From the IMG/VR virus record IMGVR_UViG_3300048919_000123, positions 1 to 64,000 of that record: 64,000 bases of DNA; one strand, 5' to 3'. Position numbers and translations under genes: made by a program. This DNA is from a virus. Below the pieces are notes generated by a model. It made no database searches. It had not been told where the DNA came from and saw nothing but the letters and a program-made list of their open reading frames with translations. This document shows, piece after piece, positions 1 through 64,000 of the stretch (position 1 is the stretch's first letter; each line of letters begins with the position of its first letter).

Positions 1-39
1 CATCTCTGCACTTCACCATTTCGTGAAAGGACTGCTTCA

Positions 40-1116
40 ATGAAAAACATCACCATCTTCACCGACCCGCACCTGGGTACGTCCCGGGCAGCGCACACCA
101 CCCGGGAGTCCTCGCAGAAGCTGCAGGACGAGCTGTACTTGCAGTCGATGACCATCGTCAACACCGGCGAGCACCCCAAAGTCTGCGTCGGTGACCTGTT
201 CGACAAGGCGTTCAACGCCGAGCGCGTAATTGCTCAGGGTTACAACGTGGCAACGGGCTGCGCCTGGACGCTGGCTGGCAACCACGACGAGACCAACCGC
301 GAGGGCACGCTGCCTTCGCTGCGCCTGCTGAAAGAGATGGGCGTGCCGATCATCGCGTCACCCAACCTGAGCGATCCGTTCTTCGACTGCCATGAGTCGC
401 TGTACTTTGTGCCGCACCACGCCAGCCAGGAACTTTTCGAGCAGGCGATGCGCGATGCGGCTGACCACGCAGCGACTCACCGCGACGGCCTGGCCAGCTA
501 CCTGTTCCTGCACTGCAATTACGACTTCGACCTGGCCACCGAGGACAGCACGCTGAACCTGCGCCGGGACTTTGCCAAAGAGTTGATCGCAGCGTTCGAC
601 TACATCTTCATCGGCCACGAGCACAACGGTTCGACCGACCTCGGGGGCCAAGTCGTGGTGCTGGGCAACATCCACCCGACCAGCTTCCACGACGTCGGCG
701 ACAAGTTCATCTACCACCTGGAGCTGGACACCGCCACGCTGACCAAAGAGCTGGTCTGGTCGGAGAAAGAGCGGTATCGCGAGATCAAGCTGAACAGCGA
801 GATCCCGGACATGGCCGGCGTCCAGTTCGTCGACGTCACCGGCGCCGACAGTGTGTCCAACGCGGTCGAGGTCAGCGAGTTTGTCCGCGAGATCTGGAAG
901 GCTGCGGAGTACCAAGCTGAAGACGAGCCAGGGAAGATCTGCAGCGAACTGTTCGCCGTGCGCAACAAGGTCGAGATCCTCGACTCGCTGAAGGACGTGG
1001 ACACCGACATCGAGGGCGTGGTGGCCGAAGATCTGCAGACCCGCATTGCCCGGGATCTGGAAGGCAGCGACCTCGCCCCTCTCTTCGCTGAACTGGTACA
1101 GAAGGTGAATGCATGA
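40..1116 (+). CDS. sbcD: SbcD/Mre11-like metallophosphoesterase nuclease
   Basis: Metallophosphoesterase motifs DPH, GDLFD, GNHD and GHEH; lies upstream of an SbcC-like ATPase. Confidence 0.9.
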   Translation: MKNITIFTDPHLGTSRAAHTTRESSQKLQDELYLQSMTIVNTGEHPKVCVGDLFDKAFNAERVIAQGYNVATGCAWTLAGNHDETNREGTLPSLRLLKEMGVPIIASPNLSDPFFDCHESLYFVPHHASQELFEQAMRDAADHAATHRDGLASYLFLHCNYDFDLATEDSTLNLRRDFAKELIAAFDYIFIGHEHNGSTDLGGQVVVLGNIHPTSFHDVGDKFIYHLELDTATLTKELVWSEKERYREIKLNSEIPDMAGVQFVDVTGADSVSNAVEVSEFVREIWKAAEYQAEDEPGKICSELFAVRNKVEILDSLKDVDTDIEGVVAEDLQTRIARDLEGSDLAPLFAELVQKVNA

Positions 1117-1853
1117 GCGCCAAGCCATTCCTTGCACCCTACAAAAAGCTGAAGGACGTCGGCGTCGGCTACTACGAAGACGTGATAGGCCGGGAGCCTA
1201 ACTACATTCAGGGCAAAACGGCTATCTACCTTGACCCTCGCGGCGACACGTCGTTTGTGTCGGCCCTCCCGGCCCATTACGCCAAGTTCTTCGGCAATTA
1301 CATCCCGCTGTTCAGGCAGCAGGAAATTGAGCGAGACCAAAAAACAGGCGCCTATTTCGTGCGGACTAAGTCGAGCCTGGACACCATGGAAAAGCTGCTG
1401 CGAGAAATCGGCCGGGAGTTCTACCAGAGGGTGTTACACGCTTCACGGGTAAAGGTTATCGCCTATACCGTGGCCTACGTTGCTCGCGATTCCAACGGTC
1501 GCCCGGTATCCAAAGGTCAGCCAACCTTCCAGGAGATACCTGTCCTCGGCTTCCACTACGGTGTCCGCTACCTGGTGGATAACAAGCTGTACGAGCTGGA
1601 GATCGTCGAGGATGACCAGGATCGGGAGAAGGAAACCCTGTCTGGCACCCACTTCAGCAACGACAGGTTCCATGCAGGCCAGACCATTGAGTGGAGCGCC
1701 GAAGCGGAGGCTGCCTGTGCAGCGTTCAAGGCGTCCATCGAAGGTATCGGCCAGCGCATGCACGACTTCTTCAGCCAGCCGTCTGAAGCGCTGAAACTGG
1801 CGCTGGAAAGCCGAATTAACCCACTGCTTGCAGCCCCGGAGAAACAAGCATGA
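1113..1853 (+). CDS. hypothetical protein
   Basis: 246-aa ORF with ATGA overlaps to both neighbours. Confidence 0.8.
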   Translation: MSAKPFLAPYKKLKDVGVGYYEDVIGREPNYIQGKTAIYLDPRGDTSFVSALPAHYAKFFGNYIPLFRQQEIERDQKTGAYFVRTKSSLDTMEKLLREIGREFYQRVLHASRVKVIAYTVAYVARDSNGRPVSKGQPTFQEIPVLGFHYGVRYLVDNKLYELEIVEDDQDREKETLSGTHFSNDRFHAGQTIEWSAEAEAACAAFKASIEGIGQRMHDFFSQPSEALKLALESRINPLLAAPEKQA

Positions 1854-2188
1854 ACGAACCAATGCTGAAGATCGGCGACAAGGTACTGGTCACCACCTAC
1901 GACTGGTTTATGGCGCCGGACGGCTCCACGTACAAAGCGGCGTTCGGCACCGTTAAAGCGGTGCTGGATTCGCAGCAGACTCTGGGCGTGAAGACCAACG
2001 CCCGCTCCACCAACTGGTACGCGGTGATCGGCAACATCACCATCGCCGGCTGCCAGATCAACTACGCGGTGAAGACCGAGCGCTGCAACCTTGGGCCGGC
2101 GAAAAGTTTCGCCACCAAGGACGGGGTAGTCAACGAGTACAACGTGCCCTCCACGATCTACAACGCCGACCAGGAGTATTTCGGATGA
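1850..2188 (+). CDS. hypothetical protein
   Basis: 112-aa ORF, ATGA-coupled. Confidence 0.8.
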   Translation: MNEPMLKIGDKVLVTTYDWFMAPDGSTYKAAFGTVKAVLDSQQTLGVKTNARSTNWYAVIGNITIAGCQINYAVKTERCNLGPAKSFATKDGVVNEYNVPSTIYNADQEYFG

Positions 2189-2781
2189 ACAATTTCCGGT
2201 TCAACGGTTACTGCAACATCGCTCAGGGCATCCCGGGCGCCACTGACAAGGTCGACCAGATCCTCGACGAGCTGGTGGACGAGGTCGACACGCTGTCCCG
2301 TAAGGGCATCCTGCCGGAAGGTGACATCGAGCGCCTGGAGCGTGCCGCCGGCCGTGCTGAGCTGTTCCTGCGACCACAGAGCGAGGAGCCGGCACCGTGG
2401 ATTGGCCAGCTGGCCGATGCCAACTTCAACGGGCTGAGCCCGGCGCAGACTGAGCGCCTGGCCATCCTGATGGAAGAGTGCGGCGAGGTGGTGCAGATCA
2501 TCGGCAAGATCCTGCGCCACGGGTACGAAAGCGGCAGCCCGTTCGGCCATAACCCTGAGACAAACCGCCAGGCTCTGATTCGTGAGCTGTTCGATGTGAA
2601 GGCAGCCGCCATGCTGATCGACATCGACCTGCCTGAGCTGGCACAGGGCGTCGAAGTGGAAGCGGAAGTCGCGCAGGCTGCTGACCTCGCCATCCAAAAG
2701 GCCTTCGTCAAGAAGTTGTCCTACTCCCACCACCAGGGCGAGGACTTCGGCGAATACATGGCTGCAATGGAGGGCTTGTGA
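2185..2781 (+). CDS. MazG-like NTP pyrophosphohydrolase domain protein
   Basis: EECGEVVQIIGKILRHG...ELFDV matches the MazG EExxE...ExxD metal-binding pattern. Confidence 0.7.
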   Translation: MNNFRFNGYCNIAQGIPGATDKVDQILDELVDEVDTLSRKGILPEGDIERLERAAGRAELFLRPQSEEPAPWIGQLADANFNGLSPAQTERLAILMEECGEVVQIIGKILRHGYESGSPFGHNPETNRQALIRELFDVKAAAMLIDIDLPELAQGVEVEAEVAQAADLAIQKAFVKKLSYSHHQGEDFGEYMAAMEGL

Positions 2782-3194
2782 ACGGCGAGAAAATGGGGAT
2801 CAGCTTGCGCTGGTCTCCGCCGCAGCCGAGCGAAGCAGAGTTGGCGGCTATAGCCCGCGCCAGCTCACGGCCTGTAGAGGTGCTGTACTTCAGCAACCCT
2901 AGCAAGTCGGATCGGATTCGCGCTTCGTTCGCGCAGTGTGGGCGCACCGAGACGAATATGGCCTGGCTGCGTGAGCAGCTGCGGGATAAAAACCTGTTCT
3001 ACCCCGATCTGGATCTGGCGAGGGCAAAGGCCGAGTCATACCGCCGGTATTACACGATCAACACGGCATTAAGCCAGGAGCAGGTGGATCAGTACATCGA
3101 CTACCTGTTCTACCAGTTCAGCGCACCGCGCGAACGTAACCTCAACGCCAGCCGACTCTCGCTGGCGGTTTCACTCGCCGTCAAATCAATGTAA
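2778..3194 (+). CDS. hypothetical protein
   Basis: GTG start overlapping the upstream stop, GGAGG RBS. Confidence 0.7.
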   Translation: MNGEKMGISLRWSPPQPSEAELAAIARASSRPVEVLYFSNPSKSDRIRASFAQCGRTETNMAWLREQLRDKNLFYPDLDLARAKAESYRRYYTINTALSQEQVDQYIDYLFYQFSAPRERNLNASRLSLAVSLAVKSM

Positions 3195-3233
3195 CCTCGC
3201 TACTTAGCGAAGAATCCCTATCTAGGAGGCGCC

Positions 3234-5498
3234 ATGCGTCTGTTATCACTCGTCACCACCAACTTCAAGAAGTTGGGCAACTTCACCGCGGATTTCACAG
3301 CTGGCCTGAACGTCATCGCCGGCGACAATGCCAAGGGTAAGTCGACCACCCTGCAGGCCATCGAAGCCGCGCTGTTCGGCGTCACCGTCGTGCCTGGCAA
3401 GAAGGAAAACATCCCGACTTGGGGCCAGACCAAGTTCACCCTCGAGCTGAAGTACGAGCTGCATGACGGCGTGTACACCCTGACCCGCAACAACACCACC
3501 GCCAAGCTGAACCGCAAGAATCACGACGGCACCGTGGAGCTGGTTGCCAACGGCAACACCCCGGTCACTGCGGCCGTGGAAGAGATGCTGGGCCTGGCCG
3601 CCAAAGACTGGAACCTGTTCGTACAGTCCCGTCAGGGCTCCTCGGCAGGCATCCTGGACTTCGGCGCCACCGCGCTGAACAAGAAGGTCGAAGAGTTCGC
3701 CGGCGTTGACCTGATCGACAAGGTGCAGGTTGAAGCGCAGCGTCAGGCCACCCAGAACCTGAGTTTGGCTGAAGCCAACACCGTTTCGGAAGAAGACATC
3801 AAGGCTGCCGCGGACGAACGCCAAGCAGCCAGTGAAGCCAAGCAGTTGGCCGGCGTGAACGTCGAAGCAGCAGTGCAGGAGCTGGAAGCCCACGGCTCCT
3901 TCCAGCAAGCTCAGCCACCCGCCACTGAACCGATGCGTCAAGCGATCCGCGACGTCGAAACCCTGTGCAATAAAATCGGTGTGGCAGAGGTGCAGGTCAA
4001 AAACATGCAGGAGCGCGTCGACGAGGCCAAGAAACGCCTTGAAGGTCGCGAACTGCAGGACGCTGCCGCGCTGCAGGCTGAATTGCAGAAGGCCAAGACC
4101 GCCGGCGGCGAGCTGGCAGTTGCTGAAAAGAACCTGCAGGAAGAAGCCTCGCACCGCAAAGCTGTGCAGCAGGACACCGATGAGGCGGATCTGATTCTGA
4201 ACACTCGCCAGGTCGAGTTCACCGCCAACTGGGCAGAGTTCGAGGAAGACGAGCTCACCGCCGAGATCACCTTGCTGGATAAGGCGATCCCCGCCGCCGA
4301 AGCCGATCTGGCAGCGCGCCAAGAAGAGGTCGGCAAGGCCAAGGGTGCTTACGACAACCTGATTATGCTGGCCGACGGCGCCGTGTGCCCAACCTGCAAC
4401 CGCGCCAAGGAAGAGCACGACCCGGTCAAGCTGGCTGCCGAGGCCGAAGAAGCGCGCGTCTACTGGGAAGGTCGCAAGGAGTCCGTGGCCACACTGCAGA
4501 AGGGCATCACGGCCAGCAAGACCCGCCGCACTGCTCTGCAGAACACCCTGGCCGACTACAACAAGGCCGCGGCCGGCGTGGACAGCGCTGCTGAGGGGTT
4601 CAAGCGGAACACCGAAGACCTGGCCAAGCTGCGTAAAGCTGAAGACATCCAGAAGGATCTCGATGCAGCCACCTTAGCGCTTACCGCCAGCCGTGAGGCC
4701 TATGCTGAGCTGAACGCCAAGCTGAAGGGTGTCACCGCAGCCAACGAGGCGTTCACCAACGACACCCAGGCGCTGGCCAAGGCCGAGAAGGCGCTGAGCG
4801 ATAACGAGGTAGCGCTGAAGCTGCTAAACGACCAGTTGGAGGCCATGCCTGAGCCACCAACAGACGAGGAACTGGCCGCCGCTGTGCGCGCTGAGACGAG
4901 CTACCAGCAGGCTCTGAATGACTTCAACGCAGCCAAACAGGCCCTGACTTTTGCCGTGTCGGAAGCGAAGTCGGCGTTCCGTTTCGAAGAGCAGAAGCAC
5001 GCCAATGCCGAGGACAAATGCGAGCAGCATAAAGCCACGGCTGAAAAAGCGCTGGAACACACCACCCTGGCCAAAAAGTACAGCCGGCTGGTGCAGTTCC
5101 TGCGTGAGCGCCGCCAGCAGTACCTGAAGGAAGTCTGGGACACCGTGATGGGCGTATCCAGCCGGCTGGTGCGCACCGCCTCGAAGGATCTGATCACCAA
5201 GATCACCAACGAGGAAGGCGAGTTCCTGTTCGAAGAAGACGGCATCATGGCACCGACTGCCAGCGCTTCCGGCGCCCAGAAGGCCATGATCGGCGTCTCG
5301 CTGCGGGTCGGCTTGGCCCGGGCGCTGTACGGCAAGGACAGCCTGCTGATCTTCGACGAGCCGACCGAGTCGTGCCGTGAACACAACGCAGCCTCCCTGG
5401 CCGCGATGATTGCCCGCAGCGCTCAACAGGTGCTGCTGATCACTCACCGCGAAACCGACCAGGCGCTGGCCGAAAACATCGTCAACGTAGGAGAGTGA
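3234..5498 (+). CDS. sbcC: SbcC/Rad50-like SMC ATPase
   Basis: Walker A GDNAKGKST, long coiled coil, zinc hook CPTC, signature ASGAQ, Walker B LIFDEP, H-loop ITH; AGGAGG RBS. Confidence 0.93.
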   Translation: MRLLSLVTTNFKKLGNFTADFTAGLNVIAGDNAKGKSTTLQAIEAALFGVTVVPGKKENIPTWGQTKFTLELKYELHDGVYTLTRNNTTAKLNRKNHDGTVELVANGNTPVTAAVEEMLGLAAKDWNLFVQSRQGSSAGILDFGATALNKKVEEFAGVDLIDKVQVEAQRQATQNLSLAEANTVSEEDIKAAADERQAASEAKQLAGVNVEAAVQELEAHGSFQQAQPPATEPMRQAIRDVETLCNKIGVAEVQVKNMQERVDEAKKRLEGRELQDAAALQAELQKAKTAGGELAVAEKNLQEEASHRKAVQQDTDEADLILNTRQVEFTANWAEFEEDELTAEITLLDKAIPAAEADLAARQEEVGKAKGAYDNLIMLADGAVCPTCNRAKEEHDPVKLAAEAEEARVYWEGRKESVATLQKGITASKTRRTALQNTLADYNKAAAGVDSAAEGFKRNTEDLAKLRKAEDIQKDLDAATLALTASREAYAELNAKLKGVTAANEAFTNDTQALAKAEKALSDNEVALKLLNDQLEAMPEPPTDEELAAAVRAETSYQQALNDFNAAKQALTFAVSEAKSAFRFEEQKHANAEDKCEQHKATAEKALEHTTLAKKYSRLVQFLRERRQQYLKEVWDTVMGVSSRLVRTASKDLITKITNEEGEFLFEEDGIMAPTASASGAQKAMIGVSLRVGLARALYGKDSLLIFDEPTESCREHNAASLAAMIARSAQQVLLITHRETDQALAENIVNVGE

Positions 5499-5713
5499 GC
5501 ATGTGGAAAATCAGCTTGGAGAAGCTGGGTAAAGACGGTCACGGCGCCACCGTGACCTTCATCACCCCGGGTGGCCATAGCAAAAAGGTCGAAGGCAATA
5601 TCACCGACGGCGGGTACGTCTTCACCATGGAGGGTGGGCCTGGCGAGTTGCAGGTGGAGCACGCTGAAGGGGTAGAGGTGGAATTCGAAGTGCTGAAAAT
5701 TACCGAGGACTGA
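5495..5713 (+). CDS. hypothetical protein
   Basis: 72-aa ORF coupled to the sbcC stop. Confidence 0.7.
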   Translation: MSMWKISLEKLGKDGHGATVTFITPGGHSKKVEGNITDGGYVFTMEGGPGELQVEHAEGVEVEFEVLKITED

Positions 5714-5716
5714 TCC

Positions 5717-6121
5717 ATGAACGTAACAATGACTGAAATACCGAAGCCGCTGGAGTGGTTCCAACACCACAAAGGAATGTGCTATCAGGTGCTCTGCCTG
5801 GCCAAGGGCGATGACATGGACACCTTGAACGTGATCCACCGGGGCCCTGACGGCGCTATCTGGACTCGAGAGATCGGCAACTTCATGGGTCTGCGCGACG
5901 GGGTTCCTCGCTTCAGGAAGATCCCCGAGGGGGAAGCCCCAATTGAACAGCGTGAGCAGGGGATCACCTACAGTGGCTTCAGCGGGGATAACTCAAGGTC
6001 AATGCACATCGAGCCATCCATCCTGTGTGGAACCCTGCTCAGCGTACTGAAGCGGCAGAACATCGACTGCGCTACGGTAAGCGTTGAAGACGGCAAACTG
6101 CGGATCGGGCCTCCGCTATGA
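5717..6121 (+). CDS. DUF1653-like protein
   Basis: HHKGMCYQVLCLA...IWTREIGNF resembles the HxKGxxYxV...WxRxxxxF pattern of DUF1653. Confidence 0.55.
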   Translation: MNVTMTEIPKPLEWFQHHKGMCYQVLCLAKGDDMDTLNVIHRGPDGAIWTREIGNFMGLRDGVPRFRKIPEGEAPIEQREQGITYSGFSGDNSRSMHIEPSILCGTLLSVLKRQNIDCATVSVEDGKLRIGPPL

Positions 6122-6411
6122 GCATCAGCAAAGTCCAGGGCGCGGTCTGCGCTTATTGCGGCCACGCCGAAGAGATCACCCACTGGAACGACCCTGGCAA
6201 GCTGGCGCGGGTGGGCAGCTGGATGTACATCAAGCTGCCCGCCGGCACCAAGGTTCATGAGGAAGGCATACCGCTTTCCAAACTGACCAAGGCTGACCGG
6301 GTAGCGATCGCCTTCCGCACTCGGCACCTGTCCGAGCGCGAGGGCAATATGGAGTACCGGCTGCTCGATGGCAGCACGGTCTTCGGCAAGTTCTGGTGGA
6401 CTCACCCCTAG
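6118..6411 (+). CDS. hypothetical protein
   Basis: 97-aa ORF with ATGA overlap; last gene before the convergence point. Confidence 0.75.
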   Translation: MSISKVQGAVCAYCGHAEEITHWNDPGKLARVGSWMYIKLPAGTKVHEEGIPLSKLTKADRVAIAFRTRHLSEREGNMEYRLLDGSTVFGKFWWTHP

Positions 6412-6412
6412 C

Positions 6413-6440
6413 AACAAAGAGGGCAGCGATCGCTGCCCTC
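6413..6440. terminator. terminator at the convergence of the + and - operons
   Basis: Perfect palindrome GAGGGCAGCGATCGCTGCCCTC (6419-6440), followed on the - strand by TTTGTT. Confidence 0.75.
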
Positions 6441-6444
6441 CCCA

Positions 6445-6978
6445 TCACCCAGCGGTTACGGCCGCCCCCTTCCGCAACAAATCCAATCCCTTTCTTACTG
6501 TGTCGTAAGCGGCTTCACAAGACTGCCCTCGGCTTCGGGCGCTGTCAGCTTCTTTTGCCAGCCCCTCTGCCAGGCGCTGAGATTCTCCAAGCAGCTGGGA
6601 ATACAGATAGGCGGCCGAGGTTGCTGCCGCGCCTCTGCGGGCAACTCCGGGATCACAGGCGGTGGCACTGAAACGCTGATCGGCTGCCGCGAGCAGGCTG
6701 CCAGTAGTGGAAGCAGCCACAGCAGCGTCAGACTCAATTTTCTGGTGTTCATCTCGACCCTTCTGGCCCAGCCGGTTGATTTCTTCCTGCAGGCCGCGCT
6801 CGACGCCCAGCGACTGCTCCTTGGCCGCAGCCGTGGCGGTGTCGAACGTGTTGCGCAGTTCAAGCAGATCCTTGTCCGCTTCCGCCGCCCGGTACTGCCA
6901 GGCAGCGTAGCCGCCGGCGCCGATCCCGATAGCGAGAGCAGCGCCAACGGCAATGATCACCGCCTTTATCTCGATCAC
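6445..6978 (-). CDS. Rz: i-spanin (Rz-like)
   Basis: N-terminal TM helix then helical periplasmic domain with C-terminal CEAAY; follows the endolysin. Confidence 0.85.
   Translation of the reverse strand: MIEIKAVIIAVGAALAIGIGAGGYAAWQYRAAEADKDLLELRNTFDTATAAAKEQSLGVERGLQEEINRLGQKGRDEHQKIESDAAVAASTTGSLLAAADQRFSATACDPGVARRGAAATSAAYLYSQLLGESQRLAEGLAKEADSARSRGQSCEAAYDTVRKGLDLLRKGAAVTAG
6495..6752 (-). CDS. Rz1: o-spanin lipoprotein (Rz1-like), embedded in Rz
   Basis: MNTRKLSLTLLWLLPLLAAC signal with lipobox LAAC, Pro-rich mature part, alternative frame inside Rz. Confidence 0.85.
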   Translation of the reverse strand: MNTRKLSLTLLWLLPLLAACSRQPISVSVPPPVIPELPAEARQQPRPPICIPSCLENLSAWQRGWQKKLTAPEAEGSLVKPLTTQ

Positions 6979-7523
6979 GCGGCGATCTTCGACTTGGCCA
7001 GCTTGTAGCGCTCGATCCGGTCGGACAGCCCGTTGATGCCGCCATTGATCTTGCGCGTGATGGTGGTGAACTGCTCCTGGTCAGCTAGCGCATTCAGCCC
7101 GTTCTTCTTCCAGTACCAGGCGGCTGACTTCGCCGCCCACTCTGGCTGCTCGAGCTGCTGAGGATTTTCCAGCAGACGGTCATCACCGAACAGCGCGCGG
7201 CTGCACGCTCGATAGTTGGCCCGGCCGGTAACCTGAATCAAACCGCGGCCGGCGTACTTCTGGCCATCACCGTCGGCTTCCGGGGTGTTGCCCAGCGCTG
7301 CAGCCAGCTTGCCGGTGTCGTACTTGCTCAGGTACTTGTCGTTGCCCAGCTCCTTGACGTAGACCAGGCCCTGAGTTTCGTGGCCGACCTGTGCAAGGAA
7401 CGCTGCCTGGCGCAGCGGGTTGTTGATCTCGGCGTACTCGAACGCCATGTTCATCGCTGCTTCCCACTTCTGCGCGCGCGCGAGTGGGATGCCCATTGCG
7501 CTGGCCAATCCTTTAGCGTCCAT
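6975..7523 (-). CDS. endolysin, glycoside hydrolase family 19
   Basis: AAFLAQVGHE, YAGRGLIQVTGRANY, SAAWYW and ITRKINGG motifs; start moved to ATG 7523. Confidence 0.92.
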   Translation of the reverse strand: MDAKGLASAMGIPLARAQKWEAAMNMAFEYAEINNPLRQAAFLAQVGHETQGLVYVKELGNDKYLSKYDTGKLAAALGNTPEADGDGQKYAGRGLIQVTGRANYRACSRALFGDDRLLENPQQLEQPEWAAKSAAWYWKKNGLNALADQEQFTTITRKINGGINGLSDRIERYKLAKSKIAA

Positions 7524-7830
7524 ATGGCAGTCTCTTTCGGGTGTTGTGGAGGACTTTGGCGACGTTGCCGCCGTTGGCGACAACAAGAACCGTGACCACT
7601 GCTACGAAGAGCACCAGCCAGATTTCGGAGTTGGGAGCGATCCTTGAGAAACCAGAGTAGCCCTGTGTGGCCAGGGCCAGCGAGGTGCCGGCCAAAAGGA
7701 AGGCCAGCACACTGGAGAACCACCTGGTGCGGTGTTCGCTGGTGTAGGCGATCACCGAGATGAAGGTGATCATGTGAAGAACTATGCGAATGCTCAGAAG
7801 CACTTCCCCGTAAGTAGGATCATTGCTCAT
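7513..7830 (-). CDS. holin
   Basis: 105 aa, three hydrophobic segments, basic C-terminus, NGGNVA motif, directly upstream of the lysin. Confidence 0.75.
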   Translation of the reverse strand: MSNDPTYGEVLLSIRIVLHMITFISVIAYTSEHRTRWFSSVLAFLLAGTSLALATQGYSGFSRIAPNSEIWLVLFVAVVTVLVVANGGNVAKVLHNTRKRLPYGR

Positions 7831-8215
7831 CGCCGCCTCGCTTTAACCGTAGGATTGCGTTAATCAGTGAAGACATCCACTGCGGAAGGTCACCATCGTT
7901 CTTGACCATCAGGTTGATGGCGCCGAGAACCCCGGAGGCGACCGCAGCACCAATTACTGCTGCCAGCATCGAACTGTTGCTGGAAAAAGCTATCCCCACA
8001 GCGTAGCCGAACCCCCAAGACACCACTGTGAGTCCAATTTTTCTGATAAGTTTTATAATCCACGACTCTACAACAGGGTCGGGGAGGAGAATGAAGAAAA
8101 CACAGCCGAAGGATGCTCCCATCGCAGACCCTGGATGCAACTGCTCCAGGACGGCGTATAAGGACATCGCGAACATCGTCAGCCATCCTGTGCTCGAAGC
8201 TGGATCAGTAGTCAT
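7820..8215 (-). CDS. putative holin/antiholin membrane protein
   Basis: Multi-TM 131-aa protein heading the lysis cassette. Confidence 0.65.
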   Translation of the reverse strand: MTTDPASSTGWLTMFAMSLYAVLEQLHPGSAMGASFGCVFFILLPDPVVESWIIKLIRKIGLTVVSWGFGYAVGIAFSSNSSMLAAVIGAAVASGVLGAINLMVKNDGDLPQWMSSLINAILRLKRGGDEQ

Positions 8216-8246
8216 CAGCGGCTATTTCCTTATAACGTGTGCGCGC

Positions 8247-8275
8247 AGGATAGCCGTTTGCCACTGTGCCCACAA
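8247..8275 (-). promoter_or_regulatory. sigma70-like promoter of the lysis cassette
   Basis: TTGTGG-17 bp-TATCCT on the - strand. Confidence 0.45.
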
Positions 8276-8311
8276 GGAAGGCACCGTGGCATCCGTCGGA
8301 GGTTGGATCCA

Positions 8312-8773
8312 TCAGTACCATCGCCCGATGGCTATAAAACGGATATAAAAGGTCTGAGCCGTTGCGCCATTGCGAATCACCACGTTGGCCGTGTTTGCAG
8401 ACAGCCCGTTAGCGTTGGTTACCCCGTAATGGTCGTTTGTCGAGTTAGGCCCAGCCGAGGCCGCGATTGTAAAGTTGGCGTCTACAAATGACACAGGGAA
8501 CGTCAGCGTAACCGCCGTGCCTACGTTGTTCGCGGAGATAGATCCTGTGAGGTAAGGCGCGCTGGCAGTCCACAAAATCATTGTGCCGTCGGCGTACTTG
8601 ACCCACTCCCTACCCCCATTAGCTCCGCGCTCCACAATAGCCCCAGTGGGGATCCCGGAAGCTTGGCTGACTGGGCCAACTGCGGCTTCTCCGATAACGG
8701 CCTTCCCCGTCCCCCCTAAAGACTGAGGGATAGGGAATCGCAGTTTCGACAGTACCCATGCAATGGAATTCAT
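8312..8773 (-). CDS. stand-alone tail-fibre C-terminal (tip) domain protein
   Basis: VSQASGIPTGAIVERG...VKYADGTMILW...FPVSF...AIGRWY is typical of Pseudomonas phage/pyocin fibre C-termini. Confidence 0.75.
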   Translation of the reverse strand: MNSIAWVLSKLRFPIPQSLGGTGKAVIGEAAVGPVSQASGIPTGAIVERGANGGREWVKYADGTMILWTASAPYLTGSISANNVGTAVTLTFPVSFVDANFTIAASAGPNSTNDHYGVTNANGLSANTANVVIRNGATAQTFYIRFIAIGRWY

Positions 8774-8810
8774 CCTGATCTCCGTACTGCCCCTAAGGGG
8801 CAGCTATCGC

Positions 8811-11333
8811 TTATCGTTCGAAAGTGTATGCGTTGATGTAGTTTTGTACGCTGGAGGCGCTAACCCAGATGTAAAATCCACCTACGTTTGCGCCACTGCG
8901 TGCTGGAGAGATATCCAGGCTGCCTATCCCAAGGCCAGTAGTACCAAAAGTGTTACCCCAGTTACTTCCTGCTGGCGCCGCGGTCTGGTCTGCTGGCGAC
9001 ACAAAAACAGTGCCCGAACCCTGCATACTGGCTACACCATGCAGCATTGTGGTAGTGGGGTTAGGCGCAATAGCGCTTGCACCAGAGTTAGCTACTACCG
9101 AAGTCACCAACGAAGGTGATGTTCCAGAGAAAGGCGTAGACCCCCAGAGGGAAAAAGGTTGAACGCCGGGGGAACCTTCAGTGTATGTAATACGGCCGGC
9201 CACTGGATCATGCTTGAATGCCCACAAGTTGTTTGTAGAGCTAGACAGGATGCTCCCCAAATATCTGCGGCTGGTGTCTCCTGTTTTAGCGTAAGAGGTT
9301 CCGTGATACCTGACAGGAGCCGTGGTTGACAGCTCAATATCCCCCACGCCCGCGTTTTCAAATAAGTAAATATGCGAGAACGCCGAGGCTGGCAATGAGG
9401 TAAGCCCAGACATCAACTTGTCAGCAGATAGGGTTACCACCCTGCCCAGCGAGCTGATGTAAGCACTGCCGGCAGTGACTGTGATCGATTGCCGGCCATT
9501 GTAAATAATGCGGAACCCGTCGATGAATCCGCGCGCGGAGGTAAACGGCAAGAACGTGCCATTGGCGAGTAGTTTGCTGTAATACAGCGCCTCGGATTCC
9601 GCCTTGGTGTAGTGATCAGCAACCGTGAAGGAGCCGAACACTGTGATGTTTAACTGGCAAGCCTGCTCCACGGATGTAATCAGGTTGATGCTGGTGCCAT
9701 TGGTGGCCGTGTAGTCATCGGCTGCCCGCAGGTTAAACCCATCCTTGTCCACCAGCATGACTGAACCAGGTACATAGGATAGGGTCTTGCCGGCGGAATC
9801 TGCACCCCCAATAACCGCAGCACCCGCGGCAAGATTATAGGTGTAGCGAATAACCGTGGCATTGTTGGCCAGCAGCAGATCGTACAGGGCTTTACCCTGC
9901 GCTGCGGACAGGGCTTTATCTGTCGCGGTAGTCACCAGGTCATTCACGATTTCAGTGATGGGTGTCCAGGCTGTCCAAGTACCGTTGTTCTGGGTGCGAG
10001 AATAGGATTTATTGGTGGAAAAACTCCATGCCAGCTGTTTCGCCCAGTTTGCTACGGCGTGCCCTATGTGCTTGAGGTACACGGTGGATTCTGGGATGTT
10101 GATGCCGCCACCATTGAACACATAAGTGCCAGGCACGGTGATCGTGTTCGCGTTGAAAGAGCTATTTTTTACGATAGCTCCACCGCCGTTTTCACCGAAA
10201 TCACCAACTTTCAAAATGCTGTCGGAAGTGGTGTCCTCTCTGCTAGCGGTCTTTACAATCCCCAGCTGCTCTTTACTGATTGCACCGGTAAAGCCGGCTA
10301 CTGAGCTGACACTTTCGGTGTTGTCGATTTTATAAAAAGCGTCCTGAGGTTTGGTGTAAACCAGGGTATCGCCCATCCCATACTGTTCACCACTTACGGT
10401 GCCGCCTACCGTTACTTTCCAGAACGCTGAGAAGGCAGGCTTCGCAGGATATGCGCCGCCTGACAGGTCGATGTACCCCTTATCGATCAGCGAGCCAGTA
10501 ACCGTGGCAGCAGCGTTTACTGCCTCATCGCGGGCAGCAGTTGCTACGTCTCTGGCAGCCAACGTGACATCACGGGCAGTAGTAACCACTCCTTTGTCGG
10601 CGGCCACTTGCGCCCTGTCTGCAGCAGCATTCGTCGCCGAAGTGCCTGCTGCAGTTTGAGAGGCAGCCGCCGCGTTCTTGCTCGCCAGTGCGTTGGTTTC
10701 GGAAATTCCAGCATTCGTCGCCGAAGTGCCTGCCGAGGTAGCCGAGATGGCCGCCGCGTTCTTGCTCGCCAGTGCGTTGCTTTCTGAGGCTGCTGCGTTG
10801 GTGGCGGAAGTAGCCGCCGCGTTCTTGCTCGCCAGTGCGTTGGTTTCGGAAGTCCCAGCAGCGTTCTTGCTGGCCAGCGCTGCCGCGGCAGAAGCTGCTG
10901 CGTTGGTTTCGGAAGTCCCAGCAGCGTTCTTGCTGGCCAGCGCTGCCGCGGCAGAAGCTGCTGCCGCCGATTGAGAAGCGGCAGCGGCGTTCTTGCTGCT
11001 CAAGGCTAGCGCAGCGTTCTGTGCAGACGACTCCACATCCGCTTGAATATCGTCGATACCCAGAGTGATCTTGTGCAGCCGGTCGGCCGCCAGCTTCGTG
11101 TACCCGTTAATCGGGATCACGAAATAATCTGGGGTGTTGGAGATCGAAGGGCCTTTGTAGGCCGGCTTGATCGCCAGGGTGGTCTCATTGGTGTAGTTGA
11201 CGACCTCGTAGATCACGCCATCGGGGCCGACAAACATGTCCGCCGCCCGGGTGTTGGAAACGAAGTCGGTGCCCACGCCGGTGACTGTGACCGAGCCCTG
11301 CACCAGGGAGACTGTGCCTACGTTGTACCACAT
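8811..11333 (-). CDS. side tail fibre protein
   Basis: N-terminal MWYNVGTVS..VTGVGTDF anchor, Ala/Ser-rich repeats, DKALSAAQGKAL motif, beta-rich C-terminus. Confidence 0.88.
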   Translation of the reverse strand: MWYNVGTVSLVQGSVTVTGVGTDFVSNTRAADMFVGPDGVIYEVVNYTNETTLAIKPAYKGPSISNTPDYFVIPINGYTKLAADRLHKITLGIDDIQADVESSAQNAALALSSKNAAAASQSAAAASAAAALASKNAAGTSETNAAASAAAALASKNAAGTSETNALASKNAAATSATNAAASESNALASKNAAAISATSAGTSATNAGISETNALASKNAAAASQTAAGTSATNAAADRAQVAADKGVVTTARDVTLAARDVATAARDEAVNAAATVTGSLIDKGYIDLSGGAYPAKPAFSAFWKVTVGGTVSGEQYGMGDTLVYTKPQDAFYKIDNTESVSSVAGFTGAISKEQLGIVKTASREDTTSDSILKVGDFGENGGGAIVKNSSFNANTITVPGTYVFNGGGINIPESTVYLKHIGHAVANWAKQLAWSFSTNKSYSRTQNNGTWTAWTPITEIVNDLVTTATDKALSAAQGKALYDLLLANNATVIRYTYNLAAGAAVIGGADSAGKTLSYVPGSVMLVDKDGFNLRAADDYTATNGTSINLITSVEQACQLNITVFGSFTVADHYTKAESEALYYSKLLANGTFLPFTSARGFIDGFRIIYNGRQSITVTAGSAYISSLGRVVTLSADKLMSGLTSLPASAFSHIYLFENAGVGDIELSTTAPVRYHGTSYAKTGDTSRRYLGSILSSSTNNLWAFKHDPVAGRITYTEGSPGVQPFSLWGSTPFSGTSPSLVTSVVANSGASAIAPNPTTTMLHGVASMQGSGTVFVSPADQTAAPAGSNWGNTFGTTGLGIGSLDISPARSGANVGGFYIWVSASSVQNYINAYTFER
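10660..11020. repeat. tandem ALASKNAA repeats in the tail fibre
   Basis: Near-identical nucleotide repeats (GCGTTCTTGCT[C/G]GCCAG), several at a 63-bp period. Confidence 0.85.
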
Positions 11334-11336
11334 GGC

Positions 11337-11603
11337 TTATTCCTTTGAGTCAGTGGTGATAGGCCCCCAGATAGGGCCGTTGCTGCAGTGGTACAGGCGA
11401 TAGGGCTGGTAGCGCAGATCCATGCCAGGCACGTTCATGGGCACCGGGCCGGCGTATGAGGTAGTCGAGAAGGGGTTGGCCACTGCTTTGCGAGTGGTCT
11501 TCTCGGTGGGCTGGCAGTTATTGGCGTCTGAGTAGCTGTCCCAGCCTGATGCGCATCCTGCGAGCGCCAGTAACGACAGTCCAACGAGAAGTCCTTTCAT
11601 CAC
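11337..11603 (-). CDS. lipoprotein, Cor-like superinfection-exclusion candidate
   Basis: Lipobox LAGC after a hydrophobic signal; position just downstream of the J-like gene. Confidence 0.6.
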   Translation of the reverse strand: MMKGLLVGLSLLALAGCASGWDSYSDANNCQPTEKTTRKAVANPFSTTSYAGPVPMNVPGMDLRYQPYRLYHCSNGPIWGPITTDSKE

Positions 11604-11782
11604 TCTTCCTCGGCCGGCTTCGGGAACTTGTCCTTCACCGACTTGATGCTTGAGTAGAACGGCTCGATCTTTTCGGTCTCGCCGTTGTTCATTCCATGCC
11701 AGAGCATGTCCAGCTGCTCGGTGACGGAAGGATACTCCTTTTCCCGTCGCTCATCGTAGTTGCATTTGTGTTTAAGTTTCAT
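11600..11782 (-). CDS. small tail-associated protein
   Basis: RxxEYPSxxEQLDMLW...VKDKFPK motif common next to tail fibres. Confidence 0.65.
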   Translation of the reverse strand: MKLKHKCNYDERREKEYPSVTEQLDMLWHGMNNGETEKIEPFYSSIKSVKDKFPKPAEEE

Positions 11783-12131
11783 GGTGGTACACCCGCACTT
11801 CCTGATAAGGGAACAGGTTTATGACGATGGTGAATAGGCCGGTGTGCCCGAACTCCAGTTCGATGTCGGTGCCGTCAGCTTCGTAGTTGCGATCTTCGAT
11901 CTCAATTTTCGCACCGGCCGGAACGCCCTTGATCACGCCGTCTTCAAGGACAGCCTGCATCTCCGGGCGGTCGACGATCCGACCATCCACCACATAGTGG
12001 AATTGAGCATTCACCAGAGCTGTGTTGCCCAAGTACAGCCAGCCGGGATAATGCTCCTCGTAGTCGGCAAGAGGGTAAGTGACGACGGCGCCGATCTGGC
12101 CGGTTTCTTTGTTGTACTGGACGCAGATCAT
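11772..12131 (-). CDS. tail tip accessory protein
   Basis: 119-aa ORF coupled to the J-like gene. Confidence 0.65.
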   Translation of the reverse strand: MICVQYNKETGQIGAVVTYPLADYEEHYPGWLYLGNTALVNAQFHYVVDGRIVDRPEMQAVLEDGVIKGVPAGAKIEIEDRNYEADGTDIELEFGHTGLFTIVINLFPYQEVRVYHHET

Positions 12132-15100
12132 CGTTTGGTCTCCATGATGGTCATTGAGCGGTTGGACACGGACATGCCGTAGTTGGTGGCGTCAGCCACG
12201 ATAGGCGGCCGCATCTGGAACTGGACAGTTACCGGGCCGCCCAAGGCCACAACAAACGAGGTCGAGAAGCTATTCCGGTACTGGTCTTCTTGGGTGTTCT
12301 GTCCCACCGTGCCCGCAATGTAAACGTTGCCGTTGATCAGAACTCGCCAGCCAATCTCGCCTCGTTTCGCGGCGTACTGGGCTGTGATGGTGACCGTAAC
12401 TTCGAAGCCCGTCGCCGTCCACGACACAATCGACATATCGTAATAGGTGCCAGACGCACTGCCACCCACCGAGATCGTCCCGGGGTCGTAATACCCCAAC
12501 GGCAGGGTTACCGCGCGACCGGCGATCTTCAAGGTCTCCACCGACAGGTCGCGGATCTTCGCTGTGGTCACAGCCAGGTTCTGGATCTTTGCTTCGTCGA
12601 CCGCCAGGTTCTGGATCTTGGCGTTTGTGATCGCCGCGTCGGTGATCTTGGCGGTGCCGATGGTAGCGTCCTTGATCATCGCCGAGGTGATGAAGGTGTT
12701 GTTGCCCTCGACGAAGAACGGCAGAGTGACGATGCCGCTGGCGGTGCTGAGCAGCGCAAACCGATCAGCCTGGAAGATGATCTGGCTCTGGGTGATACCA
12801 CCGTTGGTGGTGATGTTGATGCCCATGCCTGCTGCGTAGGTGCGGCCGTCGACGGTGGTCTGCAGCTTGATTGCGTACAGCGCTTCCAGACCGGTCTTCA
12901 AGCTGGCCTGTGCGTTCTGCACCACCTGAATCGACGCGGTGTTCGAACCCACGCCGGCCTGCAGCGTGCTGATGCTGCTGGCGAACCCGGCATCGGCGGT
13001 GGCCAAGCCGTTCAGCGTGGTCTGGACGATGGCCTTGTTGTCGTTGTACTCGGCGGTCAGGGTCTGGCGCGCGAGGGCCTCTGCAGCATCCGCGTTGGCC
13101 CGCGCCGTCTCTTCCAACTGAATGGCCGCGCCGATGTCCTCGGTCAGATCCGCGCCGAGCTGAGTGATGCGCTGCGACAGCGCCTCGTCCGCGGTGGCCA
13201 TGGTCTGCTCAAGGATGGTCAGCGAGGCGTTGACGTCGCCGATGCTTGCCCCCATGTCGGTGATACGCTGCGACAGGGCGAGGTCTTCCTCGGCCAGCAC
13301 TTTGATGCGCTGGTTGAAGAACGCCTTGCTCTCGTAGGCACCCATTGCCGAGTCGAGGTCGCCTTCCGCATCGTCATCACGCCAGGCAGCCTGCAAGCTG
13401 GTCAGCTGGGACGCGGTGTAGGTCAGCTTGTCGTCGACCTTGATGATGTCGCTGGTGTTCTGCTGCACCTGGACGATCAGGCCGTTGGCGTCCTCGAGTA
13501 TCTCCCCGACAGATTTCCAGTACAGAGGGTTCGGCGGCGCGTTGGAACCGTCGGCCGCAGCCGGCACTTCAGCAATGGCTTGGTACAGCACGCTGCCTTC
13601 GCGCACCACGGCGTTCTTGATGTAGTTTTTGTTTTTGTCGTAGGCCAGGGCGTCCTGCAGGTTGTCGATCTGCTCCTGCAGGTCAGCCACCGCCTCGTTC
13701 ACCACTGTCGTCGCGGTGTCGGTAGCGATCGGCACGATCATGTCGTTGATCTCTTGGTAGAGATCACCGTTCAGGATGTCGTCCTTGACCGCTTCGAGGA
13801 TGTCGTCGAAGTCCATCAGGGTGGTGCCCTGAGTGGCGTACCAGGCTGACTTGCCGTACTGGTTGGTGCCGCGCACGTAGTAGAAATAGGTGCGGCCGGC
13901 GCGCAGCGGCGTGTCCACCAGGTACTGTCCGATTGGCAGCTTGATGGCGCTGGTTTCGATCATGTCCTGCGACAGCGGGACATCGCTGCGCCAGAACTCC
14001 CACAGGGCATCCGGGTAGGCACTGGACGGGGTCAGGGTGATCGAGAACGTGCCCTCGGTGACCAGAATCGAATCCGGTGGCACCGGCATCAGCAGCATCG
14101 CGATCTGCACCGTGCGCGACACCCAAGGGCCTGGGATGCCAGAGGCGGAAGACCGGACACGGATCGTCCATTCGCCACCCATGGCGTCTTTCAGGTCGAA
14201 GGAAGTGCCTGCCCCGACGTACACGGTACGGAATCCGCCGTCGCTAGGCGCCATGACGTCGAGGATGTACTCGTTGACCCGGACGTCCTTCGGCGGTGTC
14301 CAGCTGATGACCAGACCTTGGTGGCGGGTAGCCCCAGCGAAGTAGGTGTAGGCCTGGAACGATAGATCCAGCGGAGGTGCGATCGGCCCGGTTGGCAGCG
14401 CGCTGGTCGGACGATCCGGGAGCACCAGATCCTTCTCGACGATGTCGTACTTGCGCGGGTCGTACTCGGTGGCGGTGATGCTGTAGGTCGAGCCGTTGTC
14501 GTCCTCGCTGACGTTGACCACGCGGAACTGAGGCAGCAGCAGAGGTGTGGCGCTGAGCGCCCACATCGCCCCGGCAATCGGGATATCTGGCAGCGTCAGC
14601 ACCAGAGTCACCTGGTTGCCGTTGAACGAGCTGACCTTCATGCGCGGGATGGTGCCGTCCGGCATCACCACGCTGATGTACCAGTCCTGCGTGATGGCCA
14701 GAATCTCTGGGCCCGGCGTGGCGTCCAGCTGCAGGATCTTGTTGCCTGGCAGCACCACCCGGCCGACCATGCGCGCGCCTTGATGGTACGGGTCGCCCAG
14801 CTCGATGATGTCGCCCGGGCGGACGTCGGCCTGATCCAGCGTGGCCTTGTAGGTCACGGTCTGGGTTTCAGCTCGCTCGGAATACAGAATCCACTTGGCC
14901 AACCTGCGCGCCTGGCCGCGCGAGTTACAGGCGACCGCGGTGACGCGGGTCTCCCTCCAACCGTACAGCTCGATGCTCGCCGGATCCTCATAGATCTCCG
15001 GCACCGCGCGGCCTTCATCGTCCGGGTCGTTCCACATGACCACGGCCACCGAGTGGCGCTCACGCAGGCTGGTGCCGGAATATTCGAAGTCGCCGTCGAC

Positions 15101-16321
15101 GACGTTGGCCGGGCCGACGATCTTCACCGGGGTGGTCGGCATGTCTGCCACGGCCACCATGGTGTTGGTGCCCCAGTAGGCCATGCCACGGAAACAGCTG
15201 GCGAACGTGTTCAGCGCGACAATCGCGTCTTCCTGCTCGGCGAAGATCGTGTTGCAGGTGAACCGTGGCTCCCAGCCGCCGTAACCATCTTCCACGATGC
15301 CGTCGCAATACTGACCGATCCGGTACAGCATCCACTTGTCGACGTCGGTGAGGCCCGCGCCGATCACCGGGTGCGTGGCTAGGTCGTAGTAGCACCACGC
15401 CGGGTTGTCCGACCAAGCCTGCTTGAAGGTGCCGTCCCAGATACCTGAATACACACGGGTTACAGGGTCGTAGTTGCTCGGCACGCTGATGATGGACAGC
15501 TTGACGTCGTAGCTGCGCTCCGGGATCGATGAACCGAACAGCTTCGAGTCGATCTCGATCCCCACCATCGCCATGTTCGGGTAGTTCAGGCGCTTATCGA
15601 TTACCTCGGTGAGCAGCGTCCAGGTGATCTTGTCCTGCTTGTTGTTGACCGTGCTCTCCGGCGCGTAGCGGCGCACACGGATGTCGAACGGGCCGTCGCC
15701 GTAGAGCGGGACGCGGTAGGTTACCGGGAACGGTGAAGTGGTCTTGCCTGTGATCTCTTCGGCAGCCATGGTGTTCCAGGCGCCGCCATTGGTGCGCACG
15801 TCAACCGCAACACCGACACGATAGCCGACGGTGTCTCCGTTGGTTAGTTGCTCCCACAGCGCCGCTACCTGCACCGTGACCAGCGCTGCATCGGCGTCGT
15901 TGTTGCTGACCGAGCGAATTACCGGTGCAGCGAATGTCACCTCGGAGTTGATCTCGAAGGTGGTCTCGACGGCCGGGAACCCCTCGAAAGGTGCTTGCCA
16001 CGGATAGCCTTCGCGCGTTGTCAGCTTGCAGCCATTGAAGTTGTAGCTGCCGTCGGCGTTCATCACCGGCGTCTTGTCCAGGTACACGGACTTCAGCCCA
16101 TCCACCAGGCCGTAGATCGGGCCGTAAGCAATCAGGTCAAGGATCCGGCCCTTGATCACGCTCTGCAGCGTGTTCGGGGCCTCCACCGGGGTGTGCGCCT
16201 CGCCGCCTTTGCTGCCGCCCCCGCCTGCCCCTTGAATGACCTCAGGGAACGGATAGGACAGTTCCTCCGACGGCCACTTGTTGTGAGGCGCCTGCCAGCT
16301 GACCTTCTGTTGAGCAGTCAA
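12128..16321 (-). CDS. central tail fibre / host-specificity protein J-like
   Basis: 1397 aa; GPIYGL, WSDNPAWCYYD and ACNSRGQARR motifs, FnIII-like region, coiled coil, AKI repeats. Confidence 0.93.
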   Translation of the reverse strand: MTAQQKVSWQAPHNKWPSEELSYPFPEVIQGAGGGGSKGGEAHTPVEAPNTLQSVIKGRILDLIAYGPIYGLVDGLKSVYLDKTPVMNADGSYNFNGCKLTTREGYPWQAPFEGFPAVETTFEINSEVTFAAPVIRSVSNNDADAALVTVQVAALWEQLTNGDTVGYRVGVAVDVRTNGGAWNTMAAEEITGKTTSPFPVTYRVPLYGDGPFDIRVRRYAPESTVNNKQDKITWTLLTEVIDKRLNYPNMAMVGIEIDSKLFGSSIPERSYDVKLSIISVPSNYDPVTRVYSGIWDGTFKQAWSDNPAWCYYDLATHPVIGAGLTDVDKWMLYRIGQYCDGIVEDGYGGWEPRFTCNTIFAEQEDAIVALNTFASCFRGMAYWGTNTMVAVADMPTTPVKIVGPANVVDGDFEYSGTSLRERHSVAVVMWNDPDDEGRAVPEIYEDPASIELYGWRETRVTAVACNSRGQARRLAKWILYSERAETQTVTYKATLDQADVRPGDIIELGDPYHQGARMVGRVVLPGNKILQLDATPGPEILAITQDWYISVVMPDGTIPRMKVSSFNGNQVTLVLTLPDIPIAGAMWALSATPLLLPQFRVVNVSEDDNGSTYSITATEYDPRKYDIVEKDLVLPDRPTSALPTGPIAPPLDLSFQAYTYFAGATRHQGLVISWTPPKDVRVNEYILDVMAPSDGGFRTVYVGAGTSFDLKDAMGGEWTIRVRSSASGIPGPWVSRTVQIAMLLMPVPPDSILVTEGTFSITLTPSSAYPDALWEFWRSDVPLSQDMIETSAIKLPIGQYLVDTPLRAGRTYFYYVRGTNQYGKSAWYATQGTTLMDFDDILEAVKDDILNGDLYQEINDMIVPIATDTATTVVNEAVADLQEQIDNLQDALAYDKNKNYIKNAVVREGSVLYQAIAEVPAAADGSNAPPNPLYWKSVGEILEDANGLIVQVQQNTSDIIKVDDKLTYTASQLTSLQAAWRDDDAEGDLDSAMGAYESKAFFNQRIKVLAEEDLALSQRITDMGASIGDVNASLTILEQTMATADEALSQRITQLGADLTEDIGAAIQLEETARANADAAEALARQTLTAEYNDNKAIVQTTLNGLATADAGFASSISTLQAGVGSNTASIQVVQNAQASLKTGLEALYAIKLQTTVDGRTYAAGMGINITTNGGITQSQIIFQADRFALLSTASGIVTLPFFVEGNNTFITSAMIKDATIGTAKITDAAITNAKIQNLAVDEAKIQNLAVTTAKIRDLSVETLKIAGRAVTLPLGYYDPGTISVGGSASGTYYDMSIVSWTATGFEVTVTITAQYAAKRGEIGWRVLINGNVYIAGTVGQNTQEDQYRNSFSTSFVVALGGPVTVQFQMRPPIVADATNYGMSVSNRSMTIMETKR

Positions 16322-16887
16322 AGGATGCGCTCCGCGTAAAGGCCTGCACTGACCACGATGCTGCCTGTGCGGGTTCGGCCGTAGCCCCGCGGTATGGCAA
16401 CGCCTTGGGAAGATTGATTTCGCGGGCCTGCGAACAGGAAGGAAGCCTTGCTGTCCGCGCTTCCGCTGGACGTATCACTGACCCCCGGGATCTTCATGGT
16501 CATTTGGATCAGGCCACCGATGATCAGACCGGCACCGGCCGCGTACATGGCCAGCGAGGCACCGCCGGTGAACGGGGCAGCGATGATCGCCACGATCCCC
16601 AGAATGATCGAGAACATCCCGCCGTTACCACCGCCAGCGCCGCGGACAGCCGGCATCAGGTGCATCTCCTGCACTTCGCCCAAGGCGATGTCGAGGCTTT
16701 CCTCGTTGTCGTCTTCCTCACGCTCAAGCGGGCCACGGAAAATGAACCACTCGCCCTCGCGCACCATCTTGGCGAACTCGGGCAGCTGAACAGCCAGCGC
16801 GTGCAATGCTTCGCGTGGGGTCTTGATATCCAGCTCGAACTTCTCACCGAACTGGGCCACCGATCCATGGAGGTAAATGGTTTTCAT
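16318..16887 (-). CDS. tail assembly protein I-like
   Basis: MKTIYLHG...GAGGG...QGVAIPRGYGR pattern; lambda L-K-I-J order. Confidence 0.88.
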   Translation of the reverse strand: MKTIYLHGSVAQFGEKFELDIKTPREALHALAVQLPEFAKMVREGEWFIFRGPLEREEDDNEESLDIALGEVQEMHLMPAVRGAGGGNGGMFSIILGIVAIIAAPFTGGASLAMYAAGAGLIIGGLIQMTMKIPGVSDTSSGSADSKASFLFAGPRNQSSQGVAIPRGYGRTRTGSIVVSAGLYAERIL

Positions 16888-17621
16888 GCGCGATCCTTGT
16901 GCCTCACCCACATTGAAATCATGCTGACGTAACGGTAGATCGGCTCAATGACAGCCTTGCGATTGCTGACCGGTGAACCGGTGCCAGGGTGGTGATGGGT
17001 CAGCCCATCCTCCAGCAGGATGCCGCAGTGGGTGATGGCGCCGGTGCGAACGCCGATGCTCGCCAGCCAGATGTCGCCAGGCTTTGGCTCATCACGCACG
17101 AGAGAGAACCCGGTCTGCTCCAGACCGTCCGGCATGAAGGTCTCGTTGGTGTCCCACCACTTCCACTCCCGAGGCATCTCCGGCAGTTGGATATTGAATT
17201 TCTGGTCGTAGTAGTCGCGCACCAGCGCGTAGCAATCGGTGACCCCGTGGCAGAACGTGCGGTTCAGCAGGTCTTCGGTGTTGCCTTCACCACGGCCGCC
17301 CCACCAGGTGATGCCCGTCGAGTTGACCCCGTCACAGGCCAGAATGCCCCACGGCACGGCCGTGTTGATCTGGTACTGCATGTCCATTTCGCTGGGGTAT
17401 TCGTTGCCGTTGGTGTGGCTGTGAACCACGGCCAGAAGCCCTTCTTTACGGGCTCTGCGGATATCGCTCTGGGAAATATCGAAAAAGTTTTCCGGATCTT
17501 CAGCGTTGTTCGGGACGCGGCGGCACCCCTCCTTGGTGATGAGCCAAGCCCCCTCTTCGGGGTAGGCTTCCAATGCCTCAGCGCGGATCTGTTCGAGATG
17601 TTCTGGATAGAACTGAAGCAT
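16884..17621 (-). CDS. tail tip protein K-like (JAB + NlpC/P60)
   Basis: YPEEG, VVHSH..PSEMD (JAB) and DCYALVRD...HCGI (NlpC). Confidence 0.9.
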   Translation of the reverse strand: MLQFYPEHLEQIRAEALEAYPEEGAWLITKEGCRRVPNNAEDPENFFDISQSDIRRARKEGLLAVVHSHTNGNEYPSEMDMQYQINTAVPWGILACDGVNSTGITWWGGRGEGNTEDLLNRTFCHGVTDCYALVRDYYDQKFNIQLPEMPREWKWWDTNETFMPDGLEQTGFSLVRDEPKPGDIWLASIGVRTGAITHCGILLEDGLTHHHPGTGSPVSNRKAVIEPIYRYVSMISMWVRHKDRA

Positions 17622-17641
17622 GCTGAATCTCCCTGATTGCC

Positions 17642-18349
17642 CTAGCTTATCCGGCCGACACCGGGAAAGGCAAATATTGGTAGCACTGCGCCAACACCGA
17701 AATGTTTTTCACAGTCGCTCAATCGTTTACCGCACTTTGCTTTAGTGGGGTCTGAAGTTGGTTCGCCATTCGGGAGGTACATCGCAGCGCCGGTGTAGGG
17801 GCATGTCACGCCGTCATAATTCCAGTGGCCGTTGGCCCAGTAACGGAACCGATTCAGGCACGTATCCCTGATCACCTGCCTGGCCGGAATTTTCTTTCCT
17901 TGCTGATCTATCGGCGTCGAGAGCTCGAAGGTCAGCTGCTTCCTCAGCTGCTTGGATTTCTTCTCGATCACGAAGTGGTCAATCGGGAAAGTCGCGGAGG
18001 GGTTCGGGCTGTCGCCGTCGTCCAGATACTTGCGGTACGTGCGGATGCGGCGAACCGGGCAGCCAATCAGGTCATCCCCGTTGACGATCAGGCTGAGGAA
18101 CACCAGATCCTGCGCAGCCAAACTGAGCGAAGGGCGAGGCGCCGTACCGGTGCCGTTCCAGGTGAAGCCAGAGGCTGTGATGGGCAGCCGCCGGTAGATG
18201 TTGCCACCGAACTGTACGTCCCAGTTCTGCCCATCAACGATGGGGGTGAAACGTAAGATCGTATCGCCATAGGCGCGAGCGTCGATCTCGAACAGCACGA
18301 CCTTCGGTTCGCGCACCAGGCGCTGAACATCCGTTGCAATGAGTTCCAT
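17642..18349 (-). CDS. minor tail protein L-like
   Basis: RIRTYRKYLD motif and C-terminal Cys cluster (C..CPY..CGKRLSDC). Confidence 0.9.
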   Translation of the reverse strand: MELIATDVQRLVREPKVVLFEIDARAYGDTILRFTPIVDGQNWDVQFGGNIYRRLPITASGFTWNGTGTAPRPSLSLAAQDLVFLSLIVNGDDLIGCPVRRIRTYRKYLDDGDSPNPSATFPIDHFVIEKKSKQLRKQLTFELSTPIDQQGKKIPARQVIRDTCLNRFRYWANGHWNYDGVTCPYTGAAMYLPNGEPTSDPTKAKCGKRLSDCEKHFGVGAVLPIFAFPGVGRIS

Positions 18350-18358
18350 GGTCAGTCC

Positions 18359-18724
18359 TTAACCCGGGTTGAAGTCTTGGCGGAAAGTGATCTCCAGCAC
18401 TTCGTTGTTGAAGGTGTCCCACGTCAGAGTCAGGGACTCCGGAATGACCTTGTACACCACACCAGTTACCGGGTGTACCCAGGTCACGCTTTCCTTCTTC
18501 AGCTTCGGTTTCAAGTAGTCGTAGGCTTGCCGTCCAACCCCGGTATCCAGTGTGGAATACTTGACCGGGAAGGTCTCCTTGATAGAGTTCAGCCCTACCG
18601 ATTCCCGTGACTCGTAGCCGTCGCCGAGTGTCTGCACATCGACGTTCGCCTCTGGGGTTTGTGAGAACCCCCAGTCCGCTGGCGGGAAGTTCGGCATCGT
18701 CGGAGGTGGAAATGTCCCTGCCAT
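18359..18724 (-). CDS. distal tail protein M-like
   Basis: LGDGYE...GLN motif, between tape measure and L. Confidence 0.85.
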   Translation of the reverse strand: MAGTFPPPTMPNFPPADWGFSQTPEANVDVQTLGDGYESRESVGLNSIKETFPVKYSTLDTGVGRQAYDYLKPKLKKESVTWVHPVTGVVYKVIPESLTLTWDTFNNEVLEITFRQDFNPG

Positions 18725-18736
18725 ACAAAATTCCTT

Positions 18737-21700
18737 TTAGGTTCTAGATCTCAGCCAGTTATCCAGCAGACCCTGTGGTCTGATCTGCTCTTGCAGGGTC
18801 GTCAGTACCATGGATTTTGTCACCTGCGCGATTTGCTGGCTGGCTTCTTTTCCATCGCCCGCCGATCCATCGGCGCTGATCTGAATCACCGGGGCCAAAG
18901 TGATCTGGTACACGTTCCCACCGCTGCCGCCTTGGTTCAGTTTAGACGCGCTGTTGCCGCGGCCGGTGACGTGAGCAGGGCCTGTGACCAGCTCGGGGCC
19001 GTATTCGCCCACGATACCGGTTCGGTTATAAGGGATGAAGCCGCCGGTGTCGTACATCGTGGTGCCGCTGCCGCTACTGCTCGACTTGCCGCCGCTGGCA
19101 ACTTCGCCGATGGCCAGTGCAGCCACCAAGCCGGCGTTGGCGTAACCGGTGGCGCGGATGAACGTGGCCAGCGGGATACCCACCACCATCGGGTTACCGG
19201 ACAGGGCCATGGCCTGTGCAGCAGCCAGCTCGGTGTACATGATGATCTGTGCAATGGCGATCGCTTTCTGCGCGATGAACGCGGCCTTCTGGCCGGCCGT
19301 GGCGTCTTCGGCGGCGCTGGCGAACGTGCCGAGGATGTTGGACAGCGACCCCATGGCCGACATCATCGCCATGGTCGCCATCTGCTCGGTGTACTTCGCC
19401 TGGCTTGCGGCGACCGCAGCCTGCTGCTCGCCGGCCGTGCGCTCGATGGCAGATTTCTGATCCTGGTAGGTCTGCTCGATCCGCAACATCTCAGCAGCGT
19501 GCGCTTCGGCGGCCAGCTTCTTGGCGTTCAGCTGCTCCATCTGCACGTCGCGCTCGCGCTGGTTGGCCGCCTGCTGGATCTCGAGGCTGGTCTCCAGTTC
19601 CTTCTGACGCTTGTCGAACTCGCCCAGGCCCTTGGCGCGCTCCACTTCCGTGGACACCCAGTCGGTGAATGGGGAACTGGACGCATCACCAACTTGCAGG
19701 TTGGCTTCAGGCAGACCGGAAGTGGCCTGATCCAGTTGCTTGGTGCGGATCTGGCTGTAGATCCGGTTGAACTCCTGCAGGCTTACCGTGCCTTCGTTCA
19801 GGCCCTTCTGCAGGACAGCCAGATCATTGGCAGCCACGCCGAACGGCGACTGGGCGTAGGAGTCGCGCAGTTTATCCAGTGCAGCTGCCTCCTTGTCCAG
19901 CGCTAGTATGGCCTTGTAGTGGGTCAGGTTCAGCTCGCCGAGGGCTTTGTTTTCCTGATCCATGGTGATGGTGCCGGCCGCGCGCAGGCGCTGCATCGCG
20001 GCGGTGCCTTTCTGCAGTTCCAGCTGGGCAGCGCTCGCCTCGTCGAACTTCTTGGCCAGCGCCGTGTAGGTGCGCAGATCCTCTGCAGCCTGTCGATCAT
20101 CCGTGCGGGTGGCTTTCGCGCCGGCCTTGTCAGACTTGGTCTCCAAGCCCTTGATCTGACCCAGTACCTTCGCCTGTTCCTTGTACAGCTCGGTCACGGT
20201 TTTGACGTCCATGGCCTTGCCGTCGCCCGGGTTCTCGGCGGCTTTGATCTTCGCAGCGATGTCCGCAGCCTGCTTCTGGTATGCGGCCATGTTCTCGGTG
20301 TCGCTGCGGGTTACCGCGGCGGCTGCCTGGCGTGCTTCGACGAGTTTGTTCTCCTCGTCGGTGACCTTCTCCTGAATCTTGGCGCGCTCGGCCTCCAGCT
20401 TGGCGATCCGGTTCACCGAGACTTCTGCCAGCTGCAGGCCCGGGCGCATGTCGGTGTTGCCCGCCGCGATTGCTGCCTCATCCTGCTTGATGAGTTTGGC
20501 CTGCGCAGCTTTGGCTTCGGTGATCTGGTTCTCGATGTCCAGCAATTGCTGGGCGTTCGAGGTCACGTCCTTGTAGACCTTGGCGTCCGCCTCTTTCTTG
20601 GCGTCAGCTTCCAGGCTACTGATCGTCTCGGAGAACGGACGGACATTGCTCTGGGTGCGCAGGAGCTGGCCAGTGCCGAGTTCGACCTGCCGCTGGGCAA
20701 GCGCCTTCTCCTGCTCCAGGCGGCCGACGTCCTGCGCCAGCTTCAGGTTGCTGAAGCCGATGCCGCTGCGGCTCTGGCTCTGTTCCAGTTTGGCCTGGGC
20801 CAGGGTCAGGTCGTTGGTCAACCCGATCAGCTTCTGGATTCGGCGAGCCTGGTAATCGGCCTCGGTCGAGTAATCGTTGGTGGTGGTGCCGAGCTTGGCC
20901 AGCGACTCCTCGGAATCCTTGACCTTCTGGTCATAGGTGCCGACCAGCGAGCGCAAGCTCTCCAGCCGCTTGGTCAGCGGCGCGAGGTTCTCTTCCGATA
21001 CCCCGGCGCCGCGCGCGTTGTTGATCAGCGTGACCTGGCTGGCGATCTGCGAGGACAGATCGGTCGAGCCCTGCTTATCGGCCTTGATCTGCTCTTTCAG
21101 GGCAGCCCGCTGACGCGCCAGCCCGGTCTCCTCGATGGACTGCTTGAGCTGGTCGTAACTGCTCTTGACGTCGTCCACCGAGTCCCGGTGCTTGATCACT
21201 TCCTCATCGGTGTTGGTGCTGAAGACCTCCCAGATCGCCGAGCCGATGCCGTAGATCAGACCCACCCAGCCGAGCGCGCGCATCACCAGCCCGGCAGCGG
21301 CGGCGAACCGCGCCAGCCCTGCGGCGGCGGTGGCCGAGGCAGCGGTCATCGAACCCATGACGCCCACCGACCGGCCGAGGGTGGCGTTGAACATTTCGGT
21401 GTTGGTGCGCGCCACACTGGTGGCCATGCCCATGATCTGGTAGTTCGCCGAGGCACCCTTCAACCGGTCAGCGACCAGGGTCAGCCTCTCGGCCGCGCCC
21501 TTCGCATCGGCGGAGAACGCCGCGAACACCGTGCCGCTGGCGAACTTGTAGGCGACGATACCGGCGACCACACGGGCAAAGGCTTCTGCCGTGGTCTGCG
21601 CCTGCACCAGCAACCGATCAAGGCCGGTGATGTCGGTGCCTTCCTTGTACGGCTCCATCATGTCGAGGACGTATTTGGACATGCGCGCGGTGGCTTCACG

Positions 21701-23890
21701 CAGCTTGCCGTCTAGCGAGCTGAACGCCTGCAGCTGGACTTCCTCAAGGCTCGACAGGAATTCCTTCCAGTCGAACTTCAGGTTGTCGGAGATGATCTTC
21801 TCCATCCGGTCACCGGCACCGGCGACATTCTGGTTCTGCTCAGCGAACTGGTTGTACTGGCTGGCGTTGTCGACCAGACCGGTTACCGCAGACGAAGCGT
21901 AGACGCCCACCAGGTTGGTGATTGCCGCCAGACGCTCAGGGCCTGGCAGGTCTTTGAAGGCGTTGCTCATCTGGTTGATGATGTTGGTCAGCGAGCGGGT
22001 ATTGCCTTCCGCGTCGAGGATATCCAGGCCGTACTTGCTGATGACCTCCGAACCCTTTTTGGTTGGGTTCAGCAGGCTGGTGAACATCCGGCGCAGCGCC
22101 GAGCCCGAGCGGGAGCCCTTGATGCCGGAGTTGGCCATGGTCTCAATGGCCGCGGTGGTGTCCTGAATCGAGAAGCCGGCGGTCTTCGCCGCCGGGCCGG
22201 CGTAACTCAGCGAGTTGGCCAGCTGCTCAATGTCGGCGTTGGAGTTGTTGACCGCAGTCGCCATCAGGTCGACGACACTCTGCAGCTCCTTGGCCTGCAT
22301 GCCGAACGTCATGAGCACGTTGGTCGAGATGTCCGCCGAGCGCGCCATCGACACGTTCGCGAGGTTGGCCAGCTGCAGGGACGGCTTCAGCGCCACCAGC
22401 GCCTGGTTGGCAGACAGGCCAGCCATACCCAGTTGCTGCAGGCCTTCGCCAACTTCCGACGCGGTGAACACCGTGGTCTGACCCAGCGCCCTGACCTGCA
22501 TCTCCAGCGCGCGCGACTGCATCTCGGCGTTGGTCAGCCAGTTGGCGCTGCTGTCGCCGGTGGACATCACGGCGCGGGTGCGGGCCATGGTCGCGTAGAA
22601 CTCGGCGCCGGTCACCACGGAGTCGCGCATCGCAGCCGCGATCCCGTAGGTTGCCGTGGCAGCCAGTACCGTGGCACTGGTGTACATGCCGACGCTGGCG
22701 TGCAGCCCGGTCAGGCCAGCGCGCAACATGGCGGCCGATTGACTGCCCAGCTCCTGCGAGATGTTGACCTTGGACTGCGCGGCGCCGAAGCCCAGCAGGC
22801 TGGTGGTGGACATCGCCAGCAGCTTGTTGTGGCGCTCCTGCTCCGCGATCTGCGTCTTCAGCGCGGTGACGCGCTGGCCGTGAGCAGTTGACGACAGTTG
22901 AGCCTGCGCCTGCAGCCTGACGAGCTGAGCTTCTTCACGCTTGAGCGCAGCGGTCATCTCGTCGACGACTTTTTTCTCGACGGTGGCTTCGGTGATCGCC
23001 CGCTTGCGCGCGGAGATCTGCGCCTGAACCTTGGCGATTTCTTCCTGGCGTCCGCCGCTCAGGCTGGTCAGGGTCTGCCGCAGCTTCTGCAGCTGTAGAT
23101 CCTCCCGGCTGGCCTCAGTAATCTCGGCCTTGCGCGCGGCGATCAGTTGCTGAACCTTGGTGATCTCTTCCTGCTGTCCGCCGGTGAGACCAGCCAGCGT
23201 CTTCTGCAGGGTGCGCAGCTGCGTGTCGAGCCGGAACTCTTCGGTGATCTGGCTGCGACGGTGGGCGATGTACGCCTCCGTCATCACGTTGGCCTTGCCC
23301 TGCTCGTTGGACATGCTGGCCAGGGTCAGCACCAGCTTGTCACCGGTGATGCGCAAGCGCTGGTCTACCGTGGCCAGGTTCTGTTTGTGAGCGAGGTTGG
23401 CTTTGAGGTTGGCGTTGGTCTTGCCGACCTCAGTGTCGGTGGCAGCGATCGCAGCGCGCAGGTAGCCGTTCTCGGCCGTCAGCTTATTGGTCAGCTGCAG
23501 GGTCTTCTGCTGCCAGGCGTTGTAGGTGTTCTTGCTGGCGGTGTCGTTCAGCAGACGCCCCAGCTCGGCCAGCTCACCGTTGTACGCTTTGGCTTGCACG
23601 GTGGCTTTGAGGTTATTGGCTGCAAGCCCGGACATCATCAGGTTGACGTTGTCCCGCACGGTCTGCATGGTTTTGCCGAGCTTCTCGGCATCGGCACCCG
23701 CATCGACCAGAATTTTTTCCAGCTTGTCGTACTCGGCATTCATCGAGGACAACAACTTGGTGGAAGCCGAAGTGGATTTTCCGGACTTGGCTTCAAGGGC
23801 GTCGAGCGACTTACCCATGTTCGCCAGGCGGATCTGGAACTGCGCCAGCTGGCTCAGTGATTCGGAGAAATCCACTTCAAACTGAGCCAT
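18737..23890 (-). CDS. tape measure protein
   Basis: 1717 aa, Ala-rich helical, TP901-like core (GIKGSRSGSALR). Confidence 0.95.
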   Translation of the reverse strand: MAQFEVDFSESLSQLAQFQIRLANMGKSLDALEAKSGKSTSASTKLLSSMNAEYDKLEKILVDAGADAEKLGKTMQTVRDNVNLMMSGLAANNLKATVQAKAYNGELAELGRLLNDTASKNTYNAWQQKTLQLTNKLTAENGYLRAAIAATDTEVGKTNANLKANLAHKQNLATVDQRLRITGDKLVLTLASMSNEQGKANVMTEAYIAHRRSQITEEFRLDTQLRTLQKTLAGLTGGQQEEITKVQQLIAARKAEITEASREDLQLQKLRQTLTSLSGGRQEEIAKVQAQISARKRAITEATVEKKVVDEMTAALKREEAQLVRLQAQAQLSSTAHGQRVTALKTQIAEQERHNKLLAMSTTSLLGFGAAQSKVNISQELGSQSAAMLRAGLTGLHASVGMYTSATVLAATATYGIAAAMRDSVVTGAEFYATMARTRAVMSTGDSSANWLTNAEMQSRALEMQVRALGQTTVFTASEVGEGLQQLGMAGLSANQALVALKPSLQLANLANVSMARSADISTNVLMTFGMQAKELQSVVDLMATAVNNSNADIEQLANSLSYAGPAAKTAGFSIQDTTAAIETMANSGIKGSRSGSALRRMFTSLLNPTKKGSEVISKYGLDILDAEGNTRSLTNIINQMSNAFKDLPGPERLAAITNLVGVYASSAVTGLVDNASQYNQFAEQNQNVAGAGDRMEKIISDNLKFDWKEFLSSLEEVQLQAFSSLDGKLREATARMSKYVLDMMEPYKEGTDITGLDRLLVQAQTTAEAFARVVAGIVAYKFASGTVFAAFSADAKGAAERLTLVADRLKGASANYQIMGMATSVARTNTEMFNATLGRSVGVMGSMTAASATAAAGLARFAAAAGLVMRALGWVGLIYGIGSAIWEVFSTNTDEEVIKHRDSVDDVKSSYDQLKQSIEETGLARQRAALKEQIKADKQGSTDLSSQIASQVTLINNARGAGVSEENLAPLTKRLESLRSLVGTYDQKVKDSEESLAKLGTTTNDYSTEADYQARRIQKLIGLTNDLTLAQAKLEQSQSRSGIGFSNLKLAQDVGRLEQEKALAQRQVELGTGQLLRTQSNVRPFSETISSLEADAKKEADAKVYKDVTSNAQQLLDIENQITEAKAAQAKLIKQDEAAIAAGNTDMRPGLQLAEVSVNRIAKLEAERAKIQEKVTDEENKLVEARQAAAAVTRSDTENMAAYQKQAADIAAKIKAAENPGDGKAMDVKTVTELYKEQAKVLGQIKGLETKSDKAGAKATRTDDRQAAEDLRTYTALAKKFDEASAAQLELQKGTAAMQRLRAAGTITMDQENKALGELNLTHYKAILALDKEAAALDKLRDSYAQSPFGVAANDLAVLQKGLNEGTVSLQEFNRIYSQIRTKQLDQATSGLPEANLQVGDASSSPFTDWVSTEVERAKGLGEFDKRQKELETSLEIQQAANQRERDVQMEQLNAKKLAAEAHAAEMLRIEQTYQDQKSAIERTAGEQQAAVAASQAKYTEQMATMAMMSAMGSLSNILGTFASAAEDATAGQKAAFIAQKAIAIAQIIMYTELAAAQAMALSGNPMVVGIPLATFIRATGYANAGLVAALAIGEVASGGKSSSSGSGTTMYDTGGFIPYNRTGIVGEYGPELVTGPAHVTGRGNSASKLNQGGSGGNVYQITLAPVIQISADGSAGDGKEASQQIAQVTKSMVLTTLQEQIRPQGLLDNWLRSRT

Positions 23891-24274
23891 TTATTTCTTC
23901 CTTGGGCGGGGCTTCCGTTTCGTATCTTCCAGGGCTTTACGATCAGCCTCGGACTTCGTGAACTGATCATACAGGATGGCGTTGTCTGTTTCCTCCATTG
24001 TCAAGTAAAACAAGTCCAGCTGGGAGGGATGAAGGCGCAGCACCCTTTCGGCGAAGTCGGCCATTTCCTGATAATTCAGCGGCTGCATTCCATGCTCGCC
24101 GAACTGCCGCCTGCGGTGCAGACGGAAGAAGGACTCTGGCAGCCACCGGTGTATGGGGAGAGGTTCTTTGTACTCGGCAAGCTTGGGGTGAGCCTTGCCG
24201 AATCGCTTCTCCAGCGCCTTGAAGGCGCGGATACCCTTCTCCCCGTACTGAATCAGGAAACGGCAGAATCCTTT
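23891..24274 (-). CDS. tail assembly chaperone GT extension (-1 frameshift frame)
   Basis: Open -1 frame from the slippery site through MQPLNYQEM... to the stop at 23891, adjacent to the tape measure start. Confidence 0.75.
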   Translation of the reverse strand, partial: KGFCRFLIQYGEKGIRAFKALEKRFGKAHPKLAEYKEPLPIHRWLPESFFRLHRRRQFGEHGMQPLNYQEMADFAERVLRLHPSQLDLFYLTMEETDNAILYDQFTKSEADRKALEDTKRKPRPRKK

Positions 24275-24693
24275 ACCGTCGTGGCCACTTCGTGGTCAGC
24301 CGAAGCCAGGTAGTAATAGTGGTTGTTGCTGTAGTTTTCCAGCCAGGCAGCAAGTTCGGCATACAGCGGATTGAGCAGCAGCTTGGTGCCGATCTCAGGG
24401 GTGTAGGCGATCTCCCCTTGGCCTTTCTCACCGACGTTGCGCCAGTTCAGCAGAATGTGCTCGCAGAACGCGATGGTGTGGATTTCCTGCATCTTGGCCA
24501 CGCCTTCCACGGTGATCAGACCGTGGTCGTCCTTGGCATCGATTACTTCTTTGTTCTGGGTGTAGAGCTCGCCCAGGCGGGCTTGGAACGCAGGGCCTTT
24601 ACGGGCCAGCAGAAATTCGCCGCCCATGTAGTTCGCCCAGACGCCGCCTTGAGCAAGTTTTGGGTCGACTGCGATAGAAGAGAGAATGAGCAT
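24253..24693 (-). CDS. tail assembly chaperone G-like
   Basis: Lies between tail tube and tape measure; ends with slippery G GTA AAG. Confidence 0.85.
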   Translation of the reverse strand: MLILSSIAVDPKLAQGGVWANYMGGEFLLARKGPAFQARLGELYTQNKEVIDAKDDHGLITVEGVAKMQEIHTIAFCEHILLNWRNVGEKGQGEIAYTPEIGTKLLLNPLYAELAAWLENYSNNHYYYLASADHEVATTVKDSAVS

Positions 24694-24775
24694 TTGGGTC
24701 GTCCTTGGGTGGAATGTTCGGTAACTAGCGGCGTTACTCTAGCAAGAGCAACGCCGCAAGTCACGACCCAAGGTC

Positions 24776-25825
24776 TTACGGGGTTGGGAGGTAGGTGATC
24801 GCCAGAACGCAAGGAACGTCGACGTTGGTGCCGATAGTGACCTTGCCAGCTTCCGCCACCAGAGTCATGGCCGACTTGTAGTCAGCGTTCTCGCCTTCGG
24901 CGTTGTTGGTCGGGGCCTGCGCCATCAGGTTCGGCATCTGGATGGTGAAGGTGCCTTCAACCGTCGAGATGGTGGCCTTCAGGCTCACACGCTTGTTGGT
25001 CATGTGAGTGTCGAGCACGGTCTGGTCGTAGTAGTAGATCTCGCCAGAGAACTGCACAGCGACCTTGCCCACGCCGATACCGGCCGCGAACTCGTGACCC
25101 AGACCGGACTGCTCACGGACGTTGTTCTGGATCTGCAGCGAGGCATCGCTCCAGGTAACTTCCAGCAGGTCGTCGTCAGCGTTGCGGATCTCGATGTTGG
25201 CCAGGTTGTTCGAGCTGTCAGCGATCTCGTAGTTGGCCGGAACCGCTTTCGAGATGGCCACCGAGCCACCCAGGCCATCAACACCGGCAATCGCGTTGCC
25301 GTAGTCGGCGTTGGCCGACATGGTGTTCGATTCCATGGTGATCAGCTCGCCGTCACCGAACTGGATGGTGGCGTCGTTGATCAGGGTGCCGAAGTACCAC
25401 TCATGGTCGAGGCGATCGGTAGACGCGGTGCCCTGGCGGACAGTCTTCTCGATCACCATGTACTGCTTCAGCTCACCGTCGGTGATGAACTTGCCGAGCA
25501 GTGGATCGGTGTTGTCGACGTCCTTCCAGGTGTTCATCATCGCGACCTGCAGCAGGTCGAGGATCCAGTTGGTCGCGCCGAACTCGACAGTGATCGCACC
25601 GTTGGCGCTGCCCTTGGTGTTCTTCGAGCCGGAAGTGCGACGGTCACCGCGAATCGCAGTCGAGCTTTTCGGCTCTTTCTGCATCGCGAAACCTTCGGTT
25701 GTGAACGGGAGCAACTTCATCGGCACCCGGGAGGCGCCAACGAAATCAGATTTGCTGTCCAGGTTGCTGAGGGCATATGCCACCGACACCGAGGAACTAT
25801 CGTTAAAACTCCGAACTTGTGGCAT
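24776..25825 (-). CDS. major tail (tube) protein
   Basis: ~350 aa, beta-rich, upstream of the chaperone; AAGGAG RBS. Confidence 0.85.
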   Translation of the reverse strand: MPQVRSFNDSSSVSVAYALSNLDSKSDFVGASRVPMKLLPFTTEGFAMQKEPKSSTAIRGDRRTSGSKNTKGSANGAITVEFGATNWILDLLQVAMMNTWKDVDNTDPLLGKFITDGELKQYMVIEKTVRQGTASTDRLDHEWYFGTLINDATIQFGDGELITMESNTMSANADYGNAIAGVDGLGGSVAISKAVPANYEIADSSNNLANIEIRNADDDLLEVTWSDASLQIQNNVREQSGLGHEFAAGIGVGKVAVQFSGEIYYYDQTVLDTHMTNKRVSLKATISTVEGTFTIQMPNLMAQAPTNNAEGENADYKSAMTLVAEAGKVTIGTNVDVPCVLAITYLPTP

Positions 25826-25830
25826 AGCCG

Positions 25831-26283
25831 TCAACTCCTTTGGACGTAAATTTCGAACTCAATGTTGATCACCCCACCATAGGCGGTGAATCCATGCAAC
25901 GGCACCGGATCGGTAGGGGTGAACGTTCGGAATCGGATTCCGTTGACCGTCGCGTCCTGAAACCAATCGGCTACAGCCTCCACCTTGCGCCCGTACTTTA
26001 CCTTGTCCCGCGGGGATTTGGTAAACAGCGAGATGTCCAGACTGCCTGTGACCCTACGCGGCGCCACCTGTGTCGGGCCGGCGCGGCGCGTGCGGTCAAT
26101 GTCCAGCTCGAACAGCCAGAAGTCTTCGTTCTGTTCCAGCAGCACACCTGCGTCGTTAACGCTGACGTCCAGCCCTTCGACAAAGTCGTAACCGAACAGC
26201 ATGTCCGGAGTGACCTTGGTCAGCAGGTAGTCCCTCACCCGGACATCAAGATCGGTCAGCGATGACAGCATAAAGTCGCTCAT
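25831..26283 (-). CDS. tail terminator-like protein
   Basis: 150 aa, synteny immediately upstream of the tube gene. Confidence 0.6.
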   Translation of the reverse strand: MSDFMLSSLTDLDVRVRDYLLTKVTPDMLFGYDFVEGLDVSVNDAGVLLEQNEDFWLFELDIDRTRRAGPTQVAPRRVTGSLDISLFTKSPRDKVKYGRKVEAVADWFQDATVNGIRFRTFTPTDPVPLHGFTAYGGVINIEFEIYVQRS

Positions 26284-26789
26284 CGGTAGCTCTTCCTTAC
26301 CTGGCCTGCGGTAATCCTGTTTTGAAAGATTCGCCGAACCTCTTCCACCGCGGCTTTACCTGCCTCCTCGATGTTGGCGTTCTCGCCGTACTCGCTACCC
26401 GGGTCGATGGCGTTGAAGAAGTAGAAGACCGTCTCTGGAGTTCGGCCAGCCACCAACTTTTCCACCACCTCTCGCAATTCCTTGTCCCGCACAAACCGCT
26501 CGGTCAGCCTGGCATTCTTGCCCGCGTCACGGCGCCGACCTACCGGCGGCACACCCGGCCGGGTCGAGGTTTCCCTCAGATCCCGCAGTGTGCCGTAGCG
26601 CCGTGACGCCGGCCGGCTTCTGCCCTTTGCCGCCACCTGCCAGTGCACCGCGGCGTTGGAGGAGTCATGCTTGGTCACCTGCAGCGCCATCACCAGACCC
26701 GCCATAACCGCCTGGCGTATGGCCCGGCTGAACAGCGCACCCAGATCAACACTGAGTTCGTCCGCCTGCTTGGCGAACTTGCCCATCAC
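26280..26789 (-). CDS. neck / tail completion protein
   Basis: Basic 169-aa protein (TKHDSSNAAVHW) in the neck position. Confidence 0.55.
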   Translation of the reverse strand: MMGKFAKQADELSVDLGALFSRAIRQAVMAGLVMALQVTKHDSSNAAVHWQVAAKGRSRPASRRYGTLRDLRETSTRPGVPPVGRRRDAGKNARLTERFVRDKELREVVEKLVAGRTPETVFYFFNAIDPGSEYGENANIEEAGKAAVEEVRRIFQNRITAGQVRKSYR

Positions 26790-27697
26790 GCCACCCTCAG
26801 GGTGTACTGCCGTGTGCCTGATTGCGTGGCCACCGATTTCACCTGACGCTTCAACCCGTTCAGCTCCAGCCAGACGTCCTTACCGGTGATGTCAATGCCG
26901 AAGGGCAGGTGCTCTGCCTCGAAATACACAGTCCGGTACGACTGAGTGTCCGTGGCCCAGAGGGCAGCGTCGGTCGACTTCTCCATGACCCCTGTGACGT
27001 TGTAGCTGACCTCACCGCCTTCCCATTGGTGCGTGGTGTTGTTCATCGTCCGCTTGCTGCCGACGTGCAACACGAAGTCGCTGCGATAGTCGCCCTCGTG
27101 GTCAATACGCAGGGCAAAGAATCCGGAGTCGGCGAACGTATCCAGCACGCGGTACTTCACGTTGTGCAGGGTGATGAAGTCCCATTCTTGCGGCTGCACA
27201 TTCAACGGCAGGTAGGCGTTGTAGCGCTCGATCCGCAGATCCGTGGTCTCGACTTCGTCGGTGCTGCTGAGGAACTCAGTGTCGATGTAGCTTTTGGCAA
27301 AGACCGTGTCGACCAGCCAGCCAGGATTCTCCGGCGGGCCCTGCACGACCTTGCGAGTAATTGTGGCCAGCCCAGAGCTTCCACCGGGCAGATCCGTTAC
27401 CAGTTGCAGGATGGTCAGGCCAAGGTATTCCTTGCCGTGCCTAGCGTCCTTTCGGGTGGTGCCGAGGATGTAGACGTCGTGCGTGCCCGGGTGCCGAAAC
27501 GTCAGGCTCTCCGGGAACACCACGTTGCTGTCGGTGAACAACATCCGACGGCGAGTTGGTTTGTTGAAGTTGCTGAGGAAGCGATCGGTCAAATCGATAC
27601 GGCCAACGAACGAATCCGGCACCCAGGTCTCCGTCAGCGGATCCCAGGCTTCCATTTTCTCGTCGGCGTATTTCAGCGCGATCTTCTTCAGCTTCAT
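26786..27697 (-). CDS. head closure / virion structural protein
   Basis: 303 aa, synteny within the neck block. Confidence 0.55.
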   Translation of the reverse strand: MKLKKIALKYADEKMEAWDPLTETWVPDSFVGRIDLTDRFLSNFNKPTRRRMLFTDSNVVFPESLTFRHPGTHDVYILGTTRKDARHGKEYLGLTILQLVTDLPGGSSGLATITRKVVQGPPENPGWLVDTVFAKSYIDTEFLSSTDEVETTDLRIERYNAYLPLNVQPQEWDFITLHNVKYRVLDTFADSGFFALRIDHEGDYRSDFVLHVGSKRTMNNTTHQWEGGEVSYNVTGVMEKSTDAALWATDTQSYRTVYFEAEHLPFGIDITGKDVWLELNGLKRQVKSVATQSGTRQYTLRVA

Positions 27698-28182
27698 TGC
27701 GTGGCCGCCGCTCTTGGTGTGGTGATCGGATCACGGTCAGGGATCACACGCGCGATAACGGTGAACGGCATGACGGTTTCCGGCACCAGCTTCAGGTCTT
27801 CCAGCAGGTCTGAGAGGTGGCCGTCTGCCGTTTCCAGCAGACGGTCTGACATCCACAGCCAGCCATCCTTGTCGCTGCGCTGCCCCTCGTTGGAGCCGTC
27901 GGTGTCCTTCTTGAGGATGAACACCTGAGCCATCCTGGCCACGACCCCAGCACAGAAATACTTCGCCATAAGCTTGAGCTTGCGCTTACGGGCCGCCGTG
28001 AAATCCGTCCCTGTTTCATCGGCGATACCTGCCCACACATCCGGCAGAGCCTTGTCCAGCGCAGCGCCGAGGTCGTCATCCAACCCCTGCGCTTCGAGCT
28101 TTTCAGCGTCGATGTCCGTGTCATCCACGGTCAGCACCGCAAGGATCTGCGCGGTGGTGGTCAGGCCGAAGTAGTCAGGCAT
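27694..28182 (-). CDS. head-tail adaptor
   Basis: Helical 162-aa protein after the capsid block. Confidence 0.55.
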   Translation of the reverse strand: MPDYFGLTTTAQILAVLTVDDTDIDAEKLEAQGLDDDLGAALDKALPDVWAGIADETGTDFTAARKRKLKLMAKYFCAGVVARMAQVFILKKDTDGSNEGQRSDKDGWLWMSDRLLETADGHLSDLLEDLKLVPETVMPFTVIARVIPDRDPITTPRAAATQ

Positions 28183-28183
28183 G

Positions 28184-28684
28184 TCAGTCTTCCTTCACTT
28201 CACGCAGCAAACGGGCCTTGATCTGATTCTGCAGCCAGCCGTCGTCCTGCAGGTGCTCGGTCTGGCCGGCGTAGATCCACTTACCCGACGAGGCTTGACG
28301 CATGTCGGAGTGGGTAAGGTTTTCCACCAGAACCAGTTCCAGACGGCGAGGTTTCTTGCCTTCGGCAGTAGCCACAGCATTTTCCTGCGCCACACGCTCA
28401 AGATCGGAAGCAGCACGCTTGTCGGCCTCTTCCTTCTCGGCAGCCAGGCGCAACGCTTCCTTCTCGTCGCGCTCTTTCTGGGCCTGGTCGGCTTCCGCTT
28501 TGGCATCCGCCTCGGCTTTTGCTACACGTTCGGACTCAGCTTTGGCAGCTTCTTCCTCGCGGGCTTTCTGATCGCGAGCTTCCTGCTCTTTACGATCTTC
28601 TTCAGCCTTGGCATCGGCAACGCGCTGAGCTTCCAGCTCTTCAGCGGTAGGTTCTTTTTCGGTATCGGCTTTTTTCAGTGCCAT
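28184..28684 (-). CDS. hypothetical protein, E/K/A-rich coiled coil
   Basis: 166-aa ORF with GGAG RBS, directly after the capsid terminator. Confidence 0.75.
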   Translation of the reverse strand: MALKKADTEKEPTAEELEAQRVADAKAEEDRKEQEARDQKAREEEAAKAESERVAKAEADAKAEADQAQKERDEKEALRLAAEKEEADKRAASDLERVAQENAVATAEGKKPRRLELVLVENLTHSDMRQASSGKWIYAGQTEHLQDDGWLQNQIKARLLREVKED

Positions 28685-28715
28685 GATCCATGATCTCCAG
28701 CTATGTCCAAATGGA

Positions 28716-28741
28716 TGAAAGGCCGCCGAAGCGGCCTTTCA
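28716..28741 (-). terminator. terminator after the major capsid gene
   Basis: TGAAAGGCCGC-TTCG-GCGGCCTTTCA hairpin on the - strand. Confidence 0.75.
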
Positions 28742-28749
28742 GTTGATGC

Positions 28750-29925
28750 TTAGGCCTCGAGGCTCAGCACCGACCAGGCTTCGTCGTACAGACGGGTAGC
28801 CATTTCGCCATAGTCCACGCGGAAACCGGTGGCTTTGCGCATCACGAACTCTTCGATGGCGTCATACGCCGCCGAGATGTTCACGAAACGCTGGATGGCG
28901 TAGCGCGGGTCGAAGCCAACCAGCAGACCGGCGCCGAACATGTCTGGTTCGAACGGGGTGATGCGTGGTTGGGTCAGGCCCAGGTTCATGCCAGCCCACG
29001 GAGTGGCGATCTTCGAGTTGTCGGTGCCGGTGTTCTTCGGCGCCAGACCTTCGTCGACGTCCAGCGCGGTGTCGATGTCGGTCAACACCTGGCTGATGTT
29101 GGCGGTTTTGCGCATGCTGAACAGCCACTTGATGTAGGCACGCTTGGTGATCACGCCATCAGCAACGATGGACGAGTCAAACTGGCTGGCCTTCAGGATC
29201 GGCAGCGGATCCATGTCCAGGTCAGTATCGCCCAGAACCATGGATTTCAGTTGCTCACCTACGCGACGGATCTTGTCACCGCGCGACTGTGCTTCCATGA
29301 CGATACGCACCAGGTCGATGGTGGTAGCAGCCATGGCTTCGTTCGCGATCATCAGACCAATCGAATTGGTTGGGATCTTGAACGATTTTTGGCCGGTGCT
29401 GATGGAAACCATGGTTTCCGGCAGCGCCATCTGCACGATACGACCGCTGCGGCTGCCTTCAGGCGCCGAAGTGTCGATGATTGGCTGCTCAGCCTTCATG
29501 CCGTTGATGTTGCGACTGGTGGCAATGAAGGATTCCCAGATCGACAGGATGTCAGAACCGTCATCACGCAAGGTGTTGGCGTTCATGGTTTCCAGGATCA
29601 GCTGCGGGTACAGCAGGCGCGCGCCGAGGGAGCTGTCGTTGCCGTCCGGGCGACGGAAGCCGTCAGCCTGGGTCAGGCCGGCGATCTGTGCCATGGTCAG
29701 CGCTGGGCCAACACGCGAGTCCGCATCCATCATGCCGGCGTTGGTCATCATCTGGTCGATCGGGTCGCCCATGGTGACATCAAAGTCGGAAGCCAGGGTA
29801 CGGATGTACTGGCGAAGATCCATGCCAGCGGCAGCGGCCTGGGCGTAAAGCTCGACGTTCGCGTCGAGGCTCTTTTCAACCTGTTTGCCATTGTCGTTGG
29901 CGACGTATTTCAGGGTGCATTGCAT
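28750..29925 (-). CDS. major capsid protein
   Basis: ~391 aa after the protease and decoration genes, followed by a terminator; AAGGA RBS at ATG 29925. Confidence 0.85.
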   Translation of the reverse strand: MQCTLKYVANDNGKQVEKSLDANVELYAQAAAAGMDLRQYIRTLASDFDVTMGDPIDQMMTNAGMMDADSRVGPALTMAQIAGLTQADGFRRPDGNDSSLGARLLYPQLILETMNANTLRDDGSDILSIWESFIATSRNINGMKAEQPIIDTSAPEGSRSGRIVQMALPETMVSISTGQKSFKIPTNSIGLMIANEAMAATTIDLVRIVMEAQSRGDKIRRVGEQLKSMVLGDTDLDMDPLPILKASQFDSSIVADGVITKRAYIKWLFSMRKTANISQVLTDIDTALDVDEGLAPKNTGTDNSKIATPWAGMNLGLTQPRITPFEPDMFGAGLLVGFDPRYAIQRFVNISAAYDAIEEFVMRKATGFRVDYGEMATRLYDEAWSVLSLEA

Positions 29926-29962
29926 GATTTCGATTCCTTGAAAAATTGGTCGGATTCGGCGA

Positions 29963-30421
29963 TTAACCGACACGTTCCAGGAGGACAGTGGTGCCCGCGG
30001 CGCCGGTGGTGTACACGCGGATCACCTTGTATTTCCAGATTGCCGGGGTGCCTTTCTTCACCTGCGGCAGGCCCTTGGTGCCCAGAGCCAGCTGAGCGCC
30101 AGCAACCACCAGGTCGCCGAACACCAGCGGGGTAGCTACGCCAGCGGCAACCTGCGCTTCAACGCGGAAGCCGGTATCCGGACGCTGCACACCGCCGACA
30201 ACAAAACCATTGGCGGTAGGGCCCTGGTCGATGTTGTCGAGGAACCCTTCCAGCTCGTCACCGTCGGAGGCCAGCACGTAGTTGGACAGTGCGCCCATCT
30301 TCATTGCCTTGCCCACGTCCTTGTCGGTGTAGTTCTGGCCAGCGGCCGAACCCAACTTGGCGGTGACGACGTTCAGGCGCTCAGGAAGAACCACGAGCAC
30401 GTTGAATTTAAAGTCAGCCAT
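29963..30421 (-). CDS. head decoration protein
   Basis: 152 aa, beta-rich, between protease and capsid. Confidence 0.65.
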   Translation of the reverse strand: MADFKFNVLVVLPERLNVVTAKLGSAAGQNYTDKDVGKAMKMGALSNYVLASDGDELEGFLDNIDQGPTANGFVVGGVQRPDTGFRVEAQVAAGVATPLVFGDLVVAGAQLALGTKGLPQVKKGTPAIWKYKVIRVYTTGAAGTTVLLERVG

Positions 30422-30433
30422 GACTGATTCTCC

Positions 30434-31903
30434 TTACTTTTTCGCAGCGTTGAGTTGAGTAACTTTTTGGCGCAGGCCGGATGCGAGGGGCTGGGAGGCT
30501 TCCTCGATCGGGGTGTCTTTCGACTTCTGCTCGGTTGGGAACAGCTTGGCCATCTTGTTCTGCAGGTCGTTGAACTGCGTGATGATTTCAGAGGCCGAGT
30601 TTTTCTCAACCTGCGGGCTACCGGTGGCAACCTGCAGTTTTTTGACCGCTTGCTGAGCGACCACAATCAGGGTGTCAGTCTGACCTTTGGCCTCGGTGAG
30701 CGCGCTTTCGGCTTTGGCCAGTCGTTCGGTCAGATCTTCGACCTTGGCTTCCAGCTTGCCGTTTTCCTTGAGTGCGTTGGTCAAGGTTTTGGCGTCGAAA
30801 CCGGTGCCGGTGACTTCAGGGTCATCGCCGTTTTCTTTGTCCGCGGCTTCCTTGGCCAGGCGCTCAGCTTCAGCGTCGTCCTTTTCTTTCTGAGCAGCAG
30901 CTTCCTTATCGGCAGCTTCCTGCAGGGCAGCAACGTCTTTCTCGTACTGCGCCAGCTCAGCTTTGGTGAGCACGTCTTTTGGAGCCGCGCCCGCTTCGAT
31001 CTGAGCGAGTTTTGCTTCGGAGATCTTCATCTCGAATTTCCTTTTATCGCCAGTAGTGTTTGCGGACGCGCCGCTGTTAATGAGGTCATCCAGAGATGCA
31101 ATCCGGTCGACCAGCCCATTTTTCACGGCCTTCGCTGCGAAAAAGGTTTTACCGTCAGCCCAATCTTTGTAGTCGTCGAGACTCACCTTGCGCTGCGCGG
31201 AAATGTGGTTGAGGAAGAAGGCGTTGGTCTCCTTCAGATTTTCCTGAAGGTACTTCTTGTCCGACTCGCTCAGTTCCTCGTAGGGGTTGCCCACCGCCTT
31301 GAACTCACCTTCCTTGAGGACGGTGAATTTCATGCCGAAATTTTCTTCGGTGTTGGCCAGGGTGCGCACCACGGCGATCACGCCAATGGAGCCGACTTCG
31401 GCCATCTTGCTGGCTGTCACCCGGTCAGCGCTGGACATGATCCAGTAGCTGGCAGAGAACGACGCGCTGTCAGTGTGGGCGCGGATCTGCATGCCATTCT
31501 GTTGCATGCGGGCCATCTGCTCAGTCACGGTGTTCAGGCCGCTGACCGCGCCACCGCCACTGTTGTGGTCGAAGATCACGTCGGTGTGGCCCGACTCAGC
31601 CAGGATCGCCAGCGCGTCGTTGATCGCCTCGTAGCTGGTGATCTCACCGGGGAACCACTGGTGGTAGCGGCGGTACGACGGGGTCAGAGATCCGTGGATC
31701 TTCAGCACCGCAGTTTCACCTACTTTTTCCAGCAGATACAGGCCCTTACGGCGAGTATTTACACCGAAATCTGGGTCGAGTTCTTCGCGGTCTTCGTCAT
31801 ACGGGTAGTTGGAGTACGCCTCTTTGTCGAAGGTGTACTTCATCTCGTAGCTGCACCACGCCTCGTAGGCCTTCTCGTTGCCCAGCCAAATTTCTACTGC
31901 CAT
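30434..31903 (-). CDS. prohead protease (S49) fused to scaffold
   Basis: NSGGG, SASYWI and VGSIGV S49 motifs plus an acidic coiled-coil C-terminal half. Confidence 0.9.
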   Translation of the reverse strand: MAVEIWLGNEKAYEAWCSYEMKYTFDKEAYSNYPYDEDREELDPDFGVNTRRKGLYLLEKVGETAVLKIHGSLTPSYRRYHQWFPGEITSYEAINDALAILAESGHTDVIFDHNSGGGAVSGLNTVTEQMARMQQNGMQIRAHTDSASFSASYWIMSSADRVTASKMAEVGSIGVIAVVRTLANTEENFGMKFTVLKEGEFKAVGNPYEELSESDKKYLQENLKETNAFFLNHISAQRKVSLDDYKDWADGKTFFAAKAVKNGLVDRIASLDDLINSGASANTTGDKRKFEMKISEAKLAQIEAGAAPKDVLTKAELAQYEKDVAALQEAADKEAAAQKEKDDAEAERLAKEAADKENGDDPEVTGTGFDAKTLTNALKENGKLEAKVEDLTERLAKAESALTEAKGQTDTLIVVAQQAVKKLQVATGSPQVEKNSASEIITQFNDLQNKMAKLFPTEQKSKDTPIEEASQPLASGLRQKVTQLNAAKK

Positions 31904-31913
31904 GCCAGGCTCC

Positions 31914-33377
31914 TTATTGGTCTGCACCACCGGTCTGTGCCGGGGTGTCTGGCGCCAGTGCCGCGCCGGTCGATGATGTGCGATCGGTTGCCGTCGCGTC
32001 GGAGGCAGCCTTGGCGTAGAAGTGGGTTCCCGCCAGCAAAGCCTGCAATCCTTGAGGCCGGATGCCGAGTTCCCAGCAAGCGTGCGCGTCGTTGATCACA
32101 CCAAAGCTGAGCAGCTCCAGCACGCGCTTCTGGCGAGTGCCGAGGTAGGCTTCCAGCTCGATCTCCGGACGCAGGTTGATCGGTAAAAATTCGAAGGCGA
32201 CATAGCCGTCTACGCCATACAGCCGGCAGGCCAGGGTCAGCGCGCGGGACATCACCTCTTCCACCGGCGGGCGAGTGCCTTGCACCACCTGCAGGTAGAT
32301 CAGCGTCTCGGCATTGGACAGACCCTGGCCGCCCGATGCGCGCAGCCCGGACACAGAGGCCGGGGTCTTCAGCGAAGCACCGAGCATGTTGCCCAGCGTG
32401 GTCAGCATCGAGCTGTAGTCGGCCTTGTTGCCGCCGGTGTCCTTGACGTCGTAGACCACGCTGTCGTAGGTCACCACCGCATCTTCCGGCTCCAGGCCCG
32501 CCAGTGCTTCCTGCACTTCCTGCAGCACCTGGTTGAACAGCTCGCCCATTTTCTTCGGGTCGTTGCGGGTCTTCTCGTCGGCAGCCTTGCTGATCTTCTC
32601 GCTGACAATGGTCGCGATCAGACGGCTATGCCCGGTGCGGTTCAGCGCCCGGTGCATGTCTTCGATGAACCCGTTGAAGTTCATGACCTGTGACAGACCC
32701 GGGCGCAGCAAGCTGACCGAGTAGGCTTCGTCTGGGTTGCGGTTATGTTCGGAGATGAACACCGTGGGGATGTTCAGAACAATGTCACCGCCGTCCTGAG
32801 TGGGGTAGCGCCCTCCTTGGCCATCAGCTTCCCATTCCACTGTCGAGTAACCGATCGGCACCAGCCGCTCGGGCCCGAACTCTGCATCCAGCACAAGCTC
32901 AAGACCACAACCCCCTGTCGTGATCACATCCGTTTGAGTGCTCGACAACAGCGACTGCATCCCTGGCTTATCGTTGTATCCCTTGCTGTAATCATGCAGC
33001 GTCGAGAATCGATCCATGATGCTGTAAGCCAGTGCCATGACCTCGGTGCTCATCATGCCCGTGGAGTCATAGCCGGCGAGTCTGAAGCCTGCACCTACCG
33101 AGATGGCCGCCATCGAGTTCGCCGCCGAGCTGAACATCCCGTCTTCACGGGTCAGCAGGCGGATGATTTCGTTGACGTCGGTGCGGGAGCTGATGTTGTT
33201 GATCGCGTTCTGGTTGAACGTTTTCAACGTGTTGGTGATTGCAGACCCTTTTTTCTGGTCTGAGCCTGGGCGCTTGGCACGCGCTTTACCTGCGAGATTT
33301 CGGGTCGGCAAGATCACGTCGGCACCCGTCGCGGCGTACCTCGATCCTTTCGTGCCCGGTGTCTGCTTGGTAGCCAT
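31914..33377 (-). CDS. portal protein
   Basis: 487 aa between terminase and protease. Confidence 0.8.
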   Translation of the reverse strand: MATKQTPGTKGSRYAATGADVILPTRNLAGKARAKRPGSDQKKGSAITNTLKTFNQNAINNISSRTDVNEIIRLLTREDGMFSSAANSMAAISVGAGFRLAGYDSTGMMSTEVMALAYSIMDRFSTLHDYSKGYNDKPGMQSLLSSTQTDVITTGGCGLELVLDAEFGPERLVPIGYSTVEWEADGQGGRYPTQDGGDIVLNIPTVFISEHNRNPDEAYSVSLLRPGLSQVMNFNGFIEDMHRALNRTGHSRLIATIVSEKISKAADEKTRNDPKKMGELFNQVLQEVQEALAGLEPEDAVVTYDSVVYDVKDTGGNKADYSSMLTTLGNMLGASLKTPASVSGLRASGGQGLSNAETLIYLQVVQGTRPPVEEVMSRALTLACRLYGVDGYVAFEFLPINLRPEIELEAYLGTRQKRVLELLSFGVINDAHACWELGIRPQGLQALLAGTHFYAKAASDATATDRTSSTGAALAPDTPAQTGGADQ

Positions 33378-33406
33378 GCCGTATCGTCTTCCCTAGAGAT
33401 GGCGCG

Positions 33407-33436
33407 AGTTTAGTTGGCCAACGGCCTGAAATACAA
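33407..33436 (-). promoter_or_regulatory. sigma70-like promoter of the head operon
   Basis: TTGTAT-18 bp-TAAACT on the - strand. Confidence 0.45.
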
Positions 33437-33493
33437 GGGTTCTTTTCTCGCTACTTAACGCGATACTTGAAGTACATAGGGATAACTCGCTGC

Positions 33494-35287
33494 TTAGCGA
33501 GTTATCCCCTTGCGTTTAGCAAACCCGAACATTCCCTGCAGGACGTGCTGGATCTCACCCTCTTCCGGCTTTTCCACCACAGCGCTGCCGAGTTTCACCT
33601 TCGACGTGCCTGGCATCACGCCGACCACGCTGTGGTCTTCGAACTGGTCGCAGGCGATGGCCGCGATGTTGGCGTAGTTCAGCGCGTGCACCCAGTGATC
33701 CTGCTTGTTGGTCTTGATGAACTTCTCGGTGATCTGCCCATCGTTGCCGCGCTCGCGCACCTTCTTGGTGGTCTCCAGATGCTTGAACAGCTCGATGCGC
33801 AAATCATCCCTGTGCGGGTAGTGGCACTCGCCCGCGTTGTGCTGGTTCAGCAGCAGGGTCAGGGTCTTCGTCCGGTCAGCGTTGATCACCTCGCCCTCGG
33901 TCTTCTCCACGATCGGCAGGAAGCCTGGCAGGTTGCTGACGTAGACCACCGCCTGGATGCCGTGGCGCGCGTTCACCAGCATGTTCACCAGTGTGATGTC
34001 GGGGCCGGCGTCGATGCACAGCTTGCGCATGTTGAAGAAGTCGTAGCGCTCCAGCACCTTCTCGTAGGCGGGGTCGCTTTTGGTGTTGGCGATCTTCTCC
34101 ATCCACACGACGTGCCAGCCACCCGGCACCTTCACCTTCACCACGAAGTGCAGGATCTTGCCGATGTCCATGCCGCCGACGGTGCCGCACGGGATGATGC
34201 ACTGGTTGAAGATCCACAGGTCGACGTCACAGGTCTTGGTGCGGTGCTCGGCGGTGACGATGAAGCTGTTTTCCGAGTCGGAGAAGGGCAGCCCGAGCAC
34301 GAAGTTGAAGAAGTCGGACTTCAGCGGGTAGGCCTCGAACTGGGCGAAGATGTTCGGCGGCGTGTTGTACTTCGGCACGTCCCACGGGTTCACCTGGTAG
34401 CTGTGGTTCCAGTTGTCCGGCTTCTTCGCCACCCACTGGCGCCGCGCCGGGTTGACCAGCGATGGCCACAGATCCTTGTGGCAGGACGGGCAGCGCATCC
34501 ACGCTGTCTGCACGTCGATGCGTTCGTCATCGAGGTTGTCCCGGCCGAACTCCAGCAGCGACTTGTCCCAGCCTGGCAGGATCATATCTTCGAGGAAACT
34601 CGGGTTCACCCAGGTCTCGCAGCGCTCGCACTTGCACATGTAGTAACGCTGGTCGCCGGCCTGAAAGCCGACGTCGATGCCGAAGCCATCCACCGTCGGC
34701 GTGGAGAATCGATAGCGGTAGCCACGGTTGCCTTGGGCATCGACGGTCTTGGCGTGTCGGATACGGGAGTTCAGCTTGCCGAGCACGACCTCGTTGGAGA
34801 AGTCGGTTTCGTCGGAGATGATCATCTCGGCCGGTACGGAAATCGCCGCGTTGGCGCCGTAGGTGCCGATGATGTACAGGAAGTTGCGGCCGATCTTCTT
34901 CATGCCCGCCGCGTCGGAGCCGGCCTTGACCAGCGCCGAGTAGAACTCGCTCTGCTCCACGGCGCCGTCGATCCGGTCTTTGGAAAACTTGGTGGCCATC
35001 TCCTTGGTCGGCTGGCTGAACATCACCCGGATGTTCTTCATCACCGCAAGGATCGCCAGGGTCTTCTGCACCATCATCTCGGTCAGGCCGACCTGCGAGC
35101 ACTTGCGCACGTCGATCCGCTGCGAGGTGTCCTTCACGATATCGATCTGAAATTCGTGGTCGTCGAAGGAGAACTTCTCCCCCTCGACCATCCCGTATTT
35201 CAAGATGGTCTGATCCAGTTCCTTCATGCCCTCTTCGCGGCTGAGGGCCATTCTGAACCGTTCTGCTACCGATCCCTGGTCGCTCAA
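33494..35287 (-). CDS. terL: terminase large subunit (lambda gpA-like)
   Basis: KCSQVGLTE Walker A variant, IISDE Walker B, FSTPT, Cys pairs, GGMDIG nuclease and DHWVHA. Confidence 0.92.
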   Translation of the reverse strand: MSDQGSVAERFRMALSREEGMKELDQTILKYGMVEGEKFSFDDHEFQIDIVKDTSQRIDVRKCSQVGLTEMMVQKTLAILAVMKNIRVMFSQPTKEMATKFSKDRIDGAVEQSEFYSALVKAGSDAAGMKKIGRNFLYIIGTYGANAAISVPAEMIISDETDFSNEVVLGKLNSRIRHAKTVDAQGNRGYRYRFSTPTVDGFGIDVGFQAGDQRYYMCKCERCETWVNPSFLEDMILPGWDKSLLEFGRDNLDDERIDVQTAWMRCPSCHKDLWPSLVNPARRQWVAKKPDNWNHSYQVNPWDVPKYNTPPNIFAQFEAYPLKSDFFNFVLGLPFSDSENSFIVTAEHRTKTCDVDLWIFNQCIIPCGTVGGMDIGKILHFVVKVKVPGGWHVVWMEKIANTKSDPAYEKVLERYDFFNMRKLCIDAGPDITLVNMLVNARHGIQAVVYVSNLPGFLPIVEKTEGEVINADRTKTLTLLLNQHNAGECHYPHRDDLRIELFKHLETTKKVRERGNDGQITEKFIKTNKQDHWVHALNYANIAAIACDQFEDHSVVGVMPGTSKVKLGSAVVEKPEEGEIQHVLQGMFGFAKRKGITR

Positions 35288-35292
35288 AGTCG

Positions 35293-35721
35293 TTATTCCT
35301 TTGGAGGTCTTGGCTGAGGCTCTCGGTGGAGAATGCCGGTGGGTTCACCCATCAGGGCGAAGGGTGCTTTACTCAAGAATCCGCCGCAGGCGTACCCTTC
35401 CTTTAGCTTTTGCGAGATGAAGTCGATGTCGAGCTGCGACACACTTGACCGGTGTCTGCTCAGGATCTCGGTCACTTCGGCGACGTCGTCCTGCATCTTG
35501 CGCTGTTTGATCTCGTTCAGCTCGTAGGACGCCACCTTGGCTTTGAGCATCGCCATCTGCTCGGACATCGCCTGAAGGATCTCCGGGGTGATCTCCTGGT
35601 ACTGGGTGCCCGCGTCGATGGTGTCGCTGTAGCGCCGCCCCGGGTAGATAATTGGCCCGACCTCGACGAACAGCTTGCGACCGAACAGCCCGCCGGTCTT
35701 GAATCGCCCTGTCCATTTCAT
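35293..35721 (-). CDS. hypothetical protein
   Basis: MKWTGRF... start overlaps the upstream stop (ATGA); the longer 295-aa ORF call overlaps another gene. Confidence 0.7.
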   Translation of the reverse strand: MKWTGRFKTGGLFGRKLFVEVGPIIYPGRRYSDTIDAGTQYQEITPEILQAMSEQMAMLKAKVASYELNEIKQRKMQDDVAEVTEILSRHRSSVSQLDIDFISQKLKEGYACGGFLSKAPFALMGEPTGILHREPQPRPPKE

Positions 35722-36356
35722 TTGAGTTCCCTCGCGGCTTTGCGCTCTTCTTCCTCGAGGAGCAGCAGCACCTCGTCCTGTTTGTCCCGGGGCAGCGACT
35801 CCACCACCTTCATCAGGCTCATCTCCAGGCGCTGCACGCGAGCCAGGGTGATGACCTTCGGCAGATCCTTGACCAGCATGCCGATCACTTTCATGGACAT
35901 ATTCAGCGCGTCCTTCACGCCGATGTCCAGACCGTGGTTGTGTTTGGCAGTGCCGTCCGGGTTCACCACTCGTTGGCACACCGCGTCGATCAGCGCCAGC
36001 TGCTGCTTGAACGTGACCAGCACCGACGCATCCAGCCCGGCCATCTGCGCCACCAGCGCGCGCTTGCTGCTGGCCGGCATGGCTTCGATCAGGTGCAGCA
36101 GCACCGGCTCGGGCAGCATGTCGTTCTTCATCTGCATGCAGATCAGTTCGATGGCGTCGAACGCTTCCCGGTCGCCCCATTTGAGCGTGGCCATGTTCGT
36201 GACTTCCACCGGCCGCGCCATCGGCTTATACGTCTTCGGGTGCACGCTGTCTGGCGCCAAGGCTTCAGGGGTCGGATCCCAGCCAGGGTCTCCCTCACCG
36301 AGGGTGATGCCTGGCGTGGCTGGATCAGATGTCGTGGCAATGCGTCGGCTGGCCAT
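35718..36356 (-). CDS. putative terminase small subunit
   Basis: Helical 212 aa, two genes upstream of terL; assignment by position only. Confidence 0.45.
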   Translation of the reverse strand: MASRRIATTSDPATPGITLGEGDPGWDPTPEALAPDSVHPKTYKPMARPVEVTNMATLKWGDREAFDAIELICMQMKNDMLPEPVLLHLIEAMPASSKRALVAQMAGLDASVLVTFKQQLALIDAVCQRVVNPDGTAKHNHGLDIGVKDALNMSMKVIGMLVKDLPKVITLARVQRLEMSLMKVVESLPRDKQDEVLLLLEEEERKAARELK

Positions 36357-36646
36357 CAGTAATCAACCTCCACCACCAGCAGTTTGGAGGGGGTGAAGTG
36401 CAGCAGCTCTCGGCTCGGGATCACCACTGGGCTGCCCTGGATTGGCTTGGTGTTGACCCGGGCCTTGTGGTGGCGCATCTCGAACTTGCCGAACTCGCGC
36501 AGGGTGAGTTTGTCGCGGTCGGTGGCCAGCTGAACGATTCCCTGCAGGACGGTTTCGACGTAGACCTTCGCTTCCTTCTTGGTGATCTGGCAGTTTTCGG
36601 CCACCAGCGCGATCAGGTCTTGGATGTTGGCAGTTGGGCTTGGCAT
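36356..36646 (-). CDS. HU/IHF-family DNA-binding protein
   Basis: LIALVA...ITKKEA..VETVL...LREFGKFE...KAR...F.PSKLL family pattern. Confidence 0.9.
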   Translation of the reverse strand: MPSPTANIQDLIALVAENCQITKKEAKVYVETVLQGIVQLATDRDKLTLREFGKFEMRHHKARVNTKPIQGSPVVIPSRELLHFTPSKLLVVEVDY

Positions 36647-36795
36647 GGTCTGGAATCCGTTCGTTGAAAGAGGCGTCGGCGAGGGCTTCTTGCCCCGTTA
36701 CAGCACACGTTGGCCGTTATCCGTGGGTCTATCGAGGATGAGGTAACTCTGGGTCACGGGCCGACTTAACTCGGAGATTAGCGGGGTTTTGAGGC

Positions 36796-36828
36796 AAAAG
36801 AAAGCCCCGCTTTACGGGCGGGGCTTTC
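36796..36828 (-). terminator. intrinsic terminator of the tRNA transcript
   Basis: 11-bp stem GAAAGCCCCGC/GCGGGGCTTTC followed by TTTT on the - strand. Confidence 0.85.
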
Positions 36829-36829
36829 A

Positions 36830-37035
36830 GTGTGTCAGTGACCAGGTGCCTCGCAGCGCTGTCGGGTGTGGTCGGGTAGCTACTCCTCCCATACTGTGCC
36901 GAAGCTTACTGTGCCCGCGGCTTACTGCGCGCTTTCCTGATCTACCGCACTTCAGTCCAGGTCGCCGGTGCCATTTCATCTCCGGCTTTGGGGCATACAC
37001 CCTGCGCAATGGCTGACGCTTTCAACCTGGAACTC
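36830..37035 (-). ncRNA. candidate structured ncRNA downstream of tRNA-Gln
   Basis: Two multi-helix domains found by eye, with loop-loop complementarity GCCAUU/AAUGGC; bounded by the tRNA CCA and a terminator. Confidence 0.5.
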
Positions 37036-37114
37036 TGGAAGAGGGTCAAGGATTCGAACCTTGGATAGCCGGTGTCAAAGACCGGTGCCTTAAGCCAGAC
37101 TTGGCGAACCCTCT
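37036..37114 (-). tRNA. trnQ: tRNA-Gln(UUG)
   Basis: Cloverleaf: acceptor AGAGGGT/ACCCTCT, anticodon arm CCGGT-CTTTGAC-ACCGG, T arm CAAGG-TTCGAAT-CCTTG, encoded CCA. Confidence 0.93.
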
Positions 37115-37185
37115 GAAATTTGTTGAGACATCCTTGTCTCACGAAACCGTCCTGCCCACTCGCAACTCGCCTTGGAGTAGCCCGG

Positions 37186-37214
37186 AGATTAGCGAGATTA
37201 CTTGCAGTCGTCAA
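37186..37214 (-). promoter_or_regulatory. sigma70 promoter for the tRNA/ncRNA transcript
   Basis: TTGACG-17 bp-TAATCT. Confidence 0.7.
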
Positions 37215-37860
37215 TATCTCGTTCGGCTTGCGAGCGCTCATCAATGACTGCCCCGGCCAGCACTTGTGCCTGGCTGCGCGAGTCGATCTCACCGTCAGTG
37301 ATCTTCGCTTGGCTGATCGTGCAGTTCTGCCGGCCGTACTCGCTCAGCGAGCCGTCGGCATTGAAGGCCTTTCCTATTTCGAACTCGAAGGGCTTCACGA
37401 TCACCTGGTGCGCCAGCGAGGATTCTTCCACCGGACGCTCGGACACCGACCCACTGAACGCCGATCGCAGGATATGCAGCCCTCCAATGATCGAGTTCCG
37501 CGCCAGCCAGGCAGCGGACTGATCCACACCGTCGTACTTGTCGAGCATCTCGATATCGGTGTACAGCGTCCGGAACTTTTCCTCGAGCTCGTCCACCCGC
37601 TGGCGGCGTACTTCGTGGAAGCGCGCACGGTCGCTCAGATCCGCTTCGCCGATCAGATGGTCTGGCAGCCGGCCCGACTCACGGAGTTCTTCACCCAGTG
37701 GCGTGTCGCGGATCGCCGTGGCGATCTCGTTCAGCCCGGTCTTCACATCTTCCAGGCTGATACCCACCTCAAACCCCGAGGCGTAGGTTTGCCCGCTTTC
37801 GCTGGTGCCGAGCACGATTCGGCCCACGATCTGGTCAGGTCGGTCATTGGATTGGCTCAT
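37198..37860 (-). CDS. hypothetical protein
   Basis: MSQSNDRP... start with AGGAG RBS, 220 aa. Confidence 0.75.
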   Translation of the reverse strand: MSQSNDRPDQIVGRIVLGTSESGQTYASGFEVGISLEDVKTGLNEIATAIRDTPLGEELRESGRLPDHLIGEADLSDRARFHEVRRQRVDELEEKFRTLYTDIEMLDKYDGVDQSAAWLARNSIIGGLHILRSAFSGSVSERPVEESSLAHQVIVKPFEFEIGKAFNADGSLSEYGRQNCTISQAKITDGEIDSRSQAQVLAGAVIDERSQAERDIDDCK

Positions 37861-38014
37861 TGGTCTTCTCCTTTTTGCTCCCGCCACGCAGCCAGTAACC
37901 GGCAAAGAAGCACACGGTGAAGGCAATGAAGTGGGTGTAGTTGAGGGTCGGCAGCCAGGCCGCGATGGCGTAGACCACGGCGATCAGGGTGTCTTGAACG
38001 GGTACGTCTTCCAT
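37844..38014 (-). CDS. small membrane protein
   Basis: MEDVPVQDTLIAVVYAIAAWL...FIAFTVCFFAGYWL, hydrophobic, 56 aa. Confidence 0.6.
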   Translation of the reverse strand: MEDVPVQDTLIAVVYAIAAWLPTLNYTHFIAFTVCFFAGYWLRGGSKKEKTNEPIQ

Positions 38015-38015
38015 G

Positions 38016-38249
38016 TCACTTCTCGAAGGGGTCAGCTGGGCGAGCAACCCCGCGGACGAACCACATGAACCCTTGTTGCAGCTGACTTCTGGCGATAGCC
38101 AGCGCACGTTGGTCTACGTTGGGGATTTCACTGATCTGCTTGAACAGCGCACCGGTGTCGGCTTCCAGAGCCTTGATCGAATTCATGCCGTCGATCTCAC
38201 TCTGGGTCAGATCTCGGTAACCTGTGATCTTTTTATGCTGGTTGTCCAT
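38016..38249 (-). CDS. acb2: anti-CBASS cyclic-nucleotide sponge Acb2
   Basis: MDNQHKKITGYRDLTQSEIDGMNSIK is nearly identical to my recollection of the Pseudomonas phage Acb2 N-terminus (Y11 and K26 kept); C-terminal RxLAIA..LQxGxMxxxRxxAxP. Confidence 0.9.
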   Translation of the reverse strand: MDNQHKKITGYRDLTQSEIDGMNSIKALEADTGALFKQISEIPNVDQRALAIARSQLQQGFMWFVRGVARPADPFEK

Positions 38250-38278
38250 GTTGAGATTCCTCGCTGATTGGCGAGCGG

Positions 38279-38307
38279 AGGATAGTCCGAAAAGAAAAAG
38301 ACCTCAA
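38279..38307 (-). promoter_or_regulatory. sigma70-like promoter of acb2
   Basis: TTGAGG-17 bp-TATCCT, overlapping the upstream terminator. Confidence 0.55.
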
Positions 38308-38329
38308 GGAGGACTAGGCCTTGAGGTCT
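38290..38329 (-). terminator. intrinsic terminator
   Basis: 11-bp stem AGACCTCAAGG/CCTTGAGGTCT followed by a T tract on the - strand. Confidence 0.8.
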
Positions 38330-38386
38330 GGGGTCGAGCTTTTCTGTCTGTGGCATTGCCTGCGTGCGTTGCTCACGTCCCGAAGA

Positions 38387-38881
38387 TTAGAGGTCAGCCT
38401 CGGTGATGTCAACGTAGTAGGCCTTTCCCTGCTCCAGGTGGGCGGCGATGTCGCTGCGCACGTTGTAGCTCAGGGAGCCATACGGGGTGTACTTGCCGAA
38501 CACGCCGTCTTCCTCGGTCGGGTTGGGGCTGTACACGGCGCCGAAGGTGCACCGGGTCAACGGATCGTCCGCGCTGCCCACGTTCGGGGTGAGACTGTGC
38601 AGGGTCATCTTCAGGCGGGTTGTGCGGCGTGGGGTGGCAGGTTCGATGTGAAGGCCCATGCCGCAGAGCGACTCGCCGACCTTGAAGGGCACGCTGTTCT
38701 CGTCGAAGCGTTTGGCGCAGTCACTGACGCTCCCGGTGTCGATGGTCGAGCGCTTCACGGCGTCATGCTCTGCAAGTTGGCGAGCCAGGTTCTCAACGGC
38801 TGGCGGGGTGGTGATTGAGGCGACACTGGCGTCCAGAGCCTTGTGGGCTTCCTCGAGGTAGTTCTGGGTCTTGATGGTCAT
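38387..38881 (-). CDS. hypothetical phage protein (YTPxG...YYVD domain)
   Basis: MTIKTQNY... start with AGGA RBS; compact C-terminal beta domain. Confidence 0.75.
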   Translation of the reverse strand: MTIKTQNYLEEAHKALDASVASITTPPAVENLARQLAEHDAVKRSTIDTGSVSDCAKRFDENSVPFKVGESLCGMGLHIEPATPRRTTRLKMTLHSLTPNVGSADDPLTRCTFGAVYSPNPTEEDGVFGKYTPYGSLSYNVRSDIAAHLEQGKAYYVDITEADL

Positions 38882-39067
38882 GGTGGGTGATCCTGTCGTG
38901 GAGGGTGTGGGTGTGGGTGTGGTGGAACGGCAGGATGGGGCTTGCGGATCTGGCGCCTGCGAGGGTGAAGCATAGGGTGGAAATTGAAAAAAGTAAAAAA
39001 TCCTGACGCTGACCAAGGCAATGAAGCACGCCTCTGCCGTGCTAGAAAATAGGGGGCGGGGTGGGTC

Positions 39068-39127
39068 AAATTATTTTCACTTTTTCTACATTCTTCGCTT
39101 GCGCTTATAGTCTTATACCTCTAGTAT
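39068..39127 (+). promoter_or_regulatory. strong early sigma70 promoter with UP-like A/T tract
   Basis: TTGCGC (39099)-17 bp-TAGTAT (39122), preceded by AAATTATTTTCACTTTTT. Confidence 0.75.
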
Positions 39128-39211
39128 TTGAACTGTAGACAGCAACACCGCCTCACCGCTTCACCCGGCTGGCCCTTGGCCCGCCACTGGCTAGGCCTTT
39201 GCCTTGCCGCC

Positions 39212-39224
39212 CGCTCTTTAACAA
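39212..39224 (+). promoter_or_regulatory. boxA antitermination element 1
   Basis: CGCTCTTTAACAA, matching the rrn/lambdoid boxA consensus. Confidence 0.8.
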
Positions 39225-39583
39225 TTTGGTTCACCGCTATGCGGACTAAGCGACAACACCTGTCAGGCTCACTCGGGCCGGGCACGGGGAAGTCTTGCCA
39301 ACGAGAATGATTATCAGTGTTATCTGCACTTCACCTGATAACCAGTACAAGCAAGACGTTCCATTAACTCTATGCTGCTACCTGCACCACGAACGGGGTA
39401 ACAGTAAAAAGACTAGACGATAGGACTACCCGTTTCCACTGGGGTACGTCATGCCACCCTGACACGTACAGGGATATCTGAGGACATAGAGTTATTTACC
39501 GGTATCAACTAGTCAGGCCGACTCACTCGCCCACTGGGCAGTTAGATGTTAGCCAAACGCCACGCACCGAACCGAACTGTTAT

Positions 39584-39595
39584 CACTCTTTAACA
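39584..39595 (+). promoter_or_regulatory. boxA-like element 2
   Basis: CACTCTTTAACA, one mismatch to consensus. Confidence 0.55.
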
Positions 39596-39861
39596 TTACT
39601 AACCGAACTATGCTAACCGAGACGCACGGGATACTAGCGCATTACCCAAGCATTACCCCAAACATGATTCACCTATGCAGTATCACCGACATACACACAA
39701 CGGTTAGACACACCTGAATAACAAGGGTTGTTATTCCCAAGATAACAACCCTCGCGATGAACTAAGCATTTAGAATTTGAACTCCCCTAACCCCAGTGGT
39801 TTAGATCAAGTAGCTGTATCGGCTACTTGCCATAACTCACTAGCAATAAGGAATTAGAACC

Positions 39862-40647
39862 ATGGCCAAGAAACCACAACTGACCCTCACTGTGCAGGGC
39901 AAACAAGTTAACAACACCATCATTGCTGCCTACGCCAAGCGCGTTGGTTCGCTGGATGAAGTCCTGTCTGTCTGGGCTAACGCTGCAACCCTGCAAGTTG
40001 CCATCCACGGCAACCGTAACTGGATGGATGCCTTGTTTGATGTTCCAGTGATGCGCCTTGCTTCTGGCGCCCTGAGCAAAACCGGCAAGGAAGTGTTTAA
40101 CTACATTTCCGCCCACTGCCCACGGGTAGTATGGAACAAGGAAAACAACACGGTCGGCATGACTAAGTTGCAGAAGGACAGCATTCTGGCAACTCACTTT
40201 ATCGCGGTCGGTGCGACCGAAGAAAGCGAAGTGGTCAGCCTGCACCGTAACAAGTTCTACATGGCTCACGGTGACTTCGCCCTGACGCTGACCGCTTTCA
40301 AGAATCTGGTTAAACCAGAAGTCGAGAAAGAAGAGCAAGAGGAGAAAATGACCGCCGCCGCGTTCATCAAACAGGCGGACAAGGCGCTCAATTGCTTCAA
40401 TGCGCAACGGTTTGTCGGCACCGAAGACGAACTGCTGACCGCCATGACCAAAGCAAAAGCGCTGTTTCTGGCGCTGGACGCCCAACTGGTCGAAGCCGAA
40501 AAAGCGAAACTGGCGAAACTGGCAGAAAGCGGTATTGCCGCGACCGCCGCCGACGTGGTCGACGTCGCCAAGGCCGACGAACTGCACAAGTCGGGTCAAG
40601 CCGGCAAGGCCCTGCGCGCTGGCGGCAAAGTCGCAAAAGCCGCCTAA
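39862..40647 (+). CDS. first early-region protein, function unknown
   Basis: 261 aa, strong TAAGGA RBS, followed by a GC hairpin at 40665-40686. Confidence 0.85.
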   Translation: MAKKPQLTLTVQGKQVNNTIIAAYAKRVGSLDEVLSVWANAATLQVAIHGNRNWMDALFDVPVMRLASGALSKTGKEVFNYISAHCPRVVWNKENNTVGMTKLQKDSILATHFIAVGATEESEVVSLHRNKFYMAHGDFALTLTAFKNLVKPEVEKEEQEEKMTAAAFIKQADKALNCFNAQRFVGTEDELLTAMTKAKALFLALDAQLVEAEKAKLAKLAESGIAATAADVVDVAKADELHKSGQAGKALRAGGKVAKAA

Positions 40648-40710
40648 CCTTACCTTTCGATCCACGGCGGGCCAGAAGGCCCGCCGACGCTCACACACGG
40701 AGTAACGACC

Positions 40711-41124
40711 ATGCTTGCAGCCGCCCTGATTACCCTTGCCTGTTCCCTTGCCCCGGCCCAACCGGGAATCGCCCCACACGACCAGTGCGACCGTCTGGTG
40801 ATGCAGCGGTGGGAAGGCCCGACCACTGAAGAGCTGGACGATTGTGTGAACATGGCCGAGTCCCTGACCCTGATGGGCCAGCGTTCCACCTGCGAATTGC
40901 AGCGCGCCGAGGAGGAACCCGCCGTCGCCCTGTACCCCGCGCCGCCGGTCAAAGGCCCAAGCCGCGCGCTGAATGGCAAAACCCTGGCCAGCCGCAACAG
41001 CGCCCCGGCCGAATTGTCGAACCGCGACCTGTACAACCAGCGCGGCACCGGGGTTGAGCCGCCGAAAGCGCGGTTCATCATGCCCAACCCGATCGTGCCG
41101 ATGCCGGTCAAGTTCATGTACTGA
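40711..41124 (+). CDS. putative exported protein
   Basis: Hydrophobic N-terminus, several Cys, GGAG RBS. Confidence 0.7.
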   Translation: MLAAALITLACSLAPAQPGIAPHDQCDRLVMQRWEGPTTEELDDCVNMAESLTLMGQRSTCELQRAEEEPAVALYPAPPVKGPSRALNGKTLASRNSAPAELSNRDLYNQRGTGVEPPKARFIMPNPIVPMPVKFMY

Positions 41125-41156
41125 TTCACCCGAACTCCGCAGACTGGAGTCCCTTC

Positions 41157-41189
41157 GGCCAGGCGCGCTAACCCGTGCCTGGCCTTTTT
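41157..41189 (+). terminator. intrinsic terminator
   Basis: GGCCAGGCGCG/CGTGCCTGGCC stem plus TTTTT. Confidence 0.8.
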
Positions 41190-41274
41190 ATTCCGCGCGC
41201 GCCCGTGGGCGCGGGCCATGGTGATCGGCTGACAAGGTCAGTTTGACACTGAAAAGCAGTTGAAATTTTCCCAG

Positions 41275-41287
41275 TAAGTCATTGATT
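41275..41287 (-). promoter_or_regulatory. IHF consensus site
   Basis: AATCAATGACTTA fits WATCAANNNNTTR exactly, in a non-coding gap. Confidence 0.55.
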
Positions 41288-41567
41288 AGCTGGGATTTTT
41301 AGGCAAAAACTTCAGAAGACTGGCGGCCGTCATCCAGACCGTCGAGCCGAGGAGATTTTCAGCCATGATCTAACCGACCAGCCCCGGCAGGTGCCGCCTC
41401 ACGCGGCGCCGAGCCATTTTCTTATCGGTAAAGTTACAAGCAACTCTTTGTTTCTAAAGCAATTTCTATTCGAATTTCTCGGTCGCCAGACCATCGAGAA
41501 TGGCGCCGCTGTGGGTGACTTTCGCCCCGGCGGCGCCACCCTACCCCTGAGCATTAAGGAATTAGCC

Positions 41568-42035
41568 ATGTCGATCATGTCCCAACTCGCCGTCGCCATT
41601 CAGGATCGCGGCATCGACCTCAGCGCCGACCTCGACCTGCCCCAGCACCTGACCAACATCTACGCCTGTTCGGTCTACCGCTTCGACGGCTCCAACCCGC
41701 TGCACGTCAACATCGCCGCCGCCCATACCGCGGTGGCCGTGGCCAAGCTGGGCAACTGGTGCGTGACCAATCACGGCTTCCGGCCGTACCGCGCCAGTGC
41801 CAAGACCCCCGTACGCCGGCTGAAGATGGCCGACCTGATCCAGTGCCCCGGTGTGTACGACGCCGCGCTTCAGCTCGCCAAGGAGAATCAGGAGAGCGAC
41901 GTGGTCACCGCCCTGCGCAAGATTCCGGCGTGGATCAGCCAGCAGACCGGCGTGCCGCTGCCGGTGCTCAACGTCGCCGACACTGACCGGCTGTTTCAGT
42001 CGCTGACCAACGAGATCGCCGCGCTGTCGGCGTAA
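41568..42035 (+). CDS. hypothetical protein
   Basis: MSIMSQL... with the same TAAGGAATTAG RBS as gene 39862. Confidence 0.8.
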   Translation: MSIMSQLAVAIQDRGIDLSADLDLPQHLTNIYACSVYRFDGSNPLHVNIAAAHTAVAVAKLGNWCVTNHGFRPYRASAKTPVRRLKMADLIQCPGVYDAALQLAKENQESDVVTALRKIPAWISQQTGVPLPVLNVADTDRLFQSLTNEIAALSA

Positions 42036-42097
42036 CCCCCACTGCCGAGGCCACTTGCAAAGGTGGCCGTGAGCCCAGACACAAAGGTGCCCGTACC

Positions 42098-42493
42098 ATG
42101 GAACGCAACCGCTCTTACGTGACCACCCTCGATCACTGCAAAGACGCCGCCCTCAAGGTCTACCAGATGACCGTGCTGCTGCGCCTGAACGAGCAGCAGT
42201 TCGACGATGCCTTCACCACCGACGTCTACAGCAAGATGGTCGGCGGAATGCCGGGCGAACTCAGCCGCCTTGAGACTTACACCAACGGTCTGCAGGAGGC
42301 CTACCGGGCAGCCATCAAGGAATCGCTGTGCGAATTCGTCTTCATCCTGCGCGACGGGGCAAAAGTCCTTCAAGCCGATGCCCGCAAGTACGATCCGGTC
42401 ACCCTGTTCGAGTCGACCTGCTGCTATTCGTGGAAGGACAGCTACTACAACTTCACCGAGCCCGTCGACACCGTGCAGGAGACCCAACCGTGA
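42098..42493 (+). CDS. hypothetical protein
   Basis: 131-aa ORF with typical codon usage. Confidence 0.75.
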   Translation: MERNRSYVTTLDHCKDAALKVYQMTVLLRLNEQQFDDAFTTDVYSKMVGGMPGELSRLETYTNGLQEAYRAAIKESLCEFVFILRDGAKVLQADARKYDPVTLFESTCCYSWKDSYYNFTEPVDTVQETQP

Positions 42494-42684
42494 ACTTCGC
42501 CGCCTGGCTGGCCACTCTCGGCCTTGAGCGCCACACAGCCGGCCTGATCGCCACCTTGGGCGTGTGCTGCGCTCTCACACTGCTCGGCGTGGCCTGTGTC
42601 GCCTGGTGCGAAGGCTGGCGACCGCCCCGCCAGCGCCCCAGCCCGCCGCGAGGCGCCACCCGTCACAAGCCTGGGCAGCCATGA
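42490..42684 (+). CDS. small membrane protein
   Basis: GTG start overlapping the upstream stop; one TM segment. Confidence 0.55.
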   Translation: MNFAAWLATLGLERHTAGLIATLGVCCALTLLGVACVAWCEGWRPPRQRPSPPRGATRHKPGQP

Positions 42685-42761
42685 AGGTGTGGCTGTTGAT
42701 CTTGTTTACCGAAGGGAAACAGAAAGATAAGGGCATTTACATGCAAGGCCTGTGCCAAAAT

Positions 42762-43320
42762 CCCCTCTATACCTATACCTAATAAGTTATTAGTAGGGGG
42801 TATATAGGGGGGTATGGGGGGGGGGGAGAGAGGGAGGTAGGGTAGATAAATATTAAGGTGAGATTCTCGTTTTTGGATTTAAATGCGGAGGCCTATTTGC
42901 AAATCTAATACTCGCTGTTGATTTCTAAGGGGCGCGAATTTGAAAAACGTGTTTTGCGTTTTTATCTAGGGCGATAACGTCACCCTCGCCTACACCCAAA
43001 CCCTCACCTTCCCTTCAACCCTACCTAAACCGGCACTCTCAGCCTCACCTTCCCCTTCCACCTTTCTTTCAGCGTACCGCCTCAACCCCGCATAATCTGC
43101 CGCCGTCACCTTCACTCACGCCTTATACTTTCAAGGTCGGCCTTACCGTTCGTCGACCCTGACCCTGAGGTCAGCTTTGCAAACCGTAATTTAAATAGTG
43201 AAGTAACCAGTTGGTACATTATCGTTTTATACAGGGCAAAACTTGAACCTTTCTAAGAAACTGTCCTGATTTTTTATCGTTTTATGCTAATCTATAAGCA
43301 TAACCCTCCTTAGAGCCCTA
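42762..43320. other. origin-like non-coding region
   Basis: Inverted repeat, G-runs (G11 at 42816-42826), AT-rich stretch, C/T-rich repeats, 12-bp direct repeats. Confidence 0.45.
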
Positions 43321-43326
43321 TATACC

Positions 43327-44610
43327 ATGAACTTTCAGCTACTTTCCGCCCGAGCTGTAGAGGAGCGTCTCCAGCCTAAGCCCCGTCGCCCCTCAAAGCC
43401 CCGTCTACCAAGGCTTGCGAGCCTCGGCTGCTACCTGCCCGCCGGTGACATCAAGGCCCATTTCCGCGCCCTCGGTGCCCACCTCGACCCCGACAGCCCT
43501 GAAATGGAGGCTGCCGCCGCGGTGTTCGCCAGCTCCCTGCTCGACGCACTCGGCGAGGCCAGCAAACCCGAACGCAGCCTCATTGGCCCGGCCCGCTACA
43601 GCGACCGCATCCTCGCCAAATACTGCCGCTGGTTGCAGAAGTCGGCGTTCGGGCTGCCTGGCGTGGATCTGGTCAGCCCCGCGCTTGTGCCGTACCTGCT
43701 CGGCGGCATCCCGATCAAGGCTGTCGAGGATCTGGCGCACCGGGCGCTGGAGGTCATGGACTTCTTCCCCGACCCCCTCAGCGACTACACGCTGGGCAAG
43801 TTCGCTGCGGTCGGCTTCGGCGCGCGGCCGCACATTCACCACGACGTGGAGGTCATCAAGCGCTTCTCCAACTTCAGTTTCCGTCAGGAGTTCATCCTCG
43901 ACCTGCCGCGCACCGGTTCCTACAGCCGGCTGCTGATCGACAGCGGCGCTTATGGCGCGTCCGCCCGGCGCAAGATCGCCATGATCCAGCCCCAGATCAT
44001 CGCCGAGGTCGAACAGCTGCTCGACCCTGAAAGCGGTGAGATGGGAGAGGTGGCAGCCCACGGCCGGGAGCCGCTGAAGGTCACGGCGTTGATGTTCAAT
44101 CGCGCTGTGCGGCGGGTGTTCGAAAGACCCTGGGCTGAGCTGGACTTGTCCGGTGACCCGGCCGACTTCCATGCCGATGCCGAGGTGCTGCTCGCCCGCC
44201 GACTGATCGTTCATTTGACGTCAAAGGAACGGCAGCGCGAGAAGGACACGGTCAGCGCTCAGACGTTGGTCGGAATGTCGCTACTTACCGGCATTTCGCT
44301 GGCCAACTGGACGGAATTTGCCGTCTATGATCTACGCAGGCGCGGGGAGACTTTCCTCACTGCCGAGGCCATCGAGGCGGCGATCCGCATCGCCGAGGTG
44401 TCGCCGTATTTCCGCTGCGCCGAGGCGATGACCGAAGCGGCGACGGAAATCAAGTTCGCCTCCATGGAGAAGGCGGCGTGGGCACGGAGATTGCGTTCTG
44501 GACGCCAGCCACTGTGGAGCACCAGCGGTCGTTTCTACCAGAACGGCCTTGACGGTGACGGGTTGCCGACGTTCAAGCACAAGCCGTACCGCCTCTCGGA
44601 TGATGGCTAG
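43327..44610 (+). CDS. hypothetical protein (427 aa)
   Basis: Long ORF directly after the origin-like gap; no motif recognised. Confidence 0.8.
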   Translation: MNFQLLSARAVEERLQPKPRRPSKPRLPRLASLGCYLPAGDIKAHFRALGAHLDPDSPEMEAAAAVFASSLLDALGEASKPERSLIGPARYSDRILAKYCRWLQKSAFGLPGVDLVSPALVPYLLGGIPIKAVEDLAHRALEVMDFFPDPLSDYTLGKFAAVGFGARPHIHHDVEVIKRFSNFSFRQEFILDLPRTGSYSRLLIDSGAYGASARRKIAMIQPQIIAEVEQLLDPESGEMGEVAAHGREPLKVTALMFNRAVRRVFERPWAELDLSGDPADFHADAEVLLARRLIVHLTSKERQREKDTVSAQTLVGMSLLTGISLANWTEFAVYDLRRRGETFLTAEAIEAAIRIAEVSPYFRCAEAMTEAATEIKFASMEKAAWARRLRSGRQPLWSTSGRFYQNGLDGDGLPTFKHKPYRLSDDG

Positions 44611-44679
44611 ATTCCTCGCTATTGAGCGAGGTTCCCCGAAGGTGGGGACGGAAACCCCCTCTTAACCCTATCCTGCCGC

Positions 44680-45147
44680 ATGAGGCGGGTTCCCAAGGTC
44701 GTAGTCATGCACACACAGCCAATTATCCAAGCCCACTGGGGGATGGTGGACTGTCTGTTCGATGAGGTGTTCCTCGGAAAGCACGAGGACACCCTGCATT
44801 CGCACGAAATGCTGGAAGAGCTGTTCCGTTACTTCGCCTCGCACGATCCACGCTTTCACCGGGTCGGCCTGCACTGGAACCACCGCGGGTTCATTGAGTA
44901 CGGCGGGTTCAAGGCCGAGGGCGCCATCGCGGCGTTCCTCGGCCTGCCGCTGACCGCGCGCGGGGATGCCAGCTTCCAGGCCCTGTGCAAGATCTACCGG
45001 CCCTTCCGGGACAAGGAGGAGGCGCGGACGTGGATCCGCTGGGAGGCGCAGAAGCAGTACGGGTACACCCGAAAGGATCAGGATCTGTGGAAGGATTATC
45101 CGCGGAATTTCCCTGAGATTCCTAATGCAATCAATGAGTTGAACTGA
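44680..45147 (+). CDS. hypothetical protein
   Basis: 155-aa ORF; start uncertain. Confidence 0.7.
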   Translation: MRRVPKVVVMHTQPIIQAHWGMVDCLFDEVFLGKHEDTLHSHEMLEELFRYFASHDPRFHRVGLHWNHRGFIEYGGFKAEGAIAAFLGLPLTARGDASFQALCKIYRPFRDKEEARTWIRWEAQKQYGYTRKDQDLWKDYPRNFPEIPNAINELN

Positions 45148-45164
45148 AAATAGGACTAAGAATT

Positions 45165-46571
45165 ATGAGCGAGCATACGTTTTCAGAGGCCAACGTTCTG
45201 GCCTTGTGGCAGAACCGGGCGATCACCTCCCAGCACGCGATGCCGAATCGGGGAGAGCTGGACGCCTTTCTGGAGAAGCGCGAGCACCCGAAGTTTCCAG
45301 CGGTGCCGGAGCATATGGCGATGCTCGACGTGCAAGGCTATGTCTTTGTGCTCGAGCGGCCGGAGGCTGACGCCATGGAAGTAACCCAGTGGGGCTGGGA
45401 TCATGGGGGCCGTGGGCCGAGCGCTTTCCCGACGCTAGAAGCCGCGGTGAAGAACGCCTACTGGGTTCACATCGGCCTGTACGGCCGCATCCGCGAAGTG
45501 CAGAAGGCCGGCATCAAGGTCGAGCCAGCCTCCCTCGGCGAGGGGGTGCATTACTGGCGCTTTGAGCGTGGCAACCGGGTCAGCGCCCTGTTCCCAACCG
45601 AGGAAGCCGCCTGGCTTGACGCGATCCGCGTGCATGAAAACGCCGTGGAGAGGGTGAAGGCTGACCCGGGCATCCACCGGGTGCGGAGCCGCAGCGCCGA
45701 GGAGTCCCGTGAACTCAGCATCCTCAAACGCCTGACCAACCAGGCGGGCTATGAGTACAGCTGTGACGGAGTATCCAATGAGTGGAGGCGAGGCGGCCAG
45801 ACAGTGAAAGGCTTCAAGAGCCGCGCCGACGCCATCCGCGCTGCAATCAGGAACTGGGCCAGCGTCAACCCGGACGATTTCGCCGTGAAGATGAACAGCC
45901 TGGGCTTGGGTGAAACTGTGCTCCAGAGCCCCGAGGATTCCGAAGCCATCTCGCACATGATCCACAAAAGCAGCGGGCTGACCTTCGCGCAATTGCAGAA
46001 GGCGCAAGGGTTTCCGGCCGACTGGATGACCGAGCCAGACGAGGCTCACCTCTTCGGCATGCAAAAGGCGCTGGAGCATGACGGGTACGGGTTCGACTTC
46101 ACCGCCTCGCGCGGCTGGATCTGGTCGTGTGACGGTGAGCAAGGTCAGGGCAGCGGCGCCAAGGCCACGGCAGTCAAAGATGCGTGGAAACACGCCATAG
46201 CCAATGGGACTGTCGAGAAGGATCTGGCTTCCGTGGCCCTCGGGTATGCCCGTGACTACATCAATCCGGATGTCTACGCCGATTCGGAAAGCGAAACTGC
46301 ACCTGACGTGGTCTACGTCAGCCCGCCCTGCCAGCACCACGCAGGCTTCCCTGACATCGCCGAGCCTGAGCGCTGGCCGAAGCCAGGCACCCGCGTCATG
46401 GTCAGACCGCATAACGCGGTGTGGGGATTCCCCAACGTTGACCCGGTGCTGTGCGACATCCGCGGCTACTGGGGCGACTGGGTCTGGTTTCAGCGCGTCG
46501 GCACCTTCTGCAGCAACGACGCTTTCGTCACCACCCGCATCGACAAGTGCGAAATCGAACTGGCGGAGTAG
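45165..46571 (+). CDS. hypothetical protein with four internal repeats
   Basis: 468 aa; repeated W-x(8-10)-F[PK][TS]xxxAxxxA units. Confidence 0.8.
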   Translation: MSEHTFSEANVLALWQNRAITSQHAMPNRGELDAFLEKREHPKFPAVPEHMAMLDVQGYVFVLERPEADAMEVTQWGWDHGGRGPSAFPTLEAAVKNAYWVHIGLYGRIREVQKAGIKVEPASLGEGVHYWRFERGNRVSALFPTEEAAWLDAIRVHENAVERVKADPGIHRVRSRSAEESRELSILKRLTNQAGYEYSCDGVSNEWRRGGQTVKGFKSRADAIRAAIRNWASVNPDDFAVKMNSLGLGETVLQSPEDSEAISHMIHKSSGLTFAQLQKAQGFPADWMTEPDEAHLFGMQKALEHDGYGFDFTASRGWIWSCDGEQGQGSGAKATAVKDAWKHAIANGTVEKDLASVALGYARDYINPDVYADSESETAPDVVYVSPPCQHHAGFPDIAEPERWPKPGTRVMVRPHNAVWGFPNVDPVLCDIRGYWGDWVWFQRVGTFCSNDAFVTTRIDKCEIELAE

Positions 46572-46573
46572 CC

Positions 46574-46777
46574 ATGGAACATTACCGCGTCGAAAAGAAC
46601 CGCAACCGGCAGGAATCCATGGACGGCGCCAAGCCGCTGGATTCCTGCACCACCAACAGCCTGCGCGAGGCCAAGAAGACCATGAAAGAGTACGCAGACA
46701 ACGGCGCCTATTACGGCGCCGTGTTCATCAACCGTGACGGTGAATGCATCGACGAATGCGGGCTGGGTGCGCCATGA
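46574..46777 (+). CDS. hypothetical protein
   Basis: MEHYRVEK..., GGAG RBS. Confidence 0.7.
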   Translation: MEHYRVEKNRNRQESMDGAKPLDSCTTNSLREAKKTMKEYADNGAYYGAVFINRDGECIDECGLGAP

Positions 46778-47133
46778 ACCAGTATCTCGTAAAGTGGGAA
46801 GTCAACGTCGAAGCCGAAACCGCGGTAGATGCCGCGATTAATGTCGCCGCCGACTACTTCCAGACTCGCATCCAGCGAGGCCAGACTGACACGGCCTGTG
46901 TGTTTCAGGTCGAGAAGGATGGCGAGCCCTCCTGGGAATCGGACGACGGTGAGGTGATCGACCTGTCCAAGATCGCCTCAGCGCTCACGCCGACGCAGCT
47001 GCGCAAAATGTTTGTCACCGAGCACCCTGATTACGAGCAGTACCGCTGGCGCTCGGCGATTGACCGCGAAGAGACACTGCTGGGTTACTGGGAGTGGGTC
47101 ATGCACCAGCTGGAAGAGGACGCACGGGTATGA
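46774..47133 (+). CDS. hypothetical protein
   Basis: MNQYLVKW..., ATGA overlap, C-terminal TLLGYWEWV. Confidence 0.75.
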   Translation: MNQYLVKWEVNVEAETAVDAAINVAADYFQTRIQRGQTDTACVFQVEKDGEPSWESDDGEVIDLSKIASALTPTQLRKMFVTEHPDYEQYRWRSAIDREETLLGYWEWVMHQLEEDARV

Positions 47134-47309
47134 ACATCGCCCACCTCACCCCGGAGCAGTTGGTGGCCATCGTCAACGGCCACCTGAACTGCGATTTCAT
47201 CTACAAGGACTGCCTTGAGATCGTCGAGAACATGAAGGCTCGCGAGGCTCAAGGCATCCTCACCGACAACAACCGCGCGCTGATCGCCAAACTGGAGGCC
47301 CAGCCATGA
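47130..47309 (+). CDS. hypothetical protein
   Basis: MNIAHL..., ATGA overlaps on both sides. Confidence 0.7.
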   Translation: MNIAHLTPEQLVAIVNGHLNCDFIYKDCLEIVENMKAREAQGILTDNNRALIAKLEAQP

Positions 47310-47842
47310 ACACCATCACCCCTGCCCGCTCCCTCCAGTTGGCAGCGGCAGCGTGGCGCCCCGGCACCAAGATGAAGACCATCATCGTCGATGGCTGGGC
47401 GCGCGGCTTTGCCAAGGAGCAAACGTTGCACGAATGTATTCAAGCCGGGTACAGCGCCTGCATCGCTCAGCCAGCCATCGACAAACGCTGGTCGACGATG
47501 GATGCCGAATACGCCAAGCATGCGGAGGAAAGCCGGGCCTGTGGCCTTCGAAACTACCAAGGCTTTTCGCTTCAGGATCTGCCTCAGGACAAACGCAGCC
47601 CGGAAGACAAGGCCGCGGCGATCGAGCGCTACGAAACCTTCTGGAACAAGCGCCCAGACCGTGCCCACCACGAAATCGACTGCCCCAACCCAGCGTGTGA
47701 TTGCCGACTGAAGATCAACCGGCCGGCGCGGGGCAGCGGTGAAATGTGGGACAGCCTGGCGACGTGCCCGTATTGCAACGGCACGTTCTTCTACGAATCG
47801 CGGCCACTTCGCATCGACGTGGCGTTCAAGGGGTTCATCTAG
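47306..47842 (+). CDS. hypothetical protein with C-terminal Zn-ribbon
   Basis: CPNPAC...CPYC. Confidence 0.75.
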   Translation: MNTITPARSLQLAAAAWRPGTKMKTIIVDGWARGFAKEQTLHECIQAGYSACIAQPAIDKRWSTMDAEYAKHAEESRACGLRNYQGFSLQDLPQDKRSPEDKAAAIERYETFWNKRPDRAHHEIDCPNPACDCRLKINRPARGSGEMWDSLATCPYCNGTFFYESRPLRIDVAFKGFI

Positions 47843-47844
47843 CC

Positions 47845-48135
47845 ATGGCCCACTACGCAGTCTACTGGCAGAAGGGCAACGAAGGACGCCCGCTTGCCTC
47901 TCACTGGTACGAGCTGAATGGTGTGATTACCTACGCCAGTCCGGTACTGGAAGACTGGGTGGGCAAATCACACAAGGAGCTGGTCGGCGAGTTGTGGGAA
48001 GGCCGGGCCAGCCCATGGTGGGACGATAACTGCGTCCCGCCGACCATGAAGTACCACCTCCAACTACTGCGGTGCGTGAACGCGCTGCTCATAGGACTTC
48101 CATATGACCCGCCAACCCGACGCCGTCACCCCTGA
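47845..48135 (+). CDS. hypothetical protein
   Basis: MAHYAVYW... ORF filling the gap. Confidence 0.65.
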   Translation: MAHYAVYWQKGNEGRPLASHWYELNGVITYASPVLEDWVGKSHKELVGELWEGRASPWWDDNCVPPTMKYHLQLLRCVNALLIGLPYDPPTRRRHP

Positions 48136-48505
48136 GTACATCGAGGCTCGCCGCCTGGGCGTGCTGGTGCGCACGCCGATCGAGAACATCGCGTTCTTTC
48201 AGGCCGAGCACAAGGCGGTGGTGGCGCACACCAAAACCAACGGCTCGTTCGTCCTCGATGTACCTCTGTGCGAGATCGCCGAGACCTTGAAGGACAAGGC
48301 GACCACGGTGCACCGCGCGTATCTAGTGCCCAACGATGTTTTGCCCGGCCTGAAGAGCTGGCGAAAAGGCGAGCACTGGGTCTTCGAAATCATCACCAGC
48401 GTGCGCCGCGCGGACGGGATGGTCGGCTTGATTGACCACGTCATCCCGGTCGCGCGGCGCAGCACCAACAAGGTCAGGAAGTTGCTGACCAAGGAGAAGT
48501 CATGA
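48104..48505 (+). CDS. stand-alone LytTR-like DNA-binding protein
   Basis: IAFFQAEHK..VAHT...LCEIAETL...VHRAYLV...IPVARR matches the LytTR pattern. Confidence 0.75.
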   Translation: MTRQPDAVTPEYIEARRLGVLVRTPIENIAFFQAEHKAVVAHTKTNGSFVLDVPLCEIAETLKDKATTVHRAYLVPNDVLPGLKSWRKGEHWVFEIITSVRRADGMVGLIDHVIPVARRSTNKVRKLLTKEKS

Positions 48506-48813
48506 TCGAAATGCACCACAAAGACGAGAGCTGGCAGCTCCACTACGGCGCGCCCGGCCGAGGTCAGCAGTACCGCTGCATCATCTGCGGGATCGGTGGT
48601 GCATCGGGCTCTGGCAGCCCGCCACCGCTAACCTACAACTGCCACAACAAGACCTGCAACGGTCAGAACACCATGTGGCCGACCCCGCAGTACAGCCTGT
48701 ATCGCCAGCAGGTGCTGGCGCTGGAGCGCTTCCGCGCCGCCCTGCAGGAGATCGCCGACGGCTGTAATGAGCCGGACACTTACGCAACCTTGATACTGGA
48801 AGGCATCCTGTAG
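48502..48813 (+). CDS. hypothetical Zn-finger protein
   Basis: CIIC...CHNKTC. Confidence 0.7.
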   Translation: MIEMHHKDESWQLHYGAPGRGQQYRCIICGIGGASGSGSPPPLTYNCHNKTCNGQNTMWPTPQYSLYRQQVLALERFRAALQEIADGCNEPDTYATLILEGIL

Positions 48814-48821
48814 GAGAGAAG

Positions 48822-49076
48822 ATGAAGTACATCGTCACCAAAAACGAGGAAGGCACCGAAGAGATCTTCATCTTCCCCAAGCGCTACCACCATGACGACA
48901 TGGCTGACATGGTCAGCAGCCTGAAGTCGTTCAAGAATCACAACCCTCGCGACTGGGAGCGGCACTACAAAGAGCCGATCGCCGCCGGCTTCACCGACGG
49001 CAAGGCCTGCCACGGTCGCAGTGAAACCCTCAACCTCGAATCACGCGGTCGGCTCGACGAGATGCTGATCGAATAG
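48822..49076 (+). CDS. hypothetical protein
   Basis: MKYIV...CHGRSETLNLESR, AGGAG RBS. Confidence 0.8.
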   Translation: MKYIVTKNEEGTEEIFIFPKRYHHDDMADMVSSLKSFKNHNPRDWERHYKEPIAAGFTDGKACHGRSETLNLESRGRLDEMLIE

Positions 49077-49085
49077 GAGCCTGAC

Positions 49086-49628
49086 ATGGCCGAATACACC
49101 CCCTACTTCCTGAAGTCAGGAATGAAACCCGTACCCCACACCCTGCTCGGCATCGAAGGCGTGCTGGTACAGGTCGAAGGCGAGAACGGGCTTTGGAAGG
49201 ATCAGCTCTTTGTCGCCTACCGCGACTTCAAAGGGCAAGGTGGCCGCTTCGAGATTTGCATCTCGTATGACAAAGGCGCGGCGGCGAACACCTCCAACTA
49301 TTTCGCGATCACCCGAGACTTTGACGGTGTGACCGGCCCCCTGGGCGAAGAGCAAGCTCGGGAGTTCTGGCCCGAGATCGCCCACCTGGTGAAGTGGCAC
49401 CTGTGCGAAGACGGGGTGCCTCTCCACTATATCGCCAACACGCTGTACCACGCAGGTGAGGGTAACTTCGCCTTGGCCCGCAGCTCCGCGAATTGGGATG
49501 ACGCCCCAGAGGAACTCCTGAAGGGCGAGGGCTGCTATCTGGAAGTCGCCCTGCGTGAACGCCTGCCAGCCCTCCAAACGCAATTTCGTGAAGAGCTGGC
49601 CGCGACCGGCCTGAAACTCAAACCGTAA
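49086..49628 (+). CDS. hypothetical protein, paralogue of the next gene
   Basis: Shares PExxHLxKWHL...PxHYxANTxYHA with 49641-50447. Confidence 0.8.
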   Translation: MAEYTPYFLKSGMKPVPHTLLGIEGVLVQVEGENGLWKDQLFVAYRDFKGQGGRFEICISYDKGAAANTSNYFAITRDFDGVTGPLGEEQAREFWPEIAHLVKWHLCEDGVPLHYIANTLYHAGEGNFALARSSANWDDAPEELLKGEGCYLEVALRERLPALQTQFREELAATGLKLKP

Positions 49629-49640
49629 CTCGGAGCAATC

Positions 49641-50447
49641 ATGGAAACCAAAGCCACTCTCTGCGGCGTGCCTGGCACGCTGACCGTTGTACCGTGGGGC
49701 AGCCAAAGTCGTGACGGCAAGCCCGGCCTGTTTATGCACCAGAAGTGGGTGAGCGAACTCCGCACCAAGACGGTGAAAGGCCAGAAGATCCTGATGCACG
49801 CCGAAGTTCGCTTCGACGACAACTGCAAGAACGGCCACAACAGCTTCGCGGTCACCGGCTACGGCTGGTATGACAGCTGGAAGTCCCGAGACTCGGACTT
49901 CGGCGGGTGCTGCCACGACGAGATCGAGGCGGTGTTCCCGGAGCTGAAGCACCTGATCAAGTGGCACCTGATGTCCAGCGACAGCCCGATGCACTACGTG
50001 GCCAACACGGTGTATCACGCCAGCGACAAAGATTGCTGGGGCTTGGCAAAAGGTGAGAAACGCCAGCTCGTAAATGGCCGGACGAAGGAACCGGTGTGGA
50101 GCCTGCGAGCCGACGCTACCGACTGCAGCCTGAAGACGGCGTTAGGGGACAACGAAGACATCACCAATCTCCCCCTCTACCGCCTGGAGGACATGCTGGA
50201 TTCTGAGCAAGTGCCATCAGCACTGCCACGCCTGTTCTGGGAGCCTTGCTGGAAGGTTGGTGAGGGCAAAGAGCGCGACTTCGCCGCGGCCCGCTCCACC
50301 GGCATCTGGCCGGACGCCACCGACGAGCAGCTGAGTCTGCCGAAGGACGAGCTGACAGCCCTGCTGCTGGCACGCCTGCCTGGCATGGTGGCGGAGTTCA
50401 AGGCCGCCATCGAATCCACCGGATGCTTCGTCTGGGAGGCGCCATGA
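49641..50447 (+). CDS. hypothetical protein, paralogue of the previous gene
   Basis: Same conserved blocks plus an insertion. Confidence 0.82.
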   Translation: METKATLCGVPGTLTVVPWGSQSRDGKPGLFMHQKWVSELRTKTVKGQKILMHAEVRFDDNCKNGHNSFAVTGYGWYDSWKSRDSDFGGCCHDEIEAVFPELKHLIKWHLMSSDSPMHYVANTVYHASDKDCWGLAKGEKRQLVNGRTKEPVWSLRADATDCSLKTALGDNEDITNLPLYRLEDMLDSEQVPSALPRLFWEPCWKVGEGKERDFAAARSTGIWPDATDEQLSLPKDELTALLLARLPGMVAEFKAAIESTGCFVWEAP

Positions 50448-50854
50448 ACTACTACCTGAACCCCAACACCCAACAGGTCGAAGCGACCGCCTACGAGCAC
50501 AGCGATGTGCTCACCCTGTTCAAGACCCGCGAGGAGGCGGAAGCCTCCGGCATGGCCCCGGCGTATCTGGCCGAACTGCTAAAGGCCTGGGTCGTGCCCA
50601 ACGCGGTGCGCAGCCCGAACCGCAACCAGCTCCTGCGCATCGCCGAGCTGCTCGAGTGTCTGGACGGCATCCACGAAACGGTCAACGTCCCGGAGTGGGA
50701 GGATCACACTCTCGCAGAAGTAGCCGGGTATCTGGACGACCGAGGATTGACGGTGATGCCCTTCATGGTCAAGGAAGGGAACTGCCAAGGTTGCAACGAA
50801 ACCCTGCCGAACCATGACCCGGTATGCGCTCTACGCCCCGGTCAGGAGGACTGA
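50444..50854 (+). CDS. hypothetical protein
   Basis: MNYYLN..., ATGA overlap. Confidence 0.7.
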   Translation: MNYYLNPNTQQVEATAYEHSDVLTLFKTREEAEASGMAPAYLAELLKAWVVPNAVRSPNRNQLLRIAELLECLDGIHETVNVPEWEDHTLAEVAGYLDDRGLTVMPFMVKEGNCQGCNETLPNHDPVCALRPGQED

Positions 50855-50855
50855 C

Positions 50856-51116
50856 ATGCCAGCACCAGAGCAAATCCTGATGCTCGGTCAGCGGTTTGTG
50901 GGAAGCCCGCTGATGACCGAGCCAAAGACTGAAGAGGTGCAGCTGACGTTGAAGCAGCGCCTGTTCAGCTGGCCGTGGCGCCCGCTGCGCAAGACCAAGT
51001 ACGTCACAACCCAGACCCCTTGCCGGAACATCATCTGTTCCAACGGGATCTACTACGCCCACCCCGCCATCATCGAAGAGATCAAGGCGCAGATCGCAAA
51101 AAGGAACGGGACATGA
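50856..51116 (+). CDS. hypothetical protein
   Basis: MPAPEQ..., AGGAGG RBS; RLFSWPWRP motif. Confidence 0.75.
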   Translation: MPAPEQILMLGQRFVGSPLMTEPKTEEVQLTLKQRLFSWPWRPLRKTKYVTTQTPCRNIICSNGIYYAHPAIIEEIKAQIAKRNGT

Positions 51117-51316
51117 AGAAATTCACCGTGACCGTGGTCGCCCGGGCCGACATTTTCACCTACGTGGAGGTCGAGGCCGAGAACAAAGAACAGGCCGAGG
51201 TGTTTGCCCTGGCCAAGGCACCGACCGATCCGCAGGACTGGATGATGGAGTCGGATCATGCCATTGACATGCGGGTCAGCGCGGCGGATGAGGAGGAAGT
51301 CGATGAGCCAGTTTAA
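51113..51316 (+). CDS. hypothetical small acidic protein
   Basis: MKKFTVTV..VEVEAENKEQA. Confidence 0.7.
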   Translation: MKKFTVTVVARADIFTYVEVEAENKEQAEVFALAKAPTDPQDWMMESDHAIDMRVSAADEEEVDEPV

Positions 51317-51668
51317 GCCCGGCGACATCATCCGCTACAACCACGGCTGCACGGCGCTGGCGCAGCTGAGCACGCCGCACGCCGGTGGCTGGCATGCCGA
51401 CCAGTGCATGGGCGGCAAGATCTACATCAGCGACAACGGCCAGCTGCGCCATGCCGATGAAGAAGACCTGCGGATGTGGAACAAGCAGGCGTGGCACCGC
51501 GGCTGCGGTATCCCTCCGATGTGGCGACCGAAGATCCTGAAGCAGGGCGGCTTTTACATCGTTACGTTCAGCAACCACGTTCCACAGCGCTGGCGCCCCG
51601 ACTTCAACGGGTTGCTGGAAAAGGCCCTGAACTACGTCGAGCGGCGTAACGCCGAGGAGGCAGGATGA
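51303..51668 (+). CDS. hypothetical protein
   Basis: MSQFKPGD..., GAGG RBS. Confidence 0.7.
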   Translation: MSQFKPGDIIRYNHGCTALAQLSTPHAGGWHADQCMGGKIYISDNGQLRHADEEDLRMWNKQAWHRGCGIPPMWRPKILKQGGFYIVTFSNHVPQRWRPDFNGLLEKALNYVERRNAEEAG

Positions 51669-52033
51669 ACCCACCAAAACCTCTCCCCTGCACCCTCTAC
51701 CTGGCCAGCGGCAAAGAGGTGAAGGTGCCGTACACCGCCGACTTGCTGGCTTTCAGGCACCTCGACATGCAGATCCGCAACCCGATGCTGTCCGAGTGCG
51801 GCCGCTTCAACGTTGAACCAAAGTATTACGGGTTCGACGAGTTCCACACCGGCGGCGGCTGCATGGCCCTGCGCAAGATGCTGCCGTGCGGTGAGTATCT
51901 GCTGCTCACCGATGCCGACGGCAGCGACATACCGCAGGCCGAAGAGTGGGAGACCGCGCTTTACGGCCGATATTACCGAGACGGAACGCCGGCGATTATC
52001 ATCGAACTGGGTGACGTTCCAATGGCCGAGTAA
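51665..52033 (+). CDS. hypothetical protein
   Basis: 122 aa, HTGGGCMAL motif. Confidence 0.75.
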   Translation: MNPPKPLPCTLYLASGKEVKVPYTADLLAFRHLDMQIRNPMLSECGRFNVEPKYYGFDEFHTGGGCMALRKMLPCGEYLLLTDADGSDIPQAEEWETALYGRYYRDGTPAIIIELGDVPMAE

Positions 52034-52104
52034 GAGGAGTAATCTCGGCAACCAGCGACAAAAGTACAACTCAAAGCACAAACCCAACCAGAAGGAAATG
52101 TCCC

Positions 52105-53016
52105 ATGAAACGAACGTTGCAGCATGCCGTTGTCCAGATGATTCTGTTCAGCACCCTGATCTTTTCAGCCCTCGCCCAAGCGGCGCCACCTGAAACCCTG
52201 AAGTTCTGCTCCGGTGGTGTCGGCGGCTTCTACGAAGGCCTGGCCACCAGCATTGGCGGAAAGATCACCAACGAGATCGGCAACACGCTCAAGGTGATGA
52301 CCACCGGCGGCAGCGTCGACAACGCCAAAAAGCTCAAGGCCGGTGACTGCGACATCGCGATCATCCAGGCCGACGCCGTGATCACCCAACCGATGCCGGC
52401 TTCCTTCAAGGCGATCAACGCCCACGAAGAAGTCGTGTACTGGCTCTACCCAAAGGGCGGCGAGGTGAACGACTTTGGCGACATGGAAAACGACAGCGTG
52501 GCGAAGAAATACGCTTTCGCCACCGTCAAAGGCAGCGGCGCAGCCGTGACCCTGAACAACTGGATCAAAACCGACAAGGACTACGCCGGCGCCGTGCCGG
52601 TCGAGTTCAAGGATTGGTACAGCGCGGCCGAAGCCGTGGCACAGGGGTTCACCATGGACAGCGGCGTTCGTGTCGACATCGCCGGCATGCTGTATATCGG
52701 TCGACTCGGCATGCTGCCGGCTGACATCACGTCCGACTTCGGCAACCAGATCATGGTCGGTGGCGTGGACGACAGCTCGTTCGAGAACGCCAAGGATGCC
52801 AACGGCAATCCGCTGTACACCCACTGCGCCATCGCCAAAGGCAAGACTTCCGGTCTGGAAGGCCCCGGCACGTTCAGCGACGTGAAAACCTACTGCCTCC
52901 GCGCTCAGGTGGTCTTCAACAATGCCTACCTGAACGGGCTGGATGAAGCAGAAACCACCGCGGTTCGCCGCGCCGTGGACAAGGGCATAAACAGCACGGT
53001 CAAGGTCGTGCGCTGA
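52105..53016 (+). CDS. TAXI-family periplasmic solute-binding protein
   Basis: Signal peptide ending AQA; GGxGGFY, TGGSVDN and DIAIIQAD motifs. Confidence 0.8.
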   Translation: MKRTLQHAVVQMILFSTLIFSALAQAAPPETLKFCSGGVGGFYEGLATSIGGKITNEIGNTLKVMTTGGSVDNAKKLKAGDCDIAIIQADAVITQPMPASFKAINAHEEVVYWLYPKGGEVNDFGDMENDSVAKKYAFATVKGSGAAVTLNNWIKTDKDYAGAVPVEFKDWYSAAEAVAQGFTMDSGVRVDIAGMLYIGRLGMLPADITSDFGNQIMVGGVDDSSFENAKDANGNPLYTHCAIAKGKTSGLEGPGTFSDVKTYCLRAQVVFNNAYLNGLDEAETTAVRRAVDKGINSTVKVVR

Positions 53017-53180
53017 TGGACGGCTGGAAGTTTTTCCAGCGTCTGCTGTGCATGCTGGTGGTCTTCTGGCTGCTCACCAAACTGGTGGGCTTGCTGGTCG
53101 GCCTGCTGCTGTTTGTGATCGCGGTGATCCTTGCAGCCGGCGCCACGATCTGGCACTTCCGAAAGAAAATCCGCAGTTGA
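53016..53180 (+). CDS. small membrane protein (54 aa, absent from the ORF track)
   Basis: TGATG overlap; MDGWKFFQRLLCMLVVFWLLTKLVGLLVGLLLFVIAVILAAGATIWHFRKKIRS. Confidence 0.7.
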   Translation: MDGWKFFQRLLCMLVVFWLLTKLVGLLVGLLLFVIAVILAAGATIWHFRKKIRS

Positions 53181-53248
53181 TTCAAGGCAGGGCACTCGCA
53201 AGAGTGCCTTGTCACTTGAGCCATCTGAAACAGCACAACGGAGTCATC

Positions 53249-53923
53249 ATGGGAACCCCACATCGCACTATCGAAACACCGGTGTACAAGTTCGACCAGC
53301 TCAGCGAGGAGGCCAAGGCCAGCGCTCTGGACAAGAACCGGGATTGGAACGTCCACCACGGCTGGTGGGAGCACGTCTACGAGGACGCCATCAAGATGGC
53401 GGACTGCCTCGGCATCGTGATCGACACCCGAAAGGGTGGCGGCAGGGATCCGTCGATCTACTTCAGCGGGTTCAGCAGCCAGGGTGACGGCGCATCGTTC
53501 GAAGGGTCGTACAGCTACCAAAAAGGCTGCGCGAACCTGCTGAAAATGGAGGCGCCGGAGTATTACCGGGACAAGGAACTCGGCGCCTGGGTCAAGGTGG
53601 AAAACAACGCCGAGCTGCACCGCATATGCAAGGCGCTGATCGCGGTGCAGAAGAAGCACTTCTACCAACTGGAGGCGCAGGTAGCGACCTACGGTCATTA
53701 CAGCCACAGCGGCTGCACCCGGATCGAGGTGACCCACGCCGAAGACAAGTACCGCGATATCGGTGATGCCGAGGAAGAAGTGGCGCAGTTGCTGCGGGAT
53801 TTCATGGACTGGATCTACTCCAGCCTCGAAAAGTCCTACAACTCGCTGACCAGCGACGAGTTGGTAGGTGAAAGCCTGGAAGCCAACGAGGTCGAGTTCG
53901 ACGCCGAGGGCAACCGGGTATGA
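53249..53923 (+). CDS. conserved phage hypothetical protein
   Basis: VYKFDQLSEEAK...YFSGFSSQGDGASF...EFDAEG; GGAG RBS. Confidence 0.8.
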   Translation: MGTPHRTIETPVYKFDQLSEEAKASALDKNRDWNVHHGWWEHVYEDAIKMADCLGIVIDTRKGGGRDPSIYFSGFSSQGDGASFEGSYSYQKGCANLLKMEAPEYYRDKELGAWVKVENNAELHRICKALIAVQKKHFYQLEAQVATYGHYSHSGCTRIEVTHAEDKYRDIGDAEEEVAQLLRDFMDWIYSSLEKSYNSLTSDELVGESLEANEVEFDAEGNRV

Positions 53924-54041
53924 CCCACCCATTCGAAGGCTGGGGCATTGCATCGATCGGCGTGGAAGCGGCTATGGCCATTCCCCTACCACAATTCTCA
54001 GGTGGCCGCGTAAAGCGGCCCTTTACACTGGAGTCACCAGC

Positions 54042-54248
54042 ATGGGCCTTAAAAAATCAGCAGAACTGGCAAACGCCGAGCGCGTGGCTGACGAAGCCAT
54101 CGCGGCGCTCGACGTCCTCGAAGACATGGTGCGCAACGCCTTGCTCGATCAGGGCATAGGCGAAGACGCCGAGCCCAACCTCTGGCAGCAACTGGAGCGC
54201 AGCAAGGCTGACGCAGCCCGCCTGCGCTCCGAGCTGGAGGGAGGCTGA
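54042..54248 (+). CDS. hypothetical protein
   Basis: MGLKKSAE..., GGAG RBS, stop overlaps the next ATG. Confidence 0.6.
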   Translation: MGLKKSAELANAERVADEAIAALDVLEDMVRNALLDQGIGEDAEPNLWQQLERSKADAARLRSELEGG

Positions 54249-54505
54249 TGAAGTACAAGCAGCACCGGGTGGTGACCCGGAATCCCGACGGCACATGGGA
54301 TGAGGCCTACCAAGGCACCAAGGGAGCGTGCCACGTATTCATCGAAGCAATGCGAATGGCCGACCGGAAGCGAAAGTCACCGGTGGTCACGCGCCGGAGT
54401 CTGCAGGAATGGCGAGAATTGAACACACCCCGTGGGAGCCAGGCTGCATCGTCCTCAGCGACGAAGACATCCGCGGAAAGAACCCCTATATCGGAAAGTG
54501 CCTGA
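54248..54505 (+). CDS. hypothetical protein
   Basis: GGAGG RBS, TGATG overlap. Confidence 0.6.
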   Translation: MKYKQHRVVTRNPDGTWDEAYQGTKGACHVFIEAMRMADRKRKSPVVTRRSLQEWRELNTPRGSQAASSSATKTSAERTPISESA

Positions 54506-54612
54506 ACCCGATAGCGATCCTCAACATGCTCCCCGCGATCGGCAACGTGTGCTGGCAGCTGGACTCGAGCATCTCCCAGATACAGCAAGACAGCAAACAT
54601 TCGGAGTGAGCC

Positions 54613-54930
54613 ATGCCCAAACCAAAACGCATCCTGCCTGACGGCCAAGCCGTTCGGAGCAACCTGATTGCCCGCGACACCCTCTGCGGCGCTGACCTGA
54701 CCGCCCAAGAGCGCAAGGAGTACGACTACCTCGGCGAAGAGCTGGACGGGTCGGTGTTCTTCCGCTTCAAGGGGCAGGTCTACGGGCTGTGCGAGTTTTC
54801 CGCCACCGCGCACGGTGACAACCTGAGCAAGGCAGGCTGGAACGGCTACGCCGCCCAGTCGTTCTTCCATGCCGTGGTGATCAGCGTGAAAAACGTCAAC
54901 CGCGTCATCGTCGGGGAGCTCTTTTCATGA
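54613..54930 (+). CDS. hypothetical protein
   Basis: 105 aa, GGAG RBS. Confidence 0.75.
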   Translation: MPKPKRILPDGQAVRSNLIARDTLCGADLTAQERKEYDYLGEELDGSVFFRFKGQVYGLCEFSATAHGDNLSKAGWNGYAAQSFFHAVVISVKNVNRVIVGELFS

Positions 54931-55217
54931 GCATCATCGACACCATTGAGTACAGCGTTTGCGAAGATTGCCTGCTGCTGATCGCCAACGGCGAGGGGGG
55001 TGAGAACTGTGACGAAGACCACGTCGACAAGGCCATCAAGCGCGAGCTGAACGGTCGCAAGGGTCACTTCGCCGCCGGCGTCGAGCCGACCGAGGATGAT
55101 CCTGAGGGCCAAGGCTACGACGAGTTCAGCTCTCACAACTGCGAGCTGTGCAACACCCACCTGGCCGGCAGCCGGTACGGTGTCACCATGCTCTTGGAGG
55201 GCGCCGAGGATGACTGA
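54927..55217 (+). CDS. hypothetical acidic Zn-finger protein
   Basis: CEDC...CELC. Confidence 0.75.
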   Translation: MSIIDTIEYSVCEDCLLLIANGEGGENCDEDHVDKAIKRELNGRKGHFAAGVEPTEDDPEGQGYDEFSSHNCELCNTHLAGSRYGVTMLLEGAEDD

Positions 55218-55398
55218 CGATAAAGACTCGTTCCACACCTTCGCCTACAAAGGCGGCTTCGTCCACACCTGCTGGAACCGCACCAAACAGTGCGAAGAAG
55301 TGACGGTGCAGCGCTACGAAGGTGACAAGGCCCGTCGGGTGCCGAGCGTCAAAGGTGCCAAGATGCGCATCAGCAAATATAAACCGAAAGAGGATTAG
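55210..55398 (+). CDS. hypothetical protein
   Basis: MTDDKDSF..., GGAGG RBS. Confidence 0.65.
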   Translation: MTDDKDSFHTFAYKGGFVHTCWNRTKQCEEVTVQRYEGDKARRVPSVKGAKMRISKYKPKED

Positions 55399-55402
55399 AA
55401 AC

Positions 55403-55858
55403 ATGAACTTAGCACCGCACTGCAAGCTTCATAACACGACTCAGCCAGGCATCACTGTGCGGCTGAAAGTCGATCACTTCGCCGCCATGACCTACTGCAG
55501 CAACTTGCGGGTGGGCATCTCGGGCGAAGATCCACACACCGAGATCCGCAATCCGGAAAGCGTGCTGGTCGAGCCGGAGATGCTGGGTCATAAGCTGTGG
55601 CTGAACATGACCCACGGCCGCTCCACGCCGAAGGCAGAGATGGAGGATTTCGGCTACAGCGCCGACTCCGTCGAAGGGCATGTCCCGCCGCGCGGTGACG
55701 CGCTTTACTTCTGCGAGGAAGGCGTCAAGGTCATCAACTACCACGCCCACGGCGATGGCTGGGACGAGTTGCTGGTGCCCTACGTCGAGGACATGCTGTT
55801 CTTTGAGGGTCACTACTACGGTGACTGGTCGGCGGATAACGACGGGAAGGTAGCGTGA
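55403..55858 (+). CDS. hypothetical protein
   Basis: MNLAPHC..., C-terminal YYGDW. Confidence 0.75.
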   Translation: MNLAPHCKLHNTTQPGITVRLKVDHFAAMTYCSNLRVGISGEDPHTEIRNPESVLVEPEMLGHKLWLNMTHGRSTPKAEMEDFGYSADSVEGHVPPRGDALYFCEEGVKVINYHAHGDGWDELLVPYVEDMLFFEGHYYGDWSADNDGKVA

Positions 55859-56055
55859 GCACCCTTCGCGAAGCCGCCGAAGCTCTGGCCGCGGAGGTGC
55901 AGAACCTGCGCCGCCGCAACGAACCCCTTCAACCCGTAGAACTCGACCACGCCAAAGAGTTGGCAGATGCGGTGGTCGGGGAAATTTACCCGGAGGAACA
56001 ACCTGATGAGCAAGTTGATGGACAACCTGCGGCTGGGCCGATCGCCGCTCAGTAA
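55855..56055 (+). CDS. hypothetical protein
   Basis: GTGA overlap, 66 aa. Confidence 0.6.
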   Translation: MSTLREAAEALAAEVQNLRRRNEPLQPVELDHAKELADAVVGEIYPEEQPDEQVDGQPAAGPIAAQ

Positions 56056-56272
56056 CCGCGTGATGATCTACCGCATGGGCAAGACCTCTGATGAGGTCGC
56101 GCTGGAGTCGAAAGACTTCACCGCCGATGCGGTAAAGGCGGTGGTCGAGCGCATCGAATCACTGCCCGGTAAGAAGGACGAGTTCATCGCCACCTTCAAG
56201 GGCGTGCGCACCAAATTCACTTTGACGCTGACCATGGAGCCGGTCGAGGAGCAGCCGTGCGTTACTTCGTAA
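56006..56272 (+). CDS. hypothetical protein
   Basis: MSKLMDNL..., GGAGG RBS. Confidence 0.7.
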   Translation: MSKLMDNLRLGRSPLSNRVMIYRMGKTSDEVALESKDFTADAVKAVVERIESLPGKKDEFIATFKGVRTKFTLTLTMEPVEEQPCVTS

Positions 56273-56598
56273 ACGATTACAGCCGACTGGTGCGCACTAC
56301 TGATGACGTGGCCGGCGTGCCGCCCAAACCTTGGCGGGAGGTCACCAGCTCCGGCTATGACCAGTTCCGCCTCAACACCCGGACATTGTTGACAGCGAAG
56401 GAGTTGAGGGTGATCCAGAGCACAGGCGAAGGCAAGGTCACGACCATGAAAGGCCTGAAGCGTGCCGCGACTAAACGCAAGAAGGCCGCGCAGGCGGCCG
56501 GCGAGAAAATGACCCACACCGAGGCGCTGGAAAAAGAGGCTTGGGCAAGGGGTTATCAGGGCTTTGAACATGCTCAAAAGGAGCTGGAAAGTGACTGA
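56257..56598 (+). CDS. hypothetical protein with C-terminal helical motif
   Basis: HTEALEKEAWARGYQGFEHA. Confidence 0.7.
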   Translation: MRYFVNDYSRLVRTTDDVAGVPPKPWREVTSSGYDQFRLNTRTLLTAKELRVIQSTGEGKVTTMKGLKRAATKRKKAAQAAGEKMTHTEALEKEAWARGYQGFEHAQKELESD

Positions 56599-56788
56599 AC
56601 AAGCGCGCTCCCTCGCCCGGGTCAACAAGATCGCCCAGAACCTGCGCCGCGAGGCGCGGGACAAGGGCGAGAAGCTGGCCTTCACCGCCTCACTGGAGCA
56701 GGCAGCCAAGCGCTGCGGCTTCGCCTCCTACAACCACGCAGTCATCGCGCTGCCCACCAAAGATCCATCACCCGTTCCTCGGAGCTGA
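56591..56788 (+). CDS. hypothetical protein with the same helical motif
   Basis: GTG start; FTASLEQAAKRCGFASYNHA. Confidence 0.65.
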   Translation: MTEQARSLARVNKIAQNLRREARDKGEKLAFTASLEQAAKRCGFASYNHAVIALPTKDPSPVPRS

Positions 56789-56789
56789 C

Positions 56790-57146
56790 ATGAACGCCAT
56801 CGCTTCCTGCTACACCAAATCCAAGCAGCCTGAGCCGCTGAGCCAGCTGAACTGCAGCCGCGGCGCCCCAATGGGCCGGCGCAACATCACGGACGCCGAC
56901 CGTGAGCACTTCCACGGCACCATGCACCTGACGCTGGTGCCGATGATCGACGGTGACTACGACCGGGGCGGGGCCTACTGGGGCGCGGCCACGCCGAAGA
57001 CCGGCTGGTTGTACCGAGCTTGGTATTACGGCCAGGACGAAGACGGTGACCTGGTGCACATCGAGATGTTTGTCCGGGGCGTAACGCGCCGAGCGGCAAA
57101 GCTCAAGGTGCTGGAAGAATTCCCGAAAGCGAGGTTCTACAAATGA
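56790..57146 (+). CDS. hypothetical protein
   Basis: GAPMGR...DGDYDRGGAYWG. Confidence 0.8.
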   Translation: MNAIASCYTKSKQPEPLSQLNCSRGAPMGRRNITDADREHFHGTMHLTLVPMIDGDYDRGGAYWGAATPKTGWLYRAWYYGQDEDGDLVHIEMFVRGVTRRAAKLKVLEEFPKARFYK

Positions 57147-57457
57147 CCAGCACCCAAGAACGCCTGGAGGAGATCCGCGCCGAAGCGGTAGGTCTGCTCC
57201 ACGAATCTCACGTCGCCCAGCTCAAGGCGCTGAATGAGCTGCTTGCTGAAAATGCCTGCGCCGTCCTGCAGGAAGACAGCAAGACCAACGGCCCAATGTC
57301 CACCCCGAAGAACCTTGTGACGGCGCTGCACATCCGTCAAGCATGGCAGTGGGGCCCTCCGGGTGCTCGGATCGAACTGACCCTCTCACGTACAGCCGGA
57401 ACCCTGTCACAGCGTGCCCGCCGAGCAATCGAGTTTTTCCGCCGGAGGCTGACATGA
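57143..57457 (+). CDS. hypothetical protein
   Basis: ATGA overlap, 104 aa. Confidence 0.65.
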   Translation: MTSTQERLEEIRAEAVGLLHESHVAQLKALNELLAENACAVLQEDSKTNGPMSTPKNLVTALHIRQAWQWGPPGARIELTLSRTAGTLSQRARRAIEFFRRRLT

Positions 57458-57663
57458 AGATCGAAAAGGCACTGACGTTGAAGGTGGGCGACACCGTCTA
57501 CTGCCCCGCGGATCGCGGCGACCCTCCTTTCAGCGGAAAGGTCACGCACAACTGCAACGGCACCAAGACCATTTCCAAGAACCTCGACGGCGTCGAATAC
57601 ATCTGGGTCGAAGTGCAGGGGCCTGGCAAGAAATCGATGTGGCCGTCCAACCGACTGGGGTGA
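57454..57663 (+). CDS. hypothetical SH3-like protein
   Basis: MKIEKALTLKVGDTV..., GGAGG RBS. Confidence 0.7.
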   Translation: MKIEKALTLKVGDTVYCPADRGDPPFSGKVTHNCNGTKTISKNLDGVEYIWVEVQGPGKKSMWPSNRLG

Positions 57664-57666
57664 AGC

Positions 57667-57867
57667 ATGACAGTGCATATCGGCATCAACGTCCACACCA
57701 ACGGCAACGCTGCCTTTGAAGACGCCCCGGCGACGGAGATGGGTCGAATCCTCCGCGAGGTCGCCAAGCGCCTGGAGGATGGCGACTTCCCGGACGGTGA
57801 AGTCCCGCTGCGCGACGTCAACGGCAATAAGTGCGGATCGTTCTACTTCCACGACGACGGCGAATAG
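57667..57867 (+). CDS. hypothetical protein
   Basis: NAAF...E.GRILR...LRDVNGNKCG. Confidence 0.75.
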   Translation: MTVHIGINVHTNGNAAFEDAPATEMGRILREVAKRLEDGDFPDGEVPLRDVNGNKCGSFYFHDDGE

Positions 57868-57878
57868 CCCAAATCTGA

Positions 57879-57909
57879 TTGACAACCCAACCGCTTAGCG
57901 TGGGATACT
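57879..57909 (+). promoter_or_regulatory. sigma70-like promoter with extended -10
   Basis: TTGACA (57879) and TG-G-GATACT (-10 at 57904); spacing of 19 bp is long. Confidence 0.5.
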
Positions 57910-57956
57910 TCGCCAATTGGCGAGGTATCTGCGTGCCTTTAACACAGAGGTGCAGC

Positions 57957-58307
57957 ATGATCAACAACCAATTCAAGTCGGACAAGGCGGATCGCGTCGG
58001 CCTGATTGCAGCCATGATGATCAGCAACGAACTGGAAGACCGGATGCCGGAAGGCGAGATCAGCCGGCTCCCTCCGTCCGACCACGGGGAGATCTTCACG
58101 GCGGCCTGCAAAGCCCTGAAGTTTGTCGCCAAGATGCACCGCGAACACCCCACTCAGTGGGATGGTGTGGTCTGGTTCGAGTTGTTCAGCAAACCCGAGA
58201 AGGGTTCGCTCGCTGACCGGTTGGTGGAAATGCTGGTTTCAGACATGCCCACCAACGAGAACGTAAGGCTGGTAGTCATTGATTGGCTCGAGGCTGTTGG
58301 ACTTTAA
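57957..58307 (+). CDS. hypothetical protein
   Basis: MINNQF..., GAGG RBS. Confidence 0.75.
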   Translation: MINNQFKSDKADRVGLIAAMMISNELEDRMPEGEISRLPPSDHGEIFTAACKALKFVAKMHREHPTQWDGVVWFELFSKPEKGSLADRLVEMLVSDMPTNENVRLVVIDWLEAVGL

Positions 58308-58346
58308 CCACGACAAGGACGCCCAGTGGCGTCTCAAGGATATACG

Positions 58347-60458
58347 ATGCGAGACATCAACAGTTACCCGATCCCCGTCGGGTATCGCTGGATCAATGGC
58401 AAAGTCGTCGACAACTTTGCAGGCGGCGGTGGAGCTTCCACCGGCATCGCCCAGGCCAATGGCCGCTCCCCCGACATCGCCGTGAATCACAACGCCGAAG
58501 CGCTGATGATGCACGAGCAGAACCACCCCGAGACCAAGCACTACAACGAGTCGGTCTGGGACATCGATATCCTCGCAGCGTTGAATGGCCAGCCAGCCCT
58601 GATGGGCTGGTTCTCGCCGGACTGCACCCACTTTTCGGTCGCCAAGGGCGGCAAGCCGGTGAAGAAAGCCATTCGCGGCCTGGCCTGGATCGTGAAGAAG
58701 TGGATCGGCCAGTCGGACATGGCCATGCTCTTCATGGAGAACGTGAAGGAGTTCATGACCTGGGGCCCACTGATCGCCAAGCGCTGCAAGAGCACCGGCC
58801 GCGTGATCAAGCTGGTCGCCGACCCGGTGAAGAAGGACAAGGACGGCAACCCGGTGATGAACGAAGTCGTCAGCGAGCCTGGCGAACAGGTCGCTTACTG
58901 GGATCAGGCGCTGGTGCCGGACAAGAAGCGATCCGGCAGCATCTTCAAGCAGTTCATCAAGCAGCTGCGCGCCGCCGGCTACACCGTGGAGTGGAAGGAG
59001 AAGGGTCTCAACGCCTGCGACTACGGTGACCCGACTACCCGAAACCGCTTCTTCCTGATGGCCCGCAAGGATGGGCTGCCGATCATCTGGCCGGAGCCGA
59101 CCCACGCTGACAAGAAGTACCTGCGTGCCAACCCGGGCAAGCTGCAGCCGTGGAAGACCGCAGGCGAGAACCTCGACTTCAGCCTGCCCTGCCCGTCGAT
59201 CTTCGGCCGCAAGAAACCGCTGGCCGAGAAGACCCTGGCACGCATCTTCAAAGGCATCGAGAAGTTCGTGATCGGCGCCGGCGATGAGGCGTTTCTCGTG
59301 AAGACGAACCACGCCTACGACCAGTTCCGCGGCCAGTCGCTGGACGAACCGCTGCAGACCCTGACCAGCAAGCTGGGCACCGGGCTGACGGCGGTCACGC
59401 TTAGCAAGTTCAACCAGAACAGCATCGGCCAGTCGGTGGACATGCCGATCGACACCGTCATGGCTGGCGCAACCCGCTTTGCCTTGGTGGAAGCCGAGCT
59501 GCAGTCAGCCGCCGCTATCATGAAGTTCCGCGGTGACTCCGGCGGCGCCAGCTGCAACATGCCACTGCCGGTGATCACCGCCGGTGGCGGCGCGGCGCGG
59601 CCGGCAGGCGCACCCCATGCCCTCGGCGTTCTGCAGGCGCAGCTGGAGCCGTTGATGCAGGCAGGCTGCATCACCACCATCGACCACCAGAGCACCGGCG
59701 ATACCTCGAAAGGTTACGACGAGCCACTGTCGGTCGTGACCAGTAAGGCCCGGCACATTCAAGTCGCCGCGCTGCTCAAGCATTACACCGGCGTGGTCGG
59801 CCAGCACCTGGACAAGCCGCTGCCAACGATCACATCCAAGGATCACAACTCGGTCATGGAAGCCACGCTGGCAGCCGTTGACCCGGTGCACGATCTGGAA
59901 GATGCACTCGACGTAGCGCACATCCAGCGCGACTTCGGCAACAGCGTCGGCCACGGCGCCGATGAACCACTGGGCGCAATCACCGCAGGTGGCGGCGGCA
60001 AGTCGGCGCTGGTGGCCAGCAGCCTGGTGAAACTCAAAGGCACCTGCAACCACGGTCAGTCGCTCGACAGGCCACTGGATGCGATCGCTGCACAGGGCAA
60101 CCACTTCGCAGCGGTTCAGGCCTTCCTGATCAAGTTCTACGGCACAGGCGGCGCGGTCAGCTGCGACGAGCCGCTGGACACCATCACCGCCAAGGCGCGC
60201 TTCGGCATCGTCACCATCCACGGGCAGGACTACCAGATTGTCGACATCGGCATGCGAATGCTGGAGCCGCACGAGCTGTATCGCTGCCAGGGTTTCCCGG
60301 CCGATTACGAGCATGAAGTGGTGATGGGCAAGAAACTGCCGAAGCATGCGCAGGTGCGCATGGTTGGCAACTCGGTGCCGCCGGGGCTGGCCCGGGCACT
60401 GGTAGCAGCAAACATCCCGCGCTGGGCGCTGGGCAATCAAATGCAGGAGAGTGCGTGA
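58347..60458 (+). CDS. C5-cytosine DNA methyltransferase
   Basis: Motif I FAGGGG, IV SPDC, VI MENV, VIII RNRFF, IX RMLEPHELYRCQGFP, X GNSVPP. Confidence 0.92.
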   Translation: MRDINSYPIPVGYRWINGKVVDNFAGGGGASTGIAQANGRSPDIAVNHNAEALMMHEQNHPETKHYNESVWDIDILAALNGQPALMGWFSPDCTHFSVAKGGKPVKKAIRGLAWIVKKWIGQSDMAMLFMENVKEFMTWGPLIAKRCKSTGRVIKLVADPVKKDKDGNPVMNEVVSEPGEQVAYWDQALVPDKKRSGSIFKQFIKQLRAAGYTVEWKEKGLNACDYGDPTTRNRFFLMARKDGLPIIWPEPTHADKKYLRANPGKLQPWKTAGENLDFSLPCPSIFGRKKPLAEKTLARIFKGIEKFVIGAGDEAFLVKTNHAYDQFRGQSLDEPLQTLTSKLGTGLTAVTLSKFNQNSIGQSVDMPIDTVMAGATRFALVEAELQSAAAIMKFRGDSGGASCNMPLPVITAGGGAARPAGAPHALGVLQAQLEPLMQAGCITTIDHQSTGDTSKGYDEPLSVVTSKARHIQVAALLKHYTGVVGQHLDKPLPTITSKDHNSVMEATLAAVDPVHDLEDALDVAHIQRDFGNSVGHGADEPLGAITAGGGGKSALVASSLVKLKGTCNHGQSLDRPLDAIAAQGNHFAAVQAFLIKFYGTGGAVSCDEPLDTITAKARFGIVTIHGQDYQIVDIGMRMLEPHELYRCQGFPADYEHEVVMGKKLPKHAQVRMVGNSVPPGLARALVAANIPRWALGNQMQESA

Positions 60459-60937
60459 TGGCTGATTTTTGCAGGAAGTGCACGGAAGACTTGTTCGGCG
60501 CAGAAGCCGCCGAAAATAACGACATGGCTGGCCTGACCTCGCACGAGAGCTGGGACAAGGGGCTGGCTGCATCGGTGCTGTGTGAAAGCTGTGGGCCGAT
60601 TCAGGTCGACCCCCATGGCAACTGCGCCAGCAATTGCAGCCTGGGGGATCTGCCGGGCCACAACGTGGCCTGGAAGGCGGTGGCGGAGCCGATCTGCCCG
60701 CCGGAAGCGGCGGGCATGCAGCACCTGACCTACAGCCTGACCTTCACCGGCAAGATCAACATCGAAGGCATGAACCCGGAGGCAGCCAAGGCTGCCCTCG
60801 AGGATCACCTGGCTCGCTTCGCCAATCAGCACACGGCGGAAGGCAGCGGCGGGCCGATGGATGCCGAAGGCGCGGTGTTCGTGGGCTTTGAAATGAGCGT
60901 GGTGGTGAAAGGCGGTGACGCATGCGATTCCGTGTAA
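60455..60937 (+). CDS. hypothetical Cys-rich protein
   Basis: MADFCRKC...LCESCG...GNC. Confidence 0.75.
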   Translation: MMADFCRKCTEDLFGAEAAENNDMAGLTSHESWDKGLAASVLCESCGPIQVDPHGNCASNCSLGDLPGHNVAWKAVAEPICPPEAAGMQHLTYSLTFTGKINIEGMNPEAAKAALEDHLARFANQHTAEGSGGPMDAEGAVFVGFEMSVVVKGGDACDSV

Positions 60938-61359
60938 CCGCCAACAACACCAACGGCAACCTGCCCCGCCATGAAGAGTGGTTCGACACAGAAGAGCGGG
61001 CCAAGCGACACGGGGACTGGTGGCATGGCCAGTCCTCCCTTTGCAACGTCGAAGTCGACGAGCCGCTGGGCGTGCTGCTGACCTTCTCCAACGGCTCCAC
61101 GCAGTTCGAGGTGGCGCCGGACATGCCGACCGCCATTGCCGTGCGTGACAGCTGGCAAGGAGTGGTCAACAACCGAAAGATCAACCGCAGCACGGTGCGC
61201 AAGGTCGAGATCTGCGGCGTGCGGCAGAAGACGGCCGTGGCGACCGCCGAAGACCAGCTGGTCGGCGCCTGGATGGCTGCAGCGCTCGACGACCACATGG
61301 TCTGCCCGAGCATGAAGTACGACATCAATCGCTGGATAGACAGTAAGGAATGGGTATGA
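60922..61359 (+). CDS. hypothetical protein
   Basis: 145-aa ORF in the operon. Confidence 0.7.
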   Translation: MRFRVTANNTNGNLPRHEEWFDTEERAKRHGDWWHGQSSLCNVEVDEPLGVLLTFSNGSTQFEVAPDMPTAIAVRDSWQGVVNNRKINRSTVRKVEICGVRQKTAVATAEDQLVGAWMAAALDDHMVCPSMKYDINRWIDSKEWV

Positions 61360-62030
61360 AATCGAAAAGCGTTGTGCAGATCCGTGCCATGGGCGGCGGC
61401 ATGATGGACGTGCCGTGCTACCACCAGTGGTCGCTGGACGTCGGCGGCACCAAGTTCAACTTTGCCCTGCACCCCAAGGCAGGCACCATCAAAGGCCTGC
61501 AGCGACCGCTGGCGATCAGCGAATGTGGCACCGGGTTCGACGTCAAGGCTGTGCTGCTGCACCCCAACAGCCGCAACCCGCTGACCGAGAACTCGGTGAA
61601 GAACATGACCAGCGACCAGGTCAAGCGCCTGGCCCGGGCAGCGCTGCACCGGCTGATCTTCAAACAGGTCGGCCCGATGAACTTCCTGCAGGCGATGATC
61701 ACCGCGCAGATGCGGGTGTCCGGTCTGACGATGGACATCAGCAAGATCGAGAGCCAGCTGGCTGAGCTGGAAGCGGGAGCAGCTGCCACGCCTGATGAGT
61801 ATGTACCGACCCCGGAAGAAGTCTCGCAGGCGCTGGCCGACGCTGACGAGATGAACAAGAACATGCGCACTTACGGGACGATTGACGCCCCGAAGGTCGT
61901 TGAAGGCAGCGCCGAGCCTTGCGCAGCCTGCGGTGGCAGCCGAGTGCTGACGACCACCGACAAGGATCACGAAGGCCAATCCCTCGAAATCGAATGCACG
62001 GAGTGTGAACCATGCTCGACCACGAAATGA
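61356..62030 (+). CDS. hypothetical protein with C-terminal Zn-finger
   Basis: CAACGG...CTEC; ATGA overlap. Confidence 0.75.
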   Translation: MKSKSVVQIRAMGGGMMDVPCYHQWSLDVGGTKFNFALHPKAGTIKGLQRPLAISECGTGFDVKAVLLHPNSRNPLTENSVKNMTSDQVKRLARAALHRLIFKQVGPMNFLQAMITAQMRVSGLTMDISKIESQLAELEAGAAATPDEYVPTPEEVSQALADADEMNKNMRTYGTIDAPKVVEGSAEPCAACGGSRVLTTTDKDHEGQSLEIECTECEPCSTTK

Positions 62031-62377
62031 TCTTCAAGGGTCAGGTACTCAGCCAGGCACAGATCGACGTGCTGGCCAAGCTGCCGACCGACATCACCAA
62101 CCTGTCCTCGAAGAACTTCCGCAAGGCCATCGACATCGCGCTGACCAAGGCCGGGATGCCGGTGCCGGACATCCAGATCGGCCAGGTCGTGAGCTGGCGT
62201 GTCGGCACCGGCACCGACAAGGGCAAGGTCATCAGCTACGACGAGCGCGCCGACAAGTACCGCGTTTTCTCCAAAAACAAGAAGCGCGAGTTCACCGTCC
62301 GTGGCAATGACATCCGGGTGAGTCTGGGAAAGGAGACTGCTGATGCTGACTCTGCAGAACCACAAGAAAATCCATGA
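62012..62377 (+). CDS. hypothetical protein
   Basis: 121 aa, GGAG RBS. Confidence 0.7.
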   Translation: MLDHEMIFKGQVLSQAQIDVLAKLPTDITNLSSKNFRKAIDIALTKAGMPVPDIQIGQVVSWRVGTGTDKGKVISYDERADKYRVFSKNKKREFTVRGNDIRVSLGKETADADSAEPQENP

Positions 62378-62636
62378 CCTGCTCTGCGACTGGGATCAGC
62401 TGGCGAAGCTGTACGAAACCATCCAGACCGGAAACAACCTTACCGTGCAGGTGAACGGCTGCTACCGGGATGAGTTCCGTGCGGGTGCGGTCAAGGAAGC
62501 CAAACGGGTTCTGAAGGAAAAGTCTCAGGTGATGCTTGAGCAGCTGAAGAATCTGGGATTCGACACAAGCACGCTGGAACCTCTGCGAGAGGTAGTCCGG
62601 CCGGAGGATATGGCCAATGAACCAGCCAAGAGTTGA
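62343..62636 (+). CDS. hypothetical protein
   Basis: AAGGAG RBS, 97 aa. Confidence 0.7.
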   Translation: MLTLQNHKKIHDLLCDWDQLAKLYETIQTGNNLTVQVNGCYRDEFRAGAVKEAKRVLKEKSQVMLEQLKNLGFDTSTLEPLREVVRPEDMANEPAKS

Positions 62637-63210
62637 CCGCATGACGCTGCACTTTCGCAGCGGGCCTGACCGGCGCACCCCGAAGGCCGGCGACGAGAAA
62701 TATGTCGCCGGCGTGCTCAAGGTGCGCCAGCAGAGCAAGGCGTTCGGCTACTCCATGGTCAGCAACGGCCGGCCGGTGTGGGAGTGGGTTGACTGGGGCA
62801 GCGAGCGTGACCGCTGCCGCAACCAAGGCCGCTACCGCACGATGCGCCACGGCATACCCGTGCCGCCTCCGCCCGACGGCTGGAAGATCCTCGAAGCAGG
62901 TCAGGTGGTGCCCAAAGAACACATGGTGTTCAAGCAGGAGTTCGGAGCCGCTGGCGAAGTCGGCTGGTTTGGGGCATCAAACTGGGCCGGGCGGGAGGCT
63001 GAGGTCGGTAGCGTCCACCGGGCCTACGCCGTTCGCAAGTCAGACATCGAGCTGACTCGTGATCTGTTTGAAAAACAATGCGCCTGCATCTCCGAAGGAC
63101 ACATGGCCAAGCAGCCAGTGAGTGTTTCGGCAGCGACGGCAGTGAAGAAATATTTGGCACGCTGTAAGTGCCCTACTCGCCACGAGGTGGAATCACATGC
63201 TACAGATTGA
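62617..63210 (+). CDS. hypothetical protein
   Basis: GGAGG RBS, 197 aa. Confidence 0.7.
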   Translation: MNQPRVDRMTLHFRSGPDRRTPKAGDEKYVAGVLKVRQQSKAFGYSMVSNGRPVWEWVDWGSERDRCRNQGRYRTMRHGIPVPPPPDGWKILEAGQVVPKEHMVFKQEFGAAGEVGWFGASNWAGREAEVGSVHRAYAVRKSDIELTRDLFEKQCACISEGHMAKQPVSVSAATAVKKYLARCKCPTRHEVESHATD

Positions 63211-63676
63211 CCAGATAAAAGCCCTGCTCGCCGAAGGCCTGCGCATCTACCGCGGCACCCCCAAGGGCCGGGATTACCGAACGGTGTGGATGAACGAGGG
63301 CTGCTACTACGTTGATGGCCAGCGGCGCTTGGCTCACGCCCACCCTTCTGACGAAGCAGGCGAGGACTGGCGCCAGGTTGAGATGCCTGACTTCAACCCG
63401 GCGGACTACAAGCTGCACGCCGACAACCACCACTACGGTGGCCACTTCCACAAAATCCTGTGCTGGGACTTCGAGGAGCCTGTGGTCACCAAGGTGGTGA
63501 AGTTCATCAACCCTCGGCCACCCCGCGCTGGCTACCACAGCCTGAACCACTACGTCGTCTTTGAATCGGCCGAGCCGCTGACCGATGAAGATGCCTGCGA
63601 ACGCGCCATCGACCTGGTGCTGGCCCTCGGCGCCGGCTTCGATGAAACGAACGCTCAACCTGCTCTCGTTATCTGA
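63197..63676 (+). CDS. hypothetical protein
   Basis: GAGG RBS, 159 aa. Confidence 0.7.
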   Translation: MLQIDQIKALLAEGLRIYRGTPKGRDYRTVWMNEGCYYVDGQRRLAHAHPSDEAGEDWRQVEMPDFNPADYKLHADNHHYGGHFHKILCWDFEEPVVTKVVKFINPRPPRAGYHSLNHYVVFESAEPLTDEDACERAIDLVLALGAGFDETNAQPALVI

Positions 63677-63685
63677 GGTGAAACC

Positions 63686-64000
63686 ATGCCAAGCATTGCC
63701 AACTATCTGATGGGCCAGAATCAGGAAGACATCCGCTTCCAGTCTCTGGAGCAATCGTTCAAAGGTTTCCAGGCCCGCAAGGGTTACAGCGAGATCACCT
63801 TCACCACTGACCAGAAGGTCAACCCGGGCGCCTCGCTGGGAATGGGCGGCCACCTGTTCGAACGGCTGCCTCTGGTTCTGTGGCTTGACCGTGCCAAGTG
63901 CAAGGAAGTCGACGCGCTTCTCCAGCCGGCCGACATGAAAGACGACCACTACATGGATCTGCGCCTTGCCCTGCAGGGTCTGGCGCAGGTGCGTGACGGC
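63686..64000 (+). CDS. hypothetical protein, truncated by the window edge
   Basis: GAGGT RBS, MPSIANYLMGQ..., open to the end. Confidence 0.65.
   Translation, partial: MPSIANYLMGQNQEDIRFQSLEQSFKGFQARKGYSEITFTTDQKVNPGASLGMGGHLFERLPLVLWLDRAKCKEVDALLQPADMKDDHYMDLRLALQGLAQVRDG

Follow-up and report, generated by a model that had tools for sequence, protein, structure and literature searches.

The analysed stretch of DNA, called here the window, comprises the first 64,000 nt of IMG/VR record IMGVR_UViG_3300048919_000123 and comes from an 83.7-kb uncultured Pseudomonas siphophage related to phages Lana, PMBT3 and UAntarctica. A non-coding leader of about 730 nt occupies positions 39134-39845 on the + strand, between a promoter candidate (39099-39127) and the ATG of gene 1 (39862). 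At the same divergent junction the genomes of PMBT3, UAntarctica and Lana contain a gap of approximately 840-910 nt without annotation, of which neither passages of the PMBT3 paper nor a term search of the Lana paper gave any mention. A second gene-free stretch, with repeat tracts, lies at 42700-43327.

The leader is followed by the Shine-Dalgarno sequence AAGGA (39848-39852) and the gene 1 start codon (39848-39864 together, + strand), which are kept in 11 out of 11 leaders. Gene 1 (39862-40647, + strand) encodes a protein of 261 aa and stands directly behind the leader in all 11 loci. It belongs to no Pfam or PHROG family and no relative of it was found in the GTDB genomes. Its AlphaFold model (mean pLDDT 71.3) gave no Foldseek match at E <= 0.001 in PDB and BFVD, the best matches being uncharacterised phage proteins. 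Gene 2, encoding a small signal-peptide protein, is followed by a strong intrinsic terminator (41157-41194, + strand) with an 11-bp stem containing 9 G-C pairs and then TTTTTATT. PMBT3 and Lana have a near-identical terminator stem; at this place UAntarctica has a different terminator. No convincing terminator was found between the folded part of the leader and gene 1; the sole terminator-like site in 38700-40100 is weak and located at 39175-39195, upstream of boxA1. Inside the leader no intrinsic terminator or attenuator was recognised, and its last two hairpins, D5 and D6, lack a U-run. With no convincing terminator before gene 1 and a conserved strong one after gene 2, the leader and genes 1-2 probably constitute one transcription unit.

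Homologous leaders, 11 distinct ones in total, were gathered and aligned (alignment A3). When IMG/VR was scanned with DNA patterns of the boxA2 module described below, only family members and three chance matches (L011, L030 and L032) came up; the latter were read, found to be unrelated and without boxA1, and discarded. Among the ungapped leader columns of A3 22.1 % are invariant, in comparison to 5.9 % of the third codon positions of the adjacent gene. Judged by sequence comparison, the leader family is confined to Lana/PMBT3-like Pseudomonas phages. The search of the window and 10 homologous loci against the 4227 models of Rfam 15, with gathering and E-value thresholds, gave no match to the leader; the best matches in the leader region had E-values of 0.06 or worse and differed among loci, and the only matches obtained were tRNAs, all outside the leader. 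The Rfam collection includes GOLLD and ROOL. The leader resembles these two in being a phage-borne structured RNA of several hundred nucleotides and, if it acts as proposed below, resembles the HK022 put RNA in being a cis-acting RNA that makes polymerase termination-resistant; it matches none of the Rfam models. No description of a boxA leader in Lana/PMBT3-like phages was found within the literature searched. Since the leader is conserved across at least 11 Pseudomonas phages and shows unusually clear covariation, it constitutes a well-defined new RNA family.

The preliminary description of this locus, made from the sequence of the window, reported no credible open reading frame in the leader, and comparison with the relatives bears this out. 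No open reading frame is common to the 11 homologues. Substitutions between the window and its relative L007 are distributed over the three phases as 36/35/47 in the leader and as 83 (third position)/11/7 in the adjacent gene, and the indels between the same two leaders (1, 1, 2, 1, 11, 1, 19... nt) are not multiples of three. It is therefore extremely improbable that the leader hides one or more small protein-coding genes: the + strand does offer several open reading frames of 26-60 codons, but neither position, frame nor length of any of them is kept across the 11 leaders, third positions show no bias and the indels shift the frame.

A candidate promoter of the sigma70 type (39099-39127, + strand) was read by eye from the sequence and its relatives. 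It consists of the -35 motif TTGCGC (39099-39104), a 17-nt spacer containing the direct repeat CTTATA-N4-CTTATA and the -10 motif TAGTAT (39122-39127). Of the 11 relatives, 10 show TTGNNN at the aligned place, followed after a 17-nt spacer by TAnnnT or something close to it. The candidate matches the consensus at 7 of 12 positions only and was not called by the promoter scan. Upstream of the -35 motif, in the window and at the same place in the relatives, an A/T-rich tract (39069-39098, + strand) can be read that may act as an UP element. Transcription would start at 39134-39137 (+ strand), 7-10 nt past the -10 motif, where the conserved block CTGTACCAAGCAACAACGAACACGCT begins in the relatives.

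The leader contains two sites related to the transcription anti-termination signal boxA. GYTCTTTAANA is the gamma-proteobacterial boxA consensus with a role in the binding of Nus factors (PMC5725501). boxA1, GCTCTTTAACA (39213-39223, + strand), matches it perfectly and is the sole perfect match in the 64 kb of the window. Exactly one perfect boxA is present in 30 out of 33 fetched loci, the exceptions being the three chance matches mentioned above, and a perfect rrn-type boxA occurs in all 11 leaders. boxA2, ACTCTTTAACA (39585-39595, + strand), has one mismatch to the consensus; at the aligned place, 289-373 nt after boxA1, the boxA-like sequence CTC[T/C/A]TTAACA is found in 11 out of 11 leaders.

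Two G+C-rich hairpins, H1 (39167-39185) and H2 (39188-39209), both on the + strand, stand before boxA1 in a boxB-like position, H2 ending only 3 nt upstream of it. One or two hairpins occupy this place in all 11 segment folds, with differing stem sequences. boxA2 lies 30 nt from the end of D3, the closest hairpin on its upstream side. boxA1 is followed by a short hairpin, H3, containing an invariant GCGG (39234-39244), and then by the conserved linear block GCGACAAC, the two together spanning 39234-39260 on the + strand. GCGGA is invariant in 11 out of 11 leaders and CGACAAC nearly so. The GCGG always lies within a stem of 4-6 bp, the partner side of which varies among the relatives, and the loop is not constant. 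Conserved linear blocks lie downstream of both boxAs, and no leader-spacer helix was found. Since the combination of boxA1 with GCGGA and CGACAAC was found in none of 185,579 prokaryote genomes of GTDB, the boxA1 site is not a plain copy of a host rrn leader.

The predicted structure that the relatives support is a string of about ten local hairpin domains with heavy compensatory change. In the tests of these domains the controls were as good in 0-1 of 500 or 5000 trials, with the exception of the D6 duplex test (179/5000). Hairpin H4 (39266-39279, + strand), located just ahead of the conserved ACGGGGAAG, is formed in 11 out of 11 leaders from unrelated stem sequences; its cognate halves pair with a mean energy of -9.15 kcal/mol vs -4.96 kcal/mol for non-cognate ones, and 0 of 5000 permutations was as good.

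The strings quoted in the preliminary description, which had proposed a large ncRNA with nested helices, a pseudoknot and a long-range pair, were all found in place, including the repeats CCACTGG (three times), ACCGA (five times) and GTCAGGC..CTCACTCG..GGGCA (twice). The relatives confirm most of the local helices. Domain D1 (39288-39362, + strand), recognised in the segment fold and in the relatives, is closed by GGAA and GTCTTGC (39292) pairing with GCAAGAC (39351) and TTCC, and encloses TTATCAG (39311) paired with CTGATAA (39335). Both quoted helices hold: D1 is kept in L007 with one double change, and the same architecture is present in six relatives, with covariation. Domain D2 (39365-39494, + strand) consists in the segment fold of the outer helix TAACTCTATG (39365)/CATAGAGTTA (39485) and four inner hairpins; most relatives have a D2 shorter by about 60 nt than that of the window and L007. 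The outer helix, together with the quoted CCCTG/CAGGG pairing, is upheld by the relatives; in L007 the outer helix has undergone 4 double changes and the hairpin 39424-39450 has undergone 5. In the shorter D2 of six relatives double changes affect 8 of 10 and 8 of 9 pairs of the two long helices. Counted in six of the 11 leaders, the window excluded, on a structure derived from those same sequences, D1-D2 has 93.6 % of cells paired and double changes at 25 of 42 pairs, and none of 500 shuffles reached it in any of the five measures.

Between D2 and D3 a linker with the consensus TTAACCTTTATCAAC (39495-39511, + strand) is near-invariant in A3 and unpaired in the segment folds. D3 (39516-39554, + strand) is an irregular hairpin in which GACTCAC pairs with AGTTAGATGT below a GCCC/GGGC tip; this shape is found in 10 out of 11 segment folds (L018 folds otherwise), its cognate energy is -14.79 vs -11.69 kcal/mol for non-cognate halves, and 1 of 5000 permutations was as good. 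D4 (39599-39707, + strand) is closed by the helix CTAACCG/CGGTTAG, within which lie GCACGGG, an inner hairpin and CACCGACATACA. For the closing helix (A4) 74.5 % of cells are paired and 6 of 9 pairs show double changes; the covariation score was reached by 0 of 500 shuffles, and in the duplex test 0 of 5000 permutations was as good.

The two hairpins nearest to gene 1 had also been noticed in the preliminary description and are both substantiated by the relatives. D5 (39724-39752, + strand) is a 12-bp hairpin with no U-run behind it. Its equivalent is an uninterrupted stem of 7-13 bp in 11 out of 11 leaders, with 11 different sequences, and stems as good were found in 0-6 of 300 shuffles for nine leaders, 26 of 300 for L025 and 40 of 300 for L018. 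An A/U-rich conserved linker (GAACTAAGCATTTAGAATT..., 39757-39794, + strand) follows, containing TAGAATTTGAACT, a repeat of the -10/start region of the candidate promoter; it might serve as a nuclease site or a second start. The hairpin quoted at 39807-39829 extends to 39795-39841 (+ strand) as D6, a long interrupted stem-loop of 5 bp, 3 bp and 10 bp that ends 7 nt before the Shine-Dalgarno sequence. In D6 (A5) 93.9 % of cells are paired and 10 of 18 pairs show double changes, the covariation score was reached by 0 of 500 shuffles and slid controls gave pairing of at most 39 %. Over the whole leader the 149 pairs of the segment minimum-energy folds of the window are represented in L007 by 119 unchanged pairs, 7 with one change, 13 with double changes, 7 broken and 3 in gaps. 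Compensatory base pairs exceed both the shuffled and the slid controls, as in a structured non-coding RNA.

The proposed contacts between distant parts did not survive the same comparisons. The long-range pair CCACTGGGGT (39436)/ACCCCAGTGG (39790) gave -13.4 kcal/mol for cognate vs -14.05 kcal/mol for non-cognate partners, and 4018 of 5000 permutations were as good; its 5' partner lies in an insertion shared fully by the window and L007 only, and its 3' partner is engaged in a local, covarying helix of D6. Similarly, for the pseudoknot 39411/39503, involving GACTAG (39411) and CTAGTC (39509), the cognate energy was -7.95 vs -8.72 for non-cognate strands and 4638 of 5000 permutations were as good. 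The quoted inner helix AACGGGGTA (39392)/TACCCGTT (39427) was replaced, since TACCC pairs instead with GGGTA (39442-39446) in a helix kept in L007 through 5 double changes. The picture of a large ncRNA at the head of the early transcript under boxA thus holds as regards a conserved, structured, non-coding + strand region with boxA reaching from the candidate promoter to gene 1, and fails as regards one global 730-nt fold.

The comparison of folding energy with shuffles, which had been suggested as a check, was favourable: the + strand beats the shuffles over the whole region (z -3.33, 0 of 20 shuffles as good), in 39285-39497 (z -1.90, 7 of 200) and in 39705-39845 (z -4.65, 0 of 200). The leftward 5' region (38885-39060) gave no folding signal (z -0.89). 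The - strand of the leader is about as stable as the + strand (z -3.04), so that the strand is not given by energy alone. A count of G-U vs A-C on minimum-energy folds did not separate the strands and is uninformative, since the - strand is G/U-rich. The + strand is indicated by both boxAs, the Shine-Dalgarno sequence and the gene, by the strand-specific excess of C over G in all 11 leaders (C/G ratio 1.24-1.56), and by the aligned helices, in which G-U takes turns with G-C or A-U.

These data also bear on the view that the region works at the DNA level, as an origin of replication or as a control region bound by proteins at the divergent junction, with the hairpins being DNA palindromes. The leader does coincide with the switch in the direction of transcription and the maximum of the cumulative GC skew, its G+C content is 0.44-0.54 vs about 0.6 elsewhere in the profiled region, and the D2 loop of most relatives reads GATAnCCACACGG, which agrees with the DnaA-box consensus at 8 of 9 positions. 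That loop motif, however, is absent from the window itself, no iteron array or DnaA-box cluster was found, DnaA boxes with at most one mismatch number 13 in the window vs 19 expected, with two in the leader, and the gene-free stretch 42700-43327 with its repeat tracts offers an alternative place for an origin. Moreover, the stems stay paired while their sequences change completely, which points to a folded strand and not to a protein-binding site; G-U pairs, alternating with G-C or A-U, are common in the aligned helices, and the excess of C over G is strand-specific in 11 out of 11 leaders. A DNA element is therefore very unlikely.

The leader is probably a cis-acting untranslated region that loads the host Nus-factor complex, protects a long C-rich RNA from Rho and carries polymerase into the early operon. 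Host RNA polymerase would transcribe it from the candidate promoter as the approximately 730-nt head of the first rightward (early) unit, with D1-D6 as parts of the same leader RNA. The two rrn-type nut-like sites would consist of H1/H2, boxA1 and the linear block, and of D3, boxA2 and the linear blocks. BoxA in the nascent transcript would be bound by NusB/NusE, and these, with NusA, NusG and SuhB, would make RNA polymerase resistant to termination, so that it could cross a long ribosome-free C-rich RNA, otherwise attacked by Rho, and enter the early genes. Rho would be the expected opponent, as rrn-type complexes are known mainly to counter it (PMC6614801). D5, the A/U-rich linker and D6, placed before the ribosome-binding site, are most plausibly hairpins stabilising or processing the message.

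The closest likeness is to the rRNA operons, in which the leader and spacer sites are built of a boxB-like hairpin, boxA and a linear boxC (PMC6614801). In the phage leader a perfect gamma-proteobacterial boxA likewise comes right behind G+C-rich hairpins and ahead of a conserved linear block, a few hundred nucleotides further on stands another boxA, and the two sites bracket a structured untranslated RNA; being long and ribosome-free, this RNA would be exposed to Rho as in rRNA operons. Unlike in those operons, the bracketed RNA comprises about 300 nt of phage-specific domains and not rRNA, no leader-spacer helix was found, and the unit runs into protein-coding genes.

A precedent exists in the virulent coliphage T7, for which a boxA element serving anti-termination has been published, placed after the early promoters A0-A3 (PMC3709561). 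In both cases one or more early promoters for host polymerase in a lytic phage are followed, within the untranslated leader, by a boxA of the host type (PMC3709561). The two differ in host and phage group, no sequence similarity to T7 was found in a similarity search that matched only Pseudomonas phages, and the Pseudomonas phage leader carries a pair of boxAs together with covarying domains totalling about 600 nt. The suggestion of an undescribed system in the preliminary description is thus correct for the RNA family and does not extend to boxA behind the early promoters of virulent phages, which is already on record for T7 (PMC3709561). The leader extends a pattern in which virulent phages of different hosts head long untranslated early leaders with the host rRNA anti-termination signal. 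As for D6, T7 carries an RNase III hairpin before gene 0.3, which offers only a lead.

The lambda nut site, in which boxA is followed by a boxB hairpin (PMC6614801), provides another model. boxA1 with H3, and/or boxA2 with its neighbours, could recruit a phage protein that together with Nus factors would let polymerase pass the 41157 terminator into delayed-early genes; gene 1 is the candidate antiterminator, since it always adjoins the leader. The similarity lies in the short hairpin within about 15 nt after boxA and in the first gene(s) followed by a strong terminator, so that the order of promoter, boxA with hairpin, first gene(s) and conserved terminator mirrors pL-nutL-N-tL1, and the invariable position of gene 1 in the 11 loci fits this scheme. 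Unlike a boxB, H3 is not conserved in register or loop, its GCGG switching partners among the relatives. N proteins carry an arginine-rich motif, and neither gene 1, with no family or informative fold match, nor gene 2, with its signal peptide, resembles N; no small arginine-rich protein is encoded before the terminator. A lambda-type mechanism is consequently unlikely.

Roughly 60 nt, instead of 730, would be enough for anti-termination by itself. Since it does not explain the conserved D1-D4, part of the function is missing from the account of the leader as a cis-acting anti-termination region. This bears on a further possibility, namely that a folded part such as the approximately 300-nt D1-D3 between the boxAs is cut out to become a stable trans-acting RNA that titrates NusB/E, Rho, an RNase or a defence protein, or serves as a scaffold. 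The conserved unpaired blocks and the shapes of D1-D4 exceed what anti-termination requires, and the invariance of the leader is well over the neutral baseline. The layout of D5 with no U-run, the A/U-rich linker and D6 is compatible with endonucleolytic separation from the message, and in the analogy with rrn operons two nut-like sites flank a structured RNA. However, no terminator was found between the fold and gene 1, and the flanks of D1-D3 lack a long-range helix comparable to the RNase III stem bracketing 16S rRNA, the tested long-range pairs having failed. A free-standing RNA is for these reasons unlikely, and the untranslated front of an early message is the simpler reading since neither a terminator nor a demonstrated cut site precedes gene 1. 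By analogy with the rRNA operon it is conceivable, if equally improbable, that the two boxAs let a Nus-modified polymerase help the approximately 300-nt D1-D3 RNA to fold and that the released RNA aids host take-over.

Large many-domain structured RNAs are rare. If the domains merely stabilise or process the message, the leader amounts to a tidy annotation; should they have an activity of their own, an RNA-based step of host take-over would be at hand. A released D1-D3 RNA would in that event be a "mini-rRNA-like" phage RNA that might, for example, sequester NusB/E, Rho or a defence factor during the first minutes after infection. These possibilities are directly testable since PMBT3 and Lana are isolated phages with hosts named in their records.

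Contigs from sequencing runs also touch the locus. Run X19, guessed to be of RNA, contains a single 279-nt contig at 39426-39700, the rest of the 1.8 kb being unrepresented in it, and contigs from the DNA runs X5, X7 and X14 cover the leader stretch.

The IMG/VR record, whose initial 64 kb form the window, is 83,664 bp long with an estimated completeness of 96 %. The leader (39134-39845, + strand) is placed exactly at the divergent junction between a - strand module and a run of + strand genes. The Acb2-family, GpA-type large terminase and S49 protease genes to its left belong to the packaging/structural module, and the long series of genes to its right is mostly without known function. A 77-aa protein encoded at 38016-38249 (-), 0.9 kb left of the leader, matches Acb2/Tad1, a Pfam hairpin domain of the anti-CBASS nucleotide-sponge family, with E 5e-18.

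The only isolated phages matching the leader were PMBT3, UAntarctica and Lana, all Pseudomonas phages (75-78 % identity, 37-44 % query coverage), and each contains an unannotated gap of ~840-910 nt at the equivalent junction. Further contigs with a homologous locus were gathered by searching IMG/VR and JGI metagenomes with the downstream protein; the same protein found no relatives in 185,579 prokaryote genomes. Removal of duplicates gave 11 distinct leaders: those of the window, its nearest relative L007, PMBT3, UAntarctica, Lana, L006, L018, L014, L025, L020 and L022. In their alignment 22.1 % of ungapped leader columns were invariant, in comparison to 5.9 % at third and 40-52 % at first and second codon positions of the neighbouring gene, so the leader is under purifying selection.

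The leader is non-coding. No ORF is common to the 11 homologues, and those that can be drawn vary in location, frame and length. Substitutions between the window and L007 are distributed as 36/35/47 over the three phases of the leader, whereas the adjoining gene shows 83 at third positions versus 11 and 7 at the others, and the majority of leader indels are not divisible by three. The claim of the preliminary description that this stretch lacks a credible ORF therefore holds, and all the sequence strings it quoted were found where it had located them.

The + strand folds better than shuffled sequences, with z -3.33 for the whole stretch, -1.90 for 39285-39497 and -4.65 for 39705-39845, but the - strand reached z -3.04, about the same, so folding energy alone cannot assign the strand. 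Each leader was divided at conserved anchor motifs and the segments were folded individually, which revealed a chain of local + strand elements common to all or nearly all 11 leaders. The hairpins H1/H2 (39167-39209), ending 3 nt 5' of the first boxA site (boxA1), are followed by H3 (39234-39244), H4 (39266-39279) and the domains D1 (39288-39362) and D2 (39365-39494). A conserved unpaired linker separates D2 from D3 (39516-39554), which lies 5' of the second site, boxA2; D4 (39599-39707) lies 3' of it. The hairpin D5 (39724-39752), an A/U-rich linker and D6 (39795-39841), ending 7 nt 5' of the Shine-Dalgarno sequence, complete the series.

Covariation across these domains is strong. In D1-D2, whose structure was predicted from the same six equal-length relatives that were used for the count, 93.6 % of cells were paired and 25 of 42 pairs showed double-sided changes; none of 500 shuffles did as well on any of five measures, and slid controls gave at most 44 % pairing. 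Across the 11 leaders, D6 was 93.9 % paired with double changes in 10 of 18 pairs, and the closing helix of D4 was 74.5 % paired with double changes in 6 of 9 (0/500 shuffles in both cases). An alignment-free control compared duplex energies of segment halves from the same phage (cognate) with those from different phages. Cognate halves were better for H4, D3 and D4 (0/5000, 1/5000 and 0/5000 permutations as good, respectively), with a weaker advantage for D6 (179/5000). D5 forms an uninterrupted stem of 7-13 bp in all 11 leaders, with 11 distinct sequences. In L007 this hairpin is tandemly duplicated (~2830-2900, GGGCAGGC..GCCTGCCC twice), hence it evolves through local duplication. Of 149 segment-fold pairs in the window, 119 are unchanged in L007, 7 carry one change, 13 a double change, 7 are broken and 3 gapped; D1-D2 account for 11 of the double changes.

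The local helices of the preliminary description were mostly borne out, while three of its pairings were not. GTCTTGC/GCAAGAC, the enclosed TTATCAG/CTGATAA (TAATCAG/CTGATTA in L007), TAACTCTATG/CATAGAGTTA with four double changes in L007, CCCTG/CAGGG and the hairpins at 39724-39752 and 39807-39829 were all recovered, and the internal repeat GTCAGGC..CTCACTCG..GGGCA is real, its copies being H4 and D3. The AACGGGGTA/TACCCGTT helix was rejected, as TACCC pairs instead with GGGTA at 39442-39446, where five double changes keep the pairing. The suggested pseudoknot failed on testing, and so did the long-range pair 39436/39790, whose 5' arm lies inside an insertion shared fully only by the window and L007, and whose 3' arm is the D6 lower stem.

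The + strand carries both boxAs, the Shine-Dalgarno sequence and the gene; its C/G ratio is 1.24-1.56 in all 11 leaders, and in aligned pairs G-U interchanges with G-C or A-U. Counts of G-U versus A-C in the MFE folds did not separate the strands. A role at the DNA level, for instance as an origin, is highly improbable: no iterons or DnaA-box clusters were found, the stems change sequence yet stay paired, and the composition is strand-specific.

A candidate promoter read by eye (TTGCGC, 17-nt spacer, TAGTAT; 39099-39127, +) is preceded by an A/T-rich tract, also read by eye. It matches 7 of 12 consensus positions and was unreported by the promoter scan; by eye, a TTGNNN-17-TAnnnT equivalent is present at the aligned position in 10 of 11 relatives. 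The spacer contains a direct repeat, CTTATA-N4-CTTATA (39105-39120), both copies of which are jointly TTAGAT in PMBT3 and L014; it may be the site for a regulator shutting off the early promoter. The conserved block upstream (38990-39066), AAAAAATCC..GACC.AGGC..GCACG-N7-CGTGC..TAGAAAATAGGGGGCGGGG, includes a 17-mer, GTGCTAGAAAATAGGGG, that occurs once in the window. It is a candidate control region for the leftward (late) genes, and the corresponding - strand RNA gave no folding signal. The -10/start region (TAGTATTTGAACT, 39122-39134) is repeated as TAGAATTTGAACT at 39771-39783, and TTAGAAT between D5 and D6 is conserved in most relatives; this could be a second start without a -35 motif or a nuclease site.

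BoxA1 (GCTCTTTAACA, 39213-39223, +) is the sole perfect match within 64 kb to GYTCTTTAANA, the gamma-proteobacterial boxA consensus (PMC5725501). Exactly one perfect boxA is present in each of 30 related loci; the other 3 of the 33 loci compared are chance matches and have none. BoxA2 (ACTCTTTAACA, 39585-39595, +) is kept at the aligned position of every one of the 11 leaders and lies 289-373 nt 3' of boxA1. The weight of boxA2 rests on this conservation, since the number of near-matches in the window (3 versus 2.3 expected) is not significant alone.

In rRNA operons, nut-like sites in the leader and spacer each comprise a boxB-like hairpin, boxA and a linear boxC; boxA is bound by NusB/E, and with NusA, NusG, SuhB and S4 the polymerase becomes Rho-resistant (PMC6614801). 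In the virulent phage T7, the early promoters are followed by a boxA anti-termination element (PMC3709561). The same nut-like logic occurs twice in the leader, on a long untranslated C-rich RNA, and for this reason it is probably a cis-acting anti-termination leader. The boxA sites would render the polymerase termination-resistant on an RNA that, unprotected, would be a substrate for Rho, and D5, the A/U-rich linker and D6 may act as stabilising or processing hairpins. Since 730 nt exceeds what anti-termination needs and the shapes and loops of D1-D4 are conserved, these domains imply an additional function. Release of the D1-D3 block between the boxAs, to act as an independent RNA, is an unlikely explanation. 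The preliminary interpretation, a large phage RNA made under boxA protection as a decoy, scaffold, antiterminator or ribozyme, is supported in part, namely for a conserved, structured, non-coding element that carries boxA.

No Rfam covariance model matched the leader, whether that of the window or those at 10 homologous loci. A weak RsmY-like match adjoining a tRNA in Lana (L003 1355-1476, -; E 0.29, 22 bits where the gathering score is 57) is probably due to chance. The block following boxA1 is absent beside boxA in 185,579 prokaryote genomes, and the gap goes unmentioned in the available text of the PMBT3 and Lana papers. The leader is a new RNA family of Pseudomonas siphophages in which two boxAs bracket a fold, of a boxA-leader kind partly in print; its structure and conservation are unusually clear.

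There is no terminator between the leader fold and gene 1 (39862-40647), whose product gave no family match and no informative fold match. Gene 2 (40711-41124 in the window, 4626-4916 in PMBT3 L001, 4487-4759 in UAntarctica L002 and 4671-4943 in Lana L003) has a small product with a signal or lipoprotein-like segment at its N terminus; the motif ESW.GP...EL..C..MA is conserved in this protein, which may function early at the cell surface or in exclusion. A strong intrinsic terminator after gene 2 (41157-41194, +; 11-bp stem with 9 G-C pairs, T-run) closes the leader-headed unit. Equivalents with an almost identical stem are present in PMBT3 (L001 4944-4971) and Lana (L003 5245-5272), and UAntarctica has a different terminator at the corresponding place (L002 4944-4963).

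Beyond the terminator, ~370 nt without a credible gene precede an ATG at position 41568; the ribosome site of this start codon, TTAAGGAATTAGCC, is similar to the gene 1 site. A second gene-free stretch in the rightward block (42700-43327) contains a tract of TATACC/GGGGGTATA repeats and a stretch of 11-12 consecutive G, with a C-rich tract partially complementary to the latter ~180 nt past it (GGTAGGGT / ACCCTACC). This gene-free region may serve as an origin or contain middle promoters.
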